A stretch of DNA of 63,536 nt from an uncultured Rhizobium sp. (GTDB lineage: Bacteria > Pseudomonadota > Alphaproteobacteria > Rickettsiales > UBA1997): contig CAYWVI010000003.1 in NCBI GenBank assembly GCA_964461905.1, positions 1 through 63,536 of the forward strand, given 5' to 3'. The notes beneath the pieces were generated by a model. The model did not search any database and was not told the DNA's origin. It saw only the letters and a program-made list of their open reading frames with translations. The position numbers were made by a program, and so were the translations under genes. Position 1 is the stretch's first letter. Each line of letters opens with the position of its first letter. Positions 1 to 63,536 of the stretch are shown in pieces.

Positions 1-130
1 GAAATGTTTGAAGAGTGTAATCTAAATCAAAAATCACTCCAGAAAGGCATAAAAAGCGATGATTTAAATCATCGGAATTTTTTAAGTCAGGATTTCCAAC
101 CTCATCAATGTAAATACGATATTTCTTCAT
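1..130 (-). CDS. DUF3800-family (RNase H-like fold) protein, 5' part only; runs off the window edge and is not in the ORF track
   Basis: Manual translation from ATG at 130: MKKYRIYIDEVGNPDLKNSDDLNHRFLCLSGVIFDLDYTLQTF. The Y-I-D-E-x-G...F-L-C-L-S-G-V-I N-terminus is typical of DUF3800. Open to base 1. Confidence 0.7.
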   Translation of the reverse strand, partial: MKKYRIYIDEVGNPDLKNSDDLNHRFLCLSGVIFDLDYTLQTF

Positions 131-135
131 TGGGT

Positions 136-207
136 TTAATGTTTGGTTGTAGTGATTTTCTCCACACTAAAATAAGCCTCACTCTCATTCAAGCTTGGCG
201 GTAGCAC
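136..207 (-). other. dnaE: Frameshifted (-1) continuation of dnaE, ending in TAA
   Basis: After the C-run at 208-210 the alternative frame reads VLPPSLNESEAYFSVEKITTTKH*, matching the conserved DnaE (I/V)LPP(D/S)(I/L)NES..F.V motif. Confidence 0.8.
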
Positions 208-2639
208 GGGATTTTGTGGCTTTTAGCAACTTGTAAAAAAATGTTAATTTTGTCGGTATTGTCAATTTCAAGGTTAATTGAAGCGGTTAAAAATTCTGGT
301 AAAAAATGCGCTTTTAAAAATGCGGTTTGGTAAGAAATTAAGGCGTAAGCGGCGGCGTGTGATTTGTTAAAACCGTATCCGGCAAATTTATCAACCAGAT
401 CAAAAATTTCGCCTGCTTGTTTTTCTGGAACTCCGTTTTTCATTGCGCCTTCAGTAAAAATTGCGCGCTGTTGATCCATTTCTTCTTTAATTTTTTTACC
501 CATGGCGCGGCGTAGTAAATCTGCTGCACCAAGGCTGTAGCCTGCTAAAACTTTGGCAATTTCCATTACTTGTTCTTGATAAACAATTACTCCGTAAGTT
601 TCTTTTAAACAATTTTCTAAAAGTGGGTGAGGGTAGTTGATTGGCTCAGTTCCATGTTTGCGACGAATGTAAGTTGGAATATTATCCATTGGGCCGGGGC
701 GATAAAGCGAAATTAGGGCAATAATATCTTCAATTTTGTCAGCTTTCATTTGGCGTAAAACTGAACGCATTCCCGAAGATTCAATTTGAAAAACGCCAAT
801 TGAATCGCCAGTTGCAAGCATTTTAAAAGTTTGTTCGTCATCAAGGCGAATGTTGGAAATATCAATTTTTATGCCACGAGTTTTTTCAATTAATTTTACA
901 GCTTCAAAAATTGTAGTTAGGGTTTTTAAACCTAAAAAATCGAACTTTACTAGCCCCGCGCTTTCAGCATATTTCATTGAATAACCAACTGCTGGCATGC
1001 TGCTTCCTTCATCATTGTAGAGCCCGCAAATTTGATTAAGCGGTTTGTCGCCAATTACAACCCCAGCAGCGTGAGTTGATGCGTGACGATTTAGACCTTC
1101 AAGTTTAAGTCCAATATCAACCAATTTTGTGACTTGTGGATCATCTTTAATTGCTTGCTGCAAATCTTTATCCATCTCAATGGCTTTTTCTAAAGTCACG
1201 GCTTCAATGGCGTTGAAGGGAATTAATTTACAAATTCGATCAACTTGGTTGTAAGGCATTTGCAAAACACGACCAACGTCTTTAAGCACAGCGCGGGCTT
1301 GCAATTTTCCAAAAGTAATAATTTGGGCGACGTAATCTTTGCCGTATTTATTTTGCACGTAATCAATCACTTCGTCGCGGCGCGATTGGCAGAAATCAAT
1401 ATCAAAATCGGGCATTGAAACGCGATCTGGATTTAAAAAACGCTCAAAAAGCAAGCCAAAACGAATTGGATCAAGATCAGTAATTTGTAAAGACCAAGCA
1501 GCAATTGAACCTGCGCCCGAGCCTCTTCCCGGTCCAACTGGAATCTGATTATTTTTTGCCCATTTAATGAAGTCAGATACGATTAAGAAATAGCCGCAAA
1601 AATTCATTTTAGTAATTACCGACAGCTCAAAATCAAGGCGGGCAAAATATTCTTCGCGAATTTTGATTTGTTGTTCTGCAGAAATTTCTTCTAGCTCAAA
1701 TTTGCGCAACAATCTTAGTTCTAAGCCTTGATAAGCTTGGTTTTTTAACTCTTGTGCTTCGTCAAAATTTGGTTCGTTGCTAAATCTTGGCAAGGTTGGT
1801 GGTCTTTCAAATGCCATTACGTGGCACTTTTTGGCGATATTTACAGTGTTTTCAATCGCTTCTGGAATGTCGCAAAAAAGCTCTTCTAAGGTTTTTTGAT
1901 TTTTGAAATATTGTTGTGAGGAAAATTTCTTACGGTTGGCTTCAAAAAACGTGGTTCCTTCACCAATACAACTCAAAATATCTTGAGCCTCATGCATTTG
2001 GTCGGTTAAAAAATAAACGTCGTTAGTTGCCACCAAAGGCAGAGAATTTTTAAAAGCTAATTCAATAAATTTTTCTTCAATTGATTCTTCGTTTTTGGTT
2101 TTGTGACGTGTGATTTCAATGTAAAAATTGTCAGCAAAAATTTGTGCCAATTCTTTAGTTAATTCTTGAGCTTTGTTGTCTTGATTTTCTAAAAGCATCT
2201 TGCCGATTGCGCCTAAAACTCCACCTGAAAGAGCAATTAATCCGGCGGATTTTTCTTTTAAAAGCTCAAAAGAAACGTTGGGCGAAATGCCATTTTGTCG
2301 GTTTAAAAAAGAGTGGCTAACAAGATACATTAAATTTTCGTAGCCTTCTTGATTGCGCGCAATTAAAGGCAAAACAGAAAGCGATTTTTCGATGTCGAGA
2401 TTAGAAAGATTTTTATTAGAATTATCTCCCAAATTAACCAAAATTTCGCAGCCAATAATTGGTTGAATTCCCGCCTTTTTGCAAGTTGAAGAAAATTCAA
2501 GTGCGGCAAAAAGATTTTGGCAGTCCATAATTCCAAGAGCTGGCAGCTTTTCAGATGCTGCAGTATTTACAAGATCAGCAACCTTAATTGCGCCTTTGCA
2601 AAGTGAATAAGTTGTGTGATTGCGAAGAGGAATGAACAT
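189..2639 (-). CDS. dnaE: DNA polymerase III alpha subunit, N-terminal 816 aa (PHP plus polymerase core); frameshifted and truncated
   Basis: PHP motifs (HTTYSL, VATNDVY), GPGRGSGAGS, MPDFDIDF, KFDFLGL, YGFNKSHAAAY. Lacks the C-terminal ~300 aa (HhH, OB-fold, tau-binding) within the window. Confidence 0.95.
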   Translation of the reverse strand: MFIPLRNHTTYSLCKGAIKVADLVNTAASEKLPALGIMDCQNLFAALEFSSTCKKAGIQPIIGCEILVNLGDNSNKNLSNLDIEKSLSVLPLIARNQEGYENLMYLVSHSFLNRQNGISPNVSFELLKEKSAGLIALSGGVLGAIGKMLLENQDNKAQELTKELAQIFADNFYIEITRHKTKNEESIEEKFIELAFKNSLPLVATNDVYFLTDQMHEAQDILSCIGEGTTFFEANRKKFSSQQYFKNQKTLEELFCDIPEAIENTVNIAKKCHVMAFERPPTLPRFSNEPNFDEAQELKNQAYQGLELRLLRKFELEEISAEQQIKIREEYFARLDFELSVITKMNFCGYFLIVSDFIKWAKNNQIPVGPGRGSGAGSIAAWSLQITDLDPIRFGLLFERFLNPDRVSMPDFDIDFCQSRRDEVIDYVQNKYGKDYVAQIITFGKLQARAVLKDVGRVLQMPYNQVDRICKLIPFNAIEAVTLEKAIEMDKDLQQAIKDDPQVTKLVDIGLKLEGLNRHASTHAAGVVIGDKPLNQICGLYNDEGSSMPAVGYSMKYAESAGLVKFDFLGLKTLTTIFEAVKLIEKTRGIKIDISNIRLDDEQTFKMLATGDSIGVFQIESSGMRSVLRQMKADKIEDIIALISLYRPGPMDNIPTYIRRKHGTEPINYPHPLLENCLKETYGVIVYQEQVMEIAKVLAGYSLGAADLLRRAMGKKIKEEMDQQRAIFTEGAMKNGVPEKQAGEIFDLVDKFAGYGFNKSHAAAYALISYQTAFLKAHFLPEFLTASINLEIDNTDKINIFLQVAKSHKIPCYRQA

Positions 2640-3751
2640 TATTGATGTAGAGATTTAGTTTCTGTTGAGCTTTTCCAGTAATCGTGATTTATTTTGTTGT
2701 AACCTCTTTCTTCTTTAAACTTTTGAAAATCGTCACTTCCAACTGATGGAAATTCGTCTTTTATTTCATTGGCGAGAATGGACAAAACTTTATCCCCCAA
2801 CTTTTCTGAATAAGAACCTCTTAAAGCCTTCTCATACCAAGAGTTTAGGTCGTCCAGAGTAATTATTGATTGTATTTTAGACTGCCATCCAATTTGGCTT
2901 AAAAGTGATTTAATAATATTTTTTTCGGCGGTTTTACAGACGATTATAATTTTATCAGATCTGATTGATGTAACTACATTTTCGGCTAATTCTTCATCGA
3001 GAGATAAATGTTTTATTTGTACTACAGAGCCAAAATTAGCGTAAATATCTAACCCTCGATCTGCGGCATTAGTAACACCAACTCTATGAAAATGGGCGTT
3101 TAATGTTTTGCGATTATTATCTTTATCTAAGTTTAAAACTTTTTCTGCAAACTCAGAAAATTCTTGTAAGATATGTTGGTTTTTTTCATCAAAATAGATG
3201 TCTATTTTGATATCAATTGAGGTCACTAGTGCCTCAAATAGTGCGTAGACTACCATCTCAAAAATCTTATCTAGGCTTCTCTTTAAACCAGCTTGATTCC
3301 AAAATTGTTCAAGAAAACTTTTTAGTTCAAATGTGTTGCTAGAGCTATTTAAGCAGTAGCTTAAAGCGGATTCTAATTGTAAATGTTTACTCTCAAAAGC
3401 GTTGTAAATGTAGGCCTCAACCGCTCCATTATTCTTAATATTTTCATCACCTAAAATTGATAATATTTTAGGTGTTATGGCATTTTCTTCAAACAGGTTA
3501 TCTTGGAATTTTGCACTTGATGTGCTTACTCTTCCAAGAAATTGAAAGCATATTAGATCTCTCCATTTTTTAGATTTATTTCGATAGGTTTCTAGATCTA
3601 GCAAATTAATGCCTAGTTGAGGGTTGGTTCTGTGCATAAATAATATTTCAGCGATCTGAATTGGTTTATACAGGTGAACTCTTGATTTTGTTATAAGTTT
3701 ATCAATCGCCTGCTTGGCTAAGTCTAAATCGCTAAGCTCTTTTTTTCCCAT
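2639..3751 (-). CDS. Type II restriction endonuclease, HaeII family (probable RGCGCY specificity)
   Basis: N-terminus AKQAIDKLITKSRVHLYKPIQIAEIL and NAADRGLDIYANFG..VQIKHLSL resemble HaeII-family enzymes; lies directly downstream of a C5 methyltransferase. Confidence 0.75.
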   Translation of the reverse strand: MGKKELSDLDLAKQAIDKLITKSRVHLYKPIQIAEILFMHRTNPQLGINLLDLETYRNKSKKWRDLICFQFLGRVSTSSAKFQDNLFEENAITPKILSILGDENIKNNGAVEAYIYNAFESKHLQLESALSYCLNSSSNTFELKSFLEQFWNQAGLKRSLDKIFEMVVYALFEALVTSIDIKIDIYFDEKNQHILQEFSEFAEKVLNLDKDNNRKTLNAHFHRVGVTNAADRGLDIYANFGSVVQIKHLSLDEELAENVVTSIRSDKIIIVCKTAEKNIIKSLLSQIGWQSKIQSIITLDDLNSWYEKALRGSYSEKLGDKVLSILANEIKDEFPSVGSDDFQKFKEERGYNKINHDYWKSSTETKSLHQ

Positions 3752-4713
3752 AAATCGAATAATTGAATTTGATACTGCTCTGAGGTTTTTTGCTCAATGC
3801 TATTTAGCATGGAATTAGCAACGGCTTTTATCACTGGAACAGAAACACTATTGCCAGCCTGTTTTTTTAACTGGGTATAAGGAACAACAATTTTAAAAGA
3901 ATCTGGAAAACCTTGTAATCTTAATAATTCTCTTGGTGTAGGTCTTCTGATTCCATTAACCAAAAGATAATTATGCGATGCTCCAGCTCTTAATGCGCAA
4001 GAATATTTTAGAGCCGATATATTACCGCTTTTATTTTCATGCCATATTGATGGAATTGGGTAATTCTCTTTAACCTTTTCTTTTCTCTTCTTTTGAATTT
4101 CTTCAGAGGCGTAATATTTTTTATCTACGAATTTTTCATCCTCAAGAACACCAGATAAATCTGGTTTTACATCGAACGGCTTTGGAAAAGAAAATTTAAT
4201 ATTTTCTCTAAATCCAACAATTATTGTTCTTTCCCGTTTTTGCGGAACTCCAAAATCAAGAGAATTTAAAACTGTGTGATGCACAAAATATCCTAAATTC
4301 TCCAGATGTTCAATTATTGTTTTAAAAGTTCTTCCCCCGTCGTGAGATTTTAAATTTTTTACGTTTTCTAACATAAAAGCATAAGGCTTCTTTATCTTTA
4401 GAATCTCTTCGATGTTAAAAAATAAAGTTCCCCTCGTATCTAAAAATCCTTTTCTATCTCCGCATATGCTAAATGCCTGACATGGAAAACCTCCAAGCAA
4501 TATGTCGTGATCTGGTATGCTTTTTGGATCTATTTTTGTTATATCTCCGTAAGGTTTCTCATTGAAGTTGGCTTCGTAAGTATCTTGAGCAAACTTATCC
4601 CATTCAGAAGAAAAAACGCATTTACCACCTACAGATTCAAAACCTAGTCTAATACCTCCGATTCCTGCGAATAGATCAATAAATTTAAATTTGTGGCTGC
4701 GGTTTTTTATCAT
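3724..4713 (-). CDS. dcm: DNA (cytosine-5) methyltransferase, cognate MTase; start corrected to ATG at 4713
   Basis: Motifs FIDLFAGIGG, GGFPCQAF, ENVKNL, QKRERT, QAGNSV. Start overlaps the pgpA stop (TAATG). Confidence 0.95.
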   Translation of the reverse strand: MIKNRSHKFKFIDLFAGIGGIRLGFESVGGKCVFSSEWDKFAQDTYEANFNEKPYGDITKIDPKSIPDHDILLGGFPCQAFSICGDRKGFLDTRGTLFFNIEEILKIKKPYAFMLENVKNLKSHDGGRTFKTIIEHLENLGYFVHHTVLNSLDFGVPQKRERTIIVGFRENIKFSFPKPFDVKPDLSGVLEDEKFVDKKYYASEEIQKKRKEKVKENYPIPSIWHENKSGNISALKYSCALRAGASHNYLLVNGIRRPTPRELLRLQGFPDSFKIVVPYTQLKKQAGNSVSVPVIKAVANSMLNSIEQKTSEQYQIQLFDLWEKKSLAI

Positions 4714-5231
4714 TATTTTACCAAAAAAATCAAACAAACTCCAATTAATGCAGCAATGATTCCAGAAAGCAAATCGTCGAACATTACGCCGAATCCGCTT
4801 TTAAAATTGCGGTCGCAATAGCCGATGAAAGAGGGTTTTTTAATGTCAAAAAATCTGAAAAGAACAAAGCAAAAAAAGAGGTGGGCGGCGATTAAAATTG
4901 GCTGTGAAAAATATTTTTCAAAAAGCAAAGAAAAAGTAATTTGCAGCGCAATTATTTGCCCAACGGTTTCGTCTAAAACAATTGACTGGTGATCCATTTC
5001 GCCAAATTGTTTGGCGTAAATTGGTGAGGCGATGCAGCCGTAAATAAACGCCGCAACAAGAAAAATTCCCCAAAAAATATTTTGAGATTGCAGCGAAACT
5101 TGGTGATTAAAAAAGAACAAAGTCAAAAAAAACCAAAAAAGCAAAGAGGTAAAACTACCAAATGTTCCGGGAGCTTTTTTTGCTTTGCCAGAGTAGAAAA
5201 ATGTCAGAAAAAATTCGTGAAGTTTTAGCAT
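4713..5231 (-). CDS. pgpA: Phosphatidylglycerophosphatase A
   Basis: KAPGTFGS, IVLDETVGQ, FRFFDIKKP and GVMFDDLL motifs; hydrophobic protein. Confidence 0.93.
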   Translation of the reverse strand: MLKLHEFFLTFFYSGKAKKAPGTFGSFTSLLFWFFLTLFFFNHQVSLQSQNIFWGIFLVAAFIYGCIASPIYAKQFGEMDHQSIVLDETVGQIIALQITFSLLFEKYFSQPILIAAHLFFCFVLFRFFDIKKPSFIGYCDRNFKSGFGVMFDDLLSGIIAALIGVCLIFLVK

Positions 5232-5290
5232 GTTTTAAAAAGATTGTTAGCGGCACTTAAGGTGAGAGGTAAATTAGCAAAATAAAACTC

Positions 5291-6235
5291 TTACTGCCAA
5301 ATCTCAACCACCTTATTGTCGAGTAAAAATTGGTTTAAATAAGTTCCATTTTCGGCAATTTTTTGTAGATCTTTTTCTTTGCCGCTTTCGTCAAAAAACA
5401 CCTCAGCAACAAAGCGACCGTAAATGTCGGTTTTGTTAGTTTTGACGATTAAAAATTTCACCGCACTTAAAGTTTTTTTCAAAAATGCCGTCGCTTTTTT
5501 GCCTTCGGCTGTTGCACTTTCGGCGGCGTTGATTTTGGCAAGGCGAAGAATTTCGCGGTGCTTAACACCAAATCCCAAATCGAGTTTAACGTGAATGGTG
5601 TCGCCGTCAACAATGCGCTCTACTGTGGCAATGTAGGTGTAATCGCTTTTGGTGAATTCGGGTTTAGTTTTTTGCAATGCGGCAGAATTTTTTTCTAAAA
5701 AAATATTAAACCCCAAATCAATTTCACCTTCTTCATTCAAACTGTAAGTAAACAACTTGCCGCGTTTAACCTTTAATTGCGGAATTTTTTCGACAGATTT
5801 TTTAACAATTTTTTTCTGCTTTTTTACCGCGGCGATTTCTTCTTGCAGACGGTCGCTGCCAAGCGATTTTTCAATTACCAAATTTTCTAATTGTTGCCGA
5901 GTTTCTTCATCTTTTACGGCAATTAAACTTCGGTAATGGCTCCAGCTTAAAGAGTTTTTTTGCTGTGGCATCTGCGGATAATTTTTGTAAAATGCGCGCA
6001 TTTGGTAGAGGGCGGTTTTTTTAATTTGCGTGTCAGTGGTTAGCTGCAAAAAAATTTTCTCGCCGTATTCCGCTTTGTCTTGCCCCTGCAAATACAAATC
6101 AATTTCTTTGCCAATTTTCCAACTCATTAAAACTTTTTGGTAATCAACAGATTCAACAATATTTTTCTGAGTTTTGCTGATTGTCTGACGAATTTTTGTC
6201 AGCAGTTTTTTGTAATTTTGAGAAGAAATTTCCAT
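5291..6235 (-). CDS. DUF1016 N-terminal domain fused to a thermonuclease (SNase-like) domain
   Basis: N-terminal SWKIGKEI...MRAFY...LSWSHYRSLI; C-terminal VERIVDGDT...RLAKINAAE...DIYGRFVA. Confidence 0.8.
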   Translation of the reverse strand: MEISSQNYKKLLTKIRQTISKTQKNIVESVDYQKVLMSWKIGKEIDLYLQGQDKAEYGEKIFLQLTTDTQIKKTALYQMRAFYKNYPQMPQQKNSLSWSHYRSLIAVKDEETRQQLENLVIEKSLGSDRLQEEIAAVKKQKKIVKKSVEKIPQLKVKRGKLFTYSLNEEGEIDLGFNIFLEKNSAALQKTKPEFTKSDYTYIATVERIVDGDTIHVKLDLGFGVKHREILRLAKINAAESATAEGKKATAFLKKTLSAVKFLIVKTNKTDIYGRFVAEVFFDESGKEKDLQKIAENGTYLNQFLLDNKVVEIWQ

Positions 6236-6275
6236 TGGGGTTAAAGCCTTTTATTTAAAGGGTTAGTAAGGTTTT

Positions 6276-6311
6276 TTTCTGAATTTTCCACTTACGTGGA
6301 AAATTCAGAAA
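6276..6311. repeat. Perfect inverted repeat, 16-bp arms and 4-nt loop
   Basis: TTTCTGAATTTTCCAC-ttac-GTGGAAAATTCAGAAA. Confidence 0.95.
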
Positions 6312-6341
6312 TTTTGTAAAATTTCGCGGTAGGTTTTGTGA

Positions 6342-7229
6342 CTACTCAATCGCTTCTAAAAACTTTTTAGCGTTAAGTTTAGTCACAACTTTTTTACCAG
6401 TTTTTGCCTCTAATTCTTTGCGAGCATTTCCGGCAATTGCACCACCTTGTTTTGCCACTTTCTTACTTTGCGCGTAATTTTTGGGATTTGTGGCTTGTGA
6501 AATATCTTTAGTCGAAGCCTCAGCCAACATGTTCAAAATAAGCTCAGTATTAGTCATGTACTCGCAATTTTTTATTTTTTTAATCGAGCGAGTTGCAATC
6601 GCTTTGCTCTTGTTGTCACGTAAATTCTCTTTTTTTAAACCCTTCAAAGCCTTGTATTCCTTGGTGCTTTTCCCGCTCCAGCTTTTGGTAATAATGTCAG
6701 TGAGGCTAGCAAATTCTTGCCCCTCTCTAAGTCCGAGTCGCTTCCACTCGTCGGTTAATTCTTTTCTAATCTCGATGCTTTTTAGTCGCTGATTGATCCA
6801 ACTTTGAGAATATCCAAGATTCAAATATTGCTGCAAAGCGCGATCAATTGAAAGCTCAGGATCTTGCATTTCGTCCAATCTTTCACTTCCTACTTTTGCC
6901 AACCACAGTTTGAAAGGTTCAGCTTTTGGTGAAGGAATTGATTGTATTAGACGAAAGATTTGTTCGGTGGTGGCGACGTCGGTCATTCGCATTTTACCGT
7001 CTTCTGCTTCCATTTTTAAACGGTTACAATTTGTAACCGTTTCATTCCCTTCTTTTAAAAGACGGTGCTTTAGAACCTTCCAATAATTTCTAGCTCCTTG
7101 GTAATTGGCTTGATCTGTTAGCACTTCAACCACATCCACAACAGAAAAATACCATTGCTCTTCAGTTTCATTCCAAGAGGTGCGAACTTTTTTTTGTTCA
7201 AATAATTTTATTTCATTTTGCTTTTTCAT
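6342..7229 (-). CDS. Bro-N domain / phage antirepressor-like protein with an 18-codon insert
   Basis: IKLFEQKKVR..W...EEQWYFSVVDVVEVLT, RLIQSIPSPKAEPFKLWLA, ENLRDN...MTNTELILNMLAE. Confidence 0.85.
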   Translation of the reverse strand: MKKQNEIKLFEQKKVRTSWNETEEQWYFSVVDVVEVLTDQANYQGARNYWKVLKHRLLKEGNETVTNCNRLKMEAEDGKMRMTDVATTEQIFRLIQSIPSPKAEPFKLWLAKVGSERLDEMQDPELSIDRALQQYLNLGYSQSWINQRLKSIEIRKELTDEWKRLGLREGQEFASLTDIITKSWSGKSTKEYKALKGLKKENLRDNKSKAIATRSIKKIKNCEYMTNTELILNMLAEASTKDISQATNPKNYAQSKKVAKQGGAIAGNARKELEAKTGKKVVTKLNAKKFLEAIE

Positions 7230-7270
7230 TTTTTGGTTTTTTGTTTTTTGGTAAAATAAGCTAACAGTGT

Positions 7271-8419
7271 CTAAAACCTCTTCAAAATCTCAAAGTAAGT
7301 TTTTTGCAATTCTTCGATTTCAGAAACCTCAGCAAACTCGTCAATTTGGTGGGCGGTTTTGTTGACTAAGCCAATTTCAACAACTTCGGCGTAGTCTTTA
7401 ATGAAGCGCGCGTCAGAAGTTCCGCCAGTGGTGCTCATTTCTGGAGTTTTGCCAGTAATTTTTTTAACTGCTTCAACAACAATTGGTGCTAAAAATTTTG
7501 GATCGCTTAAAAAACTCTCGCCTGATGTGCGGTGTGTCAGTTCAAATTTTGCGCCAAATCCAACGGTTTTTTTGCAGGCGTATTCAACTAAATCCAAAAT
7601 TGATTGTGAAGTGTGTAAATCGTTAAAACGCACGTTAAACGCCGCTTCAGCCTCGTTTGGAATTACATTTCCGCCAAGATTTTGTGACGTAATTGAAGTG
7701 ATTTCAAGATTGCTTGGATCAAAGAATTTTGTGCCTTCGTCGAGTTTGTGATCTTTTAAAATCTTCAACAAATTAATCAAAATTGTAATTGGATTTAAGG
7801 CATTTTCAGGGTAGGCGACGTGACCTTGTTTGCCGGTGATTTTTACTTTAAAGCCAATCGAACCACGGCGTCCGATCTTAATCATTTCGCCAAAATTTTT
7901 TGGATTTGTTGGTTCGCCAACCAAACAATGCGAAATTTTTTTGCTGGATTTTTGCATCCATTCCAAAACTTTTGCTGTGCCGTTAACGCCGTCGGCTTCT
8001 TCGTCGTTGGTGATTAAAAAGCCAATGCCAAAATCAGGATTTTTTTCTGCCAAAAATTCTTCAGCCGCAGAAACGAAGCAGGCAATGGCGCATTTCATGT
8101 CGGCGGCACCACGACCAAAAAGTTTGCCGTCAATAATTTTTGCAGCAAATGGATCGTGTGTCCAAGAGGCTTTGTTGCCTTCGTTTACAACGTCGGTGTG
8201 ACCAGCGAAATACAAAACACGTTCAGAATTTTTGGGATTAAAAACGGCGTGAAGATTATTTACTTTGTAAGAATTTGAGCCTTCAAACTCGAGGTAATCG
8301 CAGGTGAATCCTAAGTTTTTTAGGTAATTTCCAAGAAAATTTAAAACTTCTTCATTAACGCCGCTGTAAGAAGGAATTTGAATTAATTTTTGAGATAATT
8401 GTGTAGCGTTGAGTTTCAT
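7271..8419 (-). CDS. dapE: Succinyl-diaminopimelate desuccinylase
   Basis: FAGHTDVV, GRGAADMK, ITNDEE, VGEPT, GHVAYP, GGTSDARF, HQIDE. Confidence 0.96.
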   Translation of the reverse strand: MKLNATQLSQKLIQIPSYSGVNEEVLNFLGNYLKNLGFTCDYLEFEGSNSYKVNNLHAVFNPKNSERVLYFAGHTDVVNEGNKASWTHDPFAAKIIDGKLFGRGAADMKCAIACFVSAAEEFLAEKNPDFGIGFLITNDEEADGVNGTAKVLEWMQKSSKKISHCLVGEPTNPKNFGEMIKIGRRGSIGFKVKITGKQGHVAYPENALNPITILINLLKILKDHKLDEGTKFFDPSNLEITSITSQNLGGNVIPNEAEAAFNVRFNDLHTSQSILDLVEYACKKTVGFGAKFELTHRTSGESFLSDPKFLAPIVVEAVKKITGKTPEMSTTGGTSDARFIKDYAEVVEIGLVNKTAHQIDEFAEVSEIEELQKTYFEILKRF

Positions 8420-8492
8420 GGTTGAAATTTTTTTGATTAAAAAAAGAATGGCCCGAGTTTTTATTTTCCCCTCATCTTCAAATCAATCAACA

Positions 8493-9752
8493 ATGTTAGA
8501 CATTAAATGGATTCGCGAAAATCCTGAGCTTTTCGACGCTGCAATGCAAAAACGTGGCGCAGAATTTCGTGCAGCAGAAATTTTAAAACTTGACGAAGAA
8601 AAGCGTAAAAAAACTTCTTTAATTCAAGAGTTGCAAGCCAAGAGAAATAAGTTGGTGCAAGAGGTTGCGGTTTTGAAAAGATCTGGCGGAGATGCTTCAA
8701 AAATTTTTGAAGAATCAAAAAAAATAAATGTTGAATTAGCTGCTGCTGAAAATGATTTTTTTGTTGATGAAAAATTGAACACGCTTTTGGCGGTAATTCC
8801 CAATGTTCCAAACGATTCAGTTCCTGTTGGAAAAGACGAAAACGAAAATGTTGAAATTGAAAAATTTGGCGAGCCAGCAAAATTTTCTTTCACAGCAAAA
8901 CCGCACGACGAACTTGGCGAAAAGCTTGGAATGCTTGATTTTGAGCAATCTTCGCAAATGTCGGGTGCGCGTTTTTCAACTTTAAGCGGACAGTTGGCTC
9001 GTTTGGAGCGCGCACTTTCTAACTTCATGCTTGATGTTGCGCTTGAAAATGGCTACACCGAAGTTTCGCCGCCAAATTTGGTGCGCGACAACGCCATGTT
9101 TAATTCGGGGCAATTACCAAAATTTTCGGAAGAGGCTTTTGTAACTACAAATGGTTACTGGTTAATTCCAACTTCAGAAGTTTCTTTGGTGAATTTGGTG
9201 GCTAAAAAAACGCTGAATGAATCGCAACTGCCAATTCGCTACACGGCTTTTACGCCTTGTTTTAGAAGCGAAGCGGGATCAGCAGGAAAAGACACAAAAG
9301 GTTTAATTCGTCAGCATCAATTTAAAAAAGTTGAGTTGGTTTCAATCACTTCGGCCGAAACTTCTGACGCTGAACATGAAAGAATGACTAACATTTCTTG
9401 CGAAATTTTGCGTCGCCTAAATTTGCCTTTCCGCAAAATTTTGCTGTGCAGCGGCGACATGGGTTTTGCATCACAAAAAACTTACGATTTAGAAGTTTGG
9501 TTGCCGAGCCAAAATAAATATCGTGAAATTTCTAGCTGTTCAAATTGCGGCGATTTTCAAGCCAGACGCGGCGCGATAAAATATAAAAACGCAGAAGGAA
9601 AATCTGTTTTTGCCCACACTTTAAACGGATCAGCCTTGGCGGTGGGTCGCACACTTTTGGCGGTAATGGAAAATTATCAAAACCAAGATGGCTCAATTAA
9701 CGTGCCAGAGGCTTTGGTGAATTACATGAATGGTGTAAATATTATAAAATAA
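8493..9752 (+). CDS. serS: Seryl-tRNA synthetase; start corrected to MLDIKWIREN at 8493
   Basis: MLDIKWIREN, LIPTSEV, FRSEAGSAG, RQHQFKKVE, YREISSCSNC, HTLNGSALAVGR. Confidence 0.97.
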   Translation: MLDIKWIRENPELFDAAMQKRGAEFRAAEILKLDEEKRKKTSLIQELQAKRNKLVQEVAVLKRSGGDASKIFEESKKINVELAAAENDFFVDEKLNTLLAVIPNVPNDSVPVGKDENENVEIEKFGEPAKFSFTAKPHDELGEKLGMLDFEQSSQMSGARFSTLSGQLARLERALSNFMLDVALENGYTEVSPPNLVRDNAMFNSGQLPKFSEEAFVTTNGYWLIPTSEVSLVNLVAKKTLNESQLPIRYTAFTPCFRSEAGSAGKDTKGLIRQHQFKKVELVSITSAETSDAEHERMTNISCEILRRLNLPFRKILLCSGDMGFASQKTYDLEVWLPSQNKYREISSCSNCGDFQARRGAIKYKNAEGKSVFAHTLNGSALAVGRTLLAVMENYQNQDGSINVPEALVNYMNGVNIIK

Positions 9753-10134
9753 TAGATTTCATCATTTTGACTGGGTCTAAAATAATGAATAATATTTGGG
9801 CAGATTTTTTCCAAAGAAAACCAGCGCTGGACTGGGTTTGAAACCCAGTCCACAAGTTCATTTTTGTCAGATTCTGTTTTAGTTCTAAGCATTAGTTATT
9901 TTAGATAATTTTACATGAACGTGAGAACGGGATTGCAAATCCCGTCCTGCTCTAGTCTAAATATTATAAAATAATAGATTTCATCATTTTGACTGGGTCC
10001 CAGCGCTGGACTGGGTTTGAAACCCAGTCCACAAGTTCATTTTTGTCAGATTCTGTTTTAGTTCTAAGCATTAGTTATTTTAGATAATTTTACATGAACG
10101 TGAGAACGGGATTGCAAATCCCGTCCTGCTCTAG
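9736..10134. repeat. Tandem duplication containing a 135-bp REPIN-like double-hairpin element
   Basis: 9736-9777 equals 9958-9999 (42 bp) and 9821-9955 equals 10000-10134 (135 bp). Each 135-mer has hairpins GGACTGGG-tttgaaa-CCCAGTCC and ACGGGATT-gc-AAATCCCGT. Confidence 0.92.
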
Positions 10135-10287
10135 GGTGAAATCCGAGAATTATCACCCCATCGAATGACGGGGTCTAAAACATTGAATAATCTCTAGGTA
10201 GATTTTCTTTAGAAAACTGCTTGCTAAATTCGATCTCACTCATATTTTGCTCGCTCTTTTTCTTACTTACCAAACTAATTTAATAAA

Positions 10288-10557
10288 ATGGCTAATACCA
10301 AATCAGCACAGAAAGCACTTCGCGGCAGCATTGCAAAAAATGTAGTAAACACTGCAAGAAAAAGCAGAATTAAAACTTTTATTAGAAAAGTTGAAGATGC
10401 AATCAAATCAAATGATGAACCAAAAGCTCGTGAAGCCTTCAAAGCTCTTGAGCCAGAAATTATGCGTGGTGTAACTAAAAAAGTTTACAAACTAAACACT
10501 GCCTCAAGAAAATTAACTAGAATCGCATCAGCAATTCGTAAAATTAACGCTAAATAA
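10288..10557 (+). CDS. rpsT: 30S ribosomal protein S20
   Basis: MANTKSAQKA...KSRIKTFIRK...HKNTASRK-like motif (KLNTASRK). Confidence 0.96.
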   Translation: MANTKSAQKALRGSIAKNVVNTARKSRIKTFIRKVEDAIKSNDEPKAREAFKALEPEIMRGVTKKVYKLNTASRKLTRIASAIRKINAK

Positions 10558-10563
10558 TTTTAG

Positions 10564-10613
10564 CCCCTTTAGCCCTTTTTTATTAAAAAAACTTAGGGCT
10601 AAAGGGGTTTTTT
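10564..10613 (+). terminator. Intrinsic terminator after rpsT
   Basis: CCCCTTTAGCCCT...AGGGCTAAAGGGG followed by a T run. Confidence 0.8.
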
Positions 10614-10627
10614 ATTTTTATTTCCTC

Positions 10628-11524
10628 ATGCTTTCAAAATTTCGCTCTCTGTTTAGTAACGTCAAAATCGACTTCATGAAGCCTCATAAATTGGCATTAG
10701 TAATGTCGGTTGTATGCATAATTGGCTCAATAGCATTGGTTTTAGTAAAAGGCTTAAATTTTGGGATTGATTTTGCTGGAGGAATTTTAATTGAAGCCAG
10801 AATCGAAGGCGATTTTGATGTAGCAAAAATTCGTGAAGTAGTAAGTGCAGAAATTAAGGATGTGCAAATTCAAAATATCGATCAAAAAGATTTATTGATC
10901 CGCGTTGCTAAAACTGATGAAGAACAATTGGTTGTGGTAAAAAAAATCCAAGAAATTTTAGCTGCTAACTTTTCGAATATTGAATATCGCAAAGTAGATT
11001 ACGTTGGTCCACAAGTTGGTTCTGAGTTAATTAAAAAAGGACTTTTGGCATTGTTTATGTCGTTCTTATTTATCATGATCTACATCTGGATTCGTTTTGA
11101 TTGGCAATTTGGAATTGGTGGTATTTTTGCTTTATTTCATGATGCGGTGCTAACTTTAGGGTTTTTTTCAATTACTGGTTTAGAATTTAATCTAACTTCA
11201 ATTGCTGCAATTCTTACAATCATTGGTTATTCAATAAATGACTCAGTAGTAATTTATGATCGTATTCGTGAAAATTTACGCCGTTATAAAAAAATGAATT
11301 TAGCTGATCTTATTAACTCTAGCACTAACTCAACATTAAGCAGAACAGTTTTAACTTCGGGGGTTACTTTAGTTTCTCTTTTAGCTTTAATGATTTACGG
11401 CGGAGAGGCTTTATACAGCTTTAGTACAGCAACTTTTGTTGGAATTTTAATTGGAACTTACTCGTCGATTTATATTTCAGCTCCAATTCTGCTCTATTTT
11501 GATCCAAGAAAAAAGGAAGAATAA
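10628..11524 (+). CDS. secF: Protein translocase subunit SecF
   Basis: GLNFGIDFAGG, VGPQVG, GYSINDSVVIYDRIREN, TLSRT, GTYSSIYI. Confidence 0.96.
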   Translation: MLSKFRSLFSNVKIDFMKPHKLALVMSVVCIIGSIALVLVKGLNFGIDFAGGILIEARIEGDFDVAKIREVVSAEIKDVQIQNIDQKDLLIRVAKTDEEQLVVVKKIQEILAANFSNIEYRKVDYVGPQVGSELIKKGLLALFMSFLFIMIYIWIRFDWQFGIGGIFALFHDAVLTLGFFSITGLEFNLTSIAAILTIIGYSINDSVVIYDRIRENLRRYKKMNLADLINSSTNSTLSRTVLTSGVTLVSLLALMIYGGEALYSFSTATFVGILIGTYSSIYISAPILLYFDPRKKEE

Positions 11525-11532
11525 AAAAATTA

Positions 11533-11623
11533 GTCCTTTATCCCTTCTGGATACAAAAACGCGACATGCGTCGCCACCGCCTTGCGGGGATCCACTTCCC
11601 GTATGTCAATGAGACACGGCGGG
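11533..11623. repeat. Palindromic intergenic repeat, copy 1 (MITE/REP-like)
   Basis: GC-rich island between convergent secF and the SH3 gene; homologous to the reverse complement of 26251-26322 (GTC.TTTATC...TGGATACAAAAA..CGCGACA...GCCTTGCG). Confidence 0.75.
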
Positions 11624-11628
11624 AAAAA

Positions 11629-12096
11629 TTATTCATCAGATCCAAAAACTTCACTTTTTTGTACCCAGCCTTTTTTGTTATTTATCTTAATTCCGCACCA
11701 ATCTTTTGAACATTTTAAATAATCGCCAATCACGTTATTTTCTAGGCGAAAAATAATACGTGATTTTTCATTATCTTTGCGATGCATGTTGATAAAACTT
11801 TTTTTGGTTTGAACCAAAAGAGTACGTTTTTTTGTCAGCAAACTTTGACTTACCCAACCAGTTTGACCTTCATAATCTTCAATCTCATTCCAATTATCAT
11901 ATTCGTTAATCACACGAACTGGCACGCCACGTAATTTAAAAGTAAATTTAATTGGATAATTTTGACCCGGACCAGCACGAACATTGGTTTCATTTGCGCG
12001 TAAAGAGGCAAAATAATTTACTTCGGTGATTGTGCGTGAGGCAAAAGCCGAGTTTGCAAAAAAGAATAATGAAATAAAAATTAAGATTTTTTTCAT
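11629..12096 (-). CDS. Bacterial SH3 domain protein (SH3_4 type) with signal peptide
   Basis: FASLRANETNVRAGPG, WNEIEDYEGQTGWV, KKGWV. Confidence 0.85.
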   Translation of the reverse strand: MKKILIFISLFFFANSAFASRTITEVNYFASLRANETNVRAGPGQNYPIKFTFKLRGVPVRVINEYDNWNEIEDYEGQTGWVSQSLLTKKRTLLVQTKKSFINMHRKDNEKSRIIFRLENNVIGDYLKCSKDWCGIKINNKKGWVQKSEVFGSDE

Positions 12097-13442
12097 TTTT
12101 TATTTTTTGATTTTTCTTGATGAAATTTCAAACCACCTTGAGCAATTGCAATTTGTTTAGCGCGTGCAACAGCTAAATCATTTTCTACAACATTTTTTGT
12201 AATCACGCTGCCAGCACCAATAACTGCACCATCGCCAATCTCAACTGGCGCAACTAAAGCTGTGTTTGAACCAACAAAAACTTTTTTACCAATTTTGGTT
12301 TTAAATTTATTGTAGCCGTCGTAATTACAAGTGATTGTACCTGCGCCAATATTGCTTTCGTCGCCAATTTCAGAATCACCAATGTAACTTAAATGATTAA
12401 CTTTTGCGCCGCGTTTTATTTGCGATTTTTTAACTTCAACAAAATTGCCAATACGTGCATTTTCTTCAATTTTAGTTTCGGGGCGAATTCTGGCAAAAGG
12501 CCCAACAACTACACCTGAAGCAATTTCAGCACCTTCAATATGTGAAAATGATTTTATCTCAACATCTTTGGCAATTTTAACTTTGGATCCAAAAACAACA
12601 TTTGGATGAATTATAACGTCATTGGCAATTTCGGTGTCAAAAGCGAAATAAACTGAAGACGGATTGGGCATGCTCACGCCTAAATCAAGCATTTTACGAC
12701 GAATTTGATTTTGTTTTATTTCTTCAACTTTAGCTAATTCAAAGCGAGAATTAACTCCTAAAACCTCAGAAATTTCAGTTTTAATAAAAGTGCGTTTTAA
12801 CCCCATTTCACCAGCAATTCCAACAATGTCGGTTAAATAAAATTCGCCTGCAGCATTTTCATTTTTTACTTTTGCAAGCAAGGTGACAATTTTTGAGCCA
12901 TCAACTGCCACAACGCCAGAGTTACAAAGGGCAATTTTTTTTTCTTCTTCTGAGGCATCTTTAAATTCAACAATTTTTTCAAGATGACCTTCCAAATTAA
13001 CAACCAAGCGACCATAAGCGTTTTCTGACTCTTCTTCAAATCCCAAAATGCAAAGCGAAAAGTTTGCAAGTTTTTCAACCATTTTTTCTAGGGTAAAACG
13101 CGAGGTCAGGGGAGTGTCGCCATAAAGAATCAAAAGTTTTTCACCAAGGTTTTTAACTTCTTTTAACCCAGTTTCAACTGCGTGTGCTGTGCCTTTGCGT
13201 TCTTTTTGTAAAACAAAAGAAATTTTTGTTTCAGTGTGAGCGGCAATAATTTTTTCTTCAAAATTTTTCATTTCTTCTGAAACAACAATCGTGATGTTTT
13301 GTGGTTTTAAAGATTTAGCCTCATCAATCACCAAATTCAGCATTTCTCGCCCCGCCACTTTATGCATAACTTTTGGCAAATCTGATTTCATGCGCGTGCC
13401 TTTTCCAGCAGCAAGAATAATGATAGAAAGATTATTGGACAT
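12093..13442 (-). CDS. glmU: Bifunctional UDP-GlcNAc pyrophosphorylase / glucosamine-1-phosphate acetyltransferase
   Basis: ILAAGKGTRMKS, EFYLTD, hexapeptide repeats, NIGAGTITCNYDG. Confidence 0.97.
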   Translation of the reverse strand: MSNNLSIIILAAGKGTRMKSDLPKVMHKVAGREMLNLVIDEAKSLKPQNITIVVSEEMKNFEEKIIAAHTETKISFVLQKERKGTAHAVETGLKEVKNLGEKLLILYGDTPLTSRFTLEKMVEKLANFSLCILGFEEESENAYGRLVVNLEGHLEKIVEFKDASEEEKKIALCNSGVVAVDGSKIVTLLAKVKNENAAGEFYLTDIVGIAGEMGLKRTFIKTEISEVLGVNSRFELAKVEEIKQNQIRRKMLDLGVSMPNPSSVYFAFDTEIANDVIIHPNVVFGSKVKIAKDVEIKSFSHIEGAEIASGVVVGPFARIRPETKIEENARIGNFVEVKKSQIKRGAKVNHLSYIGDSEIGDESNIGAGTITCNYDGYNKFKTKIGKKVFVGSNTALVAPVEIGDGAVIGAGSVITKNVVENDLAVARAKQIAIAQGGLKFHQEKSKNKK

Positions 13443-13462
13443 TTCGTTATTTGGGAAAAATT

Positions 13463-13502
13463 AAAAAAAGGGTTCGATTTTTTTAAAAACCGAACCCTTT
13501 TT
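13463..13502 (-). terminator. Bidirectional-type terminator after ilvC
   Basis: AAAAAAAGGGTTCG...CGAACCCTTTTT. Confidence 0.75.
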
Positions 13503-13505
13503 CAA

Positions 13506-14537
<1,032 letters not shown>

Positions 14538-14572
14538 TTAGATTGAAAAAATGTGGTGTAAAAGGGGCAAAA

Positions 14573-14600
14573 AAGATATTGGGGCAATTGCACTTGTCAA
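14573..14600 (-). promoter_or_regulatory. Candidate sigma70 promoter of ilvC
   Basis: On the minus strand TTGACA-N16-TATCTT, about 48 nt upstream of the start codon. Confidence 0.4.
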
Positions 14601-14635
14601 GCAAGACATGAGCTGATGAAAAGAAGAGGCAACAA

Positions 14636-14670
14636 AAAGAAAAAGGAGCGGAATTTTATAATTCCGCCCC
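14636..14670 (-). terminator. Intrinsic terminator after the SulP-CA gene
   Basis: GCGGAATT-ttat-AATTCCGC stem; T-rich tail on the minus strand. Confidence 0.65.
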
Positions 14671-14693
14671 CTTAAAAAAATTATTGAAAAAAA

Positions 14694-16622
14694 TTATTTT
14701 TTTACAGCGTCATAAAAATCCACAACACCAGTAGAAACATTATACATTCCACTGATGATGGCAATTTTACCTTTTTGATGAAGCTCGTGAATAATTTTAC
14801 TTTCTTTGGTGATTTGTTTTACAACCATTTCAACGTTTATTGAGGCAACTTTTTCAACAAAATCTAGCTCTTGAAATTCAGATTTTGTTTTGATGAGTTT
14901 TGCTGCTTTTATTGAAGGTTTTATTTTCTTTAAAAGACCAGTGAGTTTTCCCATCTCAACATGACTGCAAGCTCCTTTTATTGCTCCGCAGCCACTGTGA
15001 CCAAGAACCATTATTACTTTTGCCCCAGCAACTTTACAGGCAAATTCCATGCTTCCTAAAATGTCGTCATTTAAAACATTTCCAGCAATACGACAGCTAA
15101 AAATATCGCCTAATCCTTGGTCAAAAACCAACTCAGCAGAAGTGCGTGAATCAATACAACTTAAGATAAAAGCAAATGGGTGTTGTTGATCAGAAGTTTC
15201 GTTGACTTGCTGCAAAAGATTACGATTGAGTTTTAGATTATTAACAAAGCGTTTATTGCCTTCTTTTAATAATTTTACAGCTTTTGCAGGGCTCATTGAA
15301 TCGCGAACTTCTTTTGTTAAAGCAGAAACTTCTTGATGCTCAGAATTTTGCAAAATGTTGCGTGCATGATAGTTATTGCGCAAAACAAAGAATGTTGCAA
15401 ATCCCATGCCAATTCCAACTCCTTTAAGTAAGTCAAAATATAACATGCCAATAATTGTTGCTATGAAAGGGATAAAATTTTCTCTTCCAAGTAAATACAC
15501 TTCTTTAAAAATTGATGGTTTTGCCAATTTATAACCAACCATCAAAAGAACGCAGGCAAGAGTTGCTAACGGAATCATGTTTAATAATCCCGGAATTGTT
15601 ATTGCTGATATTAACAGTAAAAATCCGTGAGAAATTGTAGAAAGTTTAGTTTTGGCTCCAAAAGAAATATTTGCGCTAGAACGTGCAATTACTTGTGTGA
15701 TTGGCAAACCGCCAATTAAACCTGAAACAATATTTCCTAAACCTTGGGCTTTTAATTCACGATTAGTTGGTGTGATTCGTTTTTGTGGATCAAGTTTATC
15801 AGCTGCTTCAACGCAAAGCAAAGTTTCAATACTGGCGATAATTGCCATTACCAAAGCCATTACATAAATTTGTGGATTTGTAATTTGTGAAAAATCAGGA
15901 ATTGTAAATTGTCCTAAAAACTCACCAACATTGCTTGTAACAGGAATTTTTACAATTTGAGTTTCGTGCAAAGATAAAAATTGAGCTAAAACAATACCAA
16001 CAACAACAGCAACTAACGGGCTTGGAATTGCTGCAAATAATTTATGTTTTTTAGATAAAATGGCATCCCATAAAATTAAAATTAGCATTGATACAAGAGC
16101 AATTATAACAGCGTTTGGTGTTATGTAATTCAGCATGTGAGATAGTTCAGAAAATGTATTAGTGCTATCAAGATTTTCAAAACCAAAGTCATTTTTAAAT
16201 TCCAAATTATATCCAATTGCATGAGGAATTTGTTTTAAAATAATGATTAAACCAATGCCTGTAAGCATTCCTTTAATAACTGATTCAGGAAAGTAACGTG
16301 CAATTGAACCAAGTTTTAAGTAGCCCGCAATAACTTGAATTACACCTGAAATAACGACGGCTAAAAGGAATGCTTCCCAAGATCCAAGAGTTGCTAAATA
16401 TCCTAAAACAATAACAGCTAAACCAGCCGCAGGTCCAGAAACGCCAAGTGGAGAACCACTAGCAGCACCAACAACAATACCACCAATAATTCCAGCAATA
16501 ATTCCAGAAAATAATGGTGCACCTGATGCTAAAGCAATTCCAAGGCACAAAGGAAGCGCGACGAAGAAAACCACAAGACTTGCAGGCAAATCTTGCTTAA
16601 AGTGAGAGAAGAATTTTTTCAT
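14694..16622 (-). CDS. SulP-family anion transporter fused directly to a beta-carbonic anhydrase (no STAS domain)
   Basis: DLPASLVVFFVALPLCLGIA.ASG, GPAAGL, RSSANI; C-terminal LSCIDSR, RIAGN, GHSGCGA. Confidence 0.92.
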   Translation of the reverse strand: MKKFFSHFKQDLPASLVVFFVALPLCLGIALASGAPLFSGIIAGIIGGIVVGAASGSPLGVSGPAAGLAVIVLGYLATLGSWEAFLLAVVISGVIQVIAGYLKLGSIARYFPESVIKGMLTGIGLIIILKQIPHAIGYNLEFKNDFGFENLDSTNTFSELSHMLNYITPNAVIIALVSMLILILWDAILSKKHKLFAAIPSPLVAVVVGIVLAQFLSLHETQIVKIPVTSNVGEFLGQFTIPDFSQITNPQIYVMALVMAIIASIETLLCVEAADKLDPQKRITPTNRELKAQGLGNIVSGLIGGLPITQVIARSSANISFGAKTKLSTISHGFLLLISAITIPGLLNMIPLATLACVLLMVGYKLAKPSIFKEVYLLGRENFIPFIATIIGMLYFDLLKGVGIGMGFATFFVLRNNYHARNILQNSEHQEVSALTKEVRDSMSPAKAVKLLKEGNKRFVNNLKLNRNLLQQVNETSDQQHPFAFILSCIDSRTSAELVFDQGLGDIFSCRIAGNVLNDDILGSMEFACKVAGAKVIMVLGHSGCGAIKGACSHVEMGKLTGLLKKIKPSIKAAKLIKTKSEFQELDFVEKVASINVEMVVKQITKESKIIHELHQKGKIAIISGMYNVSTGVVDFYDAVKK

Positions 16623-16680
16623 GATTTTATCTTTAGTTATTAATTTTTAGTAAGTTCTAGCAAAGAAATATTTTAGAACT

Positions 16681-16971
16681 CTAAACATTTGGAGGAGATG
16701 TTAAAACCAAAGCGTTGTAGGGTAAAAGAATATCTTCATTTTGATGAAGATATTGAAATAGATTAATGGATAAATTCAAACTAACTTCAGAGTTGTTCAA
16801 AACTTGCCAATTTGATGATTTTAAATTTTCATCTTCTCCAAACTTTTTATTTTCCTCTTCAGCAAAGATGATTTTTTTTAACAAATAAGTTGAAGAACAT
16901 GAGGTTTGTAAACCGATAATCAGGGTTAATCCAATCGCGGCTAAAATTATCTTTTGAAAAAAATGAGACAT
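16681..16971 (-). CDS. Small membrane-anchored protein ending LTSPPNV; probable start at 16971
   Basis: Open frame with N-terminal hydrophobic segment (IILAAIGLTLIIGLQTSC) and acidic patch; same strand, between tauE and SulP-CA. Confidence 0.55.
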   Translation of the reverse strand: MSHFFQKIILAAIGLTLIIGLQTSCSSTYLLKKIIFAEEENKKFGEDENLKSSNWQVLNNSEVSLNLSINLFQYLHQNEDILLPYNALVLTSPPNV

Positions 16972-17035
16972 GCTTTTTATTAAAAATCTAAGTTGGTGGA
17001 TAGTTAAATAGTTAATTCTTTTTTTCAATTGTTGC

Positions 17036-17752
17036 TTACCAAAGTTTAGACAAAAACTTTAATCCAGCTAAGAATGTTATTAGCAAAATTGCTCTTTTTA
17101 AAAAGAGATCACTAATTGCAAGATGTACTTTATGCCCAAGTTTAATGGCAATAAAAACTGGAATTATTACCCACCATATTTTAGCAAAAAAATCTAATTT
17201 AATTTGTCCTTGTATTCCTAACTGAAATATTCTGACAAAGTTAAAAAAGGCAAAATATGCTGCCATTGTTGTGCGTAATTCAGATTTATTTTTAAAATCT
17301 TTTTGTATGGCACTAATTACAAATGGCCCTCCAATTCCAAATGCTCCGTGAGAAATTCCGCCAATAAAAAGTAGTTTGTTTTTTAAGATTTTTGGCAAAT
17401 TAAATTTATCAAAAAATACGCTTTTAATGGTGATCAAAATTAGTAAAATTCCAAGAGCAATTGATAAGGTTTGTTGATTGAGAATGCTAAAAATAAATAC
17501 GCCAGAAATAGTTCCAATTAAACAAATCGGAAGAATTGTTAGAAAGATTTTTTTATTAAAAGCTTTGTGATCGGTATAAATTATGTAGCTGCTAGAACAG
17601 GTGCCAATGTAAAGACCAGCTAAGATCATTTCTTTTACATTCATGAAAAATCCGAGGATGGCATAAGCAATTAAACCACCGCCAGTTCCGATGATGCTTT
17701 CAACAAAAAATCCCAAAGAAAAACTTGTTGCGATTAAGAGTGCTAATGACAT
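17036..17752 (-). CDS. Sulfite exporter TauE/SafE family membrane protein
   Basis: About 8 TM segments with a repeated G.GGG / GIGGP motif. Confidence 0.85.
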   Translation of the reverse strand: MSLALLIATSFSLGFFVESIIGTGGGLIAYAILGFFMNVKEMILAGLYIGTCSSSYIIYTDHKAFNKKIFLTILPICLIGTISGVFIFSILNQQTLSIALGILLILITIKSVFFDKFNLPKILKNKLLFIGGISHGAFGIGGPFVISAIQKDFKNKSELRTTMAAYFAFFNFVRIFQLGIQGQIKLDFFAKIWWVIIPVFIAIKLGHKVHLAISDLFLKRAILLITFLAGLKFLSKLW

Positions 17753-17805
17753 TTTATTTATGTGTGTTTTTAAGTCCTAACTACTTCCCAGAAAAAATAA
17801 TCTCA

Positions 17806-19038
17806 ATGAAACTTCTCTACTTATTTTTAATTCTCACTCTTTTTTCCTGTGAAGTTTTTGCCGAAGAAATTGATAACTCAAATCTAGGGATTTTACGTCA
17901 ATTAATTTCTCAAGATTTAAAAGATAAAGAGATAAAAGATGATCAAGTTCAGAACTTAGGTTTAGTAAATTTTTTAACTTATGATGTGAGCCTAAATGAC
18001 GAGTATCAAAGCACAAATCGCAAAGATGAATTTAAAGATACAAGATCAACAGCTAGATTAAGCTCAGCATATAAATTTACAAAAAAACTTTCTGTTAATG
18101 GGCTTTTCAAGTTCAGTCGTTCTAATCAAGAGTTGGAAAATACAAGAAGAAATTCTGCGCCAAATGGTGGTGGAAACAGAACTTTTGAAAATGAAGGTTT
18201 GTTTATTGAAGAATTAAACTTTGTTTACGATGGTCAGAAACACGCTTTTATTTTGGGTAAATTTAATCTCAATTTTGGCACGGCTTGGCGTTTTAATAGA
18301 GGAATTTGGACGTATAATATTGCTGAAGAATATCAGCAAAGAGAGAAATTAGGAGTAAGTGGAATTTACAGATTAGGAGATGCTAAAACAATTGGACGGT
18401 ACCAATTTTCTTATGCGGTTTTTACTAATGACAGAAAAAACTTAGATAATGCAATAATTACAAAAAGAGATTCAGCTCATAAATCAGATGCTGTTGTTGG
18501 CGATACTCGATCTTTACAATCTTATATTGGATCTCTTGATATTGATTTTGATTTTTTGAAAAAAGAAAAATTAGCCTATCATTTTTCTTTCATGGATTTA
18601 GCGGTTAATAATCGTGCTAGCAAAGTTTATCCTAGTAAAATTGCTAATCAGAAATCTTGGGCGGCTGGCATGAATTATAAATATCCAGTAAATGATAATT
18701 TGTTGCTAGATGGGTTAGTAGAATATGTTGATGTTAAAAACTTTAACGGAAATACAGACGCCAAAAAAAACTATTTAACGGGTAATGTGATTGCAAATTT
18801 TTACAATAATTGGAACATCACTTTGGGCTATGCTAGAGAAAGAGAATCAATTATTAACGACGATAGTTTTAACAAAAATCTAACTGAAATTTCGGCGGGA
18901 TATACATTTAAAAATAATAGTTTTTTTGATAAATTATTATTTCAATTTGGTTATAAAAATCAGAGAGAAAATTATAAAACATCTCTTGAAAGCAGAAATT
19001 CAGTTGGTTTTTTAGTTCGTTACCAAAAAGAGTTCTAA
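17806..19038 (+). CDS. Outer-membrane beta-barrel / porin-like protein; start corrected to MKLLYLF
   Basis: Signal peptide, alternating beta-strand pattern, LGKFN..FG motif, C-terminal Phe (YQKEF). Confidence 0.7.
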   Translation: MKLLYLFLILTLFSCEVFAEEIDNSNLGILRQLISQDLKDKEIKDDQVQNLGLVNFLTYDVSLNDEYQSTNRKDEFKDTRSTARLSSAYKFTKKLSVNGLFKFSRSNQELENTRRNSAPNGGGNRTFENEGLFIEELNFVYDGQKHAFILGKFNLNFGTAWRFNRGIWTYNIAEEYQQREKLGVSGIYRLGDAKTIGRYQFSYAVFTNDRKNLDNAIITKRDSAHKSDAVVGDTRSLQSYIGSLDIDFDFLKKEKLAYHFSFMDLAVNNRASKVYPSKIANQKSWAAGMNYKYPVNDNLLLDGLVEYVDVKNFNGNTDAKKNYLTGNVIANFYNNWNITLGYARERESIINDDSFNKNLTEISAGYTFKNNSFFDKLLFQFGYKNQRENYKTSLESRNSVGFLVRYQKEF

Positions 19039-19051
19039 GAAAATTTAAATC

Positions 19052-19690
19052 ATGAAAAAAATTACTTTTGCAATTCCTAAAGGCAGAATTCTTGAAGAGC
19101 TAAATCCAATTCTAACCAAGGCTAATATAATTCCAGAAAAAGACTTTTTTAACGATTCTTCGCGTAAATTAGTTTTTGCAACTAATCATCAAAATATTGA
19201 GTTAGTAAAAGTCCGCAGTTTTGATGTTGCAACTTTTGTAAAATTTGGTGCGGCTGACATTGGAATTTGTGGTCTTGACGTTTTAAAAGAATTTTCTTCG
19301 CCAGAAATTTTTCCAGTTCTTGATCTTGAAATTGGCAAATGTCGCTTGTCAATTGCTGCAAAAAAATCAGTGGAATTTGATGCTTCTAAAATGAGCCATA
19401 TTCGCGTGGCAACAAAATACACTAACATTGCAGCAAATTATTTTGCTGAGAATGGTGTTCAGGCAGAAGCAATAAAACTCAATGGTTCAATTGAAATTGC
19501 TCCTCAGCTAAATCTTTGTGATTTTATTTTAGATTTGGTGAGTAGTGGAAAAACTCTTTTAGAAAATGATATGGTTGAGTTGCAAAAAATTTTAGATGTT
19601 AGTTCTTTCTTGACGGTTAATCGCTCTTCTTTCAAAACCGCAAATTCTGAAATAAACCAAATAATCAAACTTTTTGATGCCGCTAAATAG
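19052..19690 (+). CDS. hisG: ATP phosphoribosyltransferase, short form
   Basis: AIPKGRI, VRSFDV, RVATKY, KLNGSIEIAP, DLVSSGKTL. Confidence 0.96.
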   Translation: MKKITFAIPKGRILEELNPILTKANIIPEKDFFNDSSRKLVFATNHQNIELVKVRSFDVATFVKFGAADIGICGLDVLKEFSSPEIFPVLDLEIGKCRLSIAAKKSVEFDASKMSHIRVATKYTNIAANYFAENGVQAEAIKLNGSIEIAPQLNLCDFILDLVSSGKTLLENDMVELQKILDVSSFLTVNRSSFKTANSEINQIIKLFDAAK

Positions 19691-22600
19691 CCAGATAAAT
19701 AAATTGCTGAGCCTGTTATTTTGTTTGGTTTTTGTGCTGTCTGTTTTATTGCCAAAAGATTCGTATGCTATTTATGAAGGTGTTAGAGAAGAATCTAGTT
19801 ATGATTCTAGCAGAAATATGTGTGAGAGTCGTTGGGCTAACTTTAATCCATTTTTAAGTGATAAAGACATACAATGGGATTTAACTAATGCAGCCTGCAT
19901 CTCATTTATTAGCGGCGTTGGGGCATCAATGTTATTAGCGCAGATATTTGCTTATATTCAATGCAGACCAACAAATAACCAAGGTGTTTTATTGCAGGGT
20001 CCAGGGGAAGAAACGGCGAAGCAATTAACTATTAAGTCTCCCACCTTAACTCCGATGACAGTAATTGCGACTGCCCTGGCATTAAAAATGTGCACATCAA
20101 GAATGAGTGAGTCCACAACTTATGCTGCTGCTTCAGCTGCTTGTACAGGAGCATTTATTACAACTCCAACATGTGCAGAACCAGTTACTGGAATATTACC
20201 AAATGTTCCTAGAGCAGCACTTGATGTAACTAGATGTTGTGCTTCTTATTCTAGTTATATGGTGGCGGTTGGAGCGGCTATTGCCACCATGAGTGGAATG
20301 TGGGATAAGGCTAAAATTGTCTTTGAAAACGCCAGAGTATGTGGTCACAATTGGAATCAGTGGATAACAGATGAAGAAACTGGTGAAAAAATAAAAGATC
20401 AAGGTCCTTATCAAATTTGTCTAAAGCAACTATTTGAAAGTGATGGAAAGATAGGAAGCAATTGTTCTGAAATATTATCAAAAGCAAAAGATGTTGGTGT
20501 GGTTGATCAATATATACAATTATCAAAAAATTGTTTAAATAATGTGTTTTCTGGTTCAAATCCAGCTTCTGGATGTTCTATAGAAGATAAATCTCCATCA
20601 AAAATTAGTTTGAATAACAAATATTACCGCGAATACATTTATGGCGGAATAGAGTTCAAAGATAATGGTGATAATGCTTGTAAAAACCCATGGAAATCGG
20701 ATAAATCAAAAAGAAAAAAATATCTTGGTTATGATGATGATGAACAAAGATATTACACAACTGGAGGTGGTTCGGCTCCAGTTTTTGCCTGTCATAGATT
20801 TTTATCAGATGGAGTTAATGAAGACTCGCAAAAAGCCTATGATTGCTGCAAAAACAGAAGCCAAACTACAATATGTATACAAAGTAGAAGTGGACTTGGA
20901 GAAGCTATTGGTTCCTATAAGCATAAATTTTGTAAAGCTGGATCATTTTGTGATATTGAGGACATAAAGTTCGAAACTTTTGAGAGTAGGGTTTCTCCAA
21001 ATTATTTATGCGCAAAAACTTATTCGCTTTGTCCTTACAATCATTTACTTGGAGGTGGAAGCGAACAAAAAAAAATCAGTAGCGACCCTGATAAATTTGG
21101 CGCAACGGAAAATTACTGCCAATACATGAATCATTGCATTAAATTGCCAATTCTACCTTATGTTTATTCTAGTAATTTAACTGGTGCTTGGGTTTCTGGG
21201 GCTTGTCGTGATCTTAAGGGCGATTCACAAAATGTTTATGGCTACAGTACAAAAATTATTTCGGCAAAAGCTCGTCATTTTTCAGCTCCAATGGCTCAGT
21301 GTTTTAAAGAAAGTGTTGCAAATCTTTTTTTAAATAGAGCGGGAGAAACTAAATGTGAAAGCCCAAGCGAATCGCCAGATTCAATTGGCTATTGTTCAAG
21401 TGGCTATATTTACAAAAAAGGTGAGTTATTGCCGGGTGATTCATTTTTTGTAAAAATACAAAAAAACCTAAAAACCGCTATTAAAATGGGTTTAATAGTT
21501 TCGGTTGTTGCTTTTGGTTATGCAATTTTGCTAGCTGTTCCAAAAACTGATACATTTAACAAGAAAGCTCTTTTGATGTATATCGTCAAAATTTCTTTGG
21601 TGATGTATTTTGCTATTGGAAATGCTTGGCAATATGGATTTTTAGATGGTGTTTTGGGATTTTCTGGAGCGATGTCGGATCTTGTATTTAAGTTAGATGA
21701 ATCTGGAGATCCTGCAACTTTGGATGGTTGCCAATTTCCAAGATTTAACTACGCCGATACAAATGAAGAAACCAGATATAATAATCCAAAATATCCTCCG
21801 GGTTCAGAATATTTAAGAATATGGGACACTCTAGATTGTAAATTAGCGCGAGCTTTAGGTTATGGTCCTGAAGTTTCTGTGCCTAATTTATTATTTATGA
21901 TTTTAGGAGGGTTTCTTGATTTTGGTGCTGGAATTTTATTTGTACTAGGTTCTTTGTTTTTAGCTTTTGTGATGATCATGGTTGTTTGTAGATCACTTCA
22001 CATATTTTTAATGGCAACCACTGCGGTCATTTTGTTGCTTTATGTTTCTCCAATAACAATTACTTGTGCAATGTTTGCACGAACAAAAGGTATATTTGAT
22101 GGTTGGAAAAAACAGCTCATGGGCATAAGTTTACAACCAATGATTCTCTTCGCCTATTTAGCGGTAATGATTTCGGTTTTTGATAATGCAATTGTTGGGG
22201 AAGTAAGATTTAGCGGCGATGGAAAAACTGATCCAAAAAAAATCATTTGTGATAATAGCAGTATTGGCGATGTTTTAACTGCAGATTCGTCGGTTAATGG
22301 AAAAATTAATAGCAGTGGCAATAGCACCAGCATTTATTGTATTTTTAGAACTGCTAGCATCAAAACTTTCCACGGTTTAGAGGTTATAGGAATTGGTTTA
22401 CCAGTTTTGGTTGGAATGACTAAAGCCAAGGTTTTGACGATTATTAAATCGGCGATGATCATGTTTATTTTTCTACAATTTTTAGATAAAATTAGCACAC
22501 TCGCCACAGCATTGGTTGGTGGTGCTGGTCTTGATAGTGGATTTAATGCCGCTACCGTTGGAAAAATGGCAAGAGGTTTGGGTGGTGCTATGAAAGGTAT

Positions 22601-23921
22601 TCAAGATCGTGGTTTAGGAGCAATGAAAAAACTTGGAGGTGCTGCTTTACGAAAAGCCGGAGACGCCTATGGCGGAGGAAAGAAAGATGAAGAGAAACCT
22701 AAACCTACTGAGAAAAAATCTCCAAAAGCTAGATCTGTTGATGCTGGCGGCGGTGGTGGCGGAGGCGGCGAAGGTGGTCTTGGAGATCACGCTACTGATA
22801 ATTCTGGAGGAGGTTCTAAACCTACGAGTGAAGGCCCTAAAAAACCAGAGAAGTTCACGCCGAAACTTGATTCTATTTCAGAAGAGGAAGAGGAAGAAGA
22901 TGATGATGAAGCAGAAGAAAAAGACGATAAAAAAGAACCAGAAACCGTTCAACGCCCAACTGTTCCTGATTCTAAACCTGAAGAAAAAGCAGAGAAATTA
23001 TTGGCAATTCCTGAAGGAAATGAAAATGAAGAAGATGAAACAGAACCTTCCGATAAAGCTCCTTTAATGGCGATTCCTGAAGGAAATGAAAATGAAGAAG
23101 ATGAAACAGAATCTACAGCTAGCACTCCTTTAATGGCAATTTCTGAAGGAGATGAAAATGAAAAAGATGAAATAGAATCACAATCATCATCCCTAGATTC
23201 TATTTCAGAAGAAGGAGAAGATGAAGTTGCTGAGCGTCCAGTTATGAATGAAGATTCTAAAGTTGAACAAAAAGTTGAGTCATCAGAATCAACAACAATG
23301 GAGTTGCCAAAAGCATCTGATGCAGAATCATCAAGTGTTAGCCAGGAAGTTTCAATATCTGAATCCGTTGAAGAAATTTCTTCTGAATCTGACGGCAGTG
23401 ATTCTGATGCCGGCGATTCTAGTTCAGATTCAGCAAGCGATGTAAGTGATTCAGATTCCGACGCTGGTTCAATAAGCGATATAAGTGATTCAGATTCAGA
23501 TGCTGGTTCAATAAGCGATGTAAGTGATTCAAGTTCAGAATCTGGAGAATCAGTTGATACCAGTAGTTCTAGTGCTAGCAAAAAATCTTCTAGTAAGTCT
23601 AAAAGTAAGAAATCTTCTTCTGGTAAAGATTTTGTAGTTAGACGTGCCTCAGGTAGTTTTGAAAAAATAGAACAAAATCTTGCTCCAGTTCAGGATCCAA
23701 AAAAATATGACCACATAAAATCAAAAACTGACACTGGACAAAATAGTAAATCTCCATCTTCTCCTAAAAACACAGGAAGAACATCAAGATCTTCAAGTGT
23801 GTCATCAAATAAATCATCTTCAAGTTCGTCTGGTAAATCCTCAGGTTCTTCAGAAAAATCTAAACCAGCAAATAAAGGTTTTGGATCTTCAAGTAGTCGT
23901 TTTAAACCAGATAAAAAATGA
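19674..23921 (+). CDS. virB6: Giant TrbL/VirB6-family type IV secretion protein with Cys-rich N-terminus and acidic Ser-rich tail
   Basis: Central hydrophobic block (WDTLDCKL, LLYVSPITI..AMF..TKGIFDGW.KQL...LQPMIL) typical of Rickettsiales VirB6; about 400-aa low-complexity C-terminus. Confidence 0.85.
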   Translation: MMPLNSQINKLLSLLFCLVFVLSVLLPKDSYAIYEGVREESSYDSSRNMCESRWANFNPFLSDKDIQWDLTNAACISFISGVGASMLLAQIFAYIQCRPTNNQGVLLQGPGEETAKQLTIKSPTLTPMTVIATALALKMCTSRMSESTTYAAASAACTGAFITTPTCAEPVTGILPNVPRAALDVTRCCASYSSYMVAVGAAIATMSGMWDKAKIVFENARVCGHNWNQWITDEETGEKIKDQGPYQICLKQLFESDGKIGSNCSEILSKAKDVGVVDQYIQLSKNCLNNVFSGSNPASGCSIEDKSPSKISLNNKYYREYIYGGIEFKDNGDNACKNPWKSDKSKRKKYLGYDDDEQRYYTTGGGSAPVFACHRFLSDGVNEDSQKAYDCCKNRSQTTICIQSRSGLGEAIGSYKHKFCKAGSFCDIEDIKFETFESRVSPNYLCAKTYSLCPYNHLLGGGSEQKKISSDPDKFGATENYCQYMNHCIKLPILPYVYSSNLTGAWVSGACRDLKGDSQNVYGYSTKIISAKARHFSAPMAQCFKESVANLFLNRAGETKCESPSESPDSIGYCSSGYIYKKGELLPGDSFFVKIQKNLKTAIKMGLIVSVVAFGYAILLAVPKTDTFNKKALLMYIVKISLVMYFAIGNAWQYGFLDGVLGFSGAMSDLVFKLDESGDPATLDGCQFPRFNYADTNEETRYNNPKYPPGSEYLRIWDTLDCKLARALGYGPEVSVPNLLFMILGGFLDFGAGILFVLGSLFLAFVMIMVVCRSLHIFLMATTAVILLLYVSPITITCAMFARTKGIFDGWKKQLMGISLQPMILFAYLAVMISVFDNAIVGEVRFSGDGKTDPKKIICDNSSIGDVLTADSSVNGKINSSGNSTSIYCIFRTASIKTFHGLEVIGIGLPVLVGMTKAKVLTIIKSAMIMFIFLQFLDKISTLATALVGGAGLDSGFNAATVGKMARGLGGAMKGIQDRGLGAMKKLGGAALRKAGDAYGGGKKDEEKPKPTEKKSPKARSVDAGGGGGGGGEGGLGDHATDNSGGGSKPTSEGPKKPEKFTPKLDSISEEEEEEDDDEAEEKDDKKEPETVQRPTVPDSKPEEKAEKLLAIPEGNENEEDETEPSDKAPLMAIPEGNENEEDETESTASTPLMAISEGDENEKDEIESQSSSLDSISEEGEDEVAERPVMNEDSKVEQKVESSESTTMELPKASDAESSSVSQEVSISESVEEISSESDGSDSDAGDSSSDSASDVSDSDSDAGSISDISDSDSDAGSISDVSDSSSESGESVDTSSSSASKKSSSKSKSKKSSSGKDFVVRRASGSFEKIEQNLAPVQDPKKYDHIKSKTDTGQNSKSPSSPKNTGRTSRSSSVSSNKSSSSSSGKSSGSSEKSKPANKGFGSSSSRFKPDKK
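22998..23177 (+). repeat. Intragenic tandem repeat, 66-bp period, 3 copies
   Basis: (L)MAIPEGNENEEDETE units start at 22998, 23064 and 23130. Confidence 0.9.
23436..23531 (+). repeat. Intragenic tandem repeat, 39-bp period, about 2.5 copies
   Basis: SD(V/I)SDSDSDAGSI units start at 23436, 23475 and 23514. Confidence 0.9.
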
Positions 23922-24361
23922 TCTTAAAATCTTTTAAACTCATGAGATATTTTTTGACTTTCTGCTTAATAATTTCTCTTACATCTTGCTCTTCTTATCG
24001 CCCAATTTTTGATCAGAATGAAAAATATTTAGAAGTTGGCGAAGAAAAAGCTCAAAAAGATTTTGATATTTGCAAGAAAGCAGCCGACGAATATCTCGAT
24101 AAATACAAAGCCGAACGTGCCGCCAAAGAAGCTGGTCGCAAGGCAGTTATTGGTAGCATTGTTGGCGCGGCAACAGGATTAATTTTTGGAAAAACTATCA
24201 AATCAACTTTAATTGGCACAGCAATTGGCGCAGGTGTTGGCGCGGCAAGCGGTGCTTTATCAGTTGCAGGAGAAGACAAAATAAAACCAGATCACATAAA
24301 ACAACGCTACATTGCTAATTGTTTGGCAAAAAAAGGTTATTCTATTCTTGGTTGGAAATAG
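23918..24361 (+). CDS. Glycine-zipper lipoprotein
   Basis: Lipobox LTSC; GSIVGAATG...GTAIGAGVGAA glycine zipper; ATGA overlap with virB6. Confidence 0.75.
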   Translation: MILKSFKLMRYFLTFCLIISLTSCSSYRPIFDQNEKYLEVGEEKAQKDFDICKKAADEYLDKYKAERAAKEAGRKAVIGSIVGAATGLIFGKTIKSTLIGTAIGAGVGAASGALSVAGEDKIKPDHIKQRYIANCLAKKGYSILGWK

Positions 24362-25478
24362 TTTCTGGGCTTGGCATAGCCGCGATTTCTTTTGTTTCTA
24401 AAATATTAGTTTTTGATTCTTCTTTACACTCATTTATTTGATCTTCGTTAAGATTTGACACAAATTTTAACGAACTTGGAAGATAAGATTTGCACTCAAA
24501 TTTTGGAAATGCGTCATCCTGACATTCCCATTTTTTTTCCTTACGATTATAAGCCAAAATCACCTTTTTACCTTCATTTGCTTGGTAAGGAGAAAGCATT
24601 GAAATTCTGGCTTCGTAATTATTTTTCCATGAATGAAAATGCGGAGTTGTGCCGCAAGATAAATTTTGCGATAAAAAGTCTTCATCAACAATTTTACTAA
24701 CTTCAGCAATTTGTTCTGATCTTTCTTCTGTATTTACAATTTCTTTTTTAGAATCTTCTTCCTTAACTGAAGCGTTTTTTACTTTAACAAATTCTCCATA
24801 TTTGTTCATTTCGTAAATATTGATAAAAAACTTTTTCTTAGTTTCAGATTCTTGTTTTTCATCAATTGAATAAATCTCTATCATCTTGGTTTCGTCTGGC
24901 GAAAAGTTGGGCTTTCCTTTTAAGTGTAACTCGCTTCCTGTGTGAAAATTTATCATCACAAAAGGCGATTCATAATTTTGAGGATTTGTTGAGTAAAAAT
25001 AGTGATAAAAAATCGCATTATCTTTTTTGATGTCGATGAGGCGATCTTCTGAAGCTGTAACTTTTAAACTGTGAATAAAATCGTTGTAACCAATGCACTT
25101 TCCAATTTCGCTGCAATAACTTTTTGCCAAGATAATTCCCGTATCAATTGCGATTAAATATTCAACTTCATGAAATTTTTCAGGCTCATAATGCATTTGG
25201 CAGTTTTTTAGCGGATCGCAATTTACGCCTTTTATGCAGTTATATTTTTCTCTGCTTAATGGCTTTGTGCGTTTTGATATGTATTCTGAATATTTGCTCA
25301 ATAATTCATTTTCATTTGCTAAACGCGCTTCTTCAATTTGTTTCCAATTCTCATCCATTTCAATTGAGATTATGTCTGATTTTTTGCACAAAGAAGCTAA
25401 AGAATTTTTAATAAAAAAGATGCTTTGAAAGATTATAAAAAATAAAAAGATAAGAGCTTGGAAATGTGTTATTTTCAT
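24342..25478 (-). CDS. Secreted hypothetical protein, Cys-containing
   Basis: 378-aa ORF with N-terminal signal-like segment; no recognised family. Confidence 0.6.
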   Translation of the reverse strand: MKITHFQALIFLFFIIFQSIFFIKNSLASLCKKSDIISIEMDENWKQIEEARLANENELLSKYSEYISKRTKPLSREKYNCIKGVNCDPLKNCQMHYEPEKFHEVEYLIAIDTGIILAKSYCSEIGKCIGYNDFIHSLKVTASEDRLIDIKKDNAIFYHYFYSTNPQNYESPFVMINFHTGSELHLKGKPNFSPDETKMIEIYSIDEKQESETKKKFFINIYEMNKYGEFVKVKNASVKEEDSKKEIVNTEERSEQIAEVSKIVDEDFLSQNLSCGTTPHFHSWKNNYEARISMLSPYQANEGKKVILAYNRKEKKWECQDDAFPKFECKSYLPSSLKFVSNLNEDQINECKEESKTNILETKEIAAMPSPETISNQE

Positions 25479-25648
25479 TTGAATTTTAGCGTGCTTGACT
25501 TGAGAAAATAAGTTCTTAACAAAGAAGATAAATTTTTGGATGGATGCAAATTCTAGACGGGAAACAAATTTTCCTCTTGAGAATTCGTATCTTTAAAGAG
25601 TCATTCTTTAATTTTCGAAGGTTTAATAATTAATAATAAATTCTAAAT

Positions 25649-26182
25649 ATGTTAAATAAAAAGATCTTAGCTTTTATATTGGCTTTAGCTATTGCTTCGT
25701 GCAGCACAAATAAAAAATCTTCAGATTCACAAACTGCAGCTCCTCTTGCAAAACCAAAAGAAGTTTCGGTTGAAAAAAAATCAGAAGATGAATCTGCAGC
25801 AAAAATGTTTTCTGTTTCTGCGGCTGAAATTGAAAAATCTGGAACTAAGCCAGTTGTTGTTTATTTCGACACTAACAGTTCTAAGTTAAATGACGAAGCT
25901 ACTTCAACATTGAATAATCAAGTTGTTTTGGAAGCTAAAAACGAAAATACTAAAAAAGTAGTTATCGAAGCTCATTGCGATGAAAGAGGTTCTAAAGTTT
26001 ACAATAAAAAATTAAGCTTAAAAAGAGCTAATGCTGTTAAACAACATTTAGTAAAAAATGGTGTAAAAGGAGCAATAATTAAAACTGTTGGTTATGGTGA
26101 AGATAAGCCAGCTGCAACTGGACATGATGAAGCTTCTTGGGCAAAAAATCGTCGTGCAGTTACAATTGTAATTAAACGATAA
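25649..26182 (+). CDS. OmpA-family peptidoglycan-associated lipoprotein (Pal-like)
   Basis: Lipobox AIASC; VYFDTNSS.L, EAHCDERGS..YN..LS.KRA, GYGEDKP, NRRA. Confidence 0.9.
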   Translation: MLNKKILAFILALAIASCSTNKKSSDSQTAAPLAKPKEVSVEKKSEDESAAKMFSVSAAEIEKSGTKPVVVYFDTNSSKLNDEATSTLNNQVVLEAKNENTKKVVIEAHCDERGSKVYNKKLSLKRANAVKQHLVKNGVKGAIIKTVGYGEDKPAATGHDEASWAKNRRAVTIVIKR

Positions 26183-26209
26183 ATTTTTTTACAAAGTTTC
26201 AAAAAACTT

Positions 26210-26245
26210 AAAGGGTTCAGATCATTTTTGATCTGAACCCTTTTT
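26210..26245 (+). terminator. Intrinsic terminator after the Pal-like gene
   Basis: AAAGGGTTCAGATC...GATCTGAACCCTTTTT. Confidence 0.8.
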
Positions 26246-26250
26246 ATTAC

Positions 26251-26322
26251 ACCTAATGAGACTGTCGCAAGGCTGGGCAAAACTCGTGTCGCGTTTTTTT
26301 GTATCCAAAATTGATAAATGAC
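26251..26322. repeat. Palindromic intergenic repeat, copy 2 (inverted relative to copy 1)
   Basis: Reverse complement GTCATTTATC...TGGATACAAAAAAAACGCGACA...GCCTTGCGACAGTCTCATT matches 11533-11586. Confidence 0.7.
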
Positions 26323-26331
26323 AAACTTATT

Positions 26332-27435
26332 TTATTGTAATTCGCAATAACCGCAAATCTTAATTCCGTAGCCTTCAAGACCAATAACTGATTTTTTAGA
26401 ATTAGTTAAAAGAGTCATATTCTTAATTCCTAAATCTGATAAAATCTGCGCTCCAGTTCCGTAGTTTCTTAATTCAATTTCTCGGTTTTTTGTAAAAAGA
26501 CTTTCTTTATTGAGTAAATGAGAAATAGCTTCATTTGGCTGTCTAATTAATACCACAACCCCACTTCCATTTTGAGAAATTTTTTGCAGGGATTTAGTTA
26601 AAATTCCACTGCGAGAATTTTGAGCATCATCAAGGCAATCGCTTAGAATATTCAAATGATGCATTCTAACCAAAGTTGGATTGTTAGAATTTATGTCACC
26701 TTTTATCAAAGCAATATGTTCAATATTATCAATTTTGCTGCGATAAATTATTGCCTCAAACTCGCCAGCAATTTGGCTGATAAATTTTTCTTTGCAGACT
26801 ATTTCAATTAGTTTTTCATTTTGACGACGATATTCAATCAGATCAGCAATTGTTGCAATTTTCATCTGATGTTCTTGAGAAAATTTTATTAGATCTGGCA
26901 AACGAGCCATGGATCCATCATCATTCATAATTTCGCAAATTACACCAGAAGGGTTTAGTCCAGCAAGTTTAGAAATATCAACGGCGGCTTCAGTGTGCCC
27001 AGCACGAACTAAAACCCCACCATTTTGAGCTTTAAGAGGAAAAATATGACCAGGGCTAACAATCGCATCTTTAGTTTTTGTTGGATTGATTGCATCGGCA
27101 ATAGTTTTTGCGCGATCAAATGCAGAAATTCCAGTGGAAATTCCTTCTTTTGCCTCAATTGAAACTGTAAATGCAGTTTTGTGGCGTGATTCGTTATTTG
27201 AAGACATTAATGGTAAACCAAGCTCAAAAACTCTTGATTCTGTAAGTGTTAAACAAATTAATCCACGACCATATTTTGCCATAAAGTTAATTTTAGTATC
27301 ATCGCACATCGAGGCTGGAATAACCAAATCTCCTTCGTTTTCGCGATTTTCATCATCAACTAAAATAAACATTCTGCCAGCTTTTGCTTCAGCAATAATT
27401 TCTGGAATTGTAGCGAGGAATTGATTTTTGGACAT
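26332..27435 (-). CDS. ribB: 3,4-dihydroxy-2-butanone-4-phosphate synthase with a degenerate GTP cyclohydrolase II domain (RibBX-like)
   Basis: DDENRENEGDL, PGHIFPL, RAGHTEA, ICEIMNDDG; the C-terminal domain lacks the Zn-binding Cys cluster of RibA. Confidence 0.92.
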   Translation of the reverse strand: MSKNQFLATIPEIIAEAKAGRMFILVDDENRENEGDLVIPASMCDDTKINFMAKYGRGLICLTLTESRVFELGLPLMSSNNESRHKTAFTVSIEAKEGISTGISAFDRAKTIADAINPTKTKDAIVSPGHIFPLKAQNGGVLVRAGHTEAAVDISKLAGLNPSGVICEIMNDDGSMARLPDLIKFSQEHQMKIATIADLIEYRRQNEKLIEIVCKEKFISQIAGEFEAIIYRSKIDNIEHIALIKGDINSNNPTLVRMHHLNILSDCLDDAQNSRSGILTKSLQKISQNGSGVVVLIRQPNEAISHLLNKESLFTKNREIELRNYGTGAQILSDLGIKNMTLLTNSKKSVIGLEGYGIKICGYCELQ

Positions 27436-28049
27436 TAATTTGAGTTCTTAAATAATTTTGAGACGTAGCGCGCTATTACATCTATTTCTAAATTCACTAA
27501 ATCACCAACTTTAGAATTTTGAAGATTGGTGCTAGAAAGCGTGTGAGAAATTATATTCACGCTAAAATAATTTGCGGAGACTTCGTTTATTGTTAAAGAT
27601 ATTCCATCAAGCGTTACCGAGCCTTTTTGACTGATAAATTTTGATAATTTCTTTGGAGTTGCAAAACTAAATTTATGAGAGTTCTTGATTTGTTCTATTT
27701 TTGCGATTTTACAAATTGAATCAACATGACCTAAAACCATGTGCCCACCAAACTCATCACCCATTCTTAAAGCAAATTCAAGATTAATTTTTTGTCCAAC
27801 TTTCCAACTTTTTAACGTTGTTTTATTGCAGGTTTCTTGAGATGCTTCAAAAGAAAAAATGATTCTTTCACCAGAAATTTCTTTTTTTGTTAAGGTTAAA
27901 CAAATGCCGTTGCAAGCAATAGAACAACCAACTTCTAAAGTTCTTTTGACCTGATTTTTTTGAGTAGAGATTTTTAACAACAGATCTTGCGATTTTTTGT
28001 TAGTTAAAGATTGAACTTCTCCTAAATGGGTAACAATTCCTGTAAACAT
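27435..28049 (-). CDS. ribE: Riboflavin synthase alpha chain
   Basis: MFTGIV, SIACNGICLT, GGHMVLGHVD, DGISLT, NLEID. Confidence 0.96.
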   Translation of the reverse strand: MFTGIVTHLGEVQSLTNKKSQDLLLKISTQKNQVKRTLEVGCSIACNGICLTLTKKEISGERIIFSFEASQETCNKTTLKSWKVGQKINLEFALRMGDEFGGHMVLGHVDSICKIAKIEQIKNSHKFSFATPKKLSKFISQKGSVTLDGISLTINEVSANYFSVNIISHTLSSTNLQNSKVGDLVNLEIDVIARYVSKLFKNSN

Positions 28050-28958
28050 TTATAAAACTGCTTTCTGAATTTTTTTAATTGCACTTTCTTCAATTTGTCT
28101 AATTCGTTCTCGAGATACTTTATAAATCTGGCTTAATTCTTCTAATGTCATTGGATTTTCTGACATTTGTCTTTTGGTCAAAATATCTTTTTCGCGATCA
28201 TTTAAATCAGCAAAAGCCTTTTTAAAAGCTGTTTCTTGACGTGATCTTTCTTGGTTTGCTATCGCAATTTCTTCTTGTCCAAGATCTTTTGAAGCAATCA
28301 AGTCAACTGCTTCAATTCCATCATCTTCATCACCAATTACGTTGTTTAAGGAAGAGTCAGATTGGGTGAGACGAGAATCCATTTCGATTACTTCTTTTTG
28401 ACTAACTCCTAAATCGTCAGAAATTTTTTTAATTTGATTTGGTTGTAATGCTTTGCCATCGGTGGCATTAATTTTTTTCTTAATTTTATGCAGGTTAAAA
28501 AACAGTTTTTTTTGCGCTGAGGTTGTTCCAATTTTTACTAAAGACCAAGAGCGCAATATGTAATCTTGAATATAAGCTCTAATCCACCACATAGCATAAG
28601 TAGCAAAACGAAAACCTTTTCGTGGATCAAATTTTTTTACTGCTTGCATTAACCCAAGGTTACCTTCTGAAACTATATCAACCATTGGCAAACCATATTT
28701 TCTAAATTTAGTGGCCATTTTTGCTACTAAACGCAAATGGCTTTGAACTAGAATTTTTGCAGCTTCTTGATCTCCAGTTTTGGCGTATCTTTCGCCATAT
28801 TCTTGTTCTTCTTCCTTGGTTAAAATAGGAAACTTCTGAATTTCACGTAAATATTGAAGAAAGCTTCTATCTTGCGATCTGGTTAAACCGCGTTCTTTAA
28901 TCTGGAGTTGTTTTGAATCAGTGCTTGTGTCTGATAAATTAATTTTTTCTTGAGTCAT
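28050..28958 (-). CDS. rpoH: RNA polymerase sigma-32 factor
   Basis: LMQAVKKFDP..GFRFATYAMWWIRA, RpoH box QKKLFFNL, VSRERIRQIE. Confidence 0.95.
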   Translation of the reverse strand: MTQEKINLSDTSTDSKQLQIKERGLTRSQDRSFLQYLREIQKFPILTKEEEQEYGERYAKTGDQEAAKILVQSHLRLVAKMATKFRKYGLPMVDIVSEGNLGLMQAVKKFDPRKGFRFATYAMWWIRAYIQDYILRSWSLVKIGTTSAQKKLFFNLHKIKKKINATDGKALQPNQIKKISDDLGVSQKEVIEMDSRLTQSDSSLNNVIGDEDDGIEAVDLIASKDLGQEEIAIANQERSRQETAFKKAFADLNDREKDILTKRQMSENPMTLEELSQIYKVSRERIRQIEESAIKKIQKAVL

Positions 28959-29025
28959 TTGTTTGTTTTTTCTTCTATCTGATTCTTAATCAAATTTGAA
29001 GCTAAGGTAATTTATTTTGTACAAG

Positions 29026-29901
29026 TTACAAGCCAGAGACGCTAATTTTATATTTTTTTGATAGATAATTCATAACATCTTTACGCTCCTGCATTTTCAA
29101 AGGGCGATTATAAACAATGACTTCTGAAATTAGACCATTAAATCCGCTAGAACCGCTTTTATTAGTTCCAATAGTTAGACCGGTAAGTTGATTAGATCCA
29201 GAATTTCCGGATCCAACAGCGGTAGTTGCATTGTTAACAAAAACTTGTGAAGAGGTTGTGTTAAAGTAAGCTGCAATAACGTAGTCATTTCCGGCAGTGA
29301 AAGTAGTTGAGGAGCTGTTAGAAGTTCCAGCATTAAGAATGATTGCAGTATCTTGAATGCTAATTGATGCAGTTGGGCTTCCAGAAGATCCAGAATCTAA
29401 AATTGTTTGAATTGTTGAGCTTGAAGTATTAGGTCGTATAACAAGAAAAATAGTGTTTTGAAGTGATGTTCCTTGGTAAAAATTTGTTGATAACCCGCTA
29501 TTAGAGATTGTGAACTTTGCATTTGATGCGCCGCTAAATTTAACGCTTGGAGTAGAATTAATACCACTTGCAACAAAAGTTATGTCTGAACTTGAACTAA
29601 CTAGCTGATTTTTTTTAGTTGCTCCAAAAATATTAGAATTAGATCCGGGAGTTAAATCATACCAAGCTGTTAAAGATTTGCCTTCAGAAGCTTCACTGCC
29701 GTTGAAAGATTCTTTCATTGCTGCTTCATACCAAGCAACTATTCCAGAAATTTCAATGGTTGGTGATTTTGAAGTAAAAAGCCTAGTATTGGAAATTTTA
29801 GCTGCACGAATCATGCCTACTCCTGCAATCACTCCAGCAATTAAAATTCCTGTAATGACTGCAACCATTGATAATTCTAATAAGGAGTAGGCTTTTTTCA
29901 T
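29026..29901 (-). CDS. Prepilin-type N-terminal cleavage/methylation protein with LamG-like jellyroll domain
   Basis: KKA/YSLLELSMVAVITGILIAGV class III signal; C-terminal G.ISEVIVYNRPL...ERKDV.NYLSKKY. Confidence 0.8.
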   Translation of the reverse strand: MKKAYSLLELSMVAVITGILIAGVIAGVGMIRAAKISNTRLFTSKSPTIEISGIVAWYEAAMKESFNGSEASEGKSLTAWYDLTPGSNSNIFGATKKNQLVSSSSDITFVASGINSTPSVKFSGASNAKFTISNSGLSTNFYQGTSLQNTIFLVIRPNTSSSTIQTILDSGSSGSPTASISIQDTAIILNAGTSNSSSTTFTAGNDYVIAAYFNTTSSQVFVNNATTAVGSGNSGSNQLTGLTIGTNKSGSSGFNGLISEVIVYNRPLKMQERKDVMNYLSKKYKISVSGL

Positions 29902-29913
29902 GTGCATAATTTT

Positions 29914-31392
29914 TTAAGCAAACCAAGTTGTAACTGGAGTTTTAGCCGCTTTAACATCGTCTAATCTTCTTCTTGGAGTATGAAGAGGATAATTGTGGAA
30001 TTTATCTCCTCTATTTTGTTCAACTTCTTTTGCGATGAAAATCATGGTATCAATAAATTCATCAATTGTTTTTTTGCTTTCTGTTTCTGTTGGTTCAATC
30101 AACATTGCTCCAGAAACAACTAGTGGGAAAAAAGTTGTCATTGGGTGGATGCCGTATTCAACTAATGCCTTAGCAATATCAAGTGTGCTGATGCCTTTTT
30201 CTTTTTGAATTTTATCAGTTAATAAACATTCATGCATGCAGTTGCCAGAAAATGGAACATGGTAATAATCTTTCAATTTTGCCAAAATGTAGTTTGCAGA
30301 AAGAACTGCATCTTCAGCAACTTTTTGTAAACCATCAGCACCATGAGAAAGCATGTAGGTTAGGGCGCGAACATGCATTCCGAATTGTCCGTTAAATCCT
30401 TTAACTTTTCCGCAAGTAGATTTTGGAGCGTAAAGTTTGTAAACGTCACCTTCTTTTGTAACGTGAGGAGTTGGTAAAAATTCAGCTAATTCAGCACGAA
30501 CTGCAATTGGTCCAGAACCCGGTCCACCGCCACCATGTGGAGTTGAAAAAGTTTTGTGAAGATTGAAGTGCATCACGTCAACACCAATATCGGCAGGGCG
30601 AACTTTACCTACAATTGCGTTGTAGTTTGCACCATCGCAATAGAAATATCCGCCAACTGAGTGAATTAAATCAGCAATTTCTTTAATATTTTTTTCGAAC
30701 TTACCACAAGTATTTGGGTTGGTAATCATTGTTCCTGCAATGGCTTTTCCATGTTCAGCAACTAATTTTTTTAAAGCTTCAACATCAATTAAACCTTCTT
30801 TATCAGAAGGAATTACTTTGATTTGAAAACCACACATTGCCGCAGTTGCAGGGTTTGTTCCATGAGCTGAATCTGGAATCAAAATAATTTTACGAGTTTG
30901 GGCTTCGCCTTTTTTCTCGTGAGCTTTTTTAATTACTAAAATTCCAGCAAATTCACCTTGCGCGCCAGCTGCTGGAGCAAGAGATGCGGCTCCTAAACCA
31001 GTTAAAGTTGAAAGCCAATTTTGCAAATTATACATCAATTCTAATGCGCCCTGAACAGTTGATGGATCTTGTAAGGGATGAATATCGGCAAATCCTGATA
31101 AGCGCGCCATTTTTTCATTTAGGCGTGGATTATGCTTCATGGTGCAAGATCCAAGTGGATAAAACCCAGCATCAATTGAGTAGTTTTGATTTGACAAGCG
31201 TACGAAGTGACGAATTACAGTTGGCTCGTTAACTTCTGCAAGACCAATCGTTTTGCGAGAATCTTGACCAGTGCGTAAAGAAAATGTCTCAACTTCTGGT
31301 AAATCAACACCGCAAGCACCAACAGTTGATTGTTTAATTAAAAGTTCAGTTTCGTGATTTAAACCACCGATTTCTTGAGGGATAAAAGTCAT
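29914..31392 (-). CDS. gcvPB: Glycine dehydrogenase (decarboxylating) subunit 2
   Basis: YPLGSCTMKHNP, SAHGTNPATA, HFNLHKTFSTPHGGGGPG, MLIEPTETE. Confidence 0.96.
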   Translation of the reverse strand: MTFIPQEIGGLNHETELLIKQSTVGACGVDLPEVETFSLRTGQDSRKTIGLAEVNEPTVIRHFVRLSNQNYSIDAGFYPLGSCTMKHNPRLNEKMARLSGFADIHPLQDPSTVQGALELMYNLQNWLSTLTGLGAASLAPAAGAQGEFAGILVIKKAHEKKGEAQTRKIILIPDSAHGTNPATAAMCGFQIKVIPSDKEGLIDVEALKKLVAEHGKAIAGTMITNPNTCGKFEKNIKEIADLIHSVGGYFYCDGANYNAIVGKVRPADIGVDVMHFNLHKTFSTPHGGGGPGSGPIAVRAELAEFLPTPHVTKEGDVYKLYAPKSTCGKVKGFNGQFGMHVRALTYMLSHGADGLQKVAEDAVLSANYILAKLKDYYHVPFSGNCMHECLLTDKIQKEKGISTLDIAKALVEYGIHPMTTFFPLVVSGAMLIEPTETESKKTIDEFIDTMIFIAKEVEQNRGDKFHNYPLHTPRRRLDDVKAAKTPVTTWFA

Positions 31393-31400
31393 TGTTTTTT

Positions 31401-32678
31401 CTAGTTTAAGATTTTTTCTAATTCATTGGCAAAAGCTTCAATATCTGAAGTGCTGGTTAGTTCATTAACAGCAACAATCATTTTATTTTCTTGAGCAAAG
31501 CCACCAATAATATTTTTTGCTAAAAGTTTTTTATTTACTTCTGCTGCGTTTTTTGAAAGTTCAATTGTAAATTCATTAAAGAAGCTTTTATTTACAAGTT
31601 TTACTCCATTAACTTTTGTTAATCTATCTGCCATCTCACAGGCTTTTTTGTGATTAATTAAAGCAAGTTTTTTAAAACCATTTTCACCAAGAAGTGATGC
31701 ATGAATTGTAAATGCAGTTGCACATAAACCCTGATTTGAACAGATGTTTGAAGTTGCTTTTTCACGGCGAATATGTTGTTCACGGGCATTTAGGGTTAAA
31801 ACATATCCAGATTTTCCATCAATGTCAGTTGTTGCACCGCAAATTCTTCCAGGCATTTGACGAACAAATTCTTTTTTGCAGGCAAAAAATCCTAAAAGCG
31901 GTCCACCAAAATTTAAACCAACACCAATTGAAGAAGCTTCACCAACGCAGATATCTGCTTGTTTTGGAGCTTCTAACAAACCAAGAGAAAGAATTTCGTT
32001 AGTAACACAAATTAACAAAGCACCAGCAGCGTCGCATTTTTTTCTAACTTCATCTAAATTATTTACCTCACCGAAAAAATCTGGATATTGAACAACCACA
32101 GCAGCGCAAGATTCATCAACGTTTGCAACTATTTTTGAGTCGTGCAAATCAAGAGAAGTTTTAGTAACTTCTAAATAATCAGGATGAACATTGCCAAGAA
32201 CTGCAATATTTTTACGACCAGATTTAATACGCATTGCCATTAAACATGCTTCAGAAGTAGCGGTTGCACCATCATACATTGAGGCGTTTGCAATTTCCAT
32301 TCCTGTCAAAAGAGCAATAATGCTTTGGAATTGAAAGATAACCGCCAGAGTTCCTTGAGAAATTTCTGGTTGATAAGGTGTATAAGAAGTTAAAAATTCA
32401 GAGCGCTGAATAATATGATCAACAGCAGATGGAATGTGATGTTTGTAGCATCCAGCACCCAAGAAAAAAGGACCATCAGAAGCTGGTCGATTTTTTTTGG
32501 CAAGATTGTTTAAAGTTTTTTCAACTTCAATTTCACCTTGATGATTTGGCAAAGTATCAATTGGTTTTTTAAGTAAAAGTTCTGATGGCACTGAATCATA
32601 CAGTTCATCAATTGAAGAAACACCAATTGCTGCAAGCATTTCTTTTTGGTCTTTCTCAGTTAAGGCTAAATAGCGCAT
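31401..32678 (-). CDS. gcvPA: Glycine dehydrogenase (decarboxylating) subunit 1
   Basis: FLTSYTPYQPEISQG, NASMYDGATA, REQHIRREKATSNICSNQ. Confidence 0.96.
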   Translation of the reverse strand: MRYLALTEKDQKEMLAAIGVSSIDELYDSVPSELLLKKPIDTLPNHQGEIEVEKTLNNLAKKNRPASDGPFFLGAGCYKHHIPSAVDHIIQRSEFLTSYTPYQPEISQGTLAVIFQFQSIIALLTGMEIANASMYDGATATSEACLMAMRIKSGRKNIAVLGNVHPDYLEVTKTSLDLHDSKIVANVDESCAAVVVQYPDFFGEVNNLDEVRKKCDAAGALLICVTNEILSLGLLEAPKQADICVGEASSIGVGLNFGGPLLGFFACKKEFVRQMPGRICGATTDIDGKSGYVLTLNAREQHIRREKATSNICSNQGLCATAFTIHASLLGENGFKKLALINHKKACEMADRLTKVNGVKLVNKSFFNEFTIELSKNAAEVNKKLLAKNIIGGFAQENKMIVAVNELTSTSDIEAFANELEKILN

Positions 32679-32805
32679 TTTGTTTTATTTTATAAATATG
32701 GAGGGAAATTCTTTAAGATATCGATTAGGTTATTTTTGGTGTAAAAACTGATCGGCATTTAGTGTTGTTCTACTCATTTTTTCAAGTTAAATTTTGTGAT
32801 TAAAA

Positions 32806-33801
32806 TTACTTTTCTAAGTCAATATTTGGAATATAAATTTTTTTATATTCAGCTTTTTCTAACTTTGTTTCTGGCGTCTCTTTCTTTGTATTTGATTCAT
32901 CTTTATCATAATGGTTGCTAACGTCAGATAAGTCATCATCTGTTAAATCAGAAATAACACTTTTTAAATCTAAATTTATTAAATCTGTATCAGCTGTAAC
33001 TTTTTCTTCAGATTCCATAATTATTTCTGTAGCTTTTTCTTCAGATTTCATCACTATTTCTGGGGCTTTTATCTTCAATATTTGTTCAACTCTTTCACAA
33101 AAAGATTGATCTAAAAAGAAATTGTCATCCTTAAGACTATTTTGAGTTAGTACATCAATTTTTTCTAAAACTGTTTTAATTTGTTGTTTCGTTTCCCAAA
33201 GTTTTCTTCTCATGTCATTGTCCTTGGCTATTTTTAATTCTTTTTCATAGCGATCCAAGTTTTGTCTATATATTTCAATTGATTCTGAATTAGCTGATGA
33301 GTTCTTAGATATAATTTCTTCAAATAAAAATTTGAGAGTATTTTCATCTATAGTTTGCGCGCCGTTATCTTTTAATTTTTGAATCATCTCACAATTTTGT
33401 GACAAAACAGCTTGTGCAATAAATTTGGAGTCAGATAGATCTGCGTGATTTTCTATTAAATAATCTAAGACATTGTTAAAGCCGGCCTTAATAACTTTTA
33501 GAGTTATTTTGTGAAAATAAGCCTGAGATAATACGGGAGAAGCTAAGTTTGATTGGGAGGAAACTATTCTTTTCAAAAAAAATAATAATAATTCTGAATT
33601 AGAATCTTGAATTGCTTTCTCTGATAGCAAGTCAATATTACGGTAAATATTGATTTTATTAGTAGTGATAGCATTTGCTAATTCGTGAGTTTTGGAGAGT
33701 TTACTTTTATATTTACGGGAATCTTTCCATATTTCTTTTATCTTTTCTTTTTCTTTTTTTCTTAATTCTTCAAAAGAAGGTTTTGGTTCTGAGGATTCCA
33801 C
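32806..33801 (-). CDS. Hypothetical protein with a weak ankyrin-like segment, coiled coils and an acidic tail (GTG start)
   Basis: 331-aa ORF; LDYLIENHAD...AVLSQNCEMIQKLKDNGA; 33-bp internal duplication at 33002/33035. Confidence 0.55.
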   Translation of the reverse strand: MESSEPKPSFEELRKKEKEKIKEIWKDSRKYKSKLSKTHELANAITTNKINIYRNIDLLSEKAIQDSNSELLLFFLKRIVSSQSNLASPVLSQAYFHKITLKVIKAGFNNVLDYLIENHADLSDSKFIAQAVLSQNCEMIQKLKDNGAQTIDENTLKFLFEEIISKNSSANSESIEIYRQNLDRYEKELKIAKDNDMRRKLWETKQQIKTVLEKIDVLTQNSLKDDNFFLDQSFCERVEQILKIKAPEIVMKSEEKATEIIMESEEKVTADTDLINLDLKSVISDLTDDDLSDVSNHYDKDESNTKKETPETKLEKAEYKKIYIPNIDLEK

Positions 33802-33828
33802 GTTATTTAAGTAATAAATTTAATAAAA

Positions 33829-34554
33829 TTAATTATCGCAAAGTTTAATTAAATCAGAAGGATTGATTTTTTTGTCATAAAGAGCGCGACCAACAATTGC
33901 ACCAATCACGCCATTTTTTTCTAAAGTTTTAATTTTTAATACATCTTCAAAACATCCAATTCCACCAGAAGCAATTACGGGAATTTTTAAATTTTGAGCT
34001 AAGTTTTTAGTTCCTTCAAAATCAGCTCCAGATAAAGTTCCATCACGAGAAATATCGGTGTAAATTATTGCCGAAACTCCACAATCTTCAAATTTTTTAG
34101 CAAGTTCTAAAGTTGATATTTCTGAAGTTTCAACCCAACCTTCAGTTGCAACAAAACCATTTTTTGAATCAATTCCAACAACAATTTTTTCAGGAAATTT
34201 TTTGCAGGCTTCAATTACTAATTGTGGATTTTTGGCAGCAACGGTTCCAAGGATAACTCGAGAAACACCAAGACTTAGCCATTTTTCAATTGTTTTTATT
34301 GAGCGAATTCCTCCACCAAGTTGAGTAGGAATTTTAATAGATTTTAATATATTTTTTACAGATTCTTCATTGGCGGTTTCTCCTGCAATTGCGCCGTCTA
34401 AATCAACAATGTGCAAAAATTTAAAACCTAGATCTTCAAATTCTTTGGCTTGCGACGCAGGATTATTATTAAAAATAGTTGCTTGATTCATATCGCCTTT
34501 AAATAAGCGAACGCATTGACCATTTTTTAGATCGATTGCAGGAAAAATAATCAT
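33829..34554 (-). CDS. hisA: ProFAR isomerase
   Basis: MIIFPAIDLK.G.CVRL, QLGGGIR, IYTDISRDG.L.G, IASGG. Confidence 0.96.
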   Translation of the reverse strand: MIIFPAIDLKNGQCVRLFKGDMNQATIFNNNPASQAKEFEDLGFKFLHIVDLDGAIAGETANEESVKNILKSIKIPTQLGGGIRSIKTIEKWLSLGVSRVILGTVAAKNPQLVIEACKKFPEKIVVGIDSKNGFVATEGWVETSEISTLELAKKFEDCGVSAIIYTDISRDGTLSGADFEGTKNLAQNLKIPVIASGGIGCFEDVLKIKTLEKNGVIGAIVGRALYDKKINPSDLIKLCDN

Positions 34555-34717
34555 CTTAATTTTGAATTTTATTAGGGTTTGCAGCAGTTAAATTAGAATT
34601 CTAAGATTTAAAAATCAGGCATTTTTTATGGCCAAAAAACTCTATCTTGCAATCTTAGCTTTAGCGTTTAGAAAACCGACCCGCTTGAATTTCTTCAAGC
34701 ATTTCAATTTTAACAAT

Positions 34718-34792
34718 AGTAGCATTTTGGTGTTCGAAAAGGCTTTGTTTTAAAGGTCTTGATGAATTTTTGCTGCTGTTGATTACTCAACC
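34718..34792 (+). promoter_or_regulatory. Possible structured rpsB 5' leader (S2 autoregulation)
   Basis: AGTAGCA...TGCTGCT outer stem, GGTGT segment, inner AGGCTTT...AAAGGTCT hairpin, ending CAACC before the start; positional analogy only. Confidence 0.3.
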
Positions 34793-34808
34793 AAAATAAA
34801 ATATTACA

Positions 34809-35759
34809 ATGTCTAAACAAGAACTTCCTCATTTTACCATTAAACAGCTTTTAGAAGCTGGTGTTCACTTCGGTCACAAGACTATGCGTCGTAATCCGAA
34901 AATGACCAAATATATCCATACAAATCGTAATGGTGTTAGCATCATTGACCTTAACAAAACGGCAAATCTTTTACATAACTCGCTAAAAGTTGTTAAAGAT
35001 ATCGCAAAAAATAATGGTCGTATTTTATTTATTGGAACCAAAAAACAAGCTATCGAGCCAATTGCAGAAGCTGCAAAAAGATGTGGTCAATATTATGTTA
35101 ATTTCAGATGGTTAGGTGGAATGTTAACAAACTGGAAAACTGTTTCTCAATCAATCAAAACTTTGAAAAAAATTGAAGAACGTCTTACAGGTGATGAAGT
35201 TGATTATAACAAAAAAGAAAAATTAGTTCTTGAAAGAAAAAGACAAAAACTTGAGCAAGCTCTTGGTGGTATCAAAAACATGGGCGGTTCTCCAGACTTA
35301 ATTTTTGTTATTGATACTTTTAAAGAATCTTTAGCAATTGCTGAAGCTAAAAAGCTTGGTGTTCCAATCATGGCTATTCTTGATTCTAACTGTAATCCTG
35401 ATGGAATTGTTTTTCCAATTCCTGGAAATGATGATTCAGCAAAATCAATTAAATTATATTGTCGTTTGATTTCTGATGCGGCGATTGCTGGAACTAAAGA
35501 AAATATGTCAATTGCTGGAATTGATATTAGCAAAATTAGCAATGAAAATATTTCAGAAATGAAAAACGCTGTTGCTGAGAAAAAATCAGCTGAAAAAAGA
35601 TCGGCTCCAAGAAAAGAAAATTCAAAAGATAAAGACGTTAAAAAGAAAGAAATTGTAAGAAAAGAAATGTCTTCTGACAAAGCAGAGGAAAAAAATGCGG
35701 CTGCTAAAAAACCACTTGCAAAGAAGCCAGTTGCTAAAAAACCAGCTGCAAAGAAATAG
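34809..35759 (+). CDS. rpsB: 30S ribosomal protein S2 with Lys/Ala/Pro-rich C-terminal tail
   Basis: LLEAGVHFGH, RWLGGMLTNW, PIPGNDD. Confidence 0.97.
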   Translation: MSKQELPHFTIKQLLEAGVHFGHKTMRRNPKMTKYIHTNRNGVSIIDLNKTANLLHNSLKVVKDIAKNNGRILFIGTKKQAIEPIAEAAKRCGQYYVNFRWLGGMLTNWKTVSQSIKTLKKIEERLTGDEVDYNKKEKLVLERKRQKLEQALGGIKNMGGSPDLIFVIDTFKESLAIAEAKKLGVPIMAILDSNCNPDGIVFPIPGNDDSAKSIKLYCRLISDAAIAGTKENMSIAGIDISKISNENISEMKNAVAEKKSAEKRSAPRKENSKDKDVKKKEIVRKEMSSDKAEEKNAAAKKPLAKKPVAKKPAAKK

Positions 35760-35765
35760 TTCAAT

Positions 35766-35800
35766 TTAACCCCAAGTTTAAATCTTTAAGTTGGGGTTAA
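35766..35800 (+). other. rpsB-tsf intergenic hairpin
   Basis: TTAACCCCAA...TTGGGGTTAA. Confidence 0.6.
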
Positions 35801-35845
35801 ATTTCAAAGAAAAATATCTTTAATAAATTTTAATACCTAAAAAAA

Positions 35846-36760
35846 ATGGCAGATTTAGCTCTTATTAAAAAACTTCGTGAAACCACGGGATGCGGAATTG
35901 CAGATTGCAATAAAGCATTGGCAGAAAATGGTGATGATTTTGAAAAATCAATTGATTGGCTTAGAAAAAAAGGTCTTTCTGCTGCTGGTAAAAAAAGCGG
36001 ACGAGTAACTTCAGAAGGTGCCGTTGCAGTTGTTATTGATGGTAATAAAGCTTCAGTTGTTGAAGTTAATTCTGAAACTGACTTTGTGGCTCGTAATCAG
36101 AAATTCCAAGATTTTACTTCTACAATTGCAAAAATGGCTCTTAATTTTGGCAACGACGTTGAAAAACTTAAAGCTGCAACTTTTGCTGGCTCTTCTCATA
36201 GTGTTGACGAAGAAGTAAAAAATCAGATTGGTGTTATTGGTGAAAATATTAATATCAGAAGAATTGCTGGTTTGGAAGTTGTGAATGGTTCAGTTGTAAG
36301 CTACATCCACAACGCCATCGCTAACAATATTGGTAAAATTGCTGTTCTTATTGCCCTTGAATCACAAGCTGCAAAAGAAGCACAAGAAGAATTTGGTAGA
36401 AAAGTAGCAATGCATATTGCCGCTGCAAAACCTGATGCTTTGTCAATTGAATCAGTTGATCCAGCAAAACTTAACCGTGAAAGCGAAATTTTTAAAGATC
36501 AAGCTCGTGCTTCTGGTAAACCAGAAAGCATTATTGAAAAAATGATTGAAGGTCGTATCAGAAAATATTACGAGGAAGTTGTTTTAATGGAGCAACTTTT
36601 TGTTATGGATGATAAAGTAAAAGTTAAAGATCTTGTTTCTCAGTTTTCTAAAGAACATGGTGAAACTAAAATCACGGGTTTCAAACTTTTCATCCTTGGA
36701 GAAGGGATTGAAAAGAAAGAAAATGATTTTGCTGCCGAAGTGGCATCAATGACCAAATAA
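35846..36760 (+). CDS. tsf: Elongation factor Ts
   Basis: IKKLRETTG.GI.DC.KAL, EVNSETDFVARN, MHIAA. Confidence 0.97.
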   Translation: MADLALIKKLRETTGCGIADCNKALAENGDDFEKSIDWLRKKGLSAAGKKSGRVTSEGAVAVVIDGNKASVVEVNSETDFVARNQKFQDFTSTIAKMALNFGNDVEKLKAATFAGSSHSVDEEVKNQIGVIGENINIRRIAGLEVVNGSVVSYIHNAIANNIGKIAVLIALESQAAKEAQEEFGRKVAMHIAAAKPDALSIESVDPAKLNRESEIFKDQARASGKPESIIEKMIEGRIRKYYEEVVLMEQLFVMDDKVKVKDLVSQFSKEHGETKITGFKLFILGEGIEKKENDFAAEVASMTK

Positions 36761-36788
36761 AAAATGCCTCGAAAGAGGCATTTTTTTT
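36760..36788 (+). terminator. Intrinsic terminator after tsf
   Basis: AAAAATGCCTC-gaaa-GAGGCATTTTTTTT. Confidence 0.85.
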
Positions 36789-36814
36789 GTCTTTATCTTT
36801 AAAAAATTTTTTCA

Positions 36815-37537
36815 ATGCCAAATAAGTCTAATCTTAAATTTAATAGAATCCTTTTTAAAGTCTCTGGAGAGGCAATGATGGGAGATAAAGCTTTTGGACA
36901 TGATTCTGATGCTATAAAAAAAATCTGTAACCAAATTTTATCTGCTCACAAAATGGGATGCGAAATTTGTGTTGTAATTGGCGGGGGAAATATTTTTCGT
37001 GGTATTTCACAAGCTGCTGCTGGAATTGAGAGGGTAACAGCTGACTACATGGGGATGCTTGCAACATGTATTAATGGTTTGGCTTTGCAAAGTGCTTTAG
37101 AAAAATCTGGCCTTGAAACAAGAATGCTTTCTGCAATTCCGATGAACACAATTTGTGAACCATATATTAAACGTCGTGCTGCACGACACTTAGAAAAAGG
37201 TCGTATTATTATTTTTTCAGCAGGCACAGGAAATCCTTTCTTTACAACTGATACGGCCGCTGTTCTTCGTGCTGTTGAAATGGGTTGTGATGGAATTTTA
37301 AAAGGAACACAAGTTGATGGAGTTTATTCGGCTGATCCTAAATTAGATAAAAACGCAATTCGATATGAAAAAGTAAAATATATCGATGTGTTAAAACAAG
37401 ATTTGAAAGTAATGGATCAAACAGCAATTACTTTGGCAAAAGATAATAAATTACCAATTGTTGTCTTTTCGATAAAAGAAGAAAAAGCTTTACAAGAAGT
37501 TGTGTGCGGACAAGGAAAATTCACAGTTATTAATTAA
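36815..37537 (+). CDS. pyrH: UMP kinase
   Basis: [41 protein letters not shown]. Confidence 0.97.
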
Positions 37538-37549
37538 TTACTAAAAATT

Positions 37550-38107
37550 ATGATTAACGAATTAACAGATAAAACTCGTAAAAAAATGGAAGATACCATG
37601 AATTCTCTAAAAAGAGATATGGATTCTATTTCAACTGGAAGAGCAACTCCAAACTTACTTGATCCAGTTAAAGTTGAAGTTTATGGGCAGTTTATGCCAC
37701 TTTCTCAAGTTGCTAGTGTTTCAGTGCCAGAAGCTACAACTCTTGCAATTCAGGTTTGGGATCGTGAAAACATTCGTGCAGTTGAAAAGGGAATTATCAA
37801 CTCAAATTTAGGTTTTAATCCTATGGTGGATGGAACTACAATTCGGATTATGATTCCAAAACTAAGTGAAGAACGTCGTAAAGATTTGGTAAAATTGGCT
37901 AAAAAATATGGAGAAGATAAGAAAGTAGCAGCTCGTAACGTTCGTCGAGATATTTTAGATGAGTTTAAAAGAAGAGAAAAAGAAATTGCCGCTTCAAAAG
38001 ATCAAATTCATTCTTTCAATGACATTGTGCAAAAAATCACTGATGAATTTGTAAAAAAAATCGATGATACAATTGCAGCAAAAGAAAAAGAATTAATGAA
38101 AATCTAA
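37550..38107 (+). CDS. frr: Ribosome recycling factor
   Basis: TGRATPNLLD, IPKLSEERRK.LVK, RNVRRD. Confidence 0.96.
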   Translation: MINELTDKTRKKMEDTMNSLKRDMDSISTGRATPNLLDPVKVEVYGQFMPLSQVASVSVPEATTLAIQVWDRENIRAVEKGIINSNLGFNPMVDGTTIRIMIPKLSEERRKDLVKLAKKYGEDKKVAARNVRRDILDEFKRREKEIAASKDQIHSFNDIVQKITDEFVKKIDDTIAAKEKELMKI

Positions 38108-38838
38108 TGTTTTTTTTCTGTAAAAAAGCTGCAGATTTTAAAATAATTCCAAAGCATATAGCCATTATTATGGATGGTAATGCAAGGTGGGCTAAAGCAA
38201 AATCTTTACCTGTTAAAGTTGGACATAAGGCTGGTTCTGAAAACGTAAAAAAGATCGCTGAAAGTTGTATGGATATTGGGGTTAAGAATCTTACAATTTA
38301 TGCATTTTCATCAGAAAATTGGGATCGACCAAAAGAAGAAGTAGAATACTTAATGAGTTTACTTGAAGAATATCTTGAAAAAGAAACCAAGCCTTTAATT
38401 GAAAAAGATATTCGTATTTTGATATCTGGAGACTTAACAAAGCTTACAGAATCAATTAAAAACAAAATTGCAGCAATTGAGAGTCAAACTAAAAATAATA
38501 AATCACTTACTTTAAACGTTGCATTTAGTTATGGTTCTAGACAAGAAATTGTTGATGCTTCAAAAAAAATAGCTTCTGAGGTAAAAGAAGAAAAAATTGC
38601 AATAAGCGAAATTACAGAACAATTATTTTGTCAAAATTTGTATCGTCCTGAAATTCCAGACCCAGAACTTCTTATCAGAACGGCTGGAGATTTAAGATTA
38701 AGTAACTTCTTATTATGGCAGTTAGCTTATGCGGAGTTTTATTTTACCAAGGTTTATTGGCCTGATTTTGGTAAAAAAGATTTAATTAGGGCTATTTTAG
38801 AGTTTAATAAAAGAGAGAGGAGATATGGCAAAAGATAG
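38107..38838 (+). CDS. uppS: Undecaprenyl diphosphate synthase
   Basis: PKHIAIIMDGNARWA, YAFSSENW.RP, IRTAG..RLSNFLLWQ. Confidence 0.96.
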   Translation: MFFFCKKAADFKIIPKHIAIIMDGNARWAKAKSLPVKVGHKAGSENVKKIAESCMDIGVKNLTIYAFSSENWDRPKEEVEYLMSLLEEYLEKETKPLIEKDIRILISGDLTKLTESIKNKIAAIESQTKNNKSLTLNVAFSYGSRQEIVDASKKIASEVKEEKIAISEITEQLFCQNLYRPEIPDPELLIRTAGDLRLSNFLLWQLAYAEFYFTKVYWPDFGKKDLIRAILEFNKRERRYGKR

Positions 38839-39559
38839 TTTGAAAAAAATACAAAAACTTGCGGGTTTTTTTATAAATTTATTTAATAAAATTGTTAGAG
38901 AGGTTCATAGTCTTGATCCAAAAGACAATACTAAGCAGCGTATAATTAGCGGTTTAGTAATGATACCAGTAGCAATTTATGCAATTTTTTATTCTAGAAG
39001 TGTCTTTTTATTTATTGCCGTTTCTGCTGCAGTTCTTATGGCTTTTGAATGGATTGACATTACTAAATCTGCAAAAGATCAGAAGAAATGGCGTTTGATA
39101 GGCTTTTTTTATATTTTAATTCCAACTTTTTCAGTCATAAAAATTCGTTTTTATGATGTCGATGTTTTGTTTTGGATGTTTGCTATTATTTGGTCTACCG
39201 ACATTTTTGCATTTTTTGCTGGTAGAATTTTAGGTGGTGCAAAGTTAATGCCTTCTGTTAGTCCAAATAAAACATGGTCTGGTCTTGCTGGTGGAGTTTT
39301 AGCAAGTGTTTTAATTGGTATTACAAGTTCGCTGATGTTTAAAGGCGGAATTTTATTTTTTGCTTTTTGGAGTGCCGTTCTTTCTTTAATTGAACAAGCT
39401 AGCGATTTATGTGAATCAAAAATTAAAAGAATTTTTGGAGTTAAAGATTCTGGAAATATTATTCCAGGTCATGGCGGGGTTCTTGATCGTCTTGATGGAA
39501 TGATTTTTGTTGCTCCAATAGTGTTGCTTCTAATCACATTTTTTGCTGATAAATTTTAG
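38825..39559 (+). CDS. cdsA: Phosphatidate cytidylyltransferase
   Basis: SPNKTWSG, KR..GVKDSG.IIPGHGGVLDRLDG. Confidence 0.95.
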   Translation: MAKDSLKKIQKLAGFFINLFNKIVREVHSLDPKDNTKQRIISGLVMIPVAIYAIFYSRSVFLFIAVSAAVLMAFEWIDITKSAKDQKKWRLIGFFYILIPTFSVIKIRFYDVDVLFWMFAIIWSTDIFAFFAGRILGGAKLMPSVSPNKTWSGLAGGVLASVLIGITSSLMFKGGILFFAFWSAVLSLIEQASDLCESKIKRIFGVKDSGNIIPGHGGVLDRLDGMIFVAPIVLLLITFFADKF

Positions 39560-39566
39560 GTTTTAA

Positions 39567-40346
39567 ATGAGCATTTTATCGGATAAATTTACTATTGCTG
39601 GTCACTCTTTTTCTTCTCGTTTATTGGTTGGAACTGGTAAATATAAAGATTTTCAAGAAACTGCTGCAGCAATTGAAGCTTCTGGAGCTGAAATTGTAAC
39701 AGTTGCAGTGCGTCGTGTAAATATTGAGAAGAAAGACGAGCCAATGTTACAGGATTTTCTTGATCCAAAAAAATATGTATATTTACCCAATACTGCTGGT
39801 TGTTTTACTTGTGACGAAGCTGTTAGAACTTTGCGTTTGGCTCGTGCTGCTGGTGGATGGAATTTAGTAAAACTAGAAGTTTTAGCTGACGAAAAAACTC
39901 TTTATCCAAAAGTTATTGAAACCATTAAAGCTGCAGAAATGCTAATAAAAGATGGTTTTGATGTGATGGTTTATACCTCAGATGATCCAATTGTGGCTAA
40001 AGAATTAGAAGATATTGGATGTTGTGCAATTATGCCATTGGCTGCTCCGATTGGTTCTGGATTGGGAATTCAAAATCGTTTAAATATAGAGTTTATTGTT
40101 GAGCAATCAAAAGTTCCTGTTCTTGTTGATGCTGGCGTTGGAACTGCTTCAGATGCTGCAATTGCAATGGAACTTGGATGTGATGGTGTGTTAATGAATA
40201 CTGCAATTGCCAAAGCCAAAAATCCAATCTTAATGGCAAAAGCAATGAAGTTGGCGATTGAAGCTGGTCGTTTGGCATATTTAGCTGGCAGAATGGAACC
40301 CAAAAAATTTGCCTCAGCTTCAAGCCCAAAAGCTGGATTGTTATAA
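39567..40346 (+). CDS. thiG: Thiazole synthase
   Basis: [44 protein letters not shown]. Confidence 0.97.
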
Positions 40347-40358
40347 AAAAATAATAAT

Positions 40359-41255
40359 ATGAATGTAATCAATGAATTTAAGGCGCGGTGTAGAATTTTT
40401 TTGCAAAAGTGGATTTGCCGTGGTGCCATAATATTTTTAGTTACGATTTGTAGTTTCAATAACTGTTTCTCGCAAGAAGGTCAACTTCCCACTGAATTTG
40501 ATAGCTATTGTCTTTACGCTGATACTAACGGTTTTTTAGATGAAACTCCAATAGAAAAGAAATTAGCTACTGAGCAATATTTAAAATATGATTTTTCAAA
40601 AGGTTTTGCACCTAGAAAATCAAAAGATGAGCTGTCTCTTGAAACTTCAATGAATCAATTTTTAGGTTTAATTGGTCAAGAATATCAGCGTCTCTACATT
40701 GTTTTTACAGAAGTTAAAAAAGACAAAGATAATCCAAAAATTTATAGAGTTGAAGGTTATACAAAAGTGAAGGGAAGTAAAAATAACTTTTCTGGGAATC
40801 TTACTATTGAGAAAATTTTAGTCTCAAAAGGTGGAAATATTACTGGAGTTGATAATATTATTCTTACTCAAAGCAAAGCAGGGCTGATTATTTTTGCTAA
40901 TTATGAATTTTTTGAAGATAAAAACCAAAAATTCTCAGGGAAATTTCAAGGAAAAATGTGGCTTGGTGGATTTATTGATATGAAAGACCAATTTTTTGCT
41001 GGAGATAACGATGTTTCTGATCAATTTAATGATGCAAGTCCATGTCCATTTGCAAGAAACAATCAATATGTAGGAACTTGGCAAAGCTATAAAACTTCTA
41101 AAATTAAAATTGCTAATTGGGGACAAAATCAAATTCCTGGAATTAAGGAAGAAGATGATCCAAGTGGTGGAGGAACAGGTTGTGGTGGTAATAAGGTTGA
41201 TCTAAAATATAATTCTAGAGGTTGGAGTGATGAAGAGCTGCCACCGAAATGTTAA
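40359..41255 (+). CDS. Secreted conserved hypothetical protein
   Basis: 298-aa ORF with N-terminal hydrophobic segment; NNQYVGTWQSYKT...NWG motif; no function assigned. Confidence 0.6.
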   Translation: MNVINEFKARCRIFLQKWICRGAIIFLVTICSFNNCFSQEGQLPTEFDSYCLYADTNGFLDETPIEKKLATEQYLKYDFSKGFAPRKSKDELSLETSMNQFLGLIGQEYQRLYIVFTEVKKDKDNPKIYRVEGYTKVKGSKNNFSGNLTIEKILVSKGGNITGVDNIILTQSKAGLIIFANYEFFEDKNQKFSGKFQGKMWLGGFIDMKDQFFAGDNDVSDQFNDASPCPFARNNQYVGTWQSYKTSKIKIANWGQNQIPGIKEEDDPSGGGTGCGGNKVDLKYNSRGWSDEELPPKC

Positions 41256-41375
41256 AACAGAAAAGAAAGAGTGAGGGTTGTGCTTATAACAAATTAAATA
41301 TTATACACTCGCATCTAACAAAATATTTTGAGGAAAAATTTCGACAAAAAACGAAGTTAGATGCGATTATAATTT

Positions 41376-41933
41376 TTATTTTTCTGCGTTCACTACAAAT
41401 GAAACTTCAACATTATCTTGAACTCCATTAGCTTTTTTTACATCGCTATTTCCAACTCCAAACGCGCTACGTTTAATTATAACTTTTCCTGTAGCTTTTG
41501 CTTTGTTAGAAGCTGGTTCTTCAAAAGAAAATTCCAAAGATGTTGGAACTGATTTTCCTTTAATCGTTAAAGTACCATCAGCAAGGAAATATTTTCCTTT
41601 AGAGCTGAATTTTTCTGCTACAAATGTTGCTTTTGGAAAGGCTTTAACAGAAAGCCATTCAGGGCTTTGAACTGTGCCAGAAGCTTCAGCAAGAGAAACT
41701 GTGATTGAACTCATATCTATATCAATTGCAACTTTGCTTTTAGAAAGTTGGTTTTTATCAAAGTTAATTTTTCCATCAAATTTTTTGAAATATCCTATGA
41801 TATTTGATCCATCTTGAGATACTTTAAAGTCGATCTTACTTTGATCTGGGACTATTTTCCAAGAAGTTACATCTGCTGCAGATGCTGATAAAGAAAATAA
41901 GAAAAGTGACGTAATCGTTATAAGTTTTTTCAT
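41376..41933 (-). CDS. YceI-family periplasmic lipid/polyisoprenoid-binding protein; start corrected to 41933
   Basis: Signal peptide; W.I.P..S.I.F, G.F.KF.G.I.FD, G.LTIKG, R..FG.G. Confidence 0.88.
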   Translation of the reverse strand: MKKLITITSLFLFSLSASAADVTSWKIVPDQSKIDFKVSQDGSNIIGYFKKFDGKINFDKNQLSKSKVAIDIDMSSITVSLAEASGTVQSPEWLSVKAFPKATFVAEKFSSKGKYFLADGTLTIKGKSVPTSLEFSFEEPASNKAKATGKVIIKRSAFGVGNSDVKKANGVQDNVEVSFVVNAEK

Positions 41934-41952
41934 AGTTATTTTGTAATAAAGG

Positions 41953-44322
41953 TTATTCACGCAAGGTTGCGTTGTAGTTTTTTGTGACTGATTCAATAAT
42001 TTTTTTACTGATTAAGTCAATTTCTTCAGAAGTAAGAGTTTTTTCAAGTGGTTGAATTTTAACTCGTAGCGCAACTGACTTTTTGTCTTCGGCAATATTT
42101 TTTCCACTAAAAATGTCAAAAATATTGACGCTAGTAATTAGTTGTTTTTCACAAGAGAAAATAGTTTTTGTAATATCACCAACGAGCTGATCTTTTGGCA
42201 GTATGAACGCAAAATCACGCTCAACTACTTGAAGATCATTACTAATATAAGGTTTGTTATTATAGGATTTTTTAGTTTGTGGTAGCGAATCAACAAATAT
42301 TTCGAATAAATTAACTCGATTTTTAATATCAAATTTTTTGGTAATATTTGGATGAACTTCACCAAAATATCCAACAATATTTTTGCCAAGTTTTAGTGAA
42401 GCAGAGCGGTGTGGATGATAATATTTGGGTAATTCGTTTGTATTAATTTGTAGGTTTTCAGCACGAAGTCCAAAAATCTCGACTACTTCAGCAAAATCTT
42501 TTTTTACATCAAAAACATCAAAATCACGCTCGTCATGAAAGTGGTTTTGCTCTTTATTTTTACCAGCGCGCAAACCAGCAATCATTAATTTTTGTTGATT
42601 TGTGAAAATATTTCCAATTTCAAATAATGATAAATTAGCAAAATTTCTGACTAGATTTTTGCGATAAGATTCAAGCAAACCAATTGCTAGAGTAGGGCGC
42701 ATATGGTTTAATTCAATGCTGATTGGATTCTTCAAAATTAAGTCAGGTTTTTTTTCGGTAAAAACTTCTACCAAATTTTCATCAACAAATGACCAGCTAA
42801 TTGTTTCAATCATACCAAGATTAGAAAGCTTTGATCTAACCTGATGAAGAATATTTATATTTTTACTAGCAGAATTTGTAACTGAAGGAATCTCTTTTTT
42901 TTCAATAGAATTATATCCAGAAATTCTCACAACTTCTTCTATTAAATCTTCAGAAATTGATATATCATGACGATGAGAAGGAATCTTTACTAGTAAGTTG
43001 TTATTAGAAATAATTTCTGTTTTAAATTCTAAATCAGATAAAATTTTGATTGTATTTTCTGTAGATACTTCAACTCCAATTAGTTTTTTGATTTTATCAA
43101 CATCAAAAGAAATTTCTTTGATGGGTGATTTTTCACCAATGATTTTTACTTCCGAAGCTTCTCCACCACAAATTTCAAGAATCAGTTTTGTGGCTAACTC
43201 AATTCCAGTTTCGCAAGTTGATTCGTCAACTCCGCGCTCAAAACGAAATCTTGCATCAGAGAGAATATTTAATTTTCTTCCTGTATAAGATATCGAGGAA
43301 GGTTTAAAAAATGCTGATTCTAATAAAATGTCTGAACTATCTAAATCACAACCAGAGCTAGATGAACCAGTAATTCCTGCTAATCCAATTACTTTTTTAT
43401 CATCAGCAATTACCAACATTTTTTCATCTAAAGTAAATTCATCATTTTTAAGAGAGATAAATTTTTCATTTTGTGAAGCTAAACGAATGGTTACATCGCC
43501 GTTGATTTTATTGGCATCGTAAGCATGCATTGGGCGATTTAGAGTTAGCATTACATAGTTTGTAATATCAACAATTGCTGAAATTGAGTTAATGCCAACG
43601 GAAGCTAATTTTTCTTTTAACCATTTTGGTGATTCGCAATTTTTAACATTTCTTATTTGACGAAAAGCAGCGTAGCTACAAGATTCAATTGCAGAATTAT
43701 TTATAGAAATTGTTGGAAGAAATTTTGAGTCTGTTTTTGTGATTTGTGTATTTTTCAATTTACCAATTCCAGTTGCCGCCAAATCACGTGCAACTCCTAT
43801 CACTCCCAAACAATCTCCTCGATTTGGTGTTACATTAATTTCAATTATAGCATCATTTAATCCAAAAACTTCTGTAATTTTTGTGCCAATTTCCCATTTT
43901 TCATCAATTTCAATAATACCTTCATCATCAACTCCAATTTCTAACTCGCGAGCTGAACACAACATTCCATTACTTTCAACTCCTGCAATTTTGGCTTTTT
44001 TAATAAGCATTTGATTGGCTGGAATTAGTGCGCCAATTGGTGCATAGGCAACTTTTAATCCTGAACGTGCATTTTTTGCACCACAAATAATTTGTAAAAG
44101 AGAGTTAGAATCACCAGTTTGAACTTGGCAAATTTTCAGTTTATCAGAATTTTCATGAGGTTTAGCCTCAATAATTTTTGCAACGCTAAAAGGTGTTAGA
44201 ATTTTTGCTTTATCTTCAACTGACTCAACTTCTAATCCAATGCTGGTAAGTTTATTGCAGATTTCTTCAAGAGGTGCGGAAGTTTCTAAATATTCTTTAA
44301 GCCAAGAAAGAGAGAATTTCAT
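41953..44322 (-). CDS. pheT: Phenylalanyl-tRNA synthetase beta subunit
   Basis: MKFSLSWL, CGAKNAR, ESNGMLCS, TPNRGDCL, RFERGVD, RDFAF. Confidence 0.97.
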   Translation of the reverse strand: MKFSLSWLKEYLETSAPLEEICNKLTSIGLEVESVEDKAKILTPFSVAKIIEAKPHENSDKLKICQVQTGDSNSLLQIICGAKNARSGLKVAYAPIGALIPANQMLIKKAKIAGVESNGMLCSARELEIGVDDEGIIEIDEKWEIGTKITEVFGLNDAIIEINVTPNRGDCLGVIGVARDLAATGIGKLKNTQITKTDSKFLPTISINNSAIESCSYAAFRQIRNVKNCESPKWLKEKLASVGINSISAIVDITNYVMLTLNRPMHAYDANKINGDVTIRLASQNEKFISLKNDEFTLDEKMLVIADDKKVIGLAGITGSSSSGCDLDSSDILLESAFFKPSSISYTGRKLNILSDARFRFERGVDESTCETGIELATKLILEICGGEASEVKIIGEKSPIKEISFDVDKIKKLIGVEVSTENTIKILSDLEFKTEIISNNNLLVKIPSHRHDISISEDLIEEVVRISGYNSIEKKEIPSVTNSASKNINILHQVRSKLSNLGMIETISWSFVDENLVEVFTEKKPDLILKNPISIELNHMRPTLAIGLLESYRKNLVRNFANLSLFEIGNIFTNQQKLMIAGLRAGKNKEQNHFHDERDFDVFDVKKDFAEVVEIFGLRAENLQINTNELPKYYHPHRSASLKLGKNIVGYFGEVHPNITKKFDIKNRVNLFEIFVDSLPQTKKSYNNKPYISNDLQVVERDFAFILPKDQLVGDITKTIFSCEKQLITSVNIFDIFSGKNIAEDKKSVALRVKIQPLEKTLTSEEIDLISKKIIESVTKNYNATLRE

Positions 44323-44334
44323 GTAGATTATTAA

Positions 44335-44817
44335 TTAATGAATGACTTTTTCAAAATCATTTATTGCTTGATCGATCAGCTTTTCATGATTTGAAGCATT
44401 CAAATCCTTATCAATATTGGATGATAAATTATCGACAGCAGAATTTACGATACGATTTTTTATTTCACGTATAGCTATCGCTTCTTCCATCTTGATTCTT
44501 TCCATTGCGGCAGATGTTTTTTTAGAGATTTCAATTTCCATCATTTCAGCTGCTTCTTCAGCAAATTTTTTGGCTTCATTTTCAGCATCTTGTAAAAGTT
44601 TTGCAGCGTAATTTTCAGAATCTTCCAAATGTTTTTCCGCTTTAATAAGAAGTGCTGCTGCACGTTCTTTCATTTCTTTTGCGGCAAGAATTTCTTCGGC
44701 AATTAATTTGGCTTTTTCTTCAATAGATTTTGTGATTTTTCTACCAGCAATCTTAATGATTAAAGCGATGAAAGTAATAAATGTGACTGCAAGCCAGAAT
44801 TTTGGATCGTGAAACAT
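44335..44817 (-). CDS. atpF: ATP synthase F0 subunit b
   Basis: DPKFWLAVTF N-terminal TM followed by coiled coil; operon position. Confidence 0.9.
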   Translation of the reverse strand: MFHDPKFWLAVTFITFIALIIKIAGRKITKSIEEKAKLIAEEILAAKEMKERAAALLIKAEKHLEDSENYAAKLLQDAENEAKKFAEEAAEMMEIEISKKTSAAMERIKMEEAIAIREIKNRIVNSAVDNLSSNIDKDLNASNHEKLIDQAINDFEKVIH

Positions 44818-44829
44818 GAGATGATTTTT

Positions 44830-45249
44830 TTAAGTGAGTAATTTTTCTTTAATTTTTTGCGAAAGATTTTTGATAGCTAATTCGCTCTCAGATTTTGATT
44901 TTGTAATAAAATCTTTTAGTTCATTGCGTGATTTTTCAGTGATCTGTTCAACCTTATGTTTTAGATCTTCTAACATTTTTTCTCTTTTAAGAGATGAATC
45001 TTTGGCAACTTCTTCAAGTTTAGTTTGATATTTGCTATTAGCCTCTTTTCGTAGAGCTTCAGTTTTTTTGTTTAAAGAAGATATTTTGTCATTTATATCA
45101 GCTGCGCTAGAGTTGTCGGCATCAATAACTGTTTTTCTATCTTTTAGGATATTGCGAATTCTTGGCAAAATGATAGTGCTTGCATAAACATAAAGAGTTA
45201 TGAAGCAAATGAAGAACCAGAAAAGTTGTGTTAAATCTAATTTAGGCAT
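44830..45249 (-). CDS. atpX: ATP synthase F0 subunit b'
   Basis: MPKLD..QLFW, PRI..IL..R; lies between atpE and atpF. Confidence 0.88.
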   Translation of the reverse strand: MPKLDLTQLFWFFICFITLYVYASTIILPRIRNILKDRKTVIDADNSSAADINDKISSLNKKTEALRKEANSKYQTKLEEVAKDSSLKREKMLEDLKHKVEQITEKSRNELKDFITKSKSESELAIKNLSQKIKEKLLT

Positions 45250-45260
45250 GATGAGATTTT

Positions 45261-45292
45261 AAAAAATTGCCGGAAGTTTGATCTTCCGGCAA
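45261..45292 (-). terminator. Hairpin/terminator between atpE and b' (could favour excess c subunit)
   Basis: TTGCCGGAAG...CTTCCGGCAA; T run on the minus strand. Confidence 0.7.
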
Positions 45293-45299
45293 AAAGTGA

Positions 45300-45593
45300 T
45301 TATTTCATGATCAAAATTGCAACGATCAAAGCAAATACACCCATAGCTTCTGCAAATGCAGCAGCGATATAAATGTATTTTTTTAACTCGTTGGCAGCTG
45401 ATGGATTTCTTGCAATGCTATTAAAGAAAGATCCGAAGATATTTCCAATACCAATTGCAGCTCCAGCCATACCAAGAGCGCAAAGACCAGCTCCGATATA
45501 TTTGAAAGAGTCATATTGACTTGCTGCTAAAGTTGCAACTTCTGCTGCTACTACTGCAGCTTCTGCTGCTGTTGCTGCTACTTCTGCTACCAT
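45300..45593 (-). CDS. atpE: ATP synthase F0 subunit c with Ala-rich N-terminal extension
   Basis: GAAIGIGNIFG, ARNP, FAEAMG (ion-binding Glu); AGGT RBS before the ATG at 45593. Confidence 0.95.
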   Translation of the reverse strand: MVAEVAATAAEAAVVAAEVATLAASQYDSFKYIGAGLCALGMAGAAIGIGNIFGSFFNSIARNPSAANELKKYIYIAAAFAEAMGVFALIVAILIMK

Positions 45594-45683
45594 GTTTTAC
45601 CTATTTATTAAAGTTTAAGATTATTCGCTAAAAACCCATTGATCGGGATTTATTTGACCCGCGAATAGAAAGATCAAATTTGG

Positions 45684-46433
45684 TTAATGTTCTTTTACTA
45701 CGTCTCCTAAGTAAGCACAAACAAGAATTGCAAATATATAAGCTTGAATGCCAGCAACAAAGAACTCAAAGCCCATCATTGCCAAGGCAAATATGAAAGG
45801 CATAGTTCCAAAGATAACTCCTAATGAAATTATAAAACCGGCAATAACTTTTAGAAGAACGTGTCCAGCTACCATGTTAGCGCAAAGACGTAAAGATAAA
45901 GTTGCTGGTCTAACCAAAAATGAAAAAAGTTCTAAGATAAAAATTACTGGAGCAATTAAAATAGGAACTCCGCTTGGTAAAAACATGTGTAAAAATCCAC
46001 CAACACCATTTCGAACAATCGCAAAAATTGTAACTGTAAAAAATGAAATTAAAGCCATTGCAAGTGTGATTGGTAATTGGCTTGTGGCAGTGAAGCTGTA
46101 TGGAGTGAGACCAAGAAGGTTACACATGAAGATGAAAGTGAAAAGAGTAAAAATCAAAGGGAAGAATTTTTCACCTTCTTCTCCTATTGAACCCTTAATC
46201 ATGTCGTGCAAAAAGCCATAAACTGATTCGGCAATTACTTGCGCTTTTGAAGGAATTAAAGATTTTTTTCTGGTGGCAAAAAGCATTAAGCCAATAATAA
46301 GGATGGTAGAAATTACCATATAAAGAGCAGAGTTGGTGAAGCTAATATCAAAACCTGCAAGCTGTAAATCGAAGAGTTTATTTACTTCAAATTGTGCTAA
46401 AGGACCATGATTATCGTGAGACTGAGCGGACAT
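45684..46433 (-). CDS. atpB: ATP synthase F0 subunit a
   Basis: PLAQFE, FTNSA, LSLRLCANM.AGH, QAYIF..L. Confidence 0.96.
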   Translation of the reverse strand: MSAQSHDNHGPLAQFEVNKLFDLQLAGFDISFTNSALYMVISTILIIGLMLFATRKKSLIPSKAQVIAESVYGFLHDMIKGSIGEEGEKFFPLIFTLFTFIFMCNLLGLTPYSFTATSQLPITLAMALISFFTVTIFAIVRNGVGGFLHMFLPSGVPILIAPVIFILELFSFLVRPATLSLRLCANMVAGHVLLKVIAGFIISLGVIFGTMPFIFALAMMGFEFFVAGIQAYIFAILVCAYLGDVVKEH

Positions 46434-46584
46434 TGGAAAATTTGTTGGATTTTTTAAAATTCTTTCATGATCTTAGATAAAGATACTAATCAAGTGAGAA
46501 GAACTTAAATTTTTACTAAATCGAATTTAGTATGCCTAAAAAAAGAGACGGGCAAAATATTTTTTTAACCCAAGAAGTCAAGTT

Positions 46585-47088
46585 ATGAAATGTGCTATTA
46601 GACACTTATTGTTGATTTCTTTTTTATTGATTTCCTTTGGAGTTTCAGCTCAAGAGTTGCAAGGAAAATTCCAAGACTGGAATGTTTTTAAAATTGATCG
46701 AGGCGATAAAACAGTATGTTATCTTGCATCAACTCCAATAAAGCGTGATGGCAATTATGATAAAAGAGGCGAATCATTTTTTTTAGTAACAAATATTGAA
46801 AATGATGCTGATGAGGTTAGTACTTCGGCTGGCTTTGTTTATAACAAAAATTCAAATGTAGAGGTTTCGTTTGGTTCAAAAAAATTCTATCTTTTTCCAT
46901 ATCGCGCGATGGCTTGGGCAAATGATAAAAATGATGATTTAGATGTTATAAAAGAAATGCAAAAGCATGATGATATGATAGTTAGCGGTGTGGCACATGA
47001 TGGTAAAGTTTCTGCTGATACTTATTCTTTAATTGGATTTGTTCAGGCTTATAAAAAAATGAGACAAGTTTGTGAGGACGCTCAATGA
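46585..47088 (+). CDS. Invasion-associated locus B (IalB) family protein
   Basis: Signal peptide; G.F.DW.V, C...S.P, D.YSLIGF..AY...C. Confidence 0.8.
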   Translation: MKCAIRHLLLISFLLISFGVSAQELQGKFQDWNVFKIDRGDKTVCYLASTPIKRDGNYDKRGESFFLVTNIENDADEVSTSAGFVYNKNSNVEVSFGSKKFYLFPYRAMAWANDKNDDLDVIKEMQKHDDMIVSGVAHDGKVSADTYSLIGFVQAYKKMRQVCEDAQ

Positions 47089-47612
47089 TGAGTGATGTAT
47101 TTTTAACAATCAAAAATGCCGCTCCCATTTTGCTAATGATTTTTGTGGCGGTTTTTTGTCTAATTATCCTTGCTAGGATTATTCTAACTTTTTTGTTAGA
47201 TCAGGCTTATAAGCGATATTTGTTACTAAAAAAAGCTAGTAAAAAAATTATTCATTCTAGTACAAAGAGGTTTCGAAAAGAAGATGAAGAATTGATGCTC
47301 AAAAAAGATGAAATTCCTCGCGCTCATTCAGAAGTCAAGGCCGAGCTAAGAAAGCGTGGAGCACAAAGTGGTAGTTATGAAATTATTGAATCTCAAGATA
47401 GAGAGTTTGAAAAACAAGAAATGAACAGCATTGATATTGTTGATATTGTAAAGCCAATTGGTTTTTGGACGTCAATGATTTTAGGTCAGAAATTGACTTA
47501 TTTAATTCAGTCTGCACAAATTTTAAATAAACGTGGTGATAAAGGTTTTTGGGCAAGTATGATTGAAGCAAAAGAGCGTGAAGCTGGAAGGCAACATTCT
47601 CGTGGTCGCTAA
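47085..47612 (+). CDS. Single-TM hypothetical protein with duplicated GFWxSMI motif
   Basis: 175-aa ORF; N-terminal TM; basic C-terminus RQHSRGR. Confidence 0.65.
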   Translation: MMSDVFLTIKNAAPILLMIFVAVFCLIILARIILTFLLDQAYKRYLLLKKASKKIIHSSTKRFRKEDEELMLKKDEIPRAHSEVKAELRKRGAQSGSYEIIESQDREFEKQEMNSIDIVDIVKPIGFWTSMILGQKLTYLIQSAQILNKRGDKGFWASMIEAKEREAGRQHSRGR

Positions 47613-47630
47613 CTATAATCAATAAAAATA

Positions 47631-48782
47631 ATGCAACAAACTGTAAAAGACATTTTAGAAAAAAACTCAGATAGAGTTTTACTACGAATTTCAGAAAACG
47701 AACTGGTATCGATAAAAAATGCAATTGAGTCATTTGCCAACGAAATTGCAATGACTCAAACTATTGAGCAAAAAAGAGTGCTGATAAATATAAAGTTTGG
47801 AAATGCGAAAAATAATATTACGCACCTTGCTGCCAAGTTTGGAGATGAAAATAGTATCAAGAAAATTTTAGAACATTTAAATGAAGATCAGGATATTAAC
47901 ATTGTTAATGAAGATCATTTTACCCCGCTTCATTTTGCTGTGATTAATGGTGATTTTGCTATTGTAAAATTATTGCTAGCTGCGGGTTATAATAAAAATG
48001 CCGCTGCTTCTGCAAAGAAACGCAATTGGACTCCAATTCACCTTGCAGCGCAGTATAATCATGCTGATTTAGTAAAGCTTTTAATTGATGCTGGAGTTAG
48101 TAAAGAAACAAAAACTAGTTTTGGTTTAACACCTTTGGTTATTGCTGCTGAATTTGGTGCTAATGAAACTTTAGAATTTTTGCTTTCAATTGGTGCTGAT
48201 AAAAACGTTCAAACTGTGGTTGAAAATCATAAAATGACAGCTTTGCATTATGCGGCGATTGGCAATTTTTGCAAAACAGCATCAATCTTGCTTGAGGCTG
48301 GAATAGAAAAAGACAAGGAAACTAATTTTGGATTTACGGCGTTAGATTTTGCGGCAAAAAATAATTTAGCAGAAATGGCATCTTTATTAATGTGCTATGG
48401 AATAAAAAATTGGAAGAGTTCCCTAGAAGTTGCTTTAGAAAATAAAAGTCATGATGTGGTGGCTTGTATTAAAAAATATCAAAAAGCAAAGTTAAAACTT
48501 TTTAATGTTGGGGGTTTGAAGAATCTTTCAGGGTCTTTGATAAACTCTATTAAAGAGTTTAGTTATGATAACTTAGGGGTGGGTAAAATAGTTGTTGATG
48601 GTGCCGTTTTTAATGCTTTTGGGATTTTATCTATAGATCAAACTATTGGCTGGATCAATAAAGATAAAAAAACATTTAGAGGTTTTGTTATTGATAACGA
48701 TTTTAAAGATTTAGAAAATGAGTTAAAAAGGTTAGATATTCTAGTTACAACAAAGCAGAAAAGTTTTTTGCAAAATAACTAA
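47631..48782 (+). CDS. Ankyrin-repeat protein (about 6-7 repeats)
   Basis: TPLHFAVING, TPIHLAAQY, TPLVIAAEFG, TALHYAAIG, TALDFAAKN. Confidence 0.92.
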   Translation: MQQTVKDILEKNSDRVLLRISENELVSIKNAIESFANEIAMTQTIEQKRVLINIKFGNAKNNITHLAAKFGDENSIKKILEHLNEDQDINIVNEDHFTPLHFAVINGDFAIVKLLLAAGYNKNAAASAKKRNWTPIHLAAQYNHADLVKLLIDAGVSKETKTSFGLTPLVIAAEFGANETLEFLLSIGADKNVQTVVENHKMTALHYAAIGNFCKTASILLEAGIEKDKETNFGFTALDFAAKNNLAEMASLLMCYGIKNWKSSLEVALENKSHDVVACIKKYQKAKLKLFNVGGLKNLSGSLINSIKEFSYDNLGVGKIVVDGAVFNAFGILSIDQTIGWINKDKKTFRGFVIDNDFKDLENELKRLDILVTTKQKSFLQNN

Positions 48783-48807
48783 GCATAAAGATTTTATAAT
48801 AACTAAA

Positions 48808-51800
48808 ATGAAAAAAAAATCTTATCACATACAATTGCGCGCTTTTTCATTAATTGAGGTTGCAGTTGTTATAATAATTATTGGTGTATTGGTTGCGGGA
48901 ATTTTTGTTTCTGATAATTTGATTACAAAATCTCGTTTGCAGATGGCGGTTAACTTATCAAAGTCATCGCCAATTAATAGCATTAGAGATAATGTTTTGT
49001 GGCTTGAAACTAGTTTGGATAGTAGTTTGAAAGATACTGAATCTTTTAATGATGCGTCAATTACTGCATGGAACAGTCAAAATAACTCAGGTAATAAAAT
49101 TACGGTGAATGCTGTTGGTTTGGGTCCAGTTTATGCTAATACAATTAATAGAATTCCGGCTGTAAAGTTTGATGCTAGTAGTGTTGCAAGACCAAGTGTT
49201 GATAATTATCTTGAGATAGAGGATGCCTCATTTCTTAACAAAACAGATTATACAATTTTTGTTTTGGAAAAAAGACAGAGTAATTCATCTAATAATTATT
49301 TTATTGGTGAGAATCTTAATGGAACTGCCAATCAAAGTTTTGCTTTGGGATATAAAAATGATTCAAAGATTGTTCACTCACAAGGTTTGGGAATGTCTTA
49401 TGATTCAACAGTTAGTTTTTATGCTGATTCAAAAGAAAAAGCGCGACTTTTTACATTTATTCATAGTTCAACTGGTGGAAACAAAACTTATATTAACGGT
49501 CTTCTTGCGTCAGAAGATTCAACTAAAACAGGGCATTTAACTAATATTTCTAAGCTTTCTATTGGTAAGGGATATAGCGGTGAAATTGGAGAAATTGCTT
49601 TTTTCACAAGAGCTTTAAACGATAAAGAAAGACAGGATATAGAAGATTATTTGTCTCGAAAATGGGATAGAAAAAATCTAAGATCTTCTGCTCAAGATGG
49701 TTCTTGTTCTTCTGGTATAATTACTGATGGTGGTTGTGATCTTGGTTATAGTTGTGATGCTGGATATATAGGTGCTGATTGTACAGCTTGTGATGAGTCT
49801 AATGGATATTATCTTATAGAAGGAACTTGTCAGCAAGGTTGTATGGTTAATATTACTGGTGCTTCAACAACTTCTGTTCCCGAAGTTACAGATAGTTTTG
49901 ATTGTGATCAAAGTGGTTATGGTGGATCAATAGAATACACATGTAGTGATGGAGTTTTTTCAACCAACAACGTTTGTGCAATAGTTACTGGTTCTGCAAA
50001 TTGCACTGGAGGAATAATTGATAATACAAGTGTTTCAGGATCAACGATACATAAATTTAACTCTTCAGGAACATTCACTTGTTCAGCATCTAAAACAGCA
50101 CAAGTTCTTGTTGTTGCTGGAGGAGGAGGGGGAGGAGGAGTAATTGGTGGAGGTGGTGGTGCAGGTGGGGTTGTTTACAACTCAAGCTATGCTTTAGCAG
50201 CAAGTTCTTACAATATAACTGTTGGTGCCGGTGGTTTGGGTGGTTATGGTCATGATTCTAATGCTCAAGGTGGAACTAAAGGTGGAGATTCTGTTTTTGA
50301 TGTTAATAGCACAACTTTAAAAATAACTGCTCTTGGAGGCGGTGCGGGAGGTCACTGGGGAGGTTCAACAACTTCAACATCTACAAGCGGAGGATCTGGT
50401 GGTGGTGGTAGTAATTCAGCAGCTGCAGGTAGCGGCACTTCTGGTCAAGGAAATAGTGGTGGGGTGAGTTTAAACACTAATTATGCTGGTGGCGGTGGTG
50501 GTGCTGGATCTGCTGGTCAAACTTTTACCAACGGAGTAAAATCAGGAGATGGAGGAGCTGGAGTGAATTACGCTTCTATTTTTGGAACTTCGGTTGGAGA
50601 ATCTGGTTGGTTTGCTAGCGGTGGAGGAGGAGGAGTAAGAAGCGGTAATGGGGCTAATGGTGTTGCTTCAAATGGTGGCGGTGGTGCTGGTACAACCTAT
50701 ACAGTTGTTGCGGAATCTGGAATGCCAAATACAGGCGGCGGTGGTGGTGGTGCAGGTTATAATACTGGAAATTCATCTATAAGATTTGGTGGTAGTGGAG
50801 GATCGGGGGTTGTACTGATTAGCTATATTTCTAGTACAACAACTTGTCCGTCAGGTTATAGTTTGTCTGATTCAAACTGTATAAAATCTTGTGATGTTTC
50901 TGTCGCCGGTGTTTCAACTTCTTCGGTATTTTCTGGAAGTGGTTCTCTTAGTTGTGATGTTTCAGGATATTCTGGATCAGTATCTTATAACTGTAGTTTA
51001 ACAAATGGTCTATCAACAACTGGACAATGTTATCGTACTTGTACTGTTAGTGGTGTTACTGGTGCTAATGGAAAAGTTGTTAGTCATGGATCAACTTCAA
51101 CTTCTTGCAATGCGGGATATATGGGAACTATTAATTATACCTGTAATGATGGAGATTTCCAACCAACTGGCGGATCATGTTCAGTTTCTCCAAGTTGTAC
51201 AGGTGGAACCGTAACCAATCCTTCTGCTGGCGTTACAGTTCATACATTTACATCAAATGGAACTTTTAACTGTACTTATGAAAAGGTCGCGCAAATTTTA
51301 GTAATTGGTGGTGGCGGTGGTGGTGGTGGAAATGGTGGTGGTGGTGGTGGCGGCGGCGGCGTTGTTTATAAATCTTCCATTAATATAGGTTCTGGAAGTT
51401 ATAACGTTGTTGTTGGTGCTGGTGGATCTGGTGTTCTTAATACTACTACTTCAGGTGCAAATGGAAAAAACTCAAGCATAAATATTAGTGGAGTTGAAGC
51501 TGCAGTTGGTGGCGGTGGTGGAGTTAGTAGAGATTCTGGGGGTGCTGCTTCTACTGGTGGTTCTGGTGGTGGTGGTGGTGGTGGAAATATCCCACAACGT
51601 ACTTTTGGTGTTGGAACTTCTGGTCAAGGTTATGATGGAGGAAGTGGAGTTGAATCTGGATGTAATGCTGCAGGTGGCGGCGGAGGCGGAGGTGGTTCAG
51701 CTGGAAGTAATGCCGCTGTTAGTGTTGGAGGCAATGGTGGAAATGGTTATGAAAATTTAATAAGCGGTGCATCAGTTATTTATAGCTCTGGCGGCGGCGG

Positions 51801-51972
51801 TGGTCGTACTTGTAATAGTGGCGGATCTGTTGGAAGTGGAGGTTATGGTGCTGGAAATGGTTCGTTTGGGGCGGGAATTGCTGCAACTGGTTATGGTTCT
51901 GGCGGCGGTGGCGGTGGTGCTAATTCTGCTGGAGGAGCTGGAAAATCTGGTGTTGTGATTATCAGATATTAA
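48808..51972 (+). CDS. Giant prepilin-type protein: pilin N-terminus, LamG-like domain, Cys-rich modules and two glycine-rich domains
   Basis: RA/FSLIEVAVVIIIIGVLVAGI; GEIGEIAFFTRAL..ER..IEDYL.RKW; two HxF.S.GTF...VVAGGGGGG...SGVV.I.Y domains. Confidence 0.85.
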   Translation: MKKKSYHIQLRAFSLIEVAVVIIIIGVLVAGIFVSDNLITKSRLQMAVNLSKSSPINSIRDNVLWLETSLDSSLKDTESFNDASITAWNSQNNSGNKITVNAVGLGPVYANTINRIPAVKFDASSVARPSVDNYLEIEDASFLNKTDYTIFVLEKRQSNSSNNYFIGENLNGTANQSFALGYKNDSKIVHSQGLGMSYDSTVSFYADSKEKARLFTFIHSSTGGNKTYINGLLASEDSTKTGHLTNISKLSIGKGYSGEIGEIAFFTRALNDKERQDIEDYLSRKWDRKNLRSSAQDGSCSSGIITDGGCDLGYSCDAGYIGADCTACDESNGYYLIEGTCQQGCMVNITGASTTSVPEVTDSFDCDQSGYGGSIEYTCSDGVFSTNNVCAIVTGSANCTGGIIDNTSVSGSTIHKFNSSGTFTCSASKTAQVLVVAGGGGGGGVIGGGGGAGGVVYNSSYALAASSYNITVGAGGLGGYGHDSNAQGGTKGGDSVFDVNSTTLKITALGGGAGGHWGGSTTSTSTSGGSGGGGSNSAAAGSGTSGQGNSGGVSLNTNYAGGGGGAGSAGQTFTNGVKSGDGGAGVNYASIFGTSVGESGWFASGGGGGVRSGNGANGVASNGGGGAGTTYTVVAESGMPNTGGGGGGAGYNTGNSSIRFGGSGGSGVVLISYISSTTTCPSGYSLSDSNCIKSCDVSVAGVSTSSVFSGSGSLSCDVSGYSGSVSYNCSLTNGLSTTGQCYRTCTVSGVTGANGKVVSHGSTSTSCNAGYMGTINYTCNDGDFQPTGGSCSVSPSCTGGTVTNPSAGVTVHTFTSNGTFNCTYEKVAQILVIGGGGGGGGNGGGGGGGGGVVYKSSINIGSGSYNVVVGAGGSGVLNTTTSGANGKNSSINISGVEAAVGGGGGVSRDSGGAASTGGSGGGGGGGNIPQRTFGVGTSGQGYDGGSGVESGCNAAGGGGGGGGSAGSNAAVSVGGNGGNGYENLISGASVIYSSGGGGGRTCNSGGSVGSGGYGAGNGSFGAGIAATGYGSGGGGGGANSAGGAGKSGVVIIRY

Positions 51973-52013
51973 TAAACCAATTGTGGTGTAGCTGAGGTGA
52001 AAGTATGCTAAAG

Positions 52014-52049
52014 AAAGTAGGGTGGAAATGGATTCCATCCTACTTTTTT
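52014..52049. terminator. Bidirectional terminator between the convergent pilin-like gene and icd
   Basis: AAAGTAGGGTGGAA...TTCCATCCTACTTTTTT. Confidence 0.8.
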
Positions 52050-52057
52050 AGTTCAAG

Positions 52058-53287
52058 TTATTTAACTAATTTTTTTTGCAATCTACTCTCTATCTCCTCT
52101 AAGAATTCTTCAGTGTAAAGATAATGTTTGCCGTGTTCTACAGAATTTCCATGAATGCAAACGGCTAAATCTTTGGTCATTTTTCCAGATTCAACAGTTT
52201 CGATGCAGGTTTTTTCTAAAGTGTGGCAGAAGTTGATCAAATCTTGATTTTCATCAAGCTTGCCGCGGAATTCTAATCCGCGAGTCCAAGCAAAAATTGA
52301 TGCCATTGGATTTGTTGAAGTTGGCTTTCCAGCTTGATGATCGCGATAATGTCTGGTTACGGTTCCGTGCGCAGCTTCAGCTTCCATGGTTTTTCCATCG
52401 GGTGTAATTAAAACTGAAGTCATTAAACCAAGAGATCCAAAGCCTTGAGCAACAGAATCTGATTGCACGTCGCCATCATAATTTTTACACGCCCAAATAA
52501 ATTTACCGCTCCATTTTAAGGCAGAGGCAACCATGTCGTCAATTAAGCGATGTTCGTAAGTTATTTTTGCTGCGGCGAATTTTTCTTTGAATTCTTTTTC
52601 GTAAATTTCGGCAAAAATATCTTTGAAGCGGCCGTCATATTTCTTTAAGATTGTGTTTTTAGTTGAAAGATAAAGTGGCCAATTTTTTTGTAGTGCTAAG
52701 TTAAAGCATGAATAAGCAAATCCACGAATTGATTCGTCAGTGTTATACATCGCCAAAGCAACGCCAGAAGACTTAAATTTGAAAACTTCATGCTCTATTA
52801 TTTCGCCATTTTCTCCTTCAAATTTGATGGTTAATTTTCCTTTTGAAGGAACCAAAAAATCAGTTGCTTTATATTGATCGCCAAAAGCATGACGACCAAC
52901 AATTATTGGCGAAGTCCAGTTAGAAACAATTCTGGGAACATTTTGACAAACAATTGGTTCGCGAAAAACAGTTCCGTCTAAAATGTTTCGAATAGTTCCA
53001 TTTGGTGATTTCCAAATTTCTTTTAAGTTGAATTCTTTTTTGCGCGCTTCATCTGGTGTGATTGTTGCGCATTTTATGCCAACGCCGCAAGCTTTGATAG
53101 CATTAGCTGCATCAATTGTAATTTGATCGTTTGTGGCATCACGATTTTGAACTCCTAAATCAAAATATTGAATTGGGCAATCGATGTAAGGTGTGATTAA
53201 TTTTTCTTTGATCATTTTCCAAATGATGCGAGTCATTTCGTCGCCATCAATTTCAACAACTGGATTTTTTACCTGAATTTTTTTCAT
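52058..53287 (-). CDS. icd: NADP-dependent isocitrate dehydrogenase (subfamily II)
   Basis: [50 protein letters not shown]. Confidence 0.97.
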
Positions 53288-53292
53288 AAAAT

Positions 53293-53916
53293 TTATTTTT
53301 TAAATGAAGAGAAGAATTGTCCAATTAGATGTGGTGCTTGTTTTTTAAGATTAAAAAGTTGCGGATTTCGTAAATATTCAACAACAATTCCAGACATATA
53401 ACAAGCCAATGAAATTGCGGTTATTTTTGGATCTAAATCTTTTGGTAAAACTTTATTTTTTTTGGCGCGTTCAAAATATTGAGAAAAAAGATCGATGTTT
53501 TTTAGTTTTTGTTTTCGCTGTTTTTCCAAAATATCTTCCATGCCAGAGTAATCGCATTTGCATAAAAATATTTTTAGAATTTTTTTTCGCATCGAGTCAT
53601 TATCCAGATCAGTTAATAATTTAACGCAAAGTTTTTGCAGTTGGCATAAAGAATCGTCACAATTTTTTTGCATATCTTCAAGAATAGAAGAGGTGAGTGG
53701 ACGACATAATTCTTCATGTAATGCTTCAAAAATATCTTTTTTATTTTTGAAGTGCCAATAAACCGCACCACGTGTTACATTTGCTTCTGAGGCAATTTGT
53801 TCAAGAGTTGATTTTACAAAACCATTATCAACAAACACTTCAATTGCTGCCCGCAATATATCATTTTTGGTACTCAATGAATTTTTCAATTTATTTTGTA
53901 TTTTTTTATCGGACAT
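53293..53916 (-). CDS. TetR/AcrR-family repressor; start corrected to 53916
   Basis: [21 protein letters not shown]; divergent from the RND pump. Confidence 0.92.
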
Positions 53917-53961
53917 AATTTGTAAAAATGCTTGTAGAATAAATATTAAACTAATTAATGT

Positions 53962-53989
53962 TAAACATACATACACGAATGTATGTTTA
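53962..53989. promoter_or_regulatory. AcrR-type operator palindrome
   Basis: TAAACATACAT-acacga-ATGTATGTTTA between the divergent tetR and acrA; resembles the TACATACA...TGTATGTA AcrR site. Confidence 0.8.
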
Positions 53990-54018
53990 CAGACACTATC
54001 TAAAATTTCTCAAAAATT

Positions 54019-55116
54019 ATGAGCAATAAAATTAAAAAACAAAGTTCACTTATTGTTGTGAGTGCGCTTGTAATAACGATTGTTGGAACTTTTTTCTGGC
54101 TCAATCCAAAATACAATCAAGCAAGTTCATTTAAGGCAAGCGAAAATAGAGCTGCTGAAGTTGCAGTTACAATAGTGCAAAAACAGAATGTGGAGTTATT
54201 TCAAGATTTACCAGCACGAGTTAATGGTTTTAAAATTTCTGAGGTTCGTCCACAAGTTGGTGGCGTTATTAAAGAAATAAAGTTTAGCGAAGGTAGTTTT
54301 GTTAAAAAAGGTCAACAGCTTTACCAGATTGATCCAGTTATGTATCAATCAACTTGGCAAAGTGCTCAAAAAAATCTAAAGGCTTTGCGTGCTAAAAGAG
54401 ATCGCTACAAAATTTTGTTAGAACAAGACGCTGTTAGCAAACAAGAATTTGATGATATTGAAGCGTCTTTTGCGCAAGCTGATTCTGACGCTCAAAAAGC
54501 AAAAGCGAATTTTTCTTATAGTAAAGTTTTAGCACCAATTTCAGGATATATTGGTAAATCAAATTTAACTGAAGGTGCCTTAGTTGACGCGAATCAAACT
54601 AATCCTTTAGTAACAATTGTTCAGTTAGATCCAATTTATGTTGATATGGTTCAAACCACAAAAGATGCGTTAGAGATAAAAGATCATAATCAAATCAAAG
54701 TAACAATTGCCGATGAAAATTCTTCTGAAATTGCTGAAGGAAAATTAAAAATGATTGAGAGCTTTGCTGATGAAAGCACTGATTCTGTAAGGTTGAGAGC
54801 TTTATTTGAAAATAAAAATAAAAAGTTAATTCCGGGAATGTTTGTTAAAGCCAAACTTCATTTAAAACCAATTGAAGTAATCTTAGTTCCGCAGCGCGCT
54901 ACAATGCGCACTCCAGATGGAAACCTAATGGTTTTTGTAGTGCAAGGAGACGTTGCTAAAATGCGCCCAATTAAAGCTGAAAGAATTTTTGAAGATTCTT
55001 GGATTGTAGATTCAGGTCTTGAAGATGGTGAAGTTTTGATTGTTGAAGGTTATCAAAAAATTGCCGATGGAGCTAAAGTAAATACAGTTACTTTTAATGC
55101 TGAGGTGCAAAAATAA
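54019..55116 (+). CDS. acrA: RND efflux periplasmic adaptor (AcrA/MexA family)
   Basis: [42 protein letters not shown]. Confidence 0.9.
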
Positions 55117-58100
55117 TGTCTAATTTTTTTATAAATCGACCAATATTTTCTTGGGTTTTGGCGATTATTATCATGCTGGCTGGTATTTTGTCGCTTTTTA
55201 AAATGCCAATTGAGCAATATCCAAATATTGCGCCACCTTCTGTTTCAATTTCAACTTCAATGCCGGGTGCTTCGGCTGAAACTATTGAAAATAGTGTAAC
55301 GCAAGTGATTGAACAAAGTCTTACCGGACTTGATTCTTTGCGCTATTTTACCTCAAGCAGCGATTCTAATGGAAATGCCACAATCACCTTAACTTTTGAG
55401 CCAAAAACAGATCCCGATATTGCTCAAGTTCAGGTGCAAAATAAATTGCAATCAGCAATGCCGCTTTTGCCACAAGAAGTTCAGCAGCAAGGTGTTCGTG
55501 TTAATAAATCGAATAACAACTTTTTGTTGGTAATTGGTCTTTACTCAGAAAATGATTCGGTGAGTGAAGAAGAGCTTGGTGACATTCTTTTGTCAGATAT
55601 GAAAGACAACATCGCCCGTATTAACGGTGTAGGTAATGTAACAATTTTTGGTGATCCGCGTGCAATGAGAATCTGGGTAAATCCTGATAAACTCTATTCT
55701 TATAAGATTACAATTGCTGAAGTTATCGCGGCAATTAAAGTGCAAAATGCAGATGTTGCTGCTGGTCAGCTTGGTGGTTTGCCATCTATTAAAGGTCAAC
55801 AAATTAATGCCACAATTACAGCTCAATCAAAGTTAAAAACAGTAGATGATTTTAAAAAAATAGTCTTGCGTGTTAATAAAAATGGTTCGCAAGTTCGTCT
55901 AAAAGATGTCGCAAAAATTGAGCTTGGTTCACAAAGTTATGATAGGGTTGCTCGCTACAAACGCCATCCAGCAGCTGGAATGGCAGTGATTTTAGCCAGT
56001 GGTGCTAATGCTCTTGATACAGCAAAAAGTGTTAAAGCTAAGGTTGAAGAGATGAAACAATTTTTGCCAAAAAGTGTTCAAGTTATTTATCCTTATGATT
56101 CAACTCCTTTCATTAAACTTTCAATTGCTGGCGTTGTTGAAACTTTGTTAGTGGCAATTTTGTTGGTGTTTTTGGTGATGTTGATTTTCTTGCAGAATTT
56201 TCGTGCAACTTTAATTCCTACAATTGCTGTTCCTGTTGTTTTACTTGGAACTTTTGCAGTTTTATTTGCGTTTGGTTTTACGATTAACACTTTGACAATG
56301 TTTGCTATGGTTTTAGCAATTGGCTTGCTGGTTGATGATGCAATTGTAGTTGTTGAAAACGTCGAACGAATTATGCATGAAGAAGGTTTATCGCCAATTG
56401 AAGCAACAAAAAAATCAATGCAGCAAATCACAGGAGCTTTGATTGGTATTGCCATGGTACTTTCGGCAGTTTTTGTGCCAATGGCATTTTTTGGTGGTTC
56501 GGCTGGTGCAATTTATCGTCAATTTTCAATTACCATTGTTTCATCAATGGTCTTTTCGGTTTTGGTGGCATTGGTTCTTTCGCCATCACTTTGCGCCACA
56601 ATTTTAAAACCAGCATCAAAAGATCATAAATTAGCACAAAATAAATTTCTGAATTTTTTTAATAATCGTCTTGATTTCGGTAGAAATTTTTATGTTTCTT
56701 CGGCTAATAAAATAATCTCGCGTCTTTATAGATTTTTTATGATTTATGTAGTGATGATTGGCGGATTAGTGTTTTTATTTAGCCGTTTGCCAACTTCATT
56801 TTTGCCAGTCGAAGATCAAGGTATGATGTATTTAATGGTAAATACACCAAGTGGCTCAACTATGGAGCGCACAGTGGAGAGTTTGAAAAAAGTTGAAGAC
56901 TATTTTTTAGAGCAAGAAGCAGAAAATATCGATCACTTGTTCACAGTTGCTGGTTTTAGTTTTGCTGGTAGCTCACAAAGTGCTGGTTTTGGTTTTGTTG
57001 GTCTAAAAGATTGGAGTTTGCGCAAACGTGCCGATCAGCATGTAGCAGCAATTTCTGGTCGTGCTATGGGAGCTTTGTCGCAAATAAAAGATGCTTTTGT
57101 ATTTACATTTTTCCCGCCACCAATTCGTGAACTAGGCAACGCTTCTGGATTTGATTTACAGCTAATTGATCGTAGCCAAATAGGGCATAATGCTTTGATG
57201 AATGCCCGTAACCAACTTTTAGGAATGGCGGCAAAAAATCCGCTATTAATTGGCGTTAGACCAAATGGTTTAAATGATGTTTCTCAATATAAGATTGATA
57301 TTGATTATGAAAAAGCTGCAGCATTGGGAGTTAGTTTTTCAGATATAAATCAAACTTTACAATCAGCTTGGGGATCTTCTTATGTGAATGATTTTCTTGA
57401 TAAAGGTCGTATTAAGAAAGTGTATTTACAAGGTGATGCGCAATATCGTATGTCTCCAAAGGATTTAAAGAAATGGTATATCAGAAATAATGAAGACAAA
57501 ATGGTTTCTTTTGATAGTTTTTCTTCAGCGCGTTGGACTTTTGGATCGCCAAAGCTTGAGCGTTTTAATGGAGTTTCTTCTTTAAATATTCAAGGTGGTG
57601 CAATTCCGGGAGTTAGTTCTGGTGTTGCTATGTTAGAAATGGAAAAAATGGTAAAGCAATTACCGCAAGGTATTGATTATGCTTGGTCAGGAATTTCTTA
57701 TGAAGAAAAAAAATCTGGTTCACAAACCATAATGCTTTATGCCATTTCTTTATTGGTGGTTTTTCTATCTCTTGCAGCACTTTATGAAAGTTGGTCAATT
57801 CCATTTTCTGTAATTTTGGTTGTGCCTTTTGGTGTGCTCGGAGCAGTGATTACTTCAATGGCATTTGGAATGAGTAATGACGTTTATTTTCAAGTTGGAT
57901 TGCTCACAACAATTGGTTTGTCAGCAAAAAATGCAATTTTGATTGTTGAGTTTGCACGTGATCTTTATCATAAAGGTCATAGCGCAATTGAAGCGACCTT
58001 GATTGCAACTAAATTAAGATTTCGTCCAATAATGATGACTTCAATGGCATTTATGCTTGGAATTTCTCCTTTGGTATTAGCTTCGGGTGCTGGTTCAGCA

Positions 58101-58238
58101 AGTCAGCGTGCAATTGGTGTTGGTGTTATGGGTGGAATGTTAGCAGCAACTTTTATCGCCACTTTATTTGTGCCGATGTTTTATGTGTTCGTAGAAAAAA
58201 TTGCTAAGAAGTTAAAAGGTGCCAAAAATGAAAATTAA
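55116..58238 (+). CDS. acrB: RND efflux transporter (AcrB/MexB family)
   Basis: [48 protein letters not shown]. Confidence 0.95.
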
Positions 58239-59619
58239 AAAAATTATAATTATATCATCTGTTTTTGCAGTTCTTTCCTGCACTTTAGCACCAAAATATA
58301 ATCGTCCCAAAACTCCTGACATTGCTTTGGAAAAAGATGATTCAACAAAAAAGTCAATCTCGCTAATTTCATGGCAGGAATATTTTCAGTCACCAGATTT
58401 GCATCGCACAATTCAAACTGCTTTATTCAATAATCGTGATTTGCGTGTTGCTAATATTAATATCGAATCTGCACAAGCAACTCACGGTGTAGTGCGTGCA
58501 GATCTTTTGCCTACAATTAATGCAGTTGGTTCACAAACAAGGCAGGGTGTTCCGGGAACTTTTGCTAGTTTTATGCCTAAAACACAATATCGCGCCAATA
58601 TTTCTTTAGCAAATTACGAGATAGATTTTTTTGGAAAAATGCGTTCACTAAAAAAATCAGCACTGGAAGATTTTTTAGCATCCACGCAAGCCAGAAATGT
58701 TACTAGAGTTTCTTTGATTGCTGAAACAGCGAATTCTTATGCACAACTTTTGCTTGATCGTGAATTGTTAAAAATTGCTGAAGAAAGTTTGCAAGAACAA
58801 AAAAAACGTTACGAATTTAGCGAGTTAAGATATAAAAGCGGACTTGATTCGGAATTAGATTTATTAAATGCCCAAAACACTATTGAAGAAACAAAAAATA
58901 ATTTAGAAACCTATAAAAAATTGGTGAAGCAAGATGAAAATGCTTTGATGCTTTTGATGGGAGTTTTTGAAAGAAGTGCTTTGCCGCAAGAAGATGTTAC
59001 ATTAAGTGATGTAAAGGTTAAAGAGGAATTGCTAAATTTTGCACCTTCACAATCTTTGCTTTTGCGTCCAGATGTTGTGCAAGCCGAACATGAATTAAAA
59101 AGTGCTAATGCCAATATTGGAGCGGCTAGAGCAGCGTTTTTTCCATCAATTAGTTTAACTGGAAATTATGGTTATGCTTCGCGTGATGCTGCAAATTTAT
59201 TCAACTCAAAAATTTGGACTTTTACACCACAAATTAACCTGCCAATTTTTACAGGTGGTAAAAATATTTATAATTTGAAGTTAGCTGATTTGCGCAAAAA
59301 AACTGAAATAGCACAATATGAAAAAACAATTCAAACAGCGTTTCGTGAAGTTTTAGATCAGCTAGCAGAAAGAGAGTCAACAAAAAATCAGCTCGAATCT
59401 TTTGATAAAATTTATGCTAACAAAAAAAGAGTAAATGATGTTTCTAAAATAAAACATGAAGCAGGAATTAACAGCGCAGTGAATGTTATTGATGATAAAA
59501 TAAACTTTCTTGTTGCTAAACAAAACCAACTTACTGCTCAAAAACAATATTTGGCAAATTTGATTACGCTCTACAAGGTTATGGGTGGTGGAAGTGAGTT
59601 AGAAGTGGAAGTTAAATAA
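58228..59619 (+). CDS. Outer-membrane efflux lipoprotein (OprM/NodT family)
   Basis: Lipobox [12 protein letters not shown]; [30 protein letters not shown]. Confidence 0.93.
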
Positions 59620-60250
59620 TTGGCTCAAAAAATTTTGTATTATGATCAAAAGCCATAATTTCGCCTGTTTCTATATTAAAGTGCCAAGCGTGGATATTTA
59701 TTTTAGATTCTTTTAAACGTTTTGCGATATAGGGATATCCAGTAAGGTTGCGTAGAGAAATAATTAACGATTCAGTTTCGCAAGCATTACATTGTTCTTC
59801 TTCACTTTTTTCTGACAATTCTTTTTTAACTGCATCGCGAGCTTGTGATGCAACGGAGAGCCATGATTTCATCGATTCAGAAATATTTTTTCCAGAAAAT
59901 GATTTTTCTGATAACATCATTTTTATGCTGTCACATTTTGCGTGACCAAGAACAATTACATTTTCAACTTCAAGAATAGTAACGGCATATTCAATTGCAG
60001 ATAAAATACCATGAACTCCAGATGAATCATGTTTAGGAACAATTCCACCAACGTTATTTATAACATATAATTCTCCGGGATTTGTCGCAAATATTTCAGC
60101 TGGCGCAAGTCGTAAATCAGCACATGAAATTACCAAAGTTGTTGGTTTCTGTCCTTGTTCAATTAAATGATGAATAATATCTTTTTTTTGTTGAAAAGTG
60201 GTGGACTTAAAAACTCTAAATCCGCTAACAAGTTTACCTACACTTGACAT
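59612..60250 (-). CDS. can: Beta-class carbonic anhydrase; start corrected to 60250
   Basis: ISCADLR, PGELYV..NVGGIVP, LGHAKC. Confidence 0.88.
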   Translation of the reverse strand: MSSVGKLVSGFRVFKSTTFQQKKDIIHHLIEQGQKPTTLVISCADLRLAPAEIFATNPGELYVINNVGGIVPKHDSSGVHGILSAIEYAVTILEVENVIVLGHAKCDSIKMMLSEKSFSGKNISESMKSWLSVASQARDAVKKELSEKSEEEQCNACETESLIISLRNLTGYPYIAKRLKESKINIHAWHFNIETGEIMAFDHNTKFFEPII

Positions 60251-60328
60251 GTTTGACTCCAAAAATTTAGTTGACGATTTAACAAAACATAAAATCAAAC
60301 CAATAGCAATTCAAATCAAGATTTAAAA

Positions 60329-61510
60329 ATGATACATCGTGTAAAAAAAATATTTGAGCTTGAGGCCTCAACAGGAATCTTCTTGTTAATAGCAACAATA
60401 GCAGCACTTTGGGTTGCAAACTCTGAAGGATTTACCGTTTATCAAAGTTTTTTTGCGATCAATCTGCCAATTAATTTTGAAGTGATTGGTATTTACAAAA
60501 ATTTGACGGTGCGTGATTGGATAAATGATTCTTTGATGGCAATTTTTTTCTTGTTGGTTGGTTTAGAGTTAAAAGAAGAAATAATCGCTGGTGAATTATC
60601 GAGTAAAAAAAGAGCGATGCTTCCAGCAATTGCAGCAATTGGTGGAGTTATTGTTCCAGCTATAATTTTTTTAATGTTTAACTTTAATCACCAAGAAAAT
60701 CTTAAAGGTTTTGCTATTCCAACAGCAACAGATATTGCTTTTGCTTATGGTGTTATATGTGTGTTTGGTAAAAAAATTTTTAAATCATTAAAAGTTTTTC
60801 TGATCTCTTTGGCAATATTTGATGATTTGGCAGCTATTCTCATCATTGCCATATTTTACTCTCAGGATCTTAACGTATTTTATTTATTGATGAGTTTTAT
60901 AGTTTTTGCTGGTTTAGCAGCTCTAAATTTTCGTGGTTCTACATCTGTATTTTTTTATTTGATTTTAGGATCGGTTTTATGGTTAATGGTTTTAAAATCT
61001 GGGATTCATCCAACCGTTGCTGGTGTTGCATTAGCGATGTTTATTCCTCATAAAAAAGATCTTCTAAAAAAACTAATTAAAAAAATTGCACCAGCAGTTA
61101 ATTTTATAATCCTTCCAATTTTTGCTTTTGCGAATAGTGGTGTAAGGATTTCAGATTTTTCATTAGATATTTTAACCCAACCTTTGTTTTTAGGAATTGT
61201 CTGTGGGTTATTTTTTGGGAAACAGATTGGTATAATGTTGTTTAGTTTTATTGCTGTAAAATTGAAGATAACTCACTTACCACGTAGCTTAACAGGAGTT
61301 GAAGTAAGTTGGTTTGAATTTTATGGTGTTTCAATAGTAGCTGGAATTGGCTTTACGATGAGCTTCTTTATTGGTTCTTTAGCCTTCTTAAATAATGCTG
61401 TTTTATTTGATGAGGTTAAGATTGCAGTGCTTATAGCGTCTTTCTTATCAGCGGTTTTTGGAATGGCGATAATCAATTTCTCTCTTTCTAAAACAAAGTT
61501 TAAACTGTGA
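60329..61510 (+). CDS. nhaA: Na+/H+ antiporter NhaA
   Basis: WIND.LMAIFF.LVGLE.K.E, AIPTATDIAF, AIFDDL, GIGFTMS.FI. Confidence 0.96.
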   Translation: MIHRVKKIFELEASTGIFLLIATIAALWVANSEGFTVYQSFFAINLPINFEVIGIYKNLTVRDWINDSLMAIFFLLVGLELKEEIIAGELSSKKRAMLPAIAAIGGVIVPAIIFLMFNFNHQENLKGFAIPTATDIAFAYGVICVFGKKIFKSLKVFLISLAIFDDLAAILIIAIFYSQDLNVFYLLMSFIVFAGLAALNFRGSTSVFFYLILGSVLWLMVLKSGIHPTVAGVALAMFIPHKKDLLKKLIKKIAPAVNFIILPIFAFANSGVRISDFSLDILTQPLFLGIVCGLFFGKQIGIMLFSFIAVKLKITHLPRSLTGVEVSWFEFYGVSIVAGIGFTMSFFIGSLAFLNNAVLFDEVKIAVLIASFLSAVFGMAIINFSLSKTKFKL

Positions 61511-62295
61511 TTATCTTACTTTCGCCAGCAAAATCTTTGAACTACGATTCAAATATTTTTTACTCTAATAACACAATTCCTCACTTTAAAAAAGAGGCTG
61601 TGGAGCTTGTTTCTAAATTACAAAAATTATCATCAGCTGATTTGAAAAACATCATGAAAATCAGCGATAAATTAGCAGATTTAAACCACGAAAGATTCAA
61701 AAATTTTTCTAATAAGTTTAGTATAAAAAACGCAAAGCAGGCTTTATTGGTTTTTGACGGCGATGTTTATAAGCCAATTGAGGTGAGTAAATTTGATGAA
61801 TCAGACTTTATTTTTGCTCAAAATAATCTGCGTATTTTGTCGGGACTATATGGATTATTAAAACCATTAGATTTGATTCAACCATATCGACTTGAGATGG
61901 GAACATCTTTTGATAACAGTTTCTTTGTTAAAAATCTTTATAGTTTTTGGGGAGATAAAATTACTAATTTTCTTGATGAAGAATGTAAAACTAGTCAAGA
62001 AAATGTGTTAATTAATCTTGCTTCAGAAGAATATTTTTCAGCGATTAATATTAAAAAATTTTCCAGCAAAATTGTTAATATTATTTTTAAAGAGAAAAAA
62101 GGAGACGTTTATAAAATTGTTGGAATAAACGCCAAAAAGGCTCGAGGCTTAATGGCAAAATTTATTATTAAAAATAAAATTACGCGCTCTAAAGAGCTAA
62201 AAAATTTTAACCTAAAAGGTTATGCTTTTGCAGAGAAATATTCAGATGAGAATAATTTTGTTTTTATCTGCCAGAGTTCTGTGAATTCTTTTTAG
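61507..62295 (+). CDS. yaaA: Peroxide stress protein YaaA (UPF0246)
   Basis: LLSPAKSL, FDGDVY, LSGLYG.LKPLDLIQPYRLEMGT, NLASEEY, AKKARG.M. Confidence 0.95.
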   Translation: MIILLSPAKSLNYDSNIFYSNNTIPHFKKEAVELVSKLQKLSSADLKNIMKISDKLADLNHERFKNFSNKFSIKNAKQALLVFDGDVYKPIEVSKFDESDFIFAQNNLRILSGLYGLLKPLDLIQPYRLEMGTSFDNSFFVKNLYSFWGDKITNFLDEECKTSQENVLINLASEEYFSAINIKKFSSKIVNIIFKEKKGDVYKIVGINAKKARGLMAKFIIKNKITRSKELKNFNLKGYAFAEKYSDENNFVFICQSSVNSF

Positions 62296-63307
62296 CTTCT
62301 GATGAAGTTGTATTTTTTTCTCCGGTTGGCTCATTAAGAATGTCATCAAGAAATCCAGAAGTATAAGAGTGTTTTGGAGTTTCTGTGTTAAATTTTTTTG
62401 TATAAAATTCAGTAAGAGGAGAAAATTTCTCAATAATTCTTCTATCTTGCAAATTTTGTGTTGAGACATGATTTGGCGAACTAATGGGAATATCTGAAGA
62501 AGAAATAGAATGTTGTAAGATTGTTGTAGAGGTATTTAAGCTTGTAAGAAAATCATCTTGAAAATTGATAGTATTATTTTGCTTTTGTTCAAGCTCTTCT
62601 TGCTCTAAGTTATAATTTTCCTCTCGAAAACGCTCTAAAAACATTTCCCACTTTGCTTCATTTAATCCAGCTTCTCCTTCTACAGCTTCTGGAGTATATT
62701 TTCTTTTTTTGGTAAAGTTGGTTTGATTTGGTTTATGTGGAAGAGGATCCAAAAGATTTTTTATTATTAGTACATTTTTGTTTGAGATAGATTCAAAATC
62801 GTCATCAAAATAAATAGCTAACTCTGAAGAATGAGCTGCAATTCTTTCTATTGCACCTTTTTTTTCTGAGTTGTCGCTTCCATTAATTTCTTTAAAAAAG
62901 TTTGATAAGTCTCCAAGAATTCCTCTAATTACTTTAGAATCTTGTTTAGAGGCGATATAAAATTTAATATTGTTATCTACTCCTAGTTGTAGAATTTCTT
63001 GTAAAATTATTTTGTCGGCAAACCAGTCTAATATTCTTGGATTTGCTCTTGTGCCATTTTCATCATCAATTAGGTCAATCATGCTGTGATGTTTTGTTAT
63101 GGTTCCATCAAAATCAAATATCGCTTTCTTGATGTTTTTGAAAATAAATTCATCAACGATTTGTGAGGCTAAATATTTTTTTCTATCTATGTCTGTCTCT
63201 GATAATTCTTGAGTATGGTTAAGGTAATTAGGTGTGGAAAAATTGGTTTGATTTGTTCCTTGGTTTTTAGAAGGAGTTTCAAAAATTTCTTGGGAGGAAT
63301 TTTTCAT
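62264..63307 (-). CDS. Hypothetical protein with HAD-like DxDGT motif and disordered termini
   Basis: AIFDFDGTIT (motif I) and YFDDD (motif IV-like); 347 aa. Confidence 0.55.
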   Translation of the reverse strand: MKNSSQEIFETPSKNQGTNQTNFSTPNYLNHTQELSETDIDRKKYLASQIVDEFIFKNIKKAIFDFDGTITKHHSMIDLIDDENGTRANPRILDWFADKIILQEILQLGVDNNIKFYIASKQDSKVIRGILGDLSNFFKEINGSDNSEKKGAIERIAAHSSELAIYFDDDFESISNKNVLIIKNLLDPLPHKPNQTNFTKKRKYTPEAVEGEAGLNEAKWEMFLERFREENYNLEQEELEQKQNNTINFQDDFLTSLNTSTTILQHSISSSDIPISSPNHVSTQNLQDRRIIEKFSPLTEFYTKKFNTETPKHSYTSGFLDDILNEPTGEKNTTSSEAKKNSQNSGR

Positions 63308-63484
63308 CTGAATTTCTTTATGTTAAAAATTTGAATAGTTCAAATTTCATTTTTAATAAAAAATTAATGCAACTCAAAGTTGTTTTTTTGAAAAAAAATT
63401 AAAATAAGTCGTATTAGAGGCTGAATATTTTTTTGGAAAAACGGTTTTTGGAAGGTGGGTTTTAAGAAATAGAGGATGTTGAAG

Positions 63485-63536
63485 TGGTGGGTGATGACAG
63501 GCTCGAACTGCCGACCCTCTCCTTGTAAGGGAGATG
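63485..63536 (-). tRNA. tRNA-Val(TAC), 3' portion; 5' end beyond the window
   Basis: Minus strand CATCTCC-CTTACAA-GGAGA-GGGTC-GGCAG-TTCGAGC-CTGTC-ATCACCC-A-CCA. Confidence 0.95.

Follow-up and report, generated by a model that had tools for sequence, protein, structure and literature searches.

DnaE is an essential protein that is handled as one chain in genome-wide surveys. In the Escherichia coli protein, the alpha subunit of Pol III, the C-terminal domain binds tau. An intein-free natural division of a replicative-type polymerase between two genes exists in Methanothermobacter, whose family-B enzyme consists of two subunits; it differs from the case described here in polymerase family, domain of life and break point.

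Split replicative dnaE genes have been described for cyanobacteria (Ssp and Npu; Caspi et al., 2003, as cited in PMC3919608). According to that citation the two genes occupy separate loci, the chain is broken between KFAEY and CFNKSH, and the IntN and IntC halves ligate the pieces. In the so-called fractured genes (Dassa et al., 2009, PMC2677866), a free-standing endonuclease gene lies between gene halves that carry split inteins. A 2013 survey of about 2000 genomes (PMC3919608) reported only intein-joined dnaE splits and frameshift fragments, and we found no mention of split dnaE or inteins in a 2026 survey of > 3000 species (PMC12926913). For E. coli alpha, the constructs 1–910 and 1–917 used for crystallisation (PDB 2HNH and 2HQA) show that the catalytic body without the clamp, OB and tau-binding tail is a stable folded unit.

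The dnaE gene in the 63,536-nt stretch of DNA analysed here (the window) is very probably the N-terminal gene of a two-gene, intein-free replicative polymerase that goes back to a single ancestral fission, with a DUF3800 gene as a later insertion beside it and with two chains that, as we infer, assemble non-covalently. As in canonical single-chain DnaE1 (E. coli 2HNH/5FKU, Taq 2HPI/4IQJ), all domains are present in the same order, and the clamp motif and the OB fold are conserved. Unlike canonical DnaE1, the protein is encoded by two genes at distant loci and its chain is broken inside the beta-binding domain (E. coli 811–928; limits of the tip-of-fingers/beta-binding domain and clamp motif from PMC4703070), after the first strand. 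Two genes at separate loci are also the cyanobacterial arrangement, whose break lies about 70 residues upstream of the present one; in contrast to it, the motif is contiguous here, an intein is lacking and the pieces have to remain separate chains. The fractured genes correspond to what an earlier, sequence-only reading of this DNA had imagined, namely an ORF that was inserted into an essential gene and interrupts it. Here, however, the halves do not flank the DUF3800 ORF; it follows the point at which the N gene naturally ends, and there is no intein. Compared with the laboratory truncations, which were made after the beta-binding domain, the natural cut comes about 90 residues sooner, and a second protein supplies what has been removed.

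The N-terminal piece of DnaE

The gene for the catalytic piece of Pol III alpha, dnaE-N, was identified on the minus strand at 136..2639 by Pfam searches and by comparison with relatives. As assembled, its ORF (189..2639, read from 2639 to 189; 816 aa) ends with AKSHKIPCYRQA and a stop codon. The next frame after the shift continues with NPVLPPSLNESEAYFSVEKITTTKH up to a stop at 136–138, and after frame repair DnaE-N has 834 aa. Pfam matches to PHP (PF02811), DNA_pol3_alpha (PF07733) and DNA_pol3_finger (PF17657) were obtained with the window ORF. The piece comprises the PHP, palm, thumb and fingers domains together with the first strand of the tip-of-fingers (beta-binding) domain, and corresponds to residues 1–825 of E. 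coli alpha. Both catalytic aspartate motifs of the ORF, SMPDFDIDFC and VKFDFLGLKT, align to the E. coli motifs, and the N piece of a congener aligns to residues 6–825 of E. coli alpha (2HNH/5FKU; E = 4e-219 for 2HNH). Since KFAGYGFNKSH is uninterrupted in the N piece, the break is not at the cyanobacterial intein site. The C piece, which is encoded elsewhere, begins with the (A)IRFGLGAIKAVG motif, and the break comes right ahead of this motif. The sequence-only reading had described the frame shift at a CCC run, the stop at 136–138 and an ORF starting 5 nt further on, and had located the break, clear of the intein site, in the loop that precedes the HhH motif of a gene with no intein; these statements all hold, and no intein domain was detected.

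The frameshift at the CCC run

At the CCC run (208..210, minus strand) the assembly is 1 nt short (ATC CC- GTG), which appears as a one-base gap relative to the congener G109. The loss of frame truncates the conserved tail of DnaE-N, VLPPSLNESEAYFSVEKI. A co-occurring strain in sequencing run X1 is in frame at this site (...CAC GGA ATT CCC GTG CTA...), and the window is one base short against it as well. No exact match to window positions 1–285 was found in any indexed run; the best-matching run contains only a strain with about 7% divergence there, and the region is strain-mixed. Most likely, the missing nucleotide reflects a mistake in the assembly or consensus, close to a contig end with low coverage and mixed strains, or else a lesion of this particular strain.

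If the frameshift were real, the cell would make an 816-aa DnaE-N without the tail strand, which would have to work either through a change of frame at the C run or with no complementation of strands. The shift is present in the assembly, the indexed runs contain no exact match that could contradict it and C runs are slippage-prone sites, and as assembled the N piece of the present genome is without the tail strand needed by the strand-pairing model proposed below. Nevertheless, we consider a real frameshift rather unlikely, as all 31 relatives inspected and the co-occurring strain are in frame, the last 23 codons of dnaE-N after the shift are undecayed and perfectly conserved in the other frame, and the site lies near a low-coverage contig end.

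The C-terminal piece of DnaE

The missing third is encoded by dnaE-C, an intact and clean ORF of 376 aa on another contig (C1:42089-43219). It lies directly behind uppP, its ATG starting 6 nt past the uppP stop, and of the 45 C-piece loci examined, nearly all have uppP ahead of dnaE-C. DnaE-C contains the rest of the beta-binding domain with the DNA-binding HhH helices and the internal motif for clamp binding, QMSLF, together with the OB fold and the C-terminal domain; Pfam detected HHH_6 (from model position 21) and OB. The alignment to E. coli alpha spans residues 831–1075. Residue 827 of the N piece corresponds to V825 of E. coli alpha and residue 8 of the C piece to I831, and QMSLF aligns with the E. 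coli clamp motif at 920–924. In a Foldseek search, the AF2 model of a C piece matched Taq Pol III alpha over 371–382 columns, which is the whole C piece; the first 15 residues of the model are unplaced on their own (pLDDT < 50).

The present genome is a 65-contig MAG with 94.9% completeness, and all genomes compared are MAGs. It yielded one match for the N piece and one for the C piece. No second dnaE or polC was revealed in this genome by searches with the N piece, with Pfam HHH_6 or with an intact DnaE from a sister genus, and the split-clade genomes surveyed, a 1.2-Mb long-read contig among them, yielded no full-length dnaE. Instead of the single polypeptide of about 1150–1250 aa that defines DnaE1, there are two ORFs on separate contigs, and the same is true for the ten genera described below. 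Where both pieces lie on a single contig they are 74 kb (G004) or 58 kb (G089) apart, and on a 1.225-Mb long-read contig they are located at about 0.05 and 1.10 Mb. One natural read-through in the order C-then-N is known (L057; 1216 aa). The dnaE locus was not found in any of the RNA runs searched. A two-piece DnaE without an intein had been listed as an alternative by the sequence-only reading, and this is the one that is supported. Its further suggestions, removal of the insert at the RNA level, bypass of the insert or a second dnaE, are excluded within the reach of the genome searches and of those for introns and ribozymes.

Distribution and age of the split

The survey of the family covered 126 species. 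Every genome examined from ten genera (g1, g10, g11, g12, g15, g19, g20, g22, g23 and g25) has the two-gene form, with C-piece frames mostly of 376–452 aa, a few being shortened by contig ends or local breaks. Six sister genera (g13, g14, g17, g18, g21 and g24) have an intact dnaE with frames mostly of 1205–1383 aa, a few of them cut by contig ends, and contain a loop of 20–22 aa exactly at the break position. One common break point, ...F(S/D/T)(V/I)E.., was seen in the N pieces inspected (n = 31), which cover nine of the ten split genera. In the DnaE tree, the 26 split rows are on one side of a 100/100 branch and hence one change suffices; a single ancient fission of dnaE would fit this tree. 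To judge from the two-gene state of ten genera and the one break point of the N pieces, the split took place long before the DUF3800 gene was inserted. The split clade comprises about ten genera of one freshwater Rickettsiales family, probably UBA1997 in GTDB, members of which have been described as epibionts of cryptophyte algae (bioRxiv 10.1101/2023.01.31.526412). For this subclade the dnaE split is a clean synapomorphy.

Omega values (NG86) were 0.08–0.12 for the N piece and 0.10–0.19 for the C piece in five of six comparisons, the sixth (0.065) being dS-saturated; dS was near saturation and the values are rough. Both pieces are under strong purifying selection. The possibility that the window contains a decaying dnaE pseudogene or a chimera at a contig end, with an intact replicase elsewhere or missing from the bin, is very improbable. 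The completeness of the 65-contig MAG would leave room for it, and the frameshift lies only 208 nt from the contig end in a region that is strain-mixed in the best-matching run. However, no other dnaE or polC was found here and no full-length copy in the surveyed genomes of the split clade, both pieces have an omega of about 0.1, the genera share an identical position of the stop, and the junction of dnaE-N and the DUF3800 gene is reproduced by an independent Logan contig.

Several candidate histories were tried and rejected. An ancestral uppP-dnaE-mfd locus, resolved by tandem duplication and reciprocal loss, does not agree with 12 sister-genus genomes, in which the intact dnaE has neither uppP nor mfd nearby and synteny is scrambled, and mfd adjacency is absent from the basal split genera. 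The order uppP, dnaE-C, dnaE-N, mfd occurs solely in G137, and because this genome is nested deep in its genus in the DnaE tree the order is derived. G013, a genome of another family that had been considered as an adjacent-split intermediate, contains an N-run (XXXX) with a frame change, which is an assembly gap. A library of 1.84 billion proteins contains many C-like proteins of 320–360 aa that might indicate independent splits elsewhere. The three that were traced are fragments: they start 20–28 nt from the ends of 1–2 kb contigs and were called from a conserved internal Met.

The DUF3800 gene

Five nucleotides (ACCCA) past the dnaE-N stop, an ATG at 130–128 opens MKKYRIYIDEVGNPD...FLCLSGVIF. 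This is the 5′ end (43 codons; 2..130, minus strand) of a gene of the DUF3800 family that runs off the contig, window base 1 being the end of contig C3. Against DUF3800 (PF12686) the 43-aa fragment reached 19.4 bits (E = 0.0019; Pfam cut-off 21), and the full-length orthologue of G109 (262 aa), whose first 43 aa are identical, reached 53.6 bits over model positions 2–148 of 149. In the HMM check proposed earlier for the ORF at 130..1, the fragment itself thus falls below the threshold, and the family assignment, although the window copy is incomplete, can be regarded as sound via the full-length orthologue. A role in defence was considered and rejected after PADLOC gave no match.

The complete locus of G109 has the order dnaE-N, DUF3800, mfd. 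Together with G109, the nearest relative of the window in the DnaE tree is G113, which is without the DUF3800 gene and has dnaE-N, a hairpin spacer and mfd. Alignment of G113 and G109 delimits an insertion of 0.9 kb between dnaE-N and mfd. The gene is absent between dnaE-N and mfd in G113, G007, G116 and G117, and the present genome, G109 and a single co-occurring strain were the only ones in which it was seen. One or two codons at the end of dnaE-N are cut off by the insertion and replaced, and the product of dnaE-N ends in ...ERVQ in G113, in ...ERITTTTH in G109 and in ...EKITTTKH here. The rest of the DUF3800 gene and mfd were not found in the window's own assembly; both fall beyond the contig end. 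From these comparisons, the DUF3800 gene is judged to be a later, unrelated accessory insertion in the spacer between dnaE-N and mfd that has no role in the split.

The sequence-only reading had taken the opposite view, in which a DUF3800 (RNase H-like) cassette invaded and split dnaE and dnaE-C lies beyond the cassette. The start of the DUF3800 gene only 5 nt past the dnaE-N stop and the replaced terminal codons speak for such an event. Synteny nevertheless refutes it, as in G109 the DUF3800 gene is followed by mfd and not by dnaE-C, while dnaE-C is located behind uppP, on the other contig here and in nearly all 45 C-piece loci. The expected synteny of dnaE-N, DUF3800 and dnaE-C is not that of G109, where the halves do not flank the insert. 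Moreover, nine of the ten split genera have the same break, many of their genomes being without a DUF3800 gene within 1.5 kb downstream of dnaE-N, and a single fission, much earlier than the insertion, is all that the DnaE tree requires.

Proposed assembly of a two-chain polymerase

Rejoining of the pieces after synthesis, whether through a cryptic split intein or through trans-splicing of RNA, has its precedent in the way in which cyanobacteria deal with their divided dnaE (Caspi et al., 2003, as cited in PMC3919608). It is hardly credible here, since the N tails extend only 2–15 aa past the conserved strand and the C heads only 1–12 aa before theirs, which leaves no room for the shortest known intein halves, no Hint/intein Pfam match and no intron or ribozyme family near either piece were detected, and the ATG of the C piece lies 6 nt past the uppP stop.

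The reading we prefer is a two-gene, intein-free polymerase. A single fission of dnaE in an ancestor shared by about ten genera within one freshwater Rickettsiales family would have opened the chain at a beta-hairpin loop just inside the tip-of-fingers/beta-binding domain, between the positions of residues 825 and 831 of E. coli alpha. The products are the catalytic DnaE-N of about 830 aa and DnaE-C (376 aa here), the clamp/tau module, and the two polypeptides would assemble non-covalently. In this assembly the tail strand of the N piece (..AYFSVEKI) may pair with the head strand of the C piece (..FAIRFGLG) and complete the beta-binding domain; strand pairing of this kind would tether the catalytic core to the module holding the clamp and the clamp loader. 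The position of the break between the catalytic core and the clamp/tau module, the lack of an intein and the purifying selection across about ten genera suggest that the halves of a replicase are able to function as separate polypeptides.

A stronger version, in which the replicase is an obligate two-chain enzyme throughout the clade and the module for clamp, DNA and clamp loader is a free subunit docked only by beta-strand complementation in trans, is doubtful at present. If it were true, association and release of the free subunit could act as a built-in switch for processivity or polymerase exchange, and the break would be a natural, evolution-validated site for intein-free splitting of C-family polymerases. 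In any case, the split DnaE offers a natural test case for the communication between core and processivity module, and its break is a candidate split site for engineering. It also calls for care in annotation: pipelines will call the dnaE pieces truncated or pseudogenes and will score the genomes as being without an intact dnaE.

Directly upstream of dnaE-N, the window contains a restriction-modification pair on the minus strand. It consists of a HaeII-type restriction endonuclease gene (2639..3751; Pfam RE_HaeII, 459 bits), the stop of which overlaps the start of dnaE-N, and a C5 cytosine methyltransferase gene (3724..4737; Pfam DNA_methylase, 325 bits). This pair is part of the genomic context and lies outside the split.

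The dnaE-N gene in the window

The window belongs to a MAG of 1.38 Mb (65 contigs, 34% G+C, 94.9% complete), and its base 1 is the terminus of contig C3. As assembled, the ORF for the catalytic part of DnaE (dnaE-N) extends from 2639 to 189 on the minus strand and encodes 816 aa with the C-terminus ...AKSHKIPCYRQA. In the next frame the tail reads NPVLPPSLNESEAYFSVEKITTTKH and runs to a TAA at 136–138, so that the repaired protein comprises 834 aa; its KFAGYGFNKSH motif is unbroken. Five bases past this TAA, a DUF3800 ORF starts on the same strand with an ATG at 130–128, opens with MKKYRIYIDEVGNPD... and leaves the contig. These facts, first described in a sequence-only reading, were all correct on re-checking, and its observation is confirmed. 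Pfam detected PHP, DNA_pol3_alpha and DNA_pol3_finger in the window ORF, which carries the catalytic PDFDIDF and FDFLG motifs.

Compared with the congener G109, the window is exactly one base short in the CCC run at 208–210. A co-occurring strain in sequencing run X1 reads ...CAC GGA ATT CCC GTG CTA... in frame, G109 has ATT CCT GTG, and the frame is kept here in each of the 31 relatives inspected. The 23 codons past the frameshift are intact. The site is located 208 nt from the contig end, where coverage is about 7x and strains are mixed, and the exact sequence of window 1–285 occurs in no indexed sequencing run. The frameshift is probably an assembly or consensus error, while a real lesion in the strain itself seems rather unlikely.

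Immediately 5′ of dnaE-N, a HaeII-type restriction endonuclease and a C5 cytosine methyltransferase are encoded on the minus strand (window 2639–4737; PF09554, 459 bits, and PF00145, 325 bits), the endonuclease stop overlapping the dnaE-N start (TAATG). The endonuclease had no match in any relative's dnaE locus searched. The sister genome G064, with an intact dnaE, has a methyltransferase-like gene approximately 1 kb upstream of dnaE.

The remaining third of DnaE

In the MAG of the window, searches with the N piece and with Pfam HHH_6 each gave one match, the latter above the cut-off at C1:42074–42310, and an intact sister-genus DnaE matched only the N piece in the window and a C piece on contig C1. 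With these three queries, neither a second dnaE, as the sequence-only reading had considered, nor a polC was found in this genome. The C piece (dnaE-C, C1:42089–43219) is a clean 376-aa ORF which begins MQQEKFAIRFGLGAIKAVG and whose ATG lies 6 nt past the stop of an uppP-like gene. Its Pfam matches are HHH_6, starting at model position 21, and an OB fold, and its QMSLF aligns with the clamp-binding motif of Escherichia coli at residues 920–924 (PMC4703070). A C piece was modelled with AlphaFold2 from a 28-sequence alignment, the first row of which shares 86% identity with the C piece of this genome. The HhH region, the OB fold and the C-terminal α/β domain were all confident, and the best structural matches were to Taq Pol III α (4IQJ, 3E0D, 2HPI; 371–382 columns). 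The first 15 residues (head strand) had a pLDDT below 50 when the piece was folded alone.

Nei–Gojobori omega values against close relatives were 0.08–0.12 for the N piece and, with the exception of one dS-saturated pair (0.065) among six comparisons, 0.10–0.19 for the C piece; as dS is about 1, the values are rough but unambiguous. This substitution pattern argues that both pieces are functional genes. In MAG CAMCFD010000049 (2932–4230 of locus L050), a local frameshift or stop, which may be a sequencing error, divides the C piece into two frames (123 and 308 aa).

The split is found across a clade of genera

All of the first 12 congeners (12/12) encoded the pieces as two separate frames: an N-piece frame, of 826–860 aa except in one congener whose contig ends within it, and a C-piece frame of 376–420 aa on another contig or distant on the same contig (74 kb apart in G004). 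We then queried every species genome of the family (126) with the C piece. Frame length sorted cleanly by genus, the few exceptions being contig ends or local breaks: C-piece frames of 376–452 aa occurred in g1, g10, g11, g12, g15, g19, g20, g22, g23 and g25, and intact frames of 1205–1383 aa in g13, g14, g17, g18, g21 and g24. In G089, 58 kb of a 767-kb contig separate the two pieces, which in the long-read MAG "Rickettsiales bacterium UBA1997" are located at about 0.05 and 1.10 Mb of a 1.225-Mb contig. In nine of the ten split genera, N pieces stop 2–4 residues, rarely up to 15, past a ..(A/S).F(S/D/T)(V/I)E strand. C pieces open with Met, followed by 0–10 residues ahead of (F/Y/L)AIRFGLGAIKAVG. 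The N parts were also placed in a maximum-likelihood tree, in which a branch with 100/100 support separates all 26 split rows from the others, so one change is enough. The split is clade-wide and old, covering about ten genera.

Apparent cases outside this range were rejected. A split in G013, outside the family (L058, G013:C2:61500–67500, around 3170), was an assembly gap with a run of N and a frame change, and all three short C-like proteins outside the clade that were traced from a library of 1.84 billion proteins were contig-end fragments.

Within the clade, the gene neighbourhoods vary. On contig CAZOKU010000034 of one congener (G137:C34; L057 1306–4953, L088) the order is permuted to uppP, dnaE-C, dnaE-N, mfd, with zero spacer between the dnaE-C stop and the dnaE-N start (TAA-ATG), and a Logan unitig (151 nt) from another sample covers exactly this junction. 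As G137 is nested deep in its genus, the adjacent order is derived. In g11, the most basal split genus (L082, L083), dnaE-C follows a 912–915-aa gene, 72% identical to C35:10740–13451 of the window's genome, without uppP upstream; not all of the split clade therefore shows the coupling to uppP. In g23 (L063/L064, L099–L102; long-read MAG G099, and G096) the N piece is a single open frame of 868–870 aa that matches the query in two parts (1–433 and 418–811), which points to a putative insertion of about 25–40 aa near residue 420–430, in the palm/thumb region.

The DUF3800 gene, inteins and RNA-level joining

The sequence-only reading had favoured invasion of dnaE by a DUF3800 cassette. G109 and G113 are the two nearest relatives of the window in the DnaE tree. 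The order in G109 is dnaE-N, DUF3800, mfd, and its complete 262-aa orthologue, with the first 43 aa identical to the window ORF, scored 53.6 bits to PF12686, in line with the DUF3800 assignment. G113 has no DUF3800 gene and a dnaE-N to mfd spacer of about 100 nt with a hairpin. Their alignment shows a 0.9-kb insertion with its own hairpin from about codon 829 of dnaE-N, which alters the tail from ..ERVQ* to ..ERITTTTH* (..EKITTTKH* in the window). A chimeric join can be dismissed, since the junction also occurs on an independent Logan contig, which derives from a wastewater metagenome and represents a strain about 7% divergent. Nucleotide identity between the window and G109 is alike over DUF3800 and dnaE (83–90%), giving no sign of recent transfer. 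The DUF3800 gene is a recent accessory insertion by the natural end of dnaE-N, in the spacer before mfd, and the split has another cause; with dnaE-C located behind uppP on C1, the cassette reading is refuted. The DUF3800 protein had no PADLOC match. Neither the mfd N-terminus nor the rest of the DUF3800 gene was found on any contig of this genome; the assembly has a gap past base 1, perhaps due to co-occurring strains differing there.

Support was found for the fallback of the same reading, a two-piece DnaE without an intein, which extends to the whole clade. Pfam found no intein domain in the window ORF or the C1 ORF, and N tails of 2–15 aa and C heads of 1–12 aa leave no room for one. Joining of the pieces at the RNA level is excluded as far as family searches can show: a Hint domain is absent, and no intron or ribozyme family was detected near either piece, a tRNA upstream of uppP being the sole RNA match. 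A survey of 2013 (PMC3919608) lists as split DnaE only intein-split cyanobacterial proteins and frameshift fragments. A term search of a 2026 survey (PMC12926913) found no split dnaE, and the paper describing family UBA1997 (bioRxiv 10.1101/2023.01.31.526412) does not mention dnaE.

Position of the break and a possible assembly of the two pieces

Little finger and β-binding domain are synonyms for the tip-of-fingers domain of α. Fernandez-Leiro et al. (PMC4703070) delimit PHP (1–280), palm-fingers (281–432 and 510–810), thumb (433–509), tip-of-fingers (811–928) and tail (929–1160). In the alignment, N residue 827 equals E. coli V825 and C residue 8 equals I831, which places the break within the tip-of-fingers domain, about 15 residues from its start. 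It is flanked by two short conserved segments (HFHV | NDDGE | IVYGIG in E. coli). Exactly at this hairpin loop, intact sister proteins (L075, L076, L077 and L081; g13, g18 and g24) have an insertion of 20–22 aa, e.g. ..FFRVELTEPEVGKNKSKVYYHGGKELAIRYGL.., indicating a tolerant site and a loop expansion in the family before or beside the fission. The tail strand of N and the head strand of C may pair in trans and so complete the β-binding domain, which would tether the catalytic core to a module with the DNA-contacting helices, the clamp motif, the OB fold and the τ-binding domain. Such pairing is consistent with the conservation of both strands and with the unplaced head in the model of C alone.

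Follow-up and report, generated by a model that had tools for sequence, protein, structure and literature searches.

The question raised by this locus is what a single, long reading frame that opens like a type IV pilin gene encodes. The window analysed here (the whole stretch of DNA, 63,536 nucleotides, from an uncultured, small-genome freshwater Rickettsiales-like bacterium) contains one uninterrupted frame at 48808-51972 on the forward strand, encoding a protein of 1054 aa (P0001), and a 215-kb metagenome contig carries a collinear ortholog of 1055 aa (P0002). An earlier sequence-only reading had described here a class III signal, a LamG-like domain, an EGF-like cysteine stretch, three further cysteine modules and two glycine-rich domains, and the frame and all of these modules are indeed present. 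As P0001 joins a pilus-subunit anchor, a lectin fold and two phage-type receptor-binding heads, it is probably an attachment protein, of an uncharacterised family. Its features, together with those of a short paralog in the same window, are as follows (basis in brackets).

48808..51972, forward: whole gene, modular prepilin-type protein P0001, 1054 aa (single open frame; collinear ortholog P0002)
48808..48843, forward: leader peptide, aa 1-12 (MKKKSYHIQLRA), basic, Ala at -1 (direct reading)
48844..48963, forward: pilin-type alpha-1 helix, aa 13-52, with Phe+1, Glu+5, Gly+14 and a 21-residue hydrophobic tract (TIGR02532, AF2)
48985..49677, forward: predicted ConA-like/LamG jelly-roll lectin-fold module, aa ~60-290, directly C-terminal to the helix (AF2, Foldseek, PF13385 in a paralog)
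49705..49830, forward: six-Cys stretch, EGF-like by pattern, aa 300-341 (Cys positions; small beta-hairpins in AF2, pLDDT 67-75)
49840..49977, forward: four-Cys module 1, aa 345-390 (local HMM, i-E = 2.4e-27; aligns with modules 2 and 3)
49996..50832, forward: Gly-rich head 1 (Gly_rich_2, PF21722), aa 397-675 (best Pfam stretch aa 420-673; local HMM)
50890..51030, forward: four-Cys module 2, aa 695-741 (module alignment; short beta-strands with high pLDDT in the AF2 model)
51040..51180, forward: four-Cys module 3, aa 745-791 (module alignment; AF2 model)
51190..51969, forward: Gly-rich head 2 (Gly_rich_2), aa 795-1054 (AF2 pLDDT 95.2, pTM 0.85; Foldseek)
29026..29907, reverse: short paralog, 293 aa, prepilin signal and LamG only (tblastn E = 6.6e-15 to P0001; phmmer E = 8e-11)

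The N-terminus of P0001 consists of the leader MKKKSYHIQLRA and, after the putative cleavage site, FSLIEVAVVIIIIGVLVAGIF. The class III signal is recognizable from Phe at +1 (F13), Glu at +5 (E17) and the hydrophobic helix, and TIGR02532 scores above its cut-off (17.0 against 16.3 bits), while Pfam N_methyl (PF07963) falls below its threshold (16.1 against 21.2 bits). In a genome-wide search for the prepilin motif, P0001 scored 22.6 bits. For aa 1-400, AF2 predicts (pLDDT 91.1) a helix at aa 15-52 (38 residues, pLDDT 80-97), a beta-sandwich at aa 62-266 and a second helix at aa 272-285. The first helix runs directly into the jelly-roll, and no alpha-beta pilin head packed on alpha-1C is predicted; in the model, the ConA/LamG-fold module replaces the usual small pilin head.

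When this model was used in Foldseek searches, the sandwich fell among ConA-like lectin folds (218 PDB matches at E<=1e-3), and all of the PDB matches listed were ConA-like lectin-type domains, including Streptococcus sanguinis PilC (7oa7/7oa8, E = 6e-8), a trans-sialidase lectin domain and CBM40. P0001 itself has no PF13385 or LamG match in Pfam at E<=1. Nevertheless, the description of this module as LamG-like holds, because it is supported by the fold of the model, by a PF13385 match in the paralog at 29026-29907 (32.1 bits, threshold 27.6; two other paralogs lie just below) and by several database homologs of P0001 that carry PF13385.

Beyond the lectin module lie the cysteine-rich modules. 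The six cysteines of aa 300-341 are spaced C..GY.G..C..C, which fits an EGF-like pattern; HMM and PDB sequence searches gave no match for this stretch, nor any significant one when the first four-Cys module was included. The three four-Cys modules align with each other and occur in one to five copies in paralogs. The module has 46 aa, four cysteines, a GY.G...Y.C motif and no Trp, and a profile search of Pfam and PDB sequences returned no significant match (best CCP match, E about 4). The Sushi/CCP module is about 60 aa long and has four cysteines, paired 1-3/2-4, and a conserved Trp. 'Sushi-like' and 'EGF-like' are thus used here as pattern-level labels. P0001 has 26 cysteines in regular modules, an arrangement that would be compatible with oxidative folding outside the cytoplasm. 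The predicted stalk consists of small beta modules, putatively disulfide-bonded, and leads to two TNF-like/glycine-rich heads.

PF21722 matches P0001 in two stretches (E = 2e-35; 123.2 bits, threshold 24.3). The two heads are 41% identical over 279 aa, and they start and end in the way that the sequence-only reading had described. In the heads, runs of conserved glycines are interspersed with variable loops. With the model of head 2, Foldseek found the tail tip of Bxb1 (9d93, E = 2e-5) and the Pam3 fibre (7ypx, E = 3e-4), and matched the ALK/LTK glycine-rich domains weakly; a further 231 matches, at E<=1e-3 and 30-44% identity, were to viral models. Among solved structures, the closest are thus receptor-binding domains from the tail tips and tail fibres of phages (Bxb1, Pam3 gp24), which supports the statement of the earlier reading that this domain is common in phage virion and tail proteins. 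By sequence and predicted fold, the heads are homologous to the domains with which phage tail fibres bind receptors at their distal ends. In the Pam3-type domain, the stem is built of conserved glycine motifs, and hypervariable loops lie distally (PMC9608196). Furthermore, head 1 of P0001 is 77% identical to head 2 of P0002 but only 45% identical to head 1 of P0002; the alignments indicate that heads have been exchanged between these otherwise collinear orthologs, much as the 'swappable modules' of the earlier reading implied.

A protein of this kind would need a type IV filament system, and the genome encodes the core machinery of one. Prepilin peptidase (PilD), encoded at 34053-34850 of contig C9, is complete (A24_N_bact and Peptidase_A24); a second PilD-like gene is located at 18937-19698 of contig C20. 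The peptidase is accompanied by a PilB-type ATPase with an MshE-type, c-di-GMP-binding N-terminus, by PilT (446 bits, cut-off 319), by a PilC/GspF platform protein and by a secretin. PilN was not found in the genome, and PilM_2 gave only weak and partial matches, in frames of 415 and 350 aa that we presume may encode other actin-like proteins. PilY1 also had no match, although the control genomes were likewise unmatched, so that this search had no working positive control. The genes for the machinery are dispersed, and none has a member of the helix-plus-LamG family beside it: no pilus machinery adjoined family members in 65 related loci, and no members were found beside the machinery genes of the source genome.

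The expanded repertoire that had been predicted from the paralog at 29 kb is real. The genome (1.38 Mb) holds 17 complete prepilin-type genes and one fragment, and 12 of these carry the helix-plus-LamG module; these 12 paralogs are chromosomal and scattered across many contigs. Every complete prepilin-type gene has a product of about 235 aa or more. One of them, encoding a pilin of 278 aa that lacks LamG, lies at 16139-16975 of contig C20; this pilin could be the major subunit, since 20 other genomes of the source's taxonomic family were sampled and at least 11 of them hold a full-length ortholog. Over its N-terminal ~45 residues, it shares 40-65% identity with the N-termini of helix-plus-LamG proteins from other genomes. 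A pilin-like gene without E5 is also present, at 17430-18165 of contig C16. The helix-plus-LamG family itself occurs in each of 11 genomes sampled from that taxonomic family and in thousands of metagenome clusters; the scan of genome contigs gave matches only with the family alignment as query, and none with P0001 alone. Within the order, every genome that has the family also has the T2SSF platform protein (27/27), and taxonomic families without T2SSF lack it. This co-occurrence is a weak signal, however, given that T2SSF is present in 72% of the order and that related genomes are not independent samples.

It is reasonably probable, from the domain content and the models, that P0001 is a modular type IV pilin-like adhesin displayed on a pilus. 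The protein would enter the inner membrane via its helix and be cleaved at Ala12/Phe13 by the lineage's prepilin peptidase. The PilB/PilC machine would then add it to a type IV filament, which leaves the cell through the secretin, and, being bulky, the protein is proposed to sit at or near the tip. In that position, its lectin module and the loops that vary in the Gly-rich heads could bind a surface structure of a host, prey or neighbouring cell, and retraction by PilT would draw the two cells together. A dozen paralogs with differing, exchangeable heads would provide a set of specificities. Of the sequence-only proposal, the machinery, the paralogs, the module exchange and the phage-type domain are supported, and the cleavage, N-methylation, position at the tip and ligand of the adhesin remain predictions.

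The same class III signal could serve a different architecture. P0001 might use the type IV filament machinery but be displayed on a short pseudopilus or in a surface array, much as sugar-binding proteins are in the bindosome of Sulfolobus, with no long retractile pilus and no tip adhesin. As the bindosome illustrates, some surface binding proteins are known to carry a class III signal for such a purpose (PMC4471445). As a LamG head is found in 12 of the 17 complete prepilin-type genes and short products are absent, the LamG proteins could make up the subunits and not merely scarce pieces of the tip, and the failure to detect the PilM/PilN alignment components points the same way. Against this, the genome has PilT, the ATPase with which type IVa pili typically retract, the conserved non-LamG pilin could build a filament, and the bindosome is an archaeal structure that is not known from bacteria. 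On balance we regard such a display as unlikely.

Cleavage raises a separate doubt about a pilus-displayed P0001. Gly at -1 has been described as invariant and absolutely critical for the cleavage of bacterial prepilins (PMC4471445), but residue -1 of P0001 is Ala12, and cleavage is thus not assured. If Ala blocked processing, P0001 would be an uncleaved signal-anchor protein, which would either stay fixed in the inner membrane, its domains facing the periplasm, or be freed by another route; the sub-threshold N_methyl score would agree with this. However, Ala is found at -1 in every prepilin-type protein of the genome, including the conserved candidate major pilin, and in 146 of 160 N-termini of the family (Gly in 12; median leader length 11 aa). 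Phe at +1 is conserved in 155 of the same 160, whereas Glu at +5 belonged to the pattern by which that set was found and so has no separate measure there; in the family alignment, E17 does not vary. Furthermore, the full core machinery has been kept in a genome of only 1.38 Mb, and the peptidase of this lineage therefore arguably accepts Ala. A periplasmic location is also implausible for a lectin fold and phage receptor-binding heads. We consider retention as an uncleaved anchor quite improbable, and the Ala-1 family calls into question the rule that Gly closes the leader of bacterial prepilins.

Finally, it is very improbable that the gene encodes, or is left over from one that encoded, the tail fibre of a phage or prophage: the 231 viral structural matches and the solved tail-tip and tail-fibre relatives would favour such an origin, but the neighbouring genes are housekeeping and host-interaction genes (IalB, an ankyrin protein, icd and a TetR-like gene) with no phage genes among them, the N-terminal pilin signal is common to 12 dispersed chromosomal paralogs, the helix-plus-LamG family is conserved throughout a bacterial family, and base composition outside the Gly codons is that of the genome. 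GC content and G-skew do rise at 50-52 kb, but wholly because of the Gly codons of the P0001 gene; with these removed, GC is 0.32-0.34 and skew is near zero or negative, as in the genome background, which rules out recent horizontal transfer as the source of the jump. Phase variation through frameshifts in the (TGG)n runs was also rejected, as the runs are in-frame triplets. A promoter and terminator scan gave counts no higher than in shuffled sequence.

How new, then, is the adhesin that we propose? Modular pilins, including fusions of a prepilin to PF13385 (LamG), have been catalogued (Raynaud et al., 2021; PMC8179133), and P0001 falls within their definition, as it combines a prepilin motif with non-pilus domains (the LamG fold and two PF21722 domains). 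Thus, the claim that this repertoire is undescribed does not stand for the design as such, and the family is most likely a variation on a published one. What was not found in the literature searched is the LamG fold placed directly on the helix together with a Cys stalk and Gly_rich_2 heads, or the expansion of this family in Rickettsiales-like MAGs; to that extent the claim stands.

The closest characterised protein is PilC of S. sanguinis, a modular minor type IV pilin with a ConA-like lectin module, which has been solved (7OA7/7OA8) and is a proven glycan-binding component of the pilus (PMC9934059). Both proteins have a class III signal, a short pilin helix, a ConA-like lectin module and further modules, and both have a tip-exposed adhesin as their proposed role. 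However, their sequence identity is only about 15%, and in P0001 the lectin fold sits directly on the helix and neither a pilin beta-sheet nor an Ig-like module can be recognised, while the Cys-module stalk, the two Gly_rich_2 heads and the Ala at -1 are additional differences. The hosts differ also, that of P0001 being a diderm with a secretin and 12 paralogs per genome rather than one. Similarly, the PilY1/PilC tip adhesins and the large minor pilins of the GspK/CofB type place a bulky binding protein at the filament tip, as proposed for P0001, and have N-terminal or extra modules that are variable and exchangeable (PMC8179133). PilY1, in contrast, is a non-pilin defined by a beta-propeller, and GspK and CofB retain a pilin head.

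The heads have their own relatives. They share with the tips of cyanophage Pam3 (gp24, 7YPX; PMC9608196), mycobacteriophage Bxb1 (tail tip, 9D93) and phage S16 (gp38) a TNF-like sandwich and a glycine-rich lattice fold, with conserved GGGGxGG-type runs between variable loops; identity is 21-28% to solved structures and 30-44% to many predicted viral proteins. Phage fibre tips are trimeric, stand on a helical or fibre shaft and depend on chaperones, whereas P0001 carries two heads in one chain behind a pilin anchor, with Cys modules between them and no evident trimerisation element or chaperone gene. The glycine-rich domain of ALK/LTK (7LS0, 7NX1) is a remote match to a P0001 head (E = 0.013-0.3), at a level where homology is not established. 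It too is extracellular, as is predicted for P0001, and it binds ligand and has EGF-like modules adjacent in ALK, but ALK and LTK are eukaryotic receptor kinases that bind a protein cytokine.

Tentatively, these observations might extend to the lineage as a whole. A small-genome freshwater Rickettsiales-like lineage may have rebuilt its type IV filaments, with an Ala-for-Gly cleavage site in all pilins, a lectin-fold head in most and exchangeable receptor-binding heads of the phage and algal-virus type on a dozen, although we hold this broader reading to be rather doubtful. If it were true, host or prey would be captured by virus-type receptor recognition on a retractile pilus, and specificity would be altered by swaps of head cassettes. 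Independently of this broader reading, the P0001 family extends the modular-pilin idea twice, by a lectin fold in place of the pilin head and by a virus-type receptor-binding domain as payload. For the attachment of early-branching or extracellular Rickettsiales-like bacteria to their partners, the P0001 family offers concrete candidate molecules; comparative studies record type IV pilus genes in such lineages, and the word 'pilin' is absent from their main texts (PMC10847448, PMC9352585). The Gly_rich_2 domain is one receptor-binding module common to predicted cellular adhesins and to viruses of both bacteria and algae.

P0001 is encoded by a single uninterrupted frame of 1054 codons on the plus strand of the window (48808-51972), and its domain assignments are secure. 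As to function, we infer that it is probably a modular type IV pilin-like adhesin, which the lineage's own peptidase would cut and a type IV filament would carry. Its architecture is not an assembly chimera, because a collinear ortholog, P0002 (1055 aa), lies on a 215-kb metagenome contig. Between 50 and 52 kb, GC rises to 0.45 and G-skew to 0.38, against a GC background of about 0.33. When the Gly codons (mainly GGT and GGA in this gene) are stripped out, GC drops back to 0.32-0.34 and the skew is close to zero or negative. Amino-acid composition is therefore behind the shift, which does not point to foreign DNA. Two genes lie upstream:

46585-47088, plus strand, IalB-family (invasion-associated locus B) gene, upstream of the P0001 gene
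47631-48782, plus strand, 383-aa ankyrin-repeat gene, directly upstream of the P0001 gene

The gap between the ankyrin gene and the P0001 start codon is 25 nt, and both gene types are frequently tied to host interaction.

An AF2 model of aa 1-400, made from a 45-sequence family alignment (pLDDT 91.1, pTM 0.76), consists of a long helix (aa 15-52), a beta-sandwich (aa 62-266) and a closing helix (aa 272-285), with small beta modules beyond aa 285. Foldseek against the PDB gave 218 matches at E<=1e-3 and, among the matches listed, all are ConA-like jelly-roll lectin-type domains. They include the lectin-like half of clostridial neurotoxin receptor-binding domains, a trans-sialidase lectin domain, CBM40, a cyanophage tailspike and the S. 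sanguinis modular minor pilin PilC (7oa7/7oa8, E = 6e-8). Pfam LamG had no match in P0001. PF13385 was matched by a homologous 293-aa paralog at 29026-29907 on the minus strand (32.1 bits, threshold 27.6), and two further paralogs fell just under this threshold. As the P0001 model has no separate pilin beta-sheet head, the lectin fold is predicted to stand in its stead.

The sequence-only reading had proposed an expanded prepilin and LamG repertoire, and the source genome, G000 (1.38 Mb in 65 contigs, 95% complete), bears this out. It carries 17 complete prepilin-type genes, plus one fragment at a contig end, and 12 of the 17, the P0001 gene among them, have the helix+LamG module in common; five are short (287-308 aa, LamG only) and seven long (572-1172 aa). 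Outside these 12, genes on contigs C9 and C41 join a prepilin signal to a Gly_rich_2 head, and the remaining non-LamG genes encode a 278-aa pilin and a pilin-like protein of ~235 aa; no pilin below about 235 aa was found in G000. Gly_rich_2 heads occur in nine genes, eight with full-length domain matches and one, on C13, with a partial match. Processing by a prepilin peptidase had also been proposed, and the core filament machinery is indeed present: a complete prepilin peptidase, a PilB-type ATPase, PilT, a PilC/GspF platform protein and a secretin, dispersed among housekeeping genes. PilN was not found in G000, and PilM_2 matches were weak and partial. The relevant loci are:

G000:C20:16139-16975, minus strand, non-LamG pilin of 278 aa, rich in Ser/Thr/Ala in the middle, with a disulfide-type Cys pair at the C-terminus
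G000:C20:18937-19698, minus strand, second PilD-like gene, 253 aa, A24_N_bact at 80.8 bits, N-terminal domain only
G000:C16:17430-18165, plus strand, pilin-like protein of ~235 aa with AFTIIK (Lys for Glu at +5) and a C-terminal Cys pair
G000:C15:17143-18846 and C34:5586-7121, PilB-type ATPase and secretin, outside the window

Of 20 other genomes sampled from the same taxonomic family, at least 11 have full-length orthologs of the 278-aa pilin (40-63% identity), which makes this pilin a candidate for the major subunit. The second PilD-like gene, which gave no Peptidase_A24 match at E<=0.01, lies 2 kb from the 278-aa pilin gene. The ~235-aa protein has the motif NAF..Y.ALPGD in common with the 278-aa pilin and may be a tip-capping minor pilin. 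An MSHA-like machine under c-di-GMP control is possible: the ATPase carries an MshE-type N-terminus with a c-di-GMP-binding motif, and MshL is the best-scoring model for the secretin. We consider it unlikely, if credible, that these class III-signal lectin-fold proteins form a surface array without long pili, like the sugar-binding bindosome of the archaeon Sulfolobus.

The chief point against a pilus-displayed adhesin lies at the N-terminus, where the predicted cut separates MKKKSYHIQLRA from FSLIEVAVVIIIIGVLVAGIF. A basic leader of 12 residues is followed by Phe at +1, Glu at +5 and Gly at +14, and the hydrophobic tract is 21 residues long. TIGR02532 scores 17.0 bits, above its cut-off of 16.3, and Pfam N_methyl scores 16.1 bits, under its threshold of 21.2. 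The residue at -1 is Ala, a departure from the Gly that is described as invariant at that position in bacterial prepilins (PMC4471445). Among 160 N-termini of the family (helix+LamG proteins related to P0001), however, -1 is Ala in 146 and Gly in 12, with Phe at +1 in 155, and Ala is found in every prepilin-type gene of G000, non-LamG pilins included; in P0001 it is evidently no accident of a single gene. P0001 might instead be an uncleaved inner-membrane anchor but, because Ala at -1 is lineage-wide and the machinery is retained, an adapted peptidase seems more likely than lost processing, and we regard the anchor as rather improbable.

Beyond the lectin module, P0001 (26 Cys in total) has a conserved hairpin (C300-C310), an EGF-like run extending to C341, and three mutually alignable four-Cys modules of 46 aa (aa 345-390, 695-741 and 745-791; consensus C.VS.TG.S....V..GSGS..C...GY.G.V.YTC..G...T.GSC), present in 1-5 copies in paralogs and relatives. 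Profile and sequence searches of these parts against the PDB and Pfam gave nothing significant, and we treat them as an unclassified, presumably disulfide-bonded spacer, with the sushi-like and EGF-like resemblances as leads.

PF21722 (Gly_rich_2) matches P0001 twice (123 bits, E = 2e-35), and the two heads, at aa 397-675 and 795-1054, show 41% identity across 279 aa. The AF2 model of aa 690-1054, from a 114-row alignment, has very high confidence (pLDDT 95.2, pTM 0.85) and places beta-sandwich strands either side of a long stretch without regular DSSP structure. Its closest structural match is the mycobacteriophage Bxb1 tail-tip protein 9d93 (E = 2e-5, 28% identity), followed by the cyanophage Pam3 fibre gp24 (7ypx, E = 3e-4); matches to LTK/ALK glycine-rich ligand-binding domains are weak (E = 0.013-0.3). 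Predicted viral structures gave 231 matches at E<=1e-3 (30-44% identity), from uncultured tailed phages, cyanophages, a Pelagibacter phage and green-algal prasinoviruses. In the Pam3-type fibre domain, the stem is a lattice built from conserved GGGGxGG motifs, and the loops at the distal end are hypervariable (PMC9608196); the family heads alternate likewise, Gly runs conserved at 80-99% with segments at 10-40%. Despite these likenesses, it is very improbable that P0001 is itself a phage gene. Poly-Gly is encoded by in-frame (TGG)15 at 51306-51350 and (TGG)10 at 51555-51584, where slippage would alter the length of the Gly run and keep the frame.

Compared with P0002, P0001 is 84% identical in the N-module (prepilin helix and LamG part), 66% in the Cys region and 67% in the two-module linker. 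Its head 1 is 77% identical to head 2 of P0002 and just 45% to head 1, and its head 2 has no close counterpart there (44-45%). For each head, the nearest relatives also belong to proteins with N-modules that are not themselves the nearest, which argues that a conserved scaffold has had its heads exchanged or replaced.

If P0001 is a pilus-displayed adhesin, the lineage's prepilin peptidase would process it and a type IV filament would carry it, most likely at the tip given its bulk. Binding would fall to the lectin module together with the phage-type heads, through their variable loops, PilT would supply retraction, and the paralogs would offer alternative specificities. The repertoire had been put forward as undescribed. 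Modular pilins are in fact a published class, with prepilin+PF13385 among the 15 most frequent architectures (PMC8179133) and S. sanguinis PilC, with its ConA-like lectin, a characterised member (PMC9934059). Several features set P0001 and its family apart from these: the lectin fold directly on the helix, a Cys-module stalk, a payload of one or two Gly_rich_2 heads, Ala at -1, and a family expanded, with heads shuffled, within a small-genome lineage. PF21722 was not mentioned in the literature searched; two comparative Rickettsiales studies record type IV pilus genes, and their main texts do not use the word "pilin" (PMC10847448, PMC9352585).

The family is large. A word-indexed search gave more than 1,900 homologs, mostly of 600-1300 aa and built like P0001, those with names coming from Rickettsiales or Pseudomonadota MAGs, and an exhaustive profile search gave 3,022 cluster representatives at E<=1e-30. 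Among species-representative genomes, the family turns up in MAGs from freshwater lakes and groundwater that bear the label Rickettsiales or Alphaproteobacteria, with ~20 separate loci in one MAG. Across the order, 27 of 201 sampled genomes are positive: all 11 from the source's taxonomic family (2-13 or more copies each), seven of 11 from a second, and a few others. All 27 have the T2SSF platform protein, compared with 145 of 201 in the order overall, which fits a dependence on the machinery, if weakly. The cluster representatives include giants of 2000-6100 aa (P0121-P0126 and others) with up to 14 tandem copies of the P0001 LamG subtype; in these giants the best-matching stretch covers the LamG part of the profile only, without the pilin helix. 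The 278-aa pilin gave 19-31 matches in two relatives from the source's taxonomic family (G202 and G214, 1.1-1.2 Mb). Most of these align with its N-terminal ~80 residues and lie in ORFs of ~130-310 aa, and they may represent another, distinct expansion of pilins within this bacterial family.
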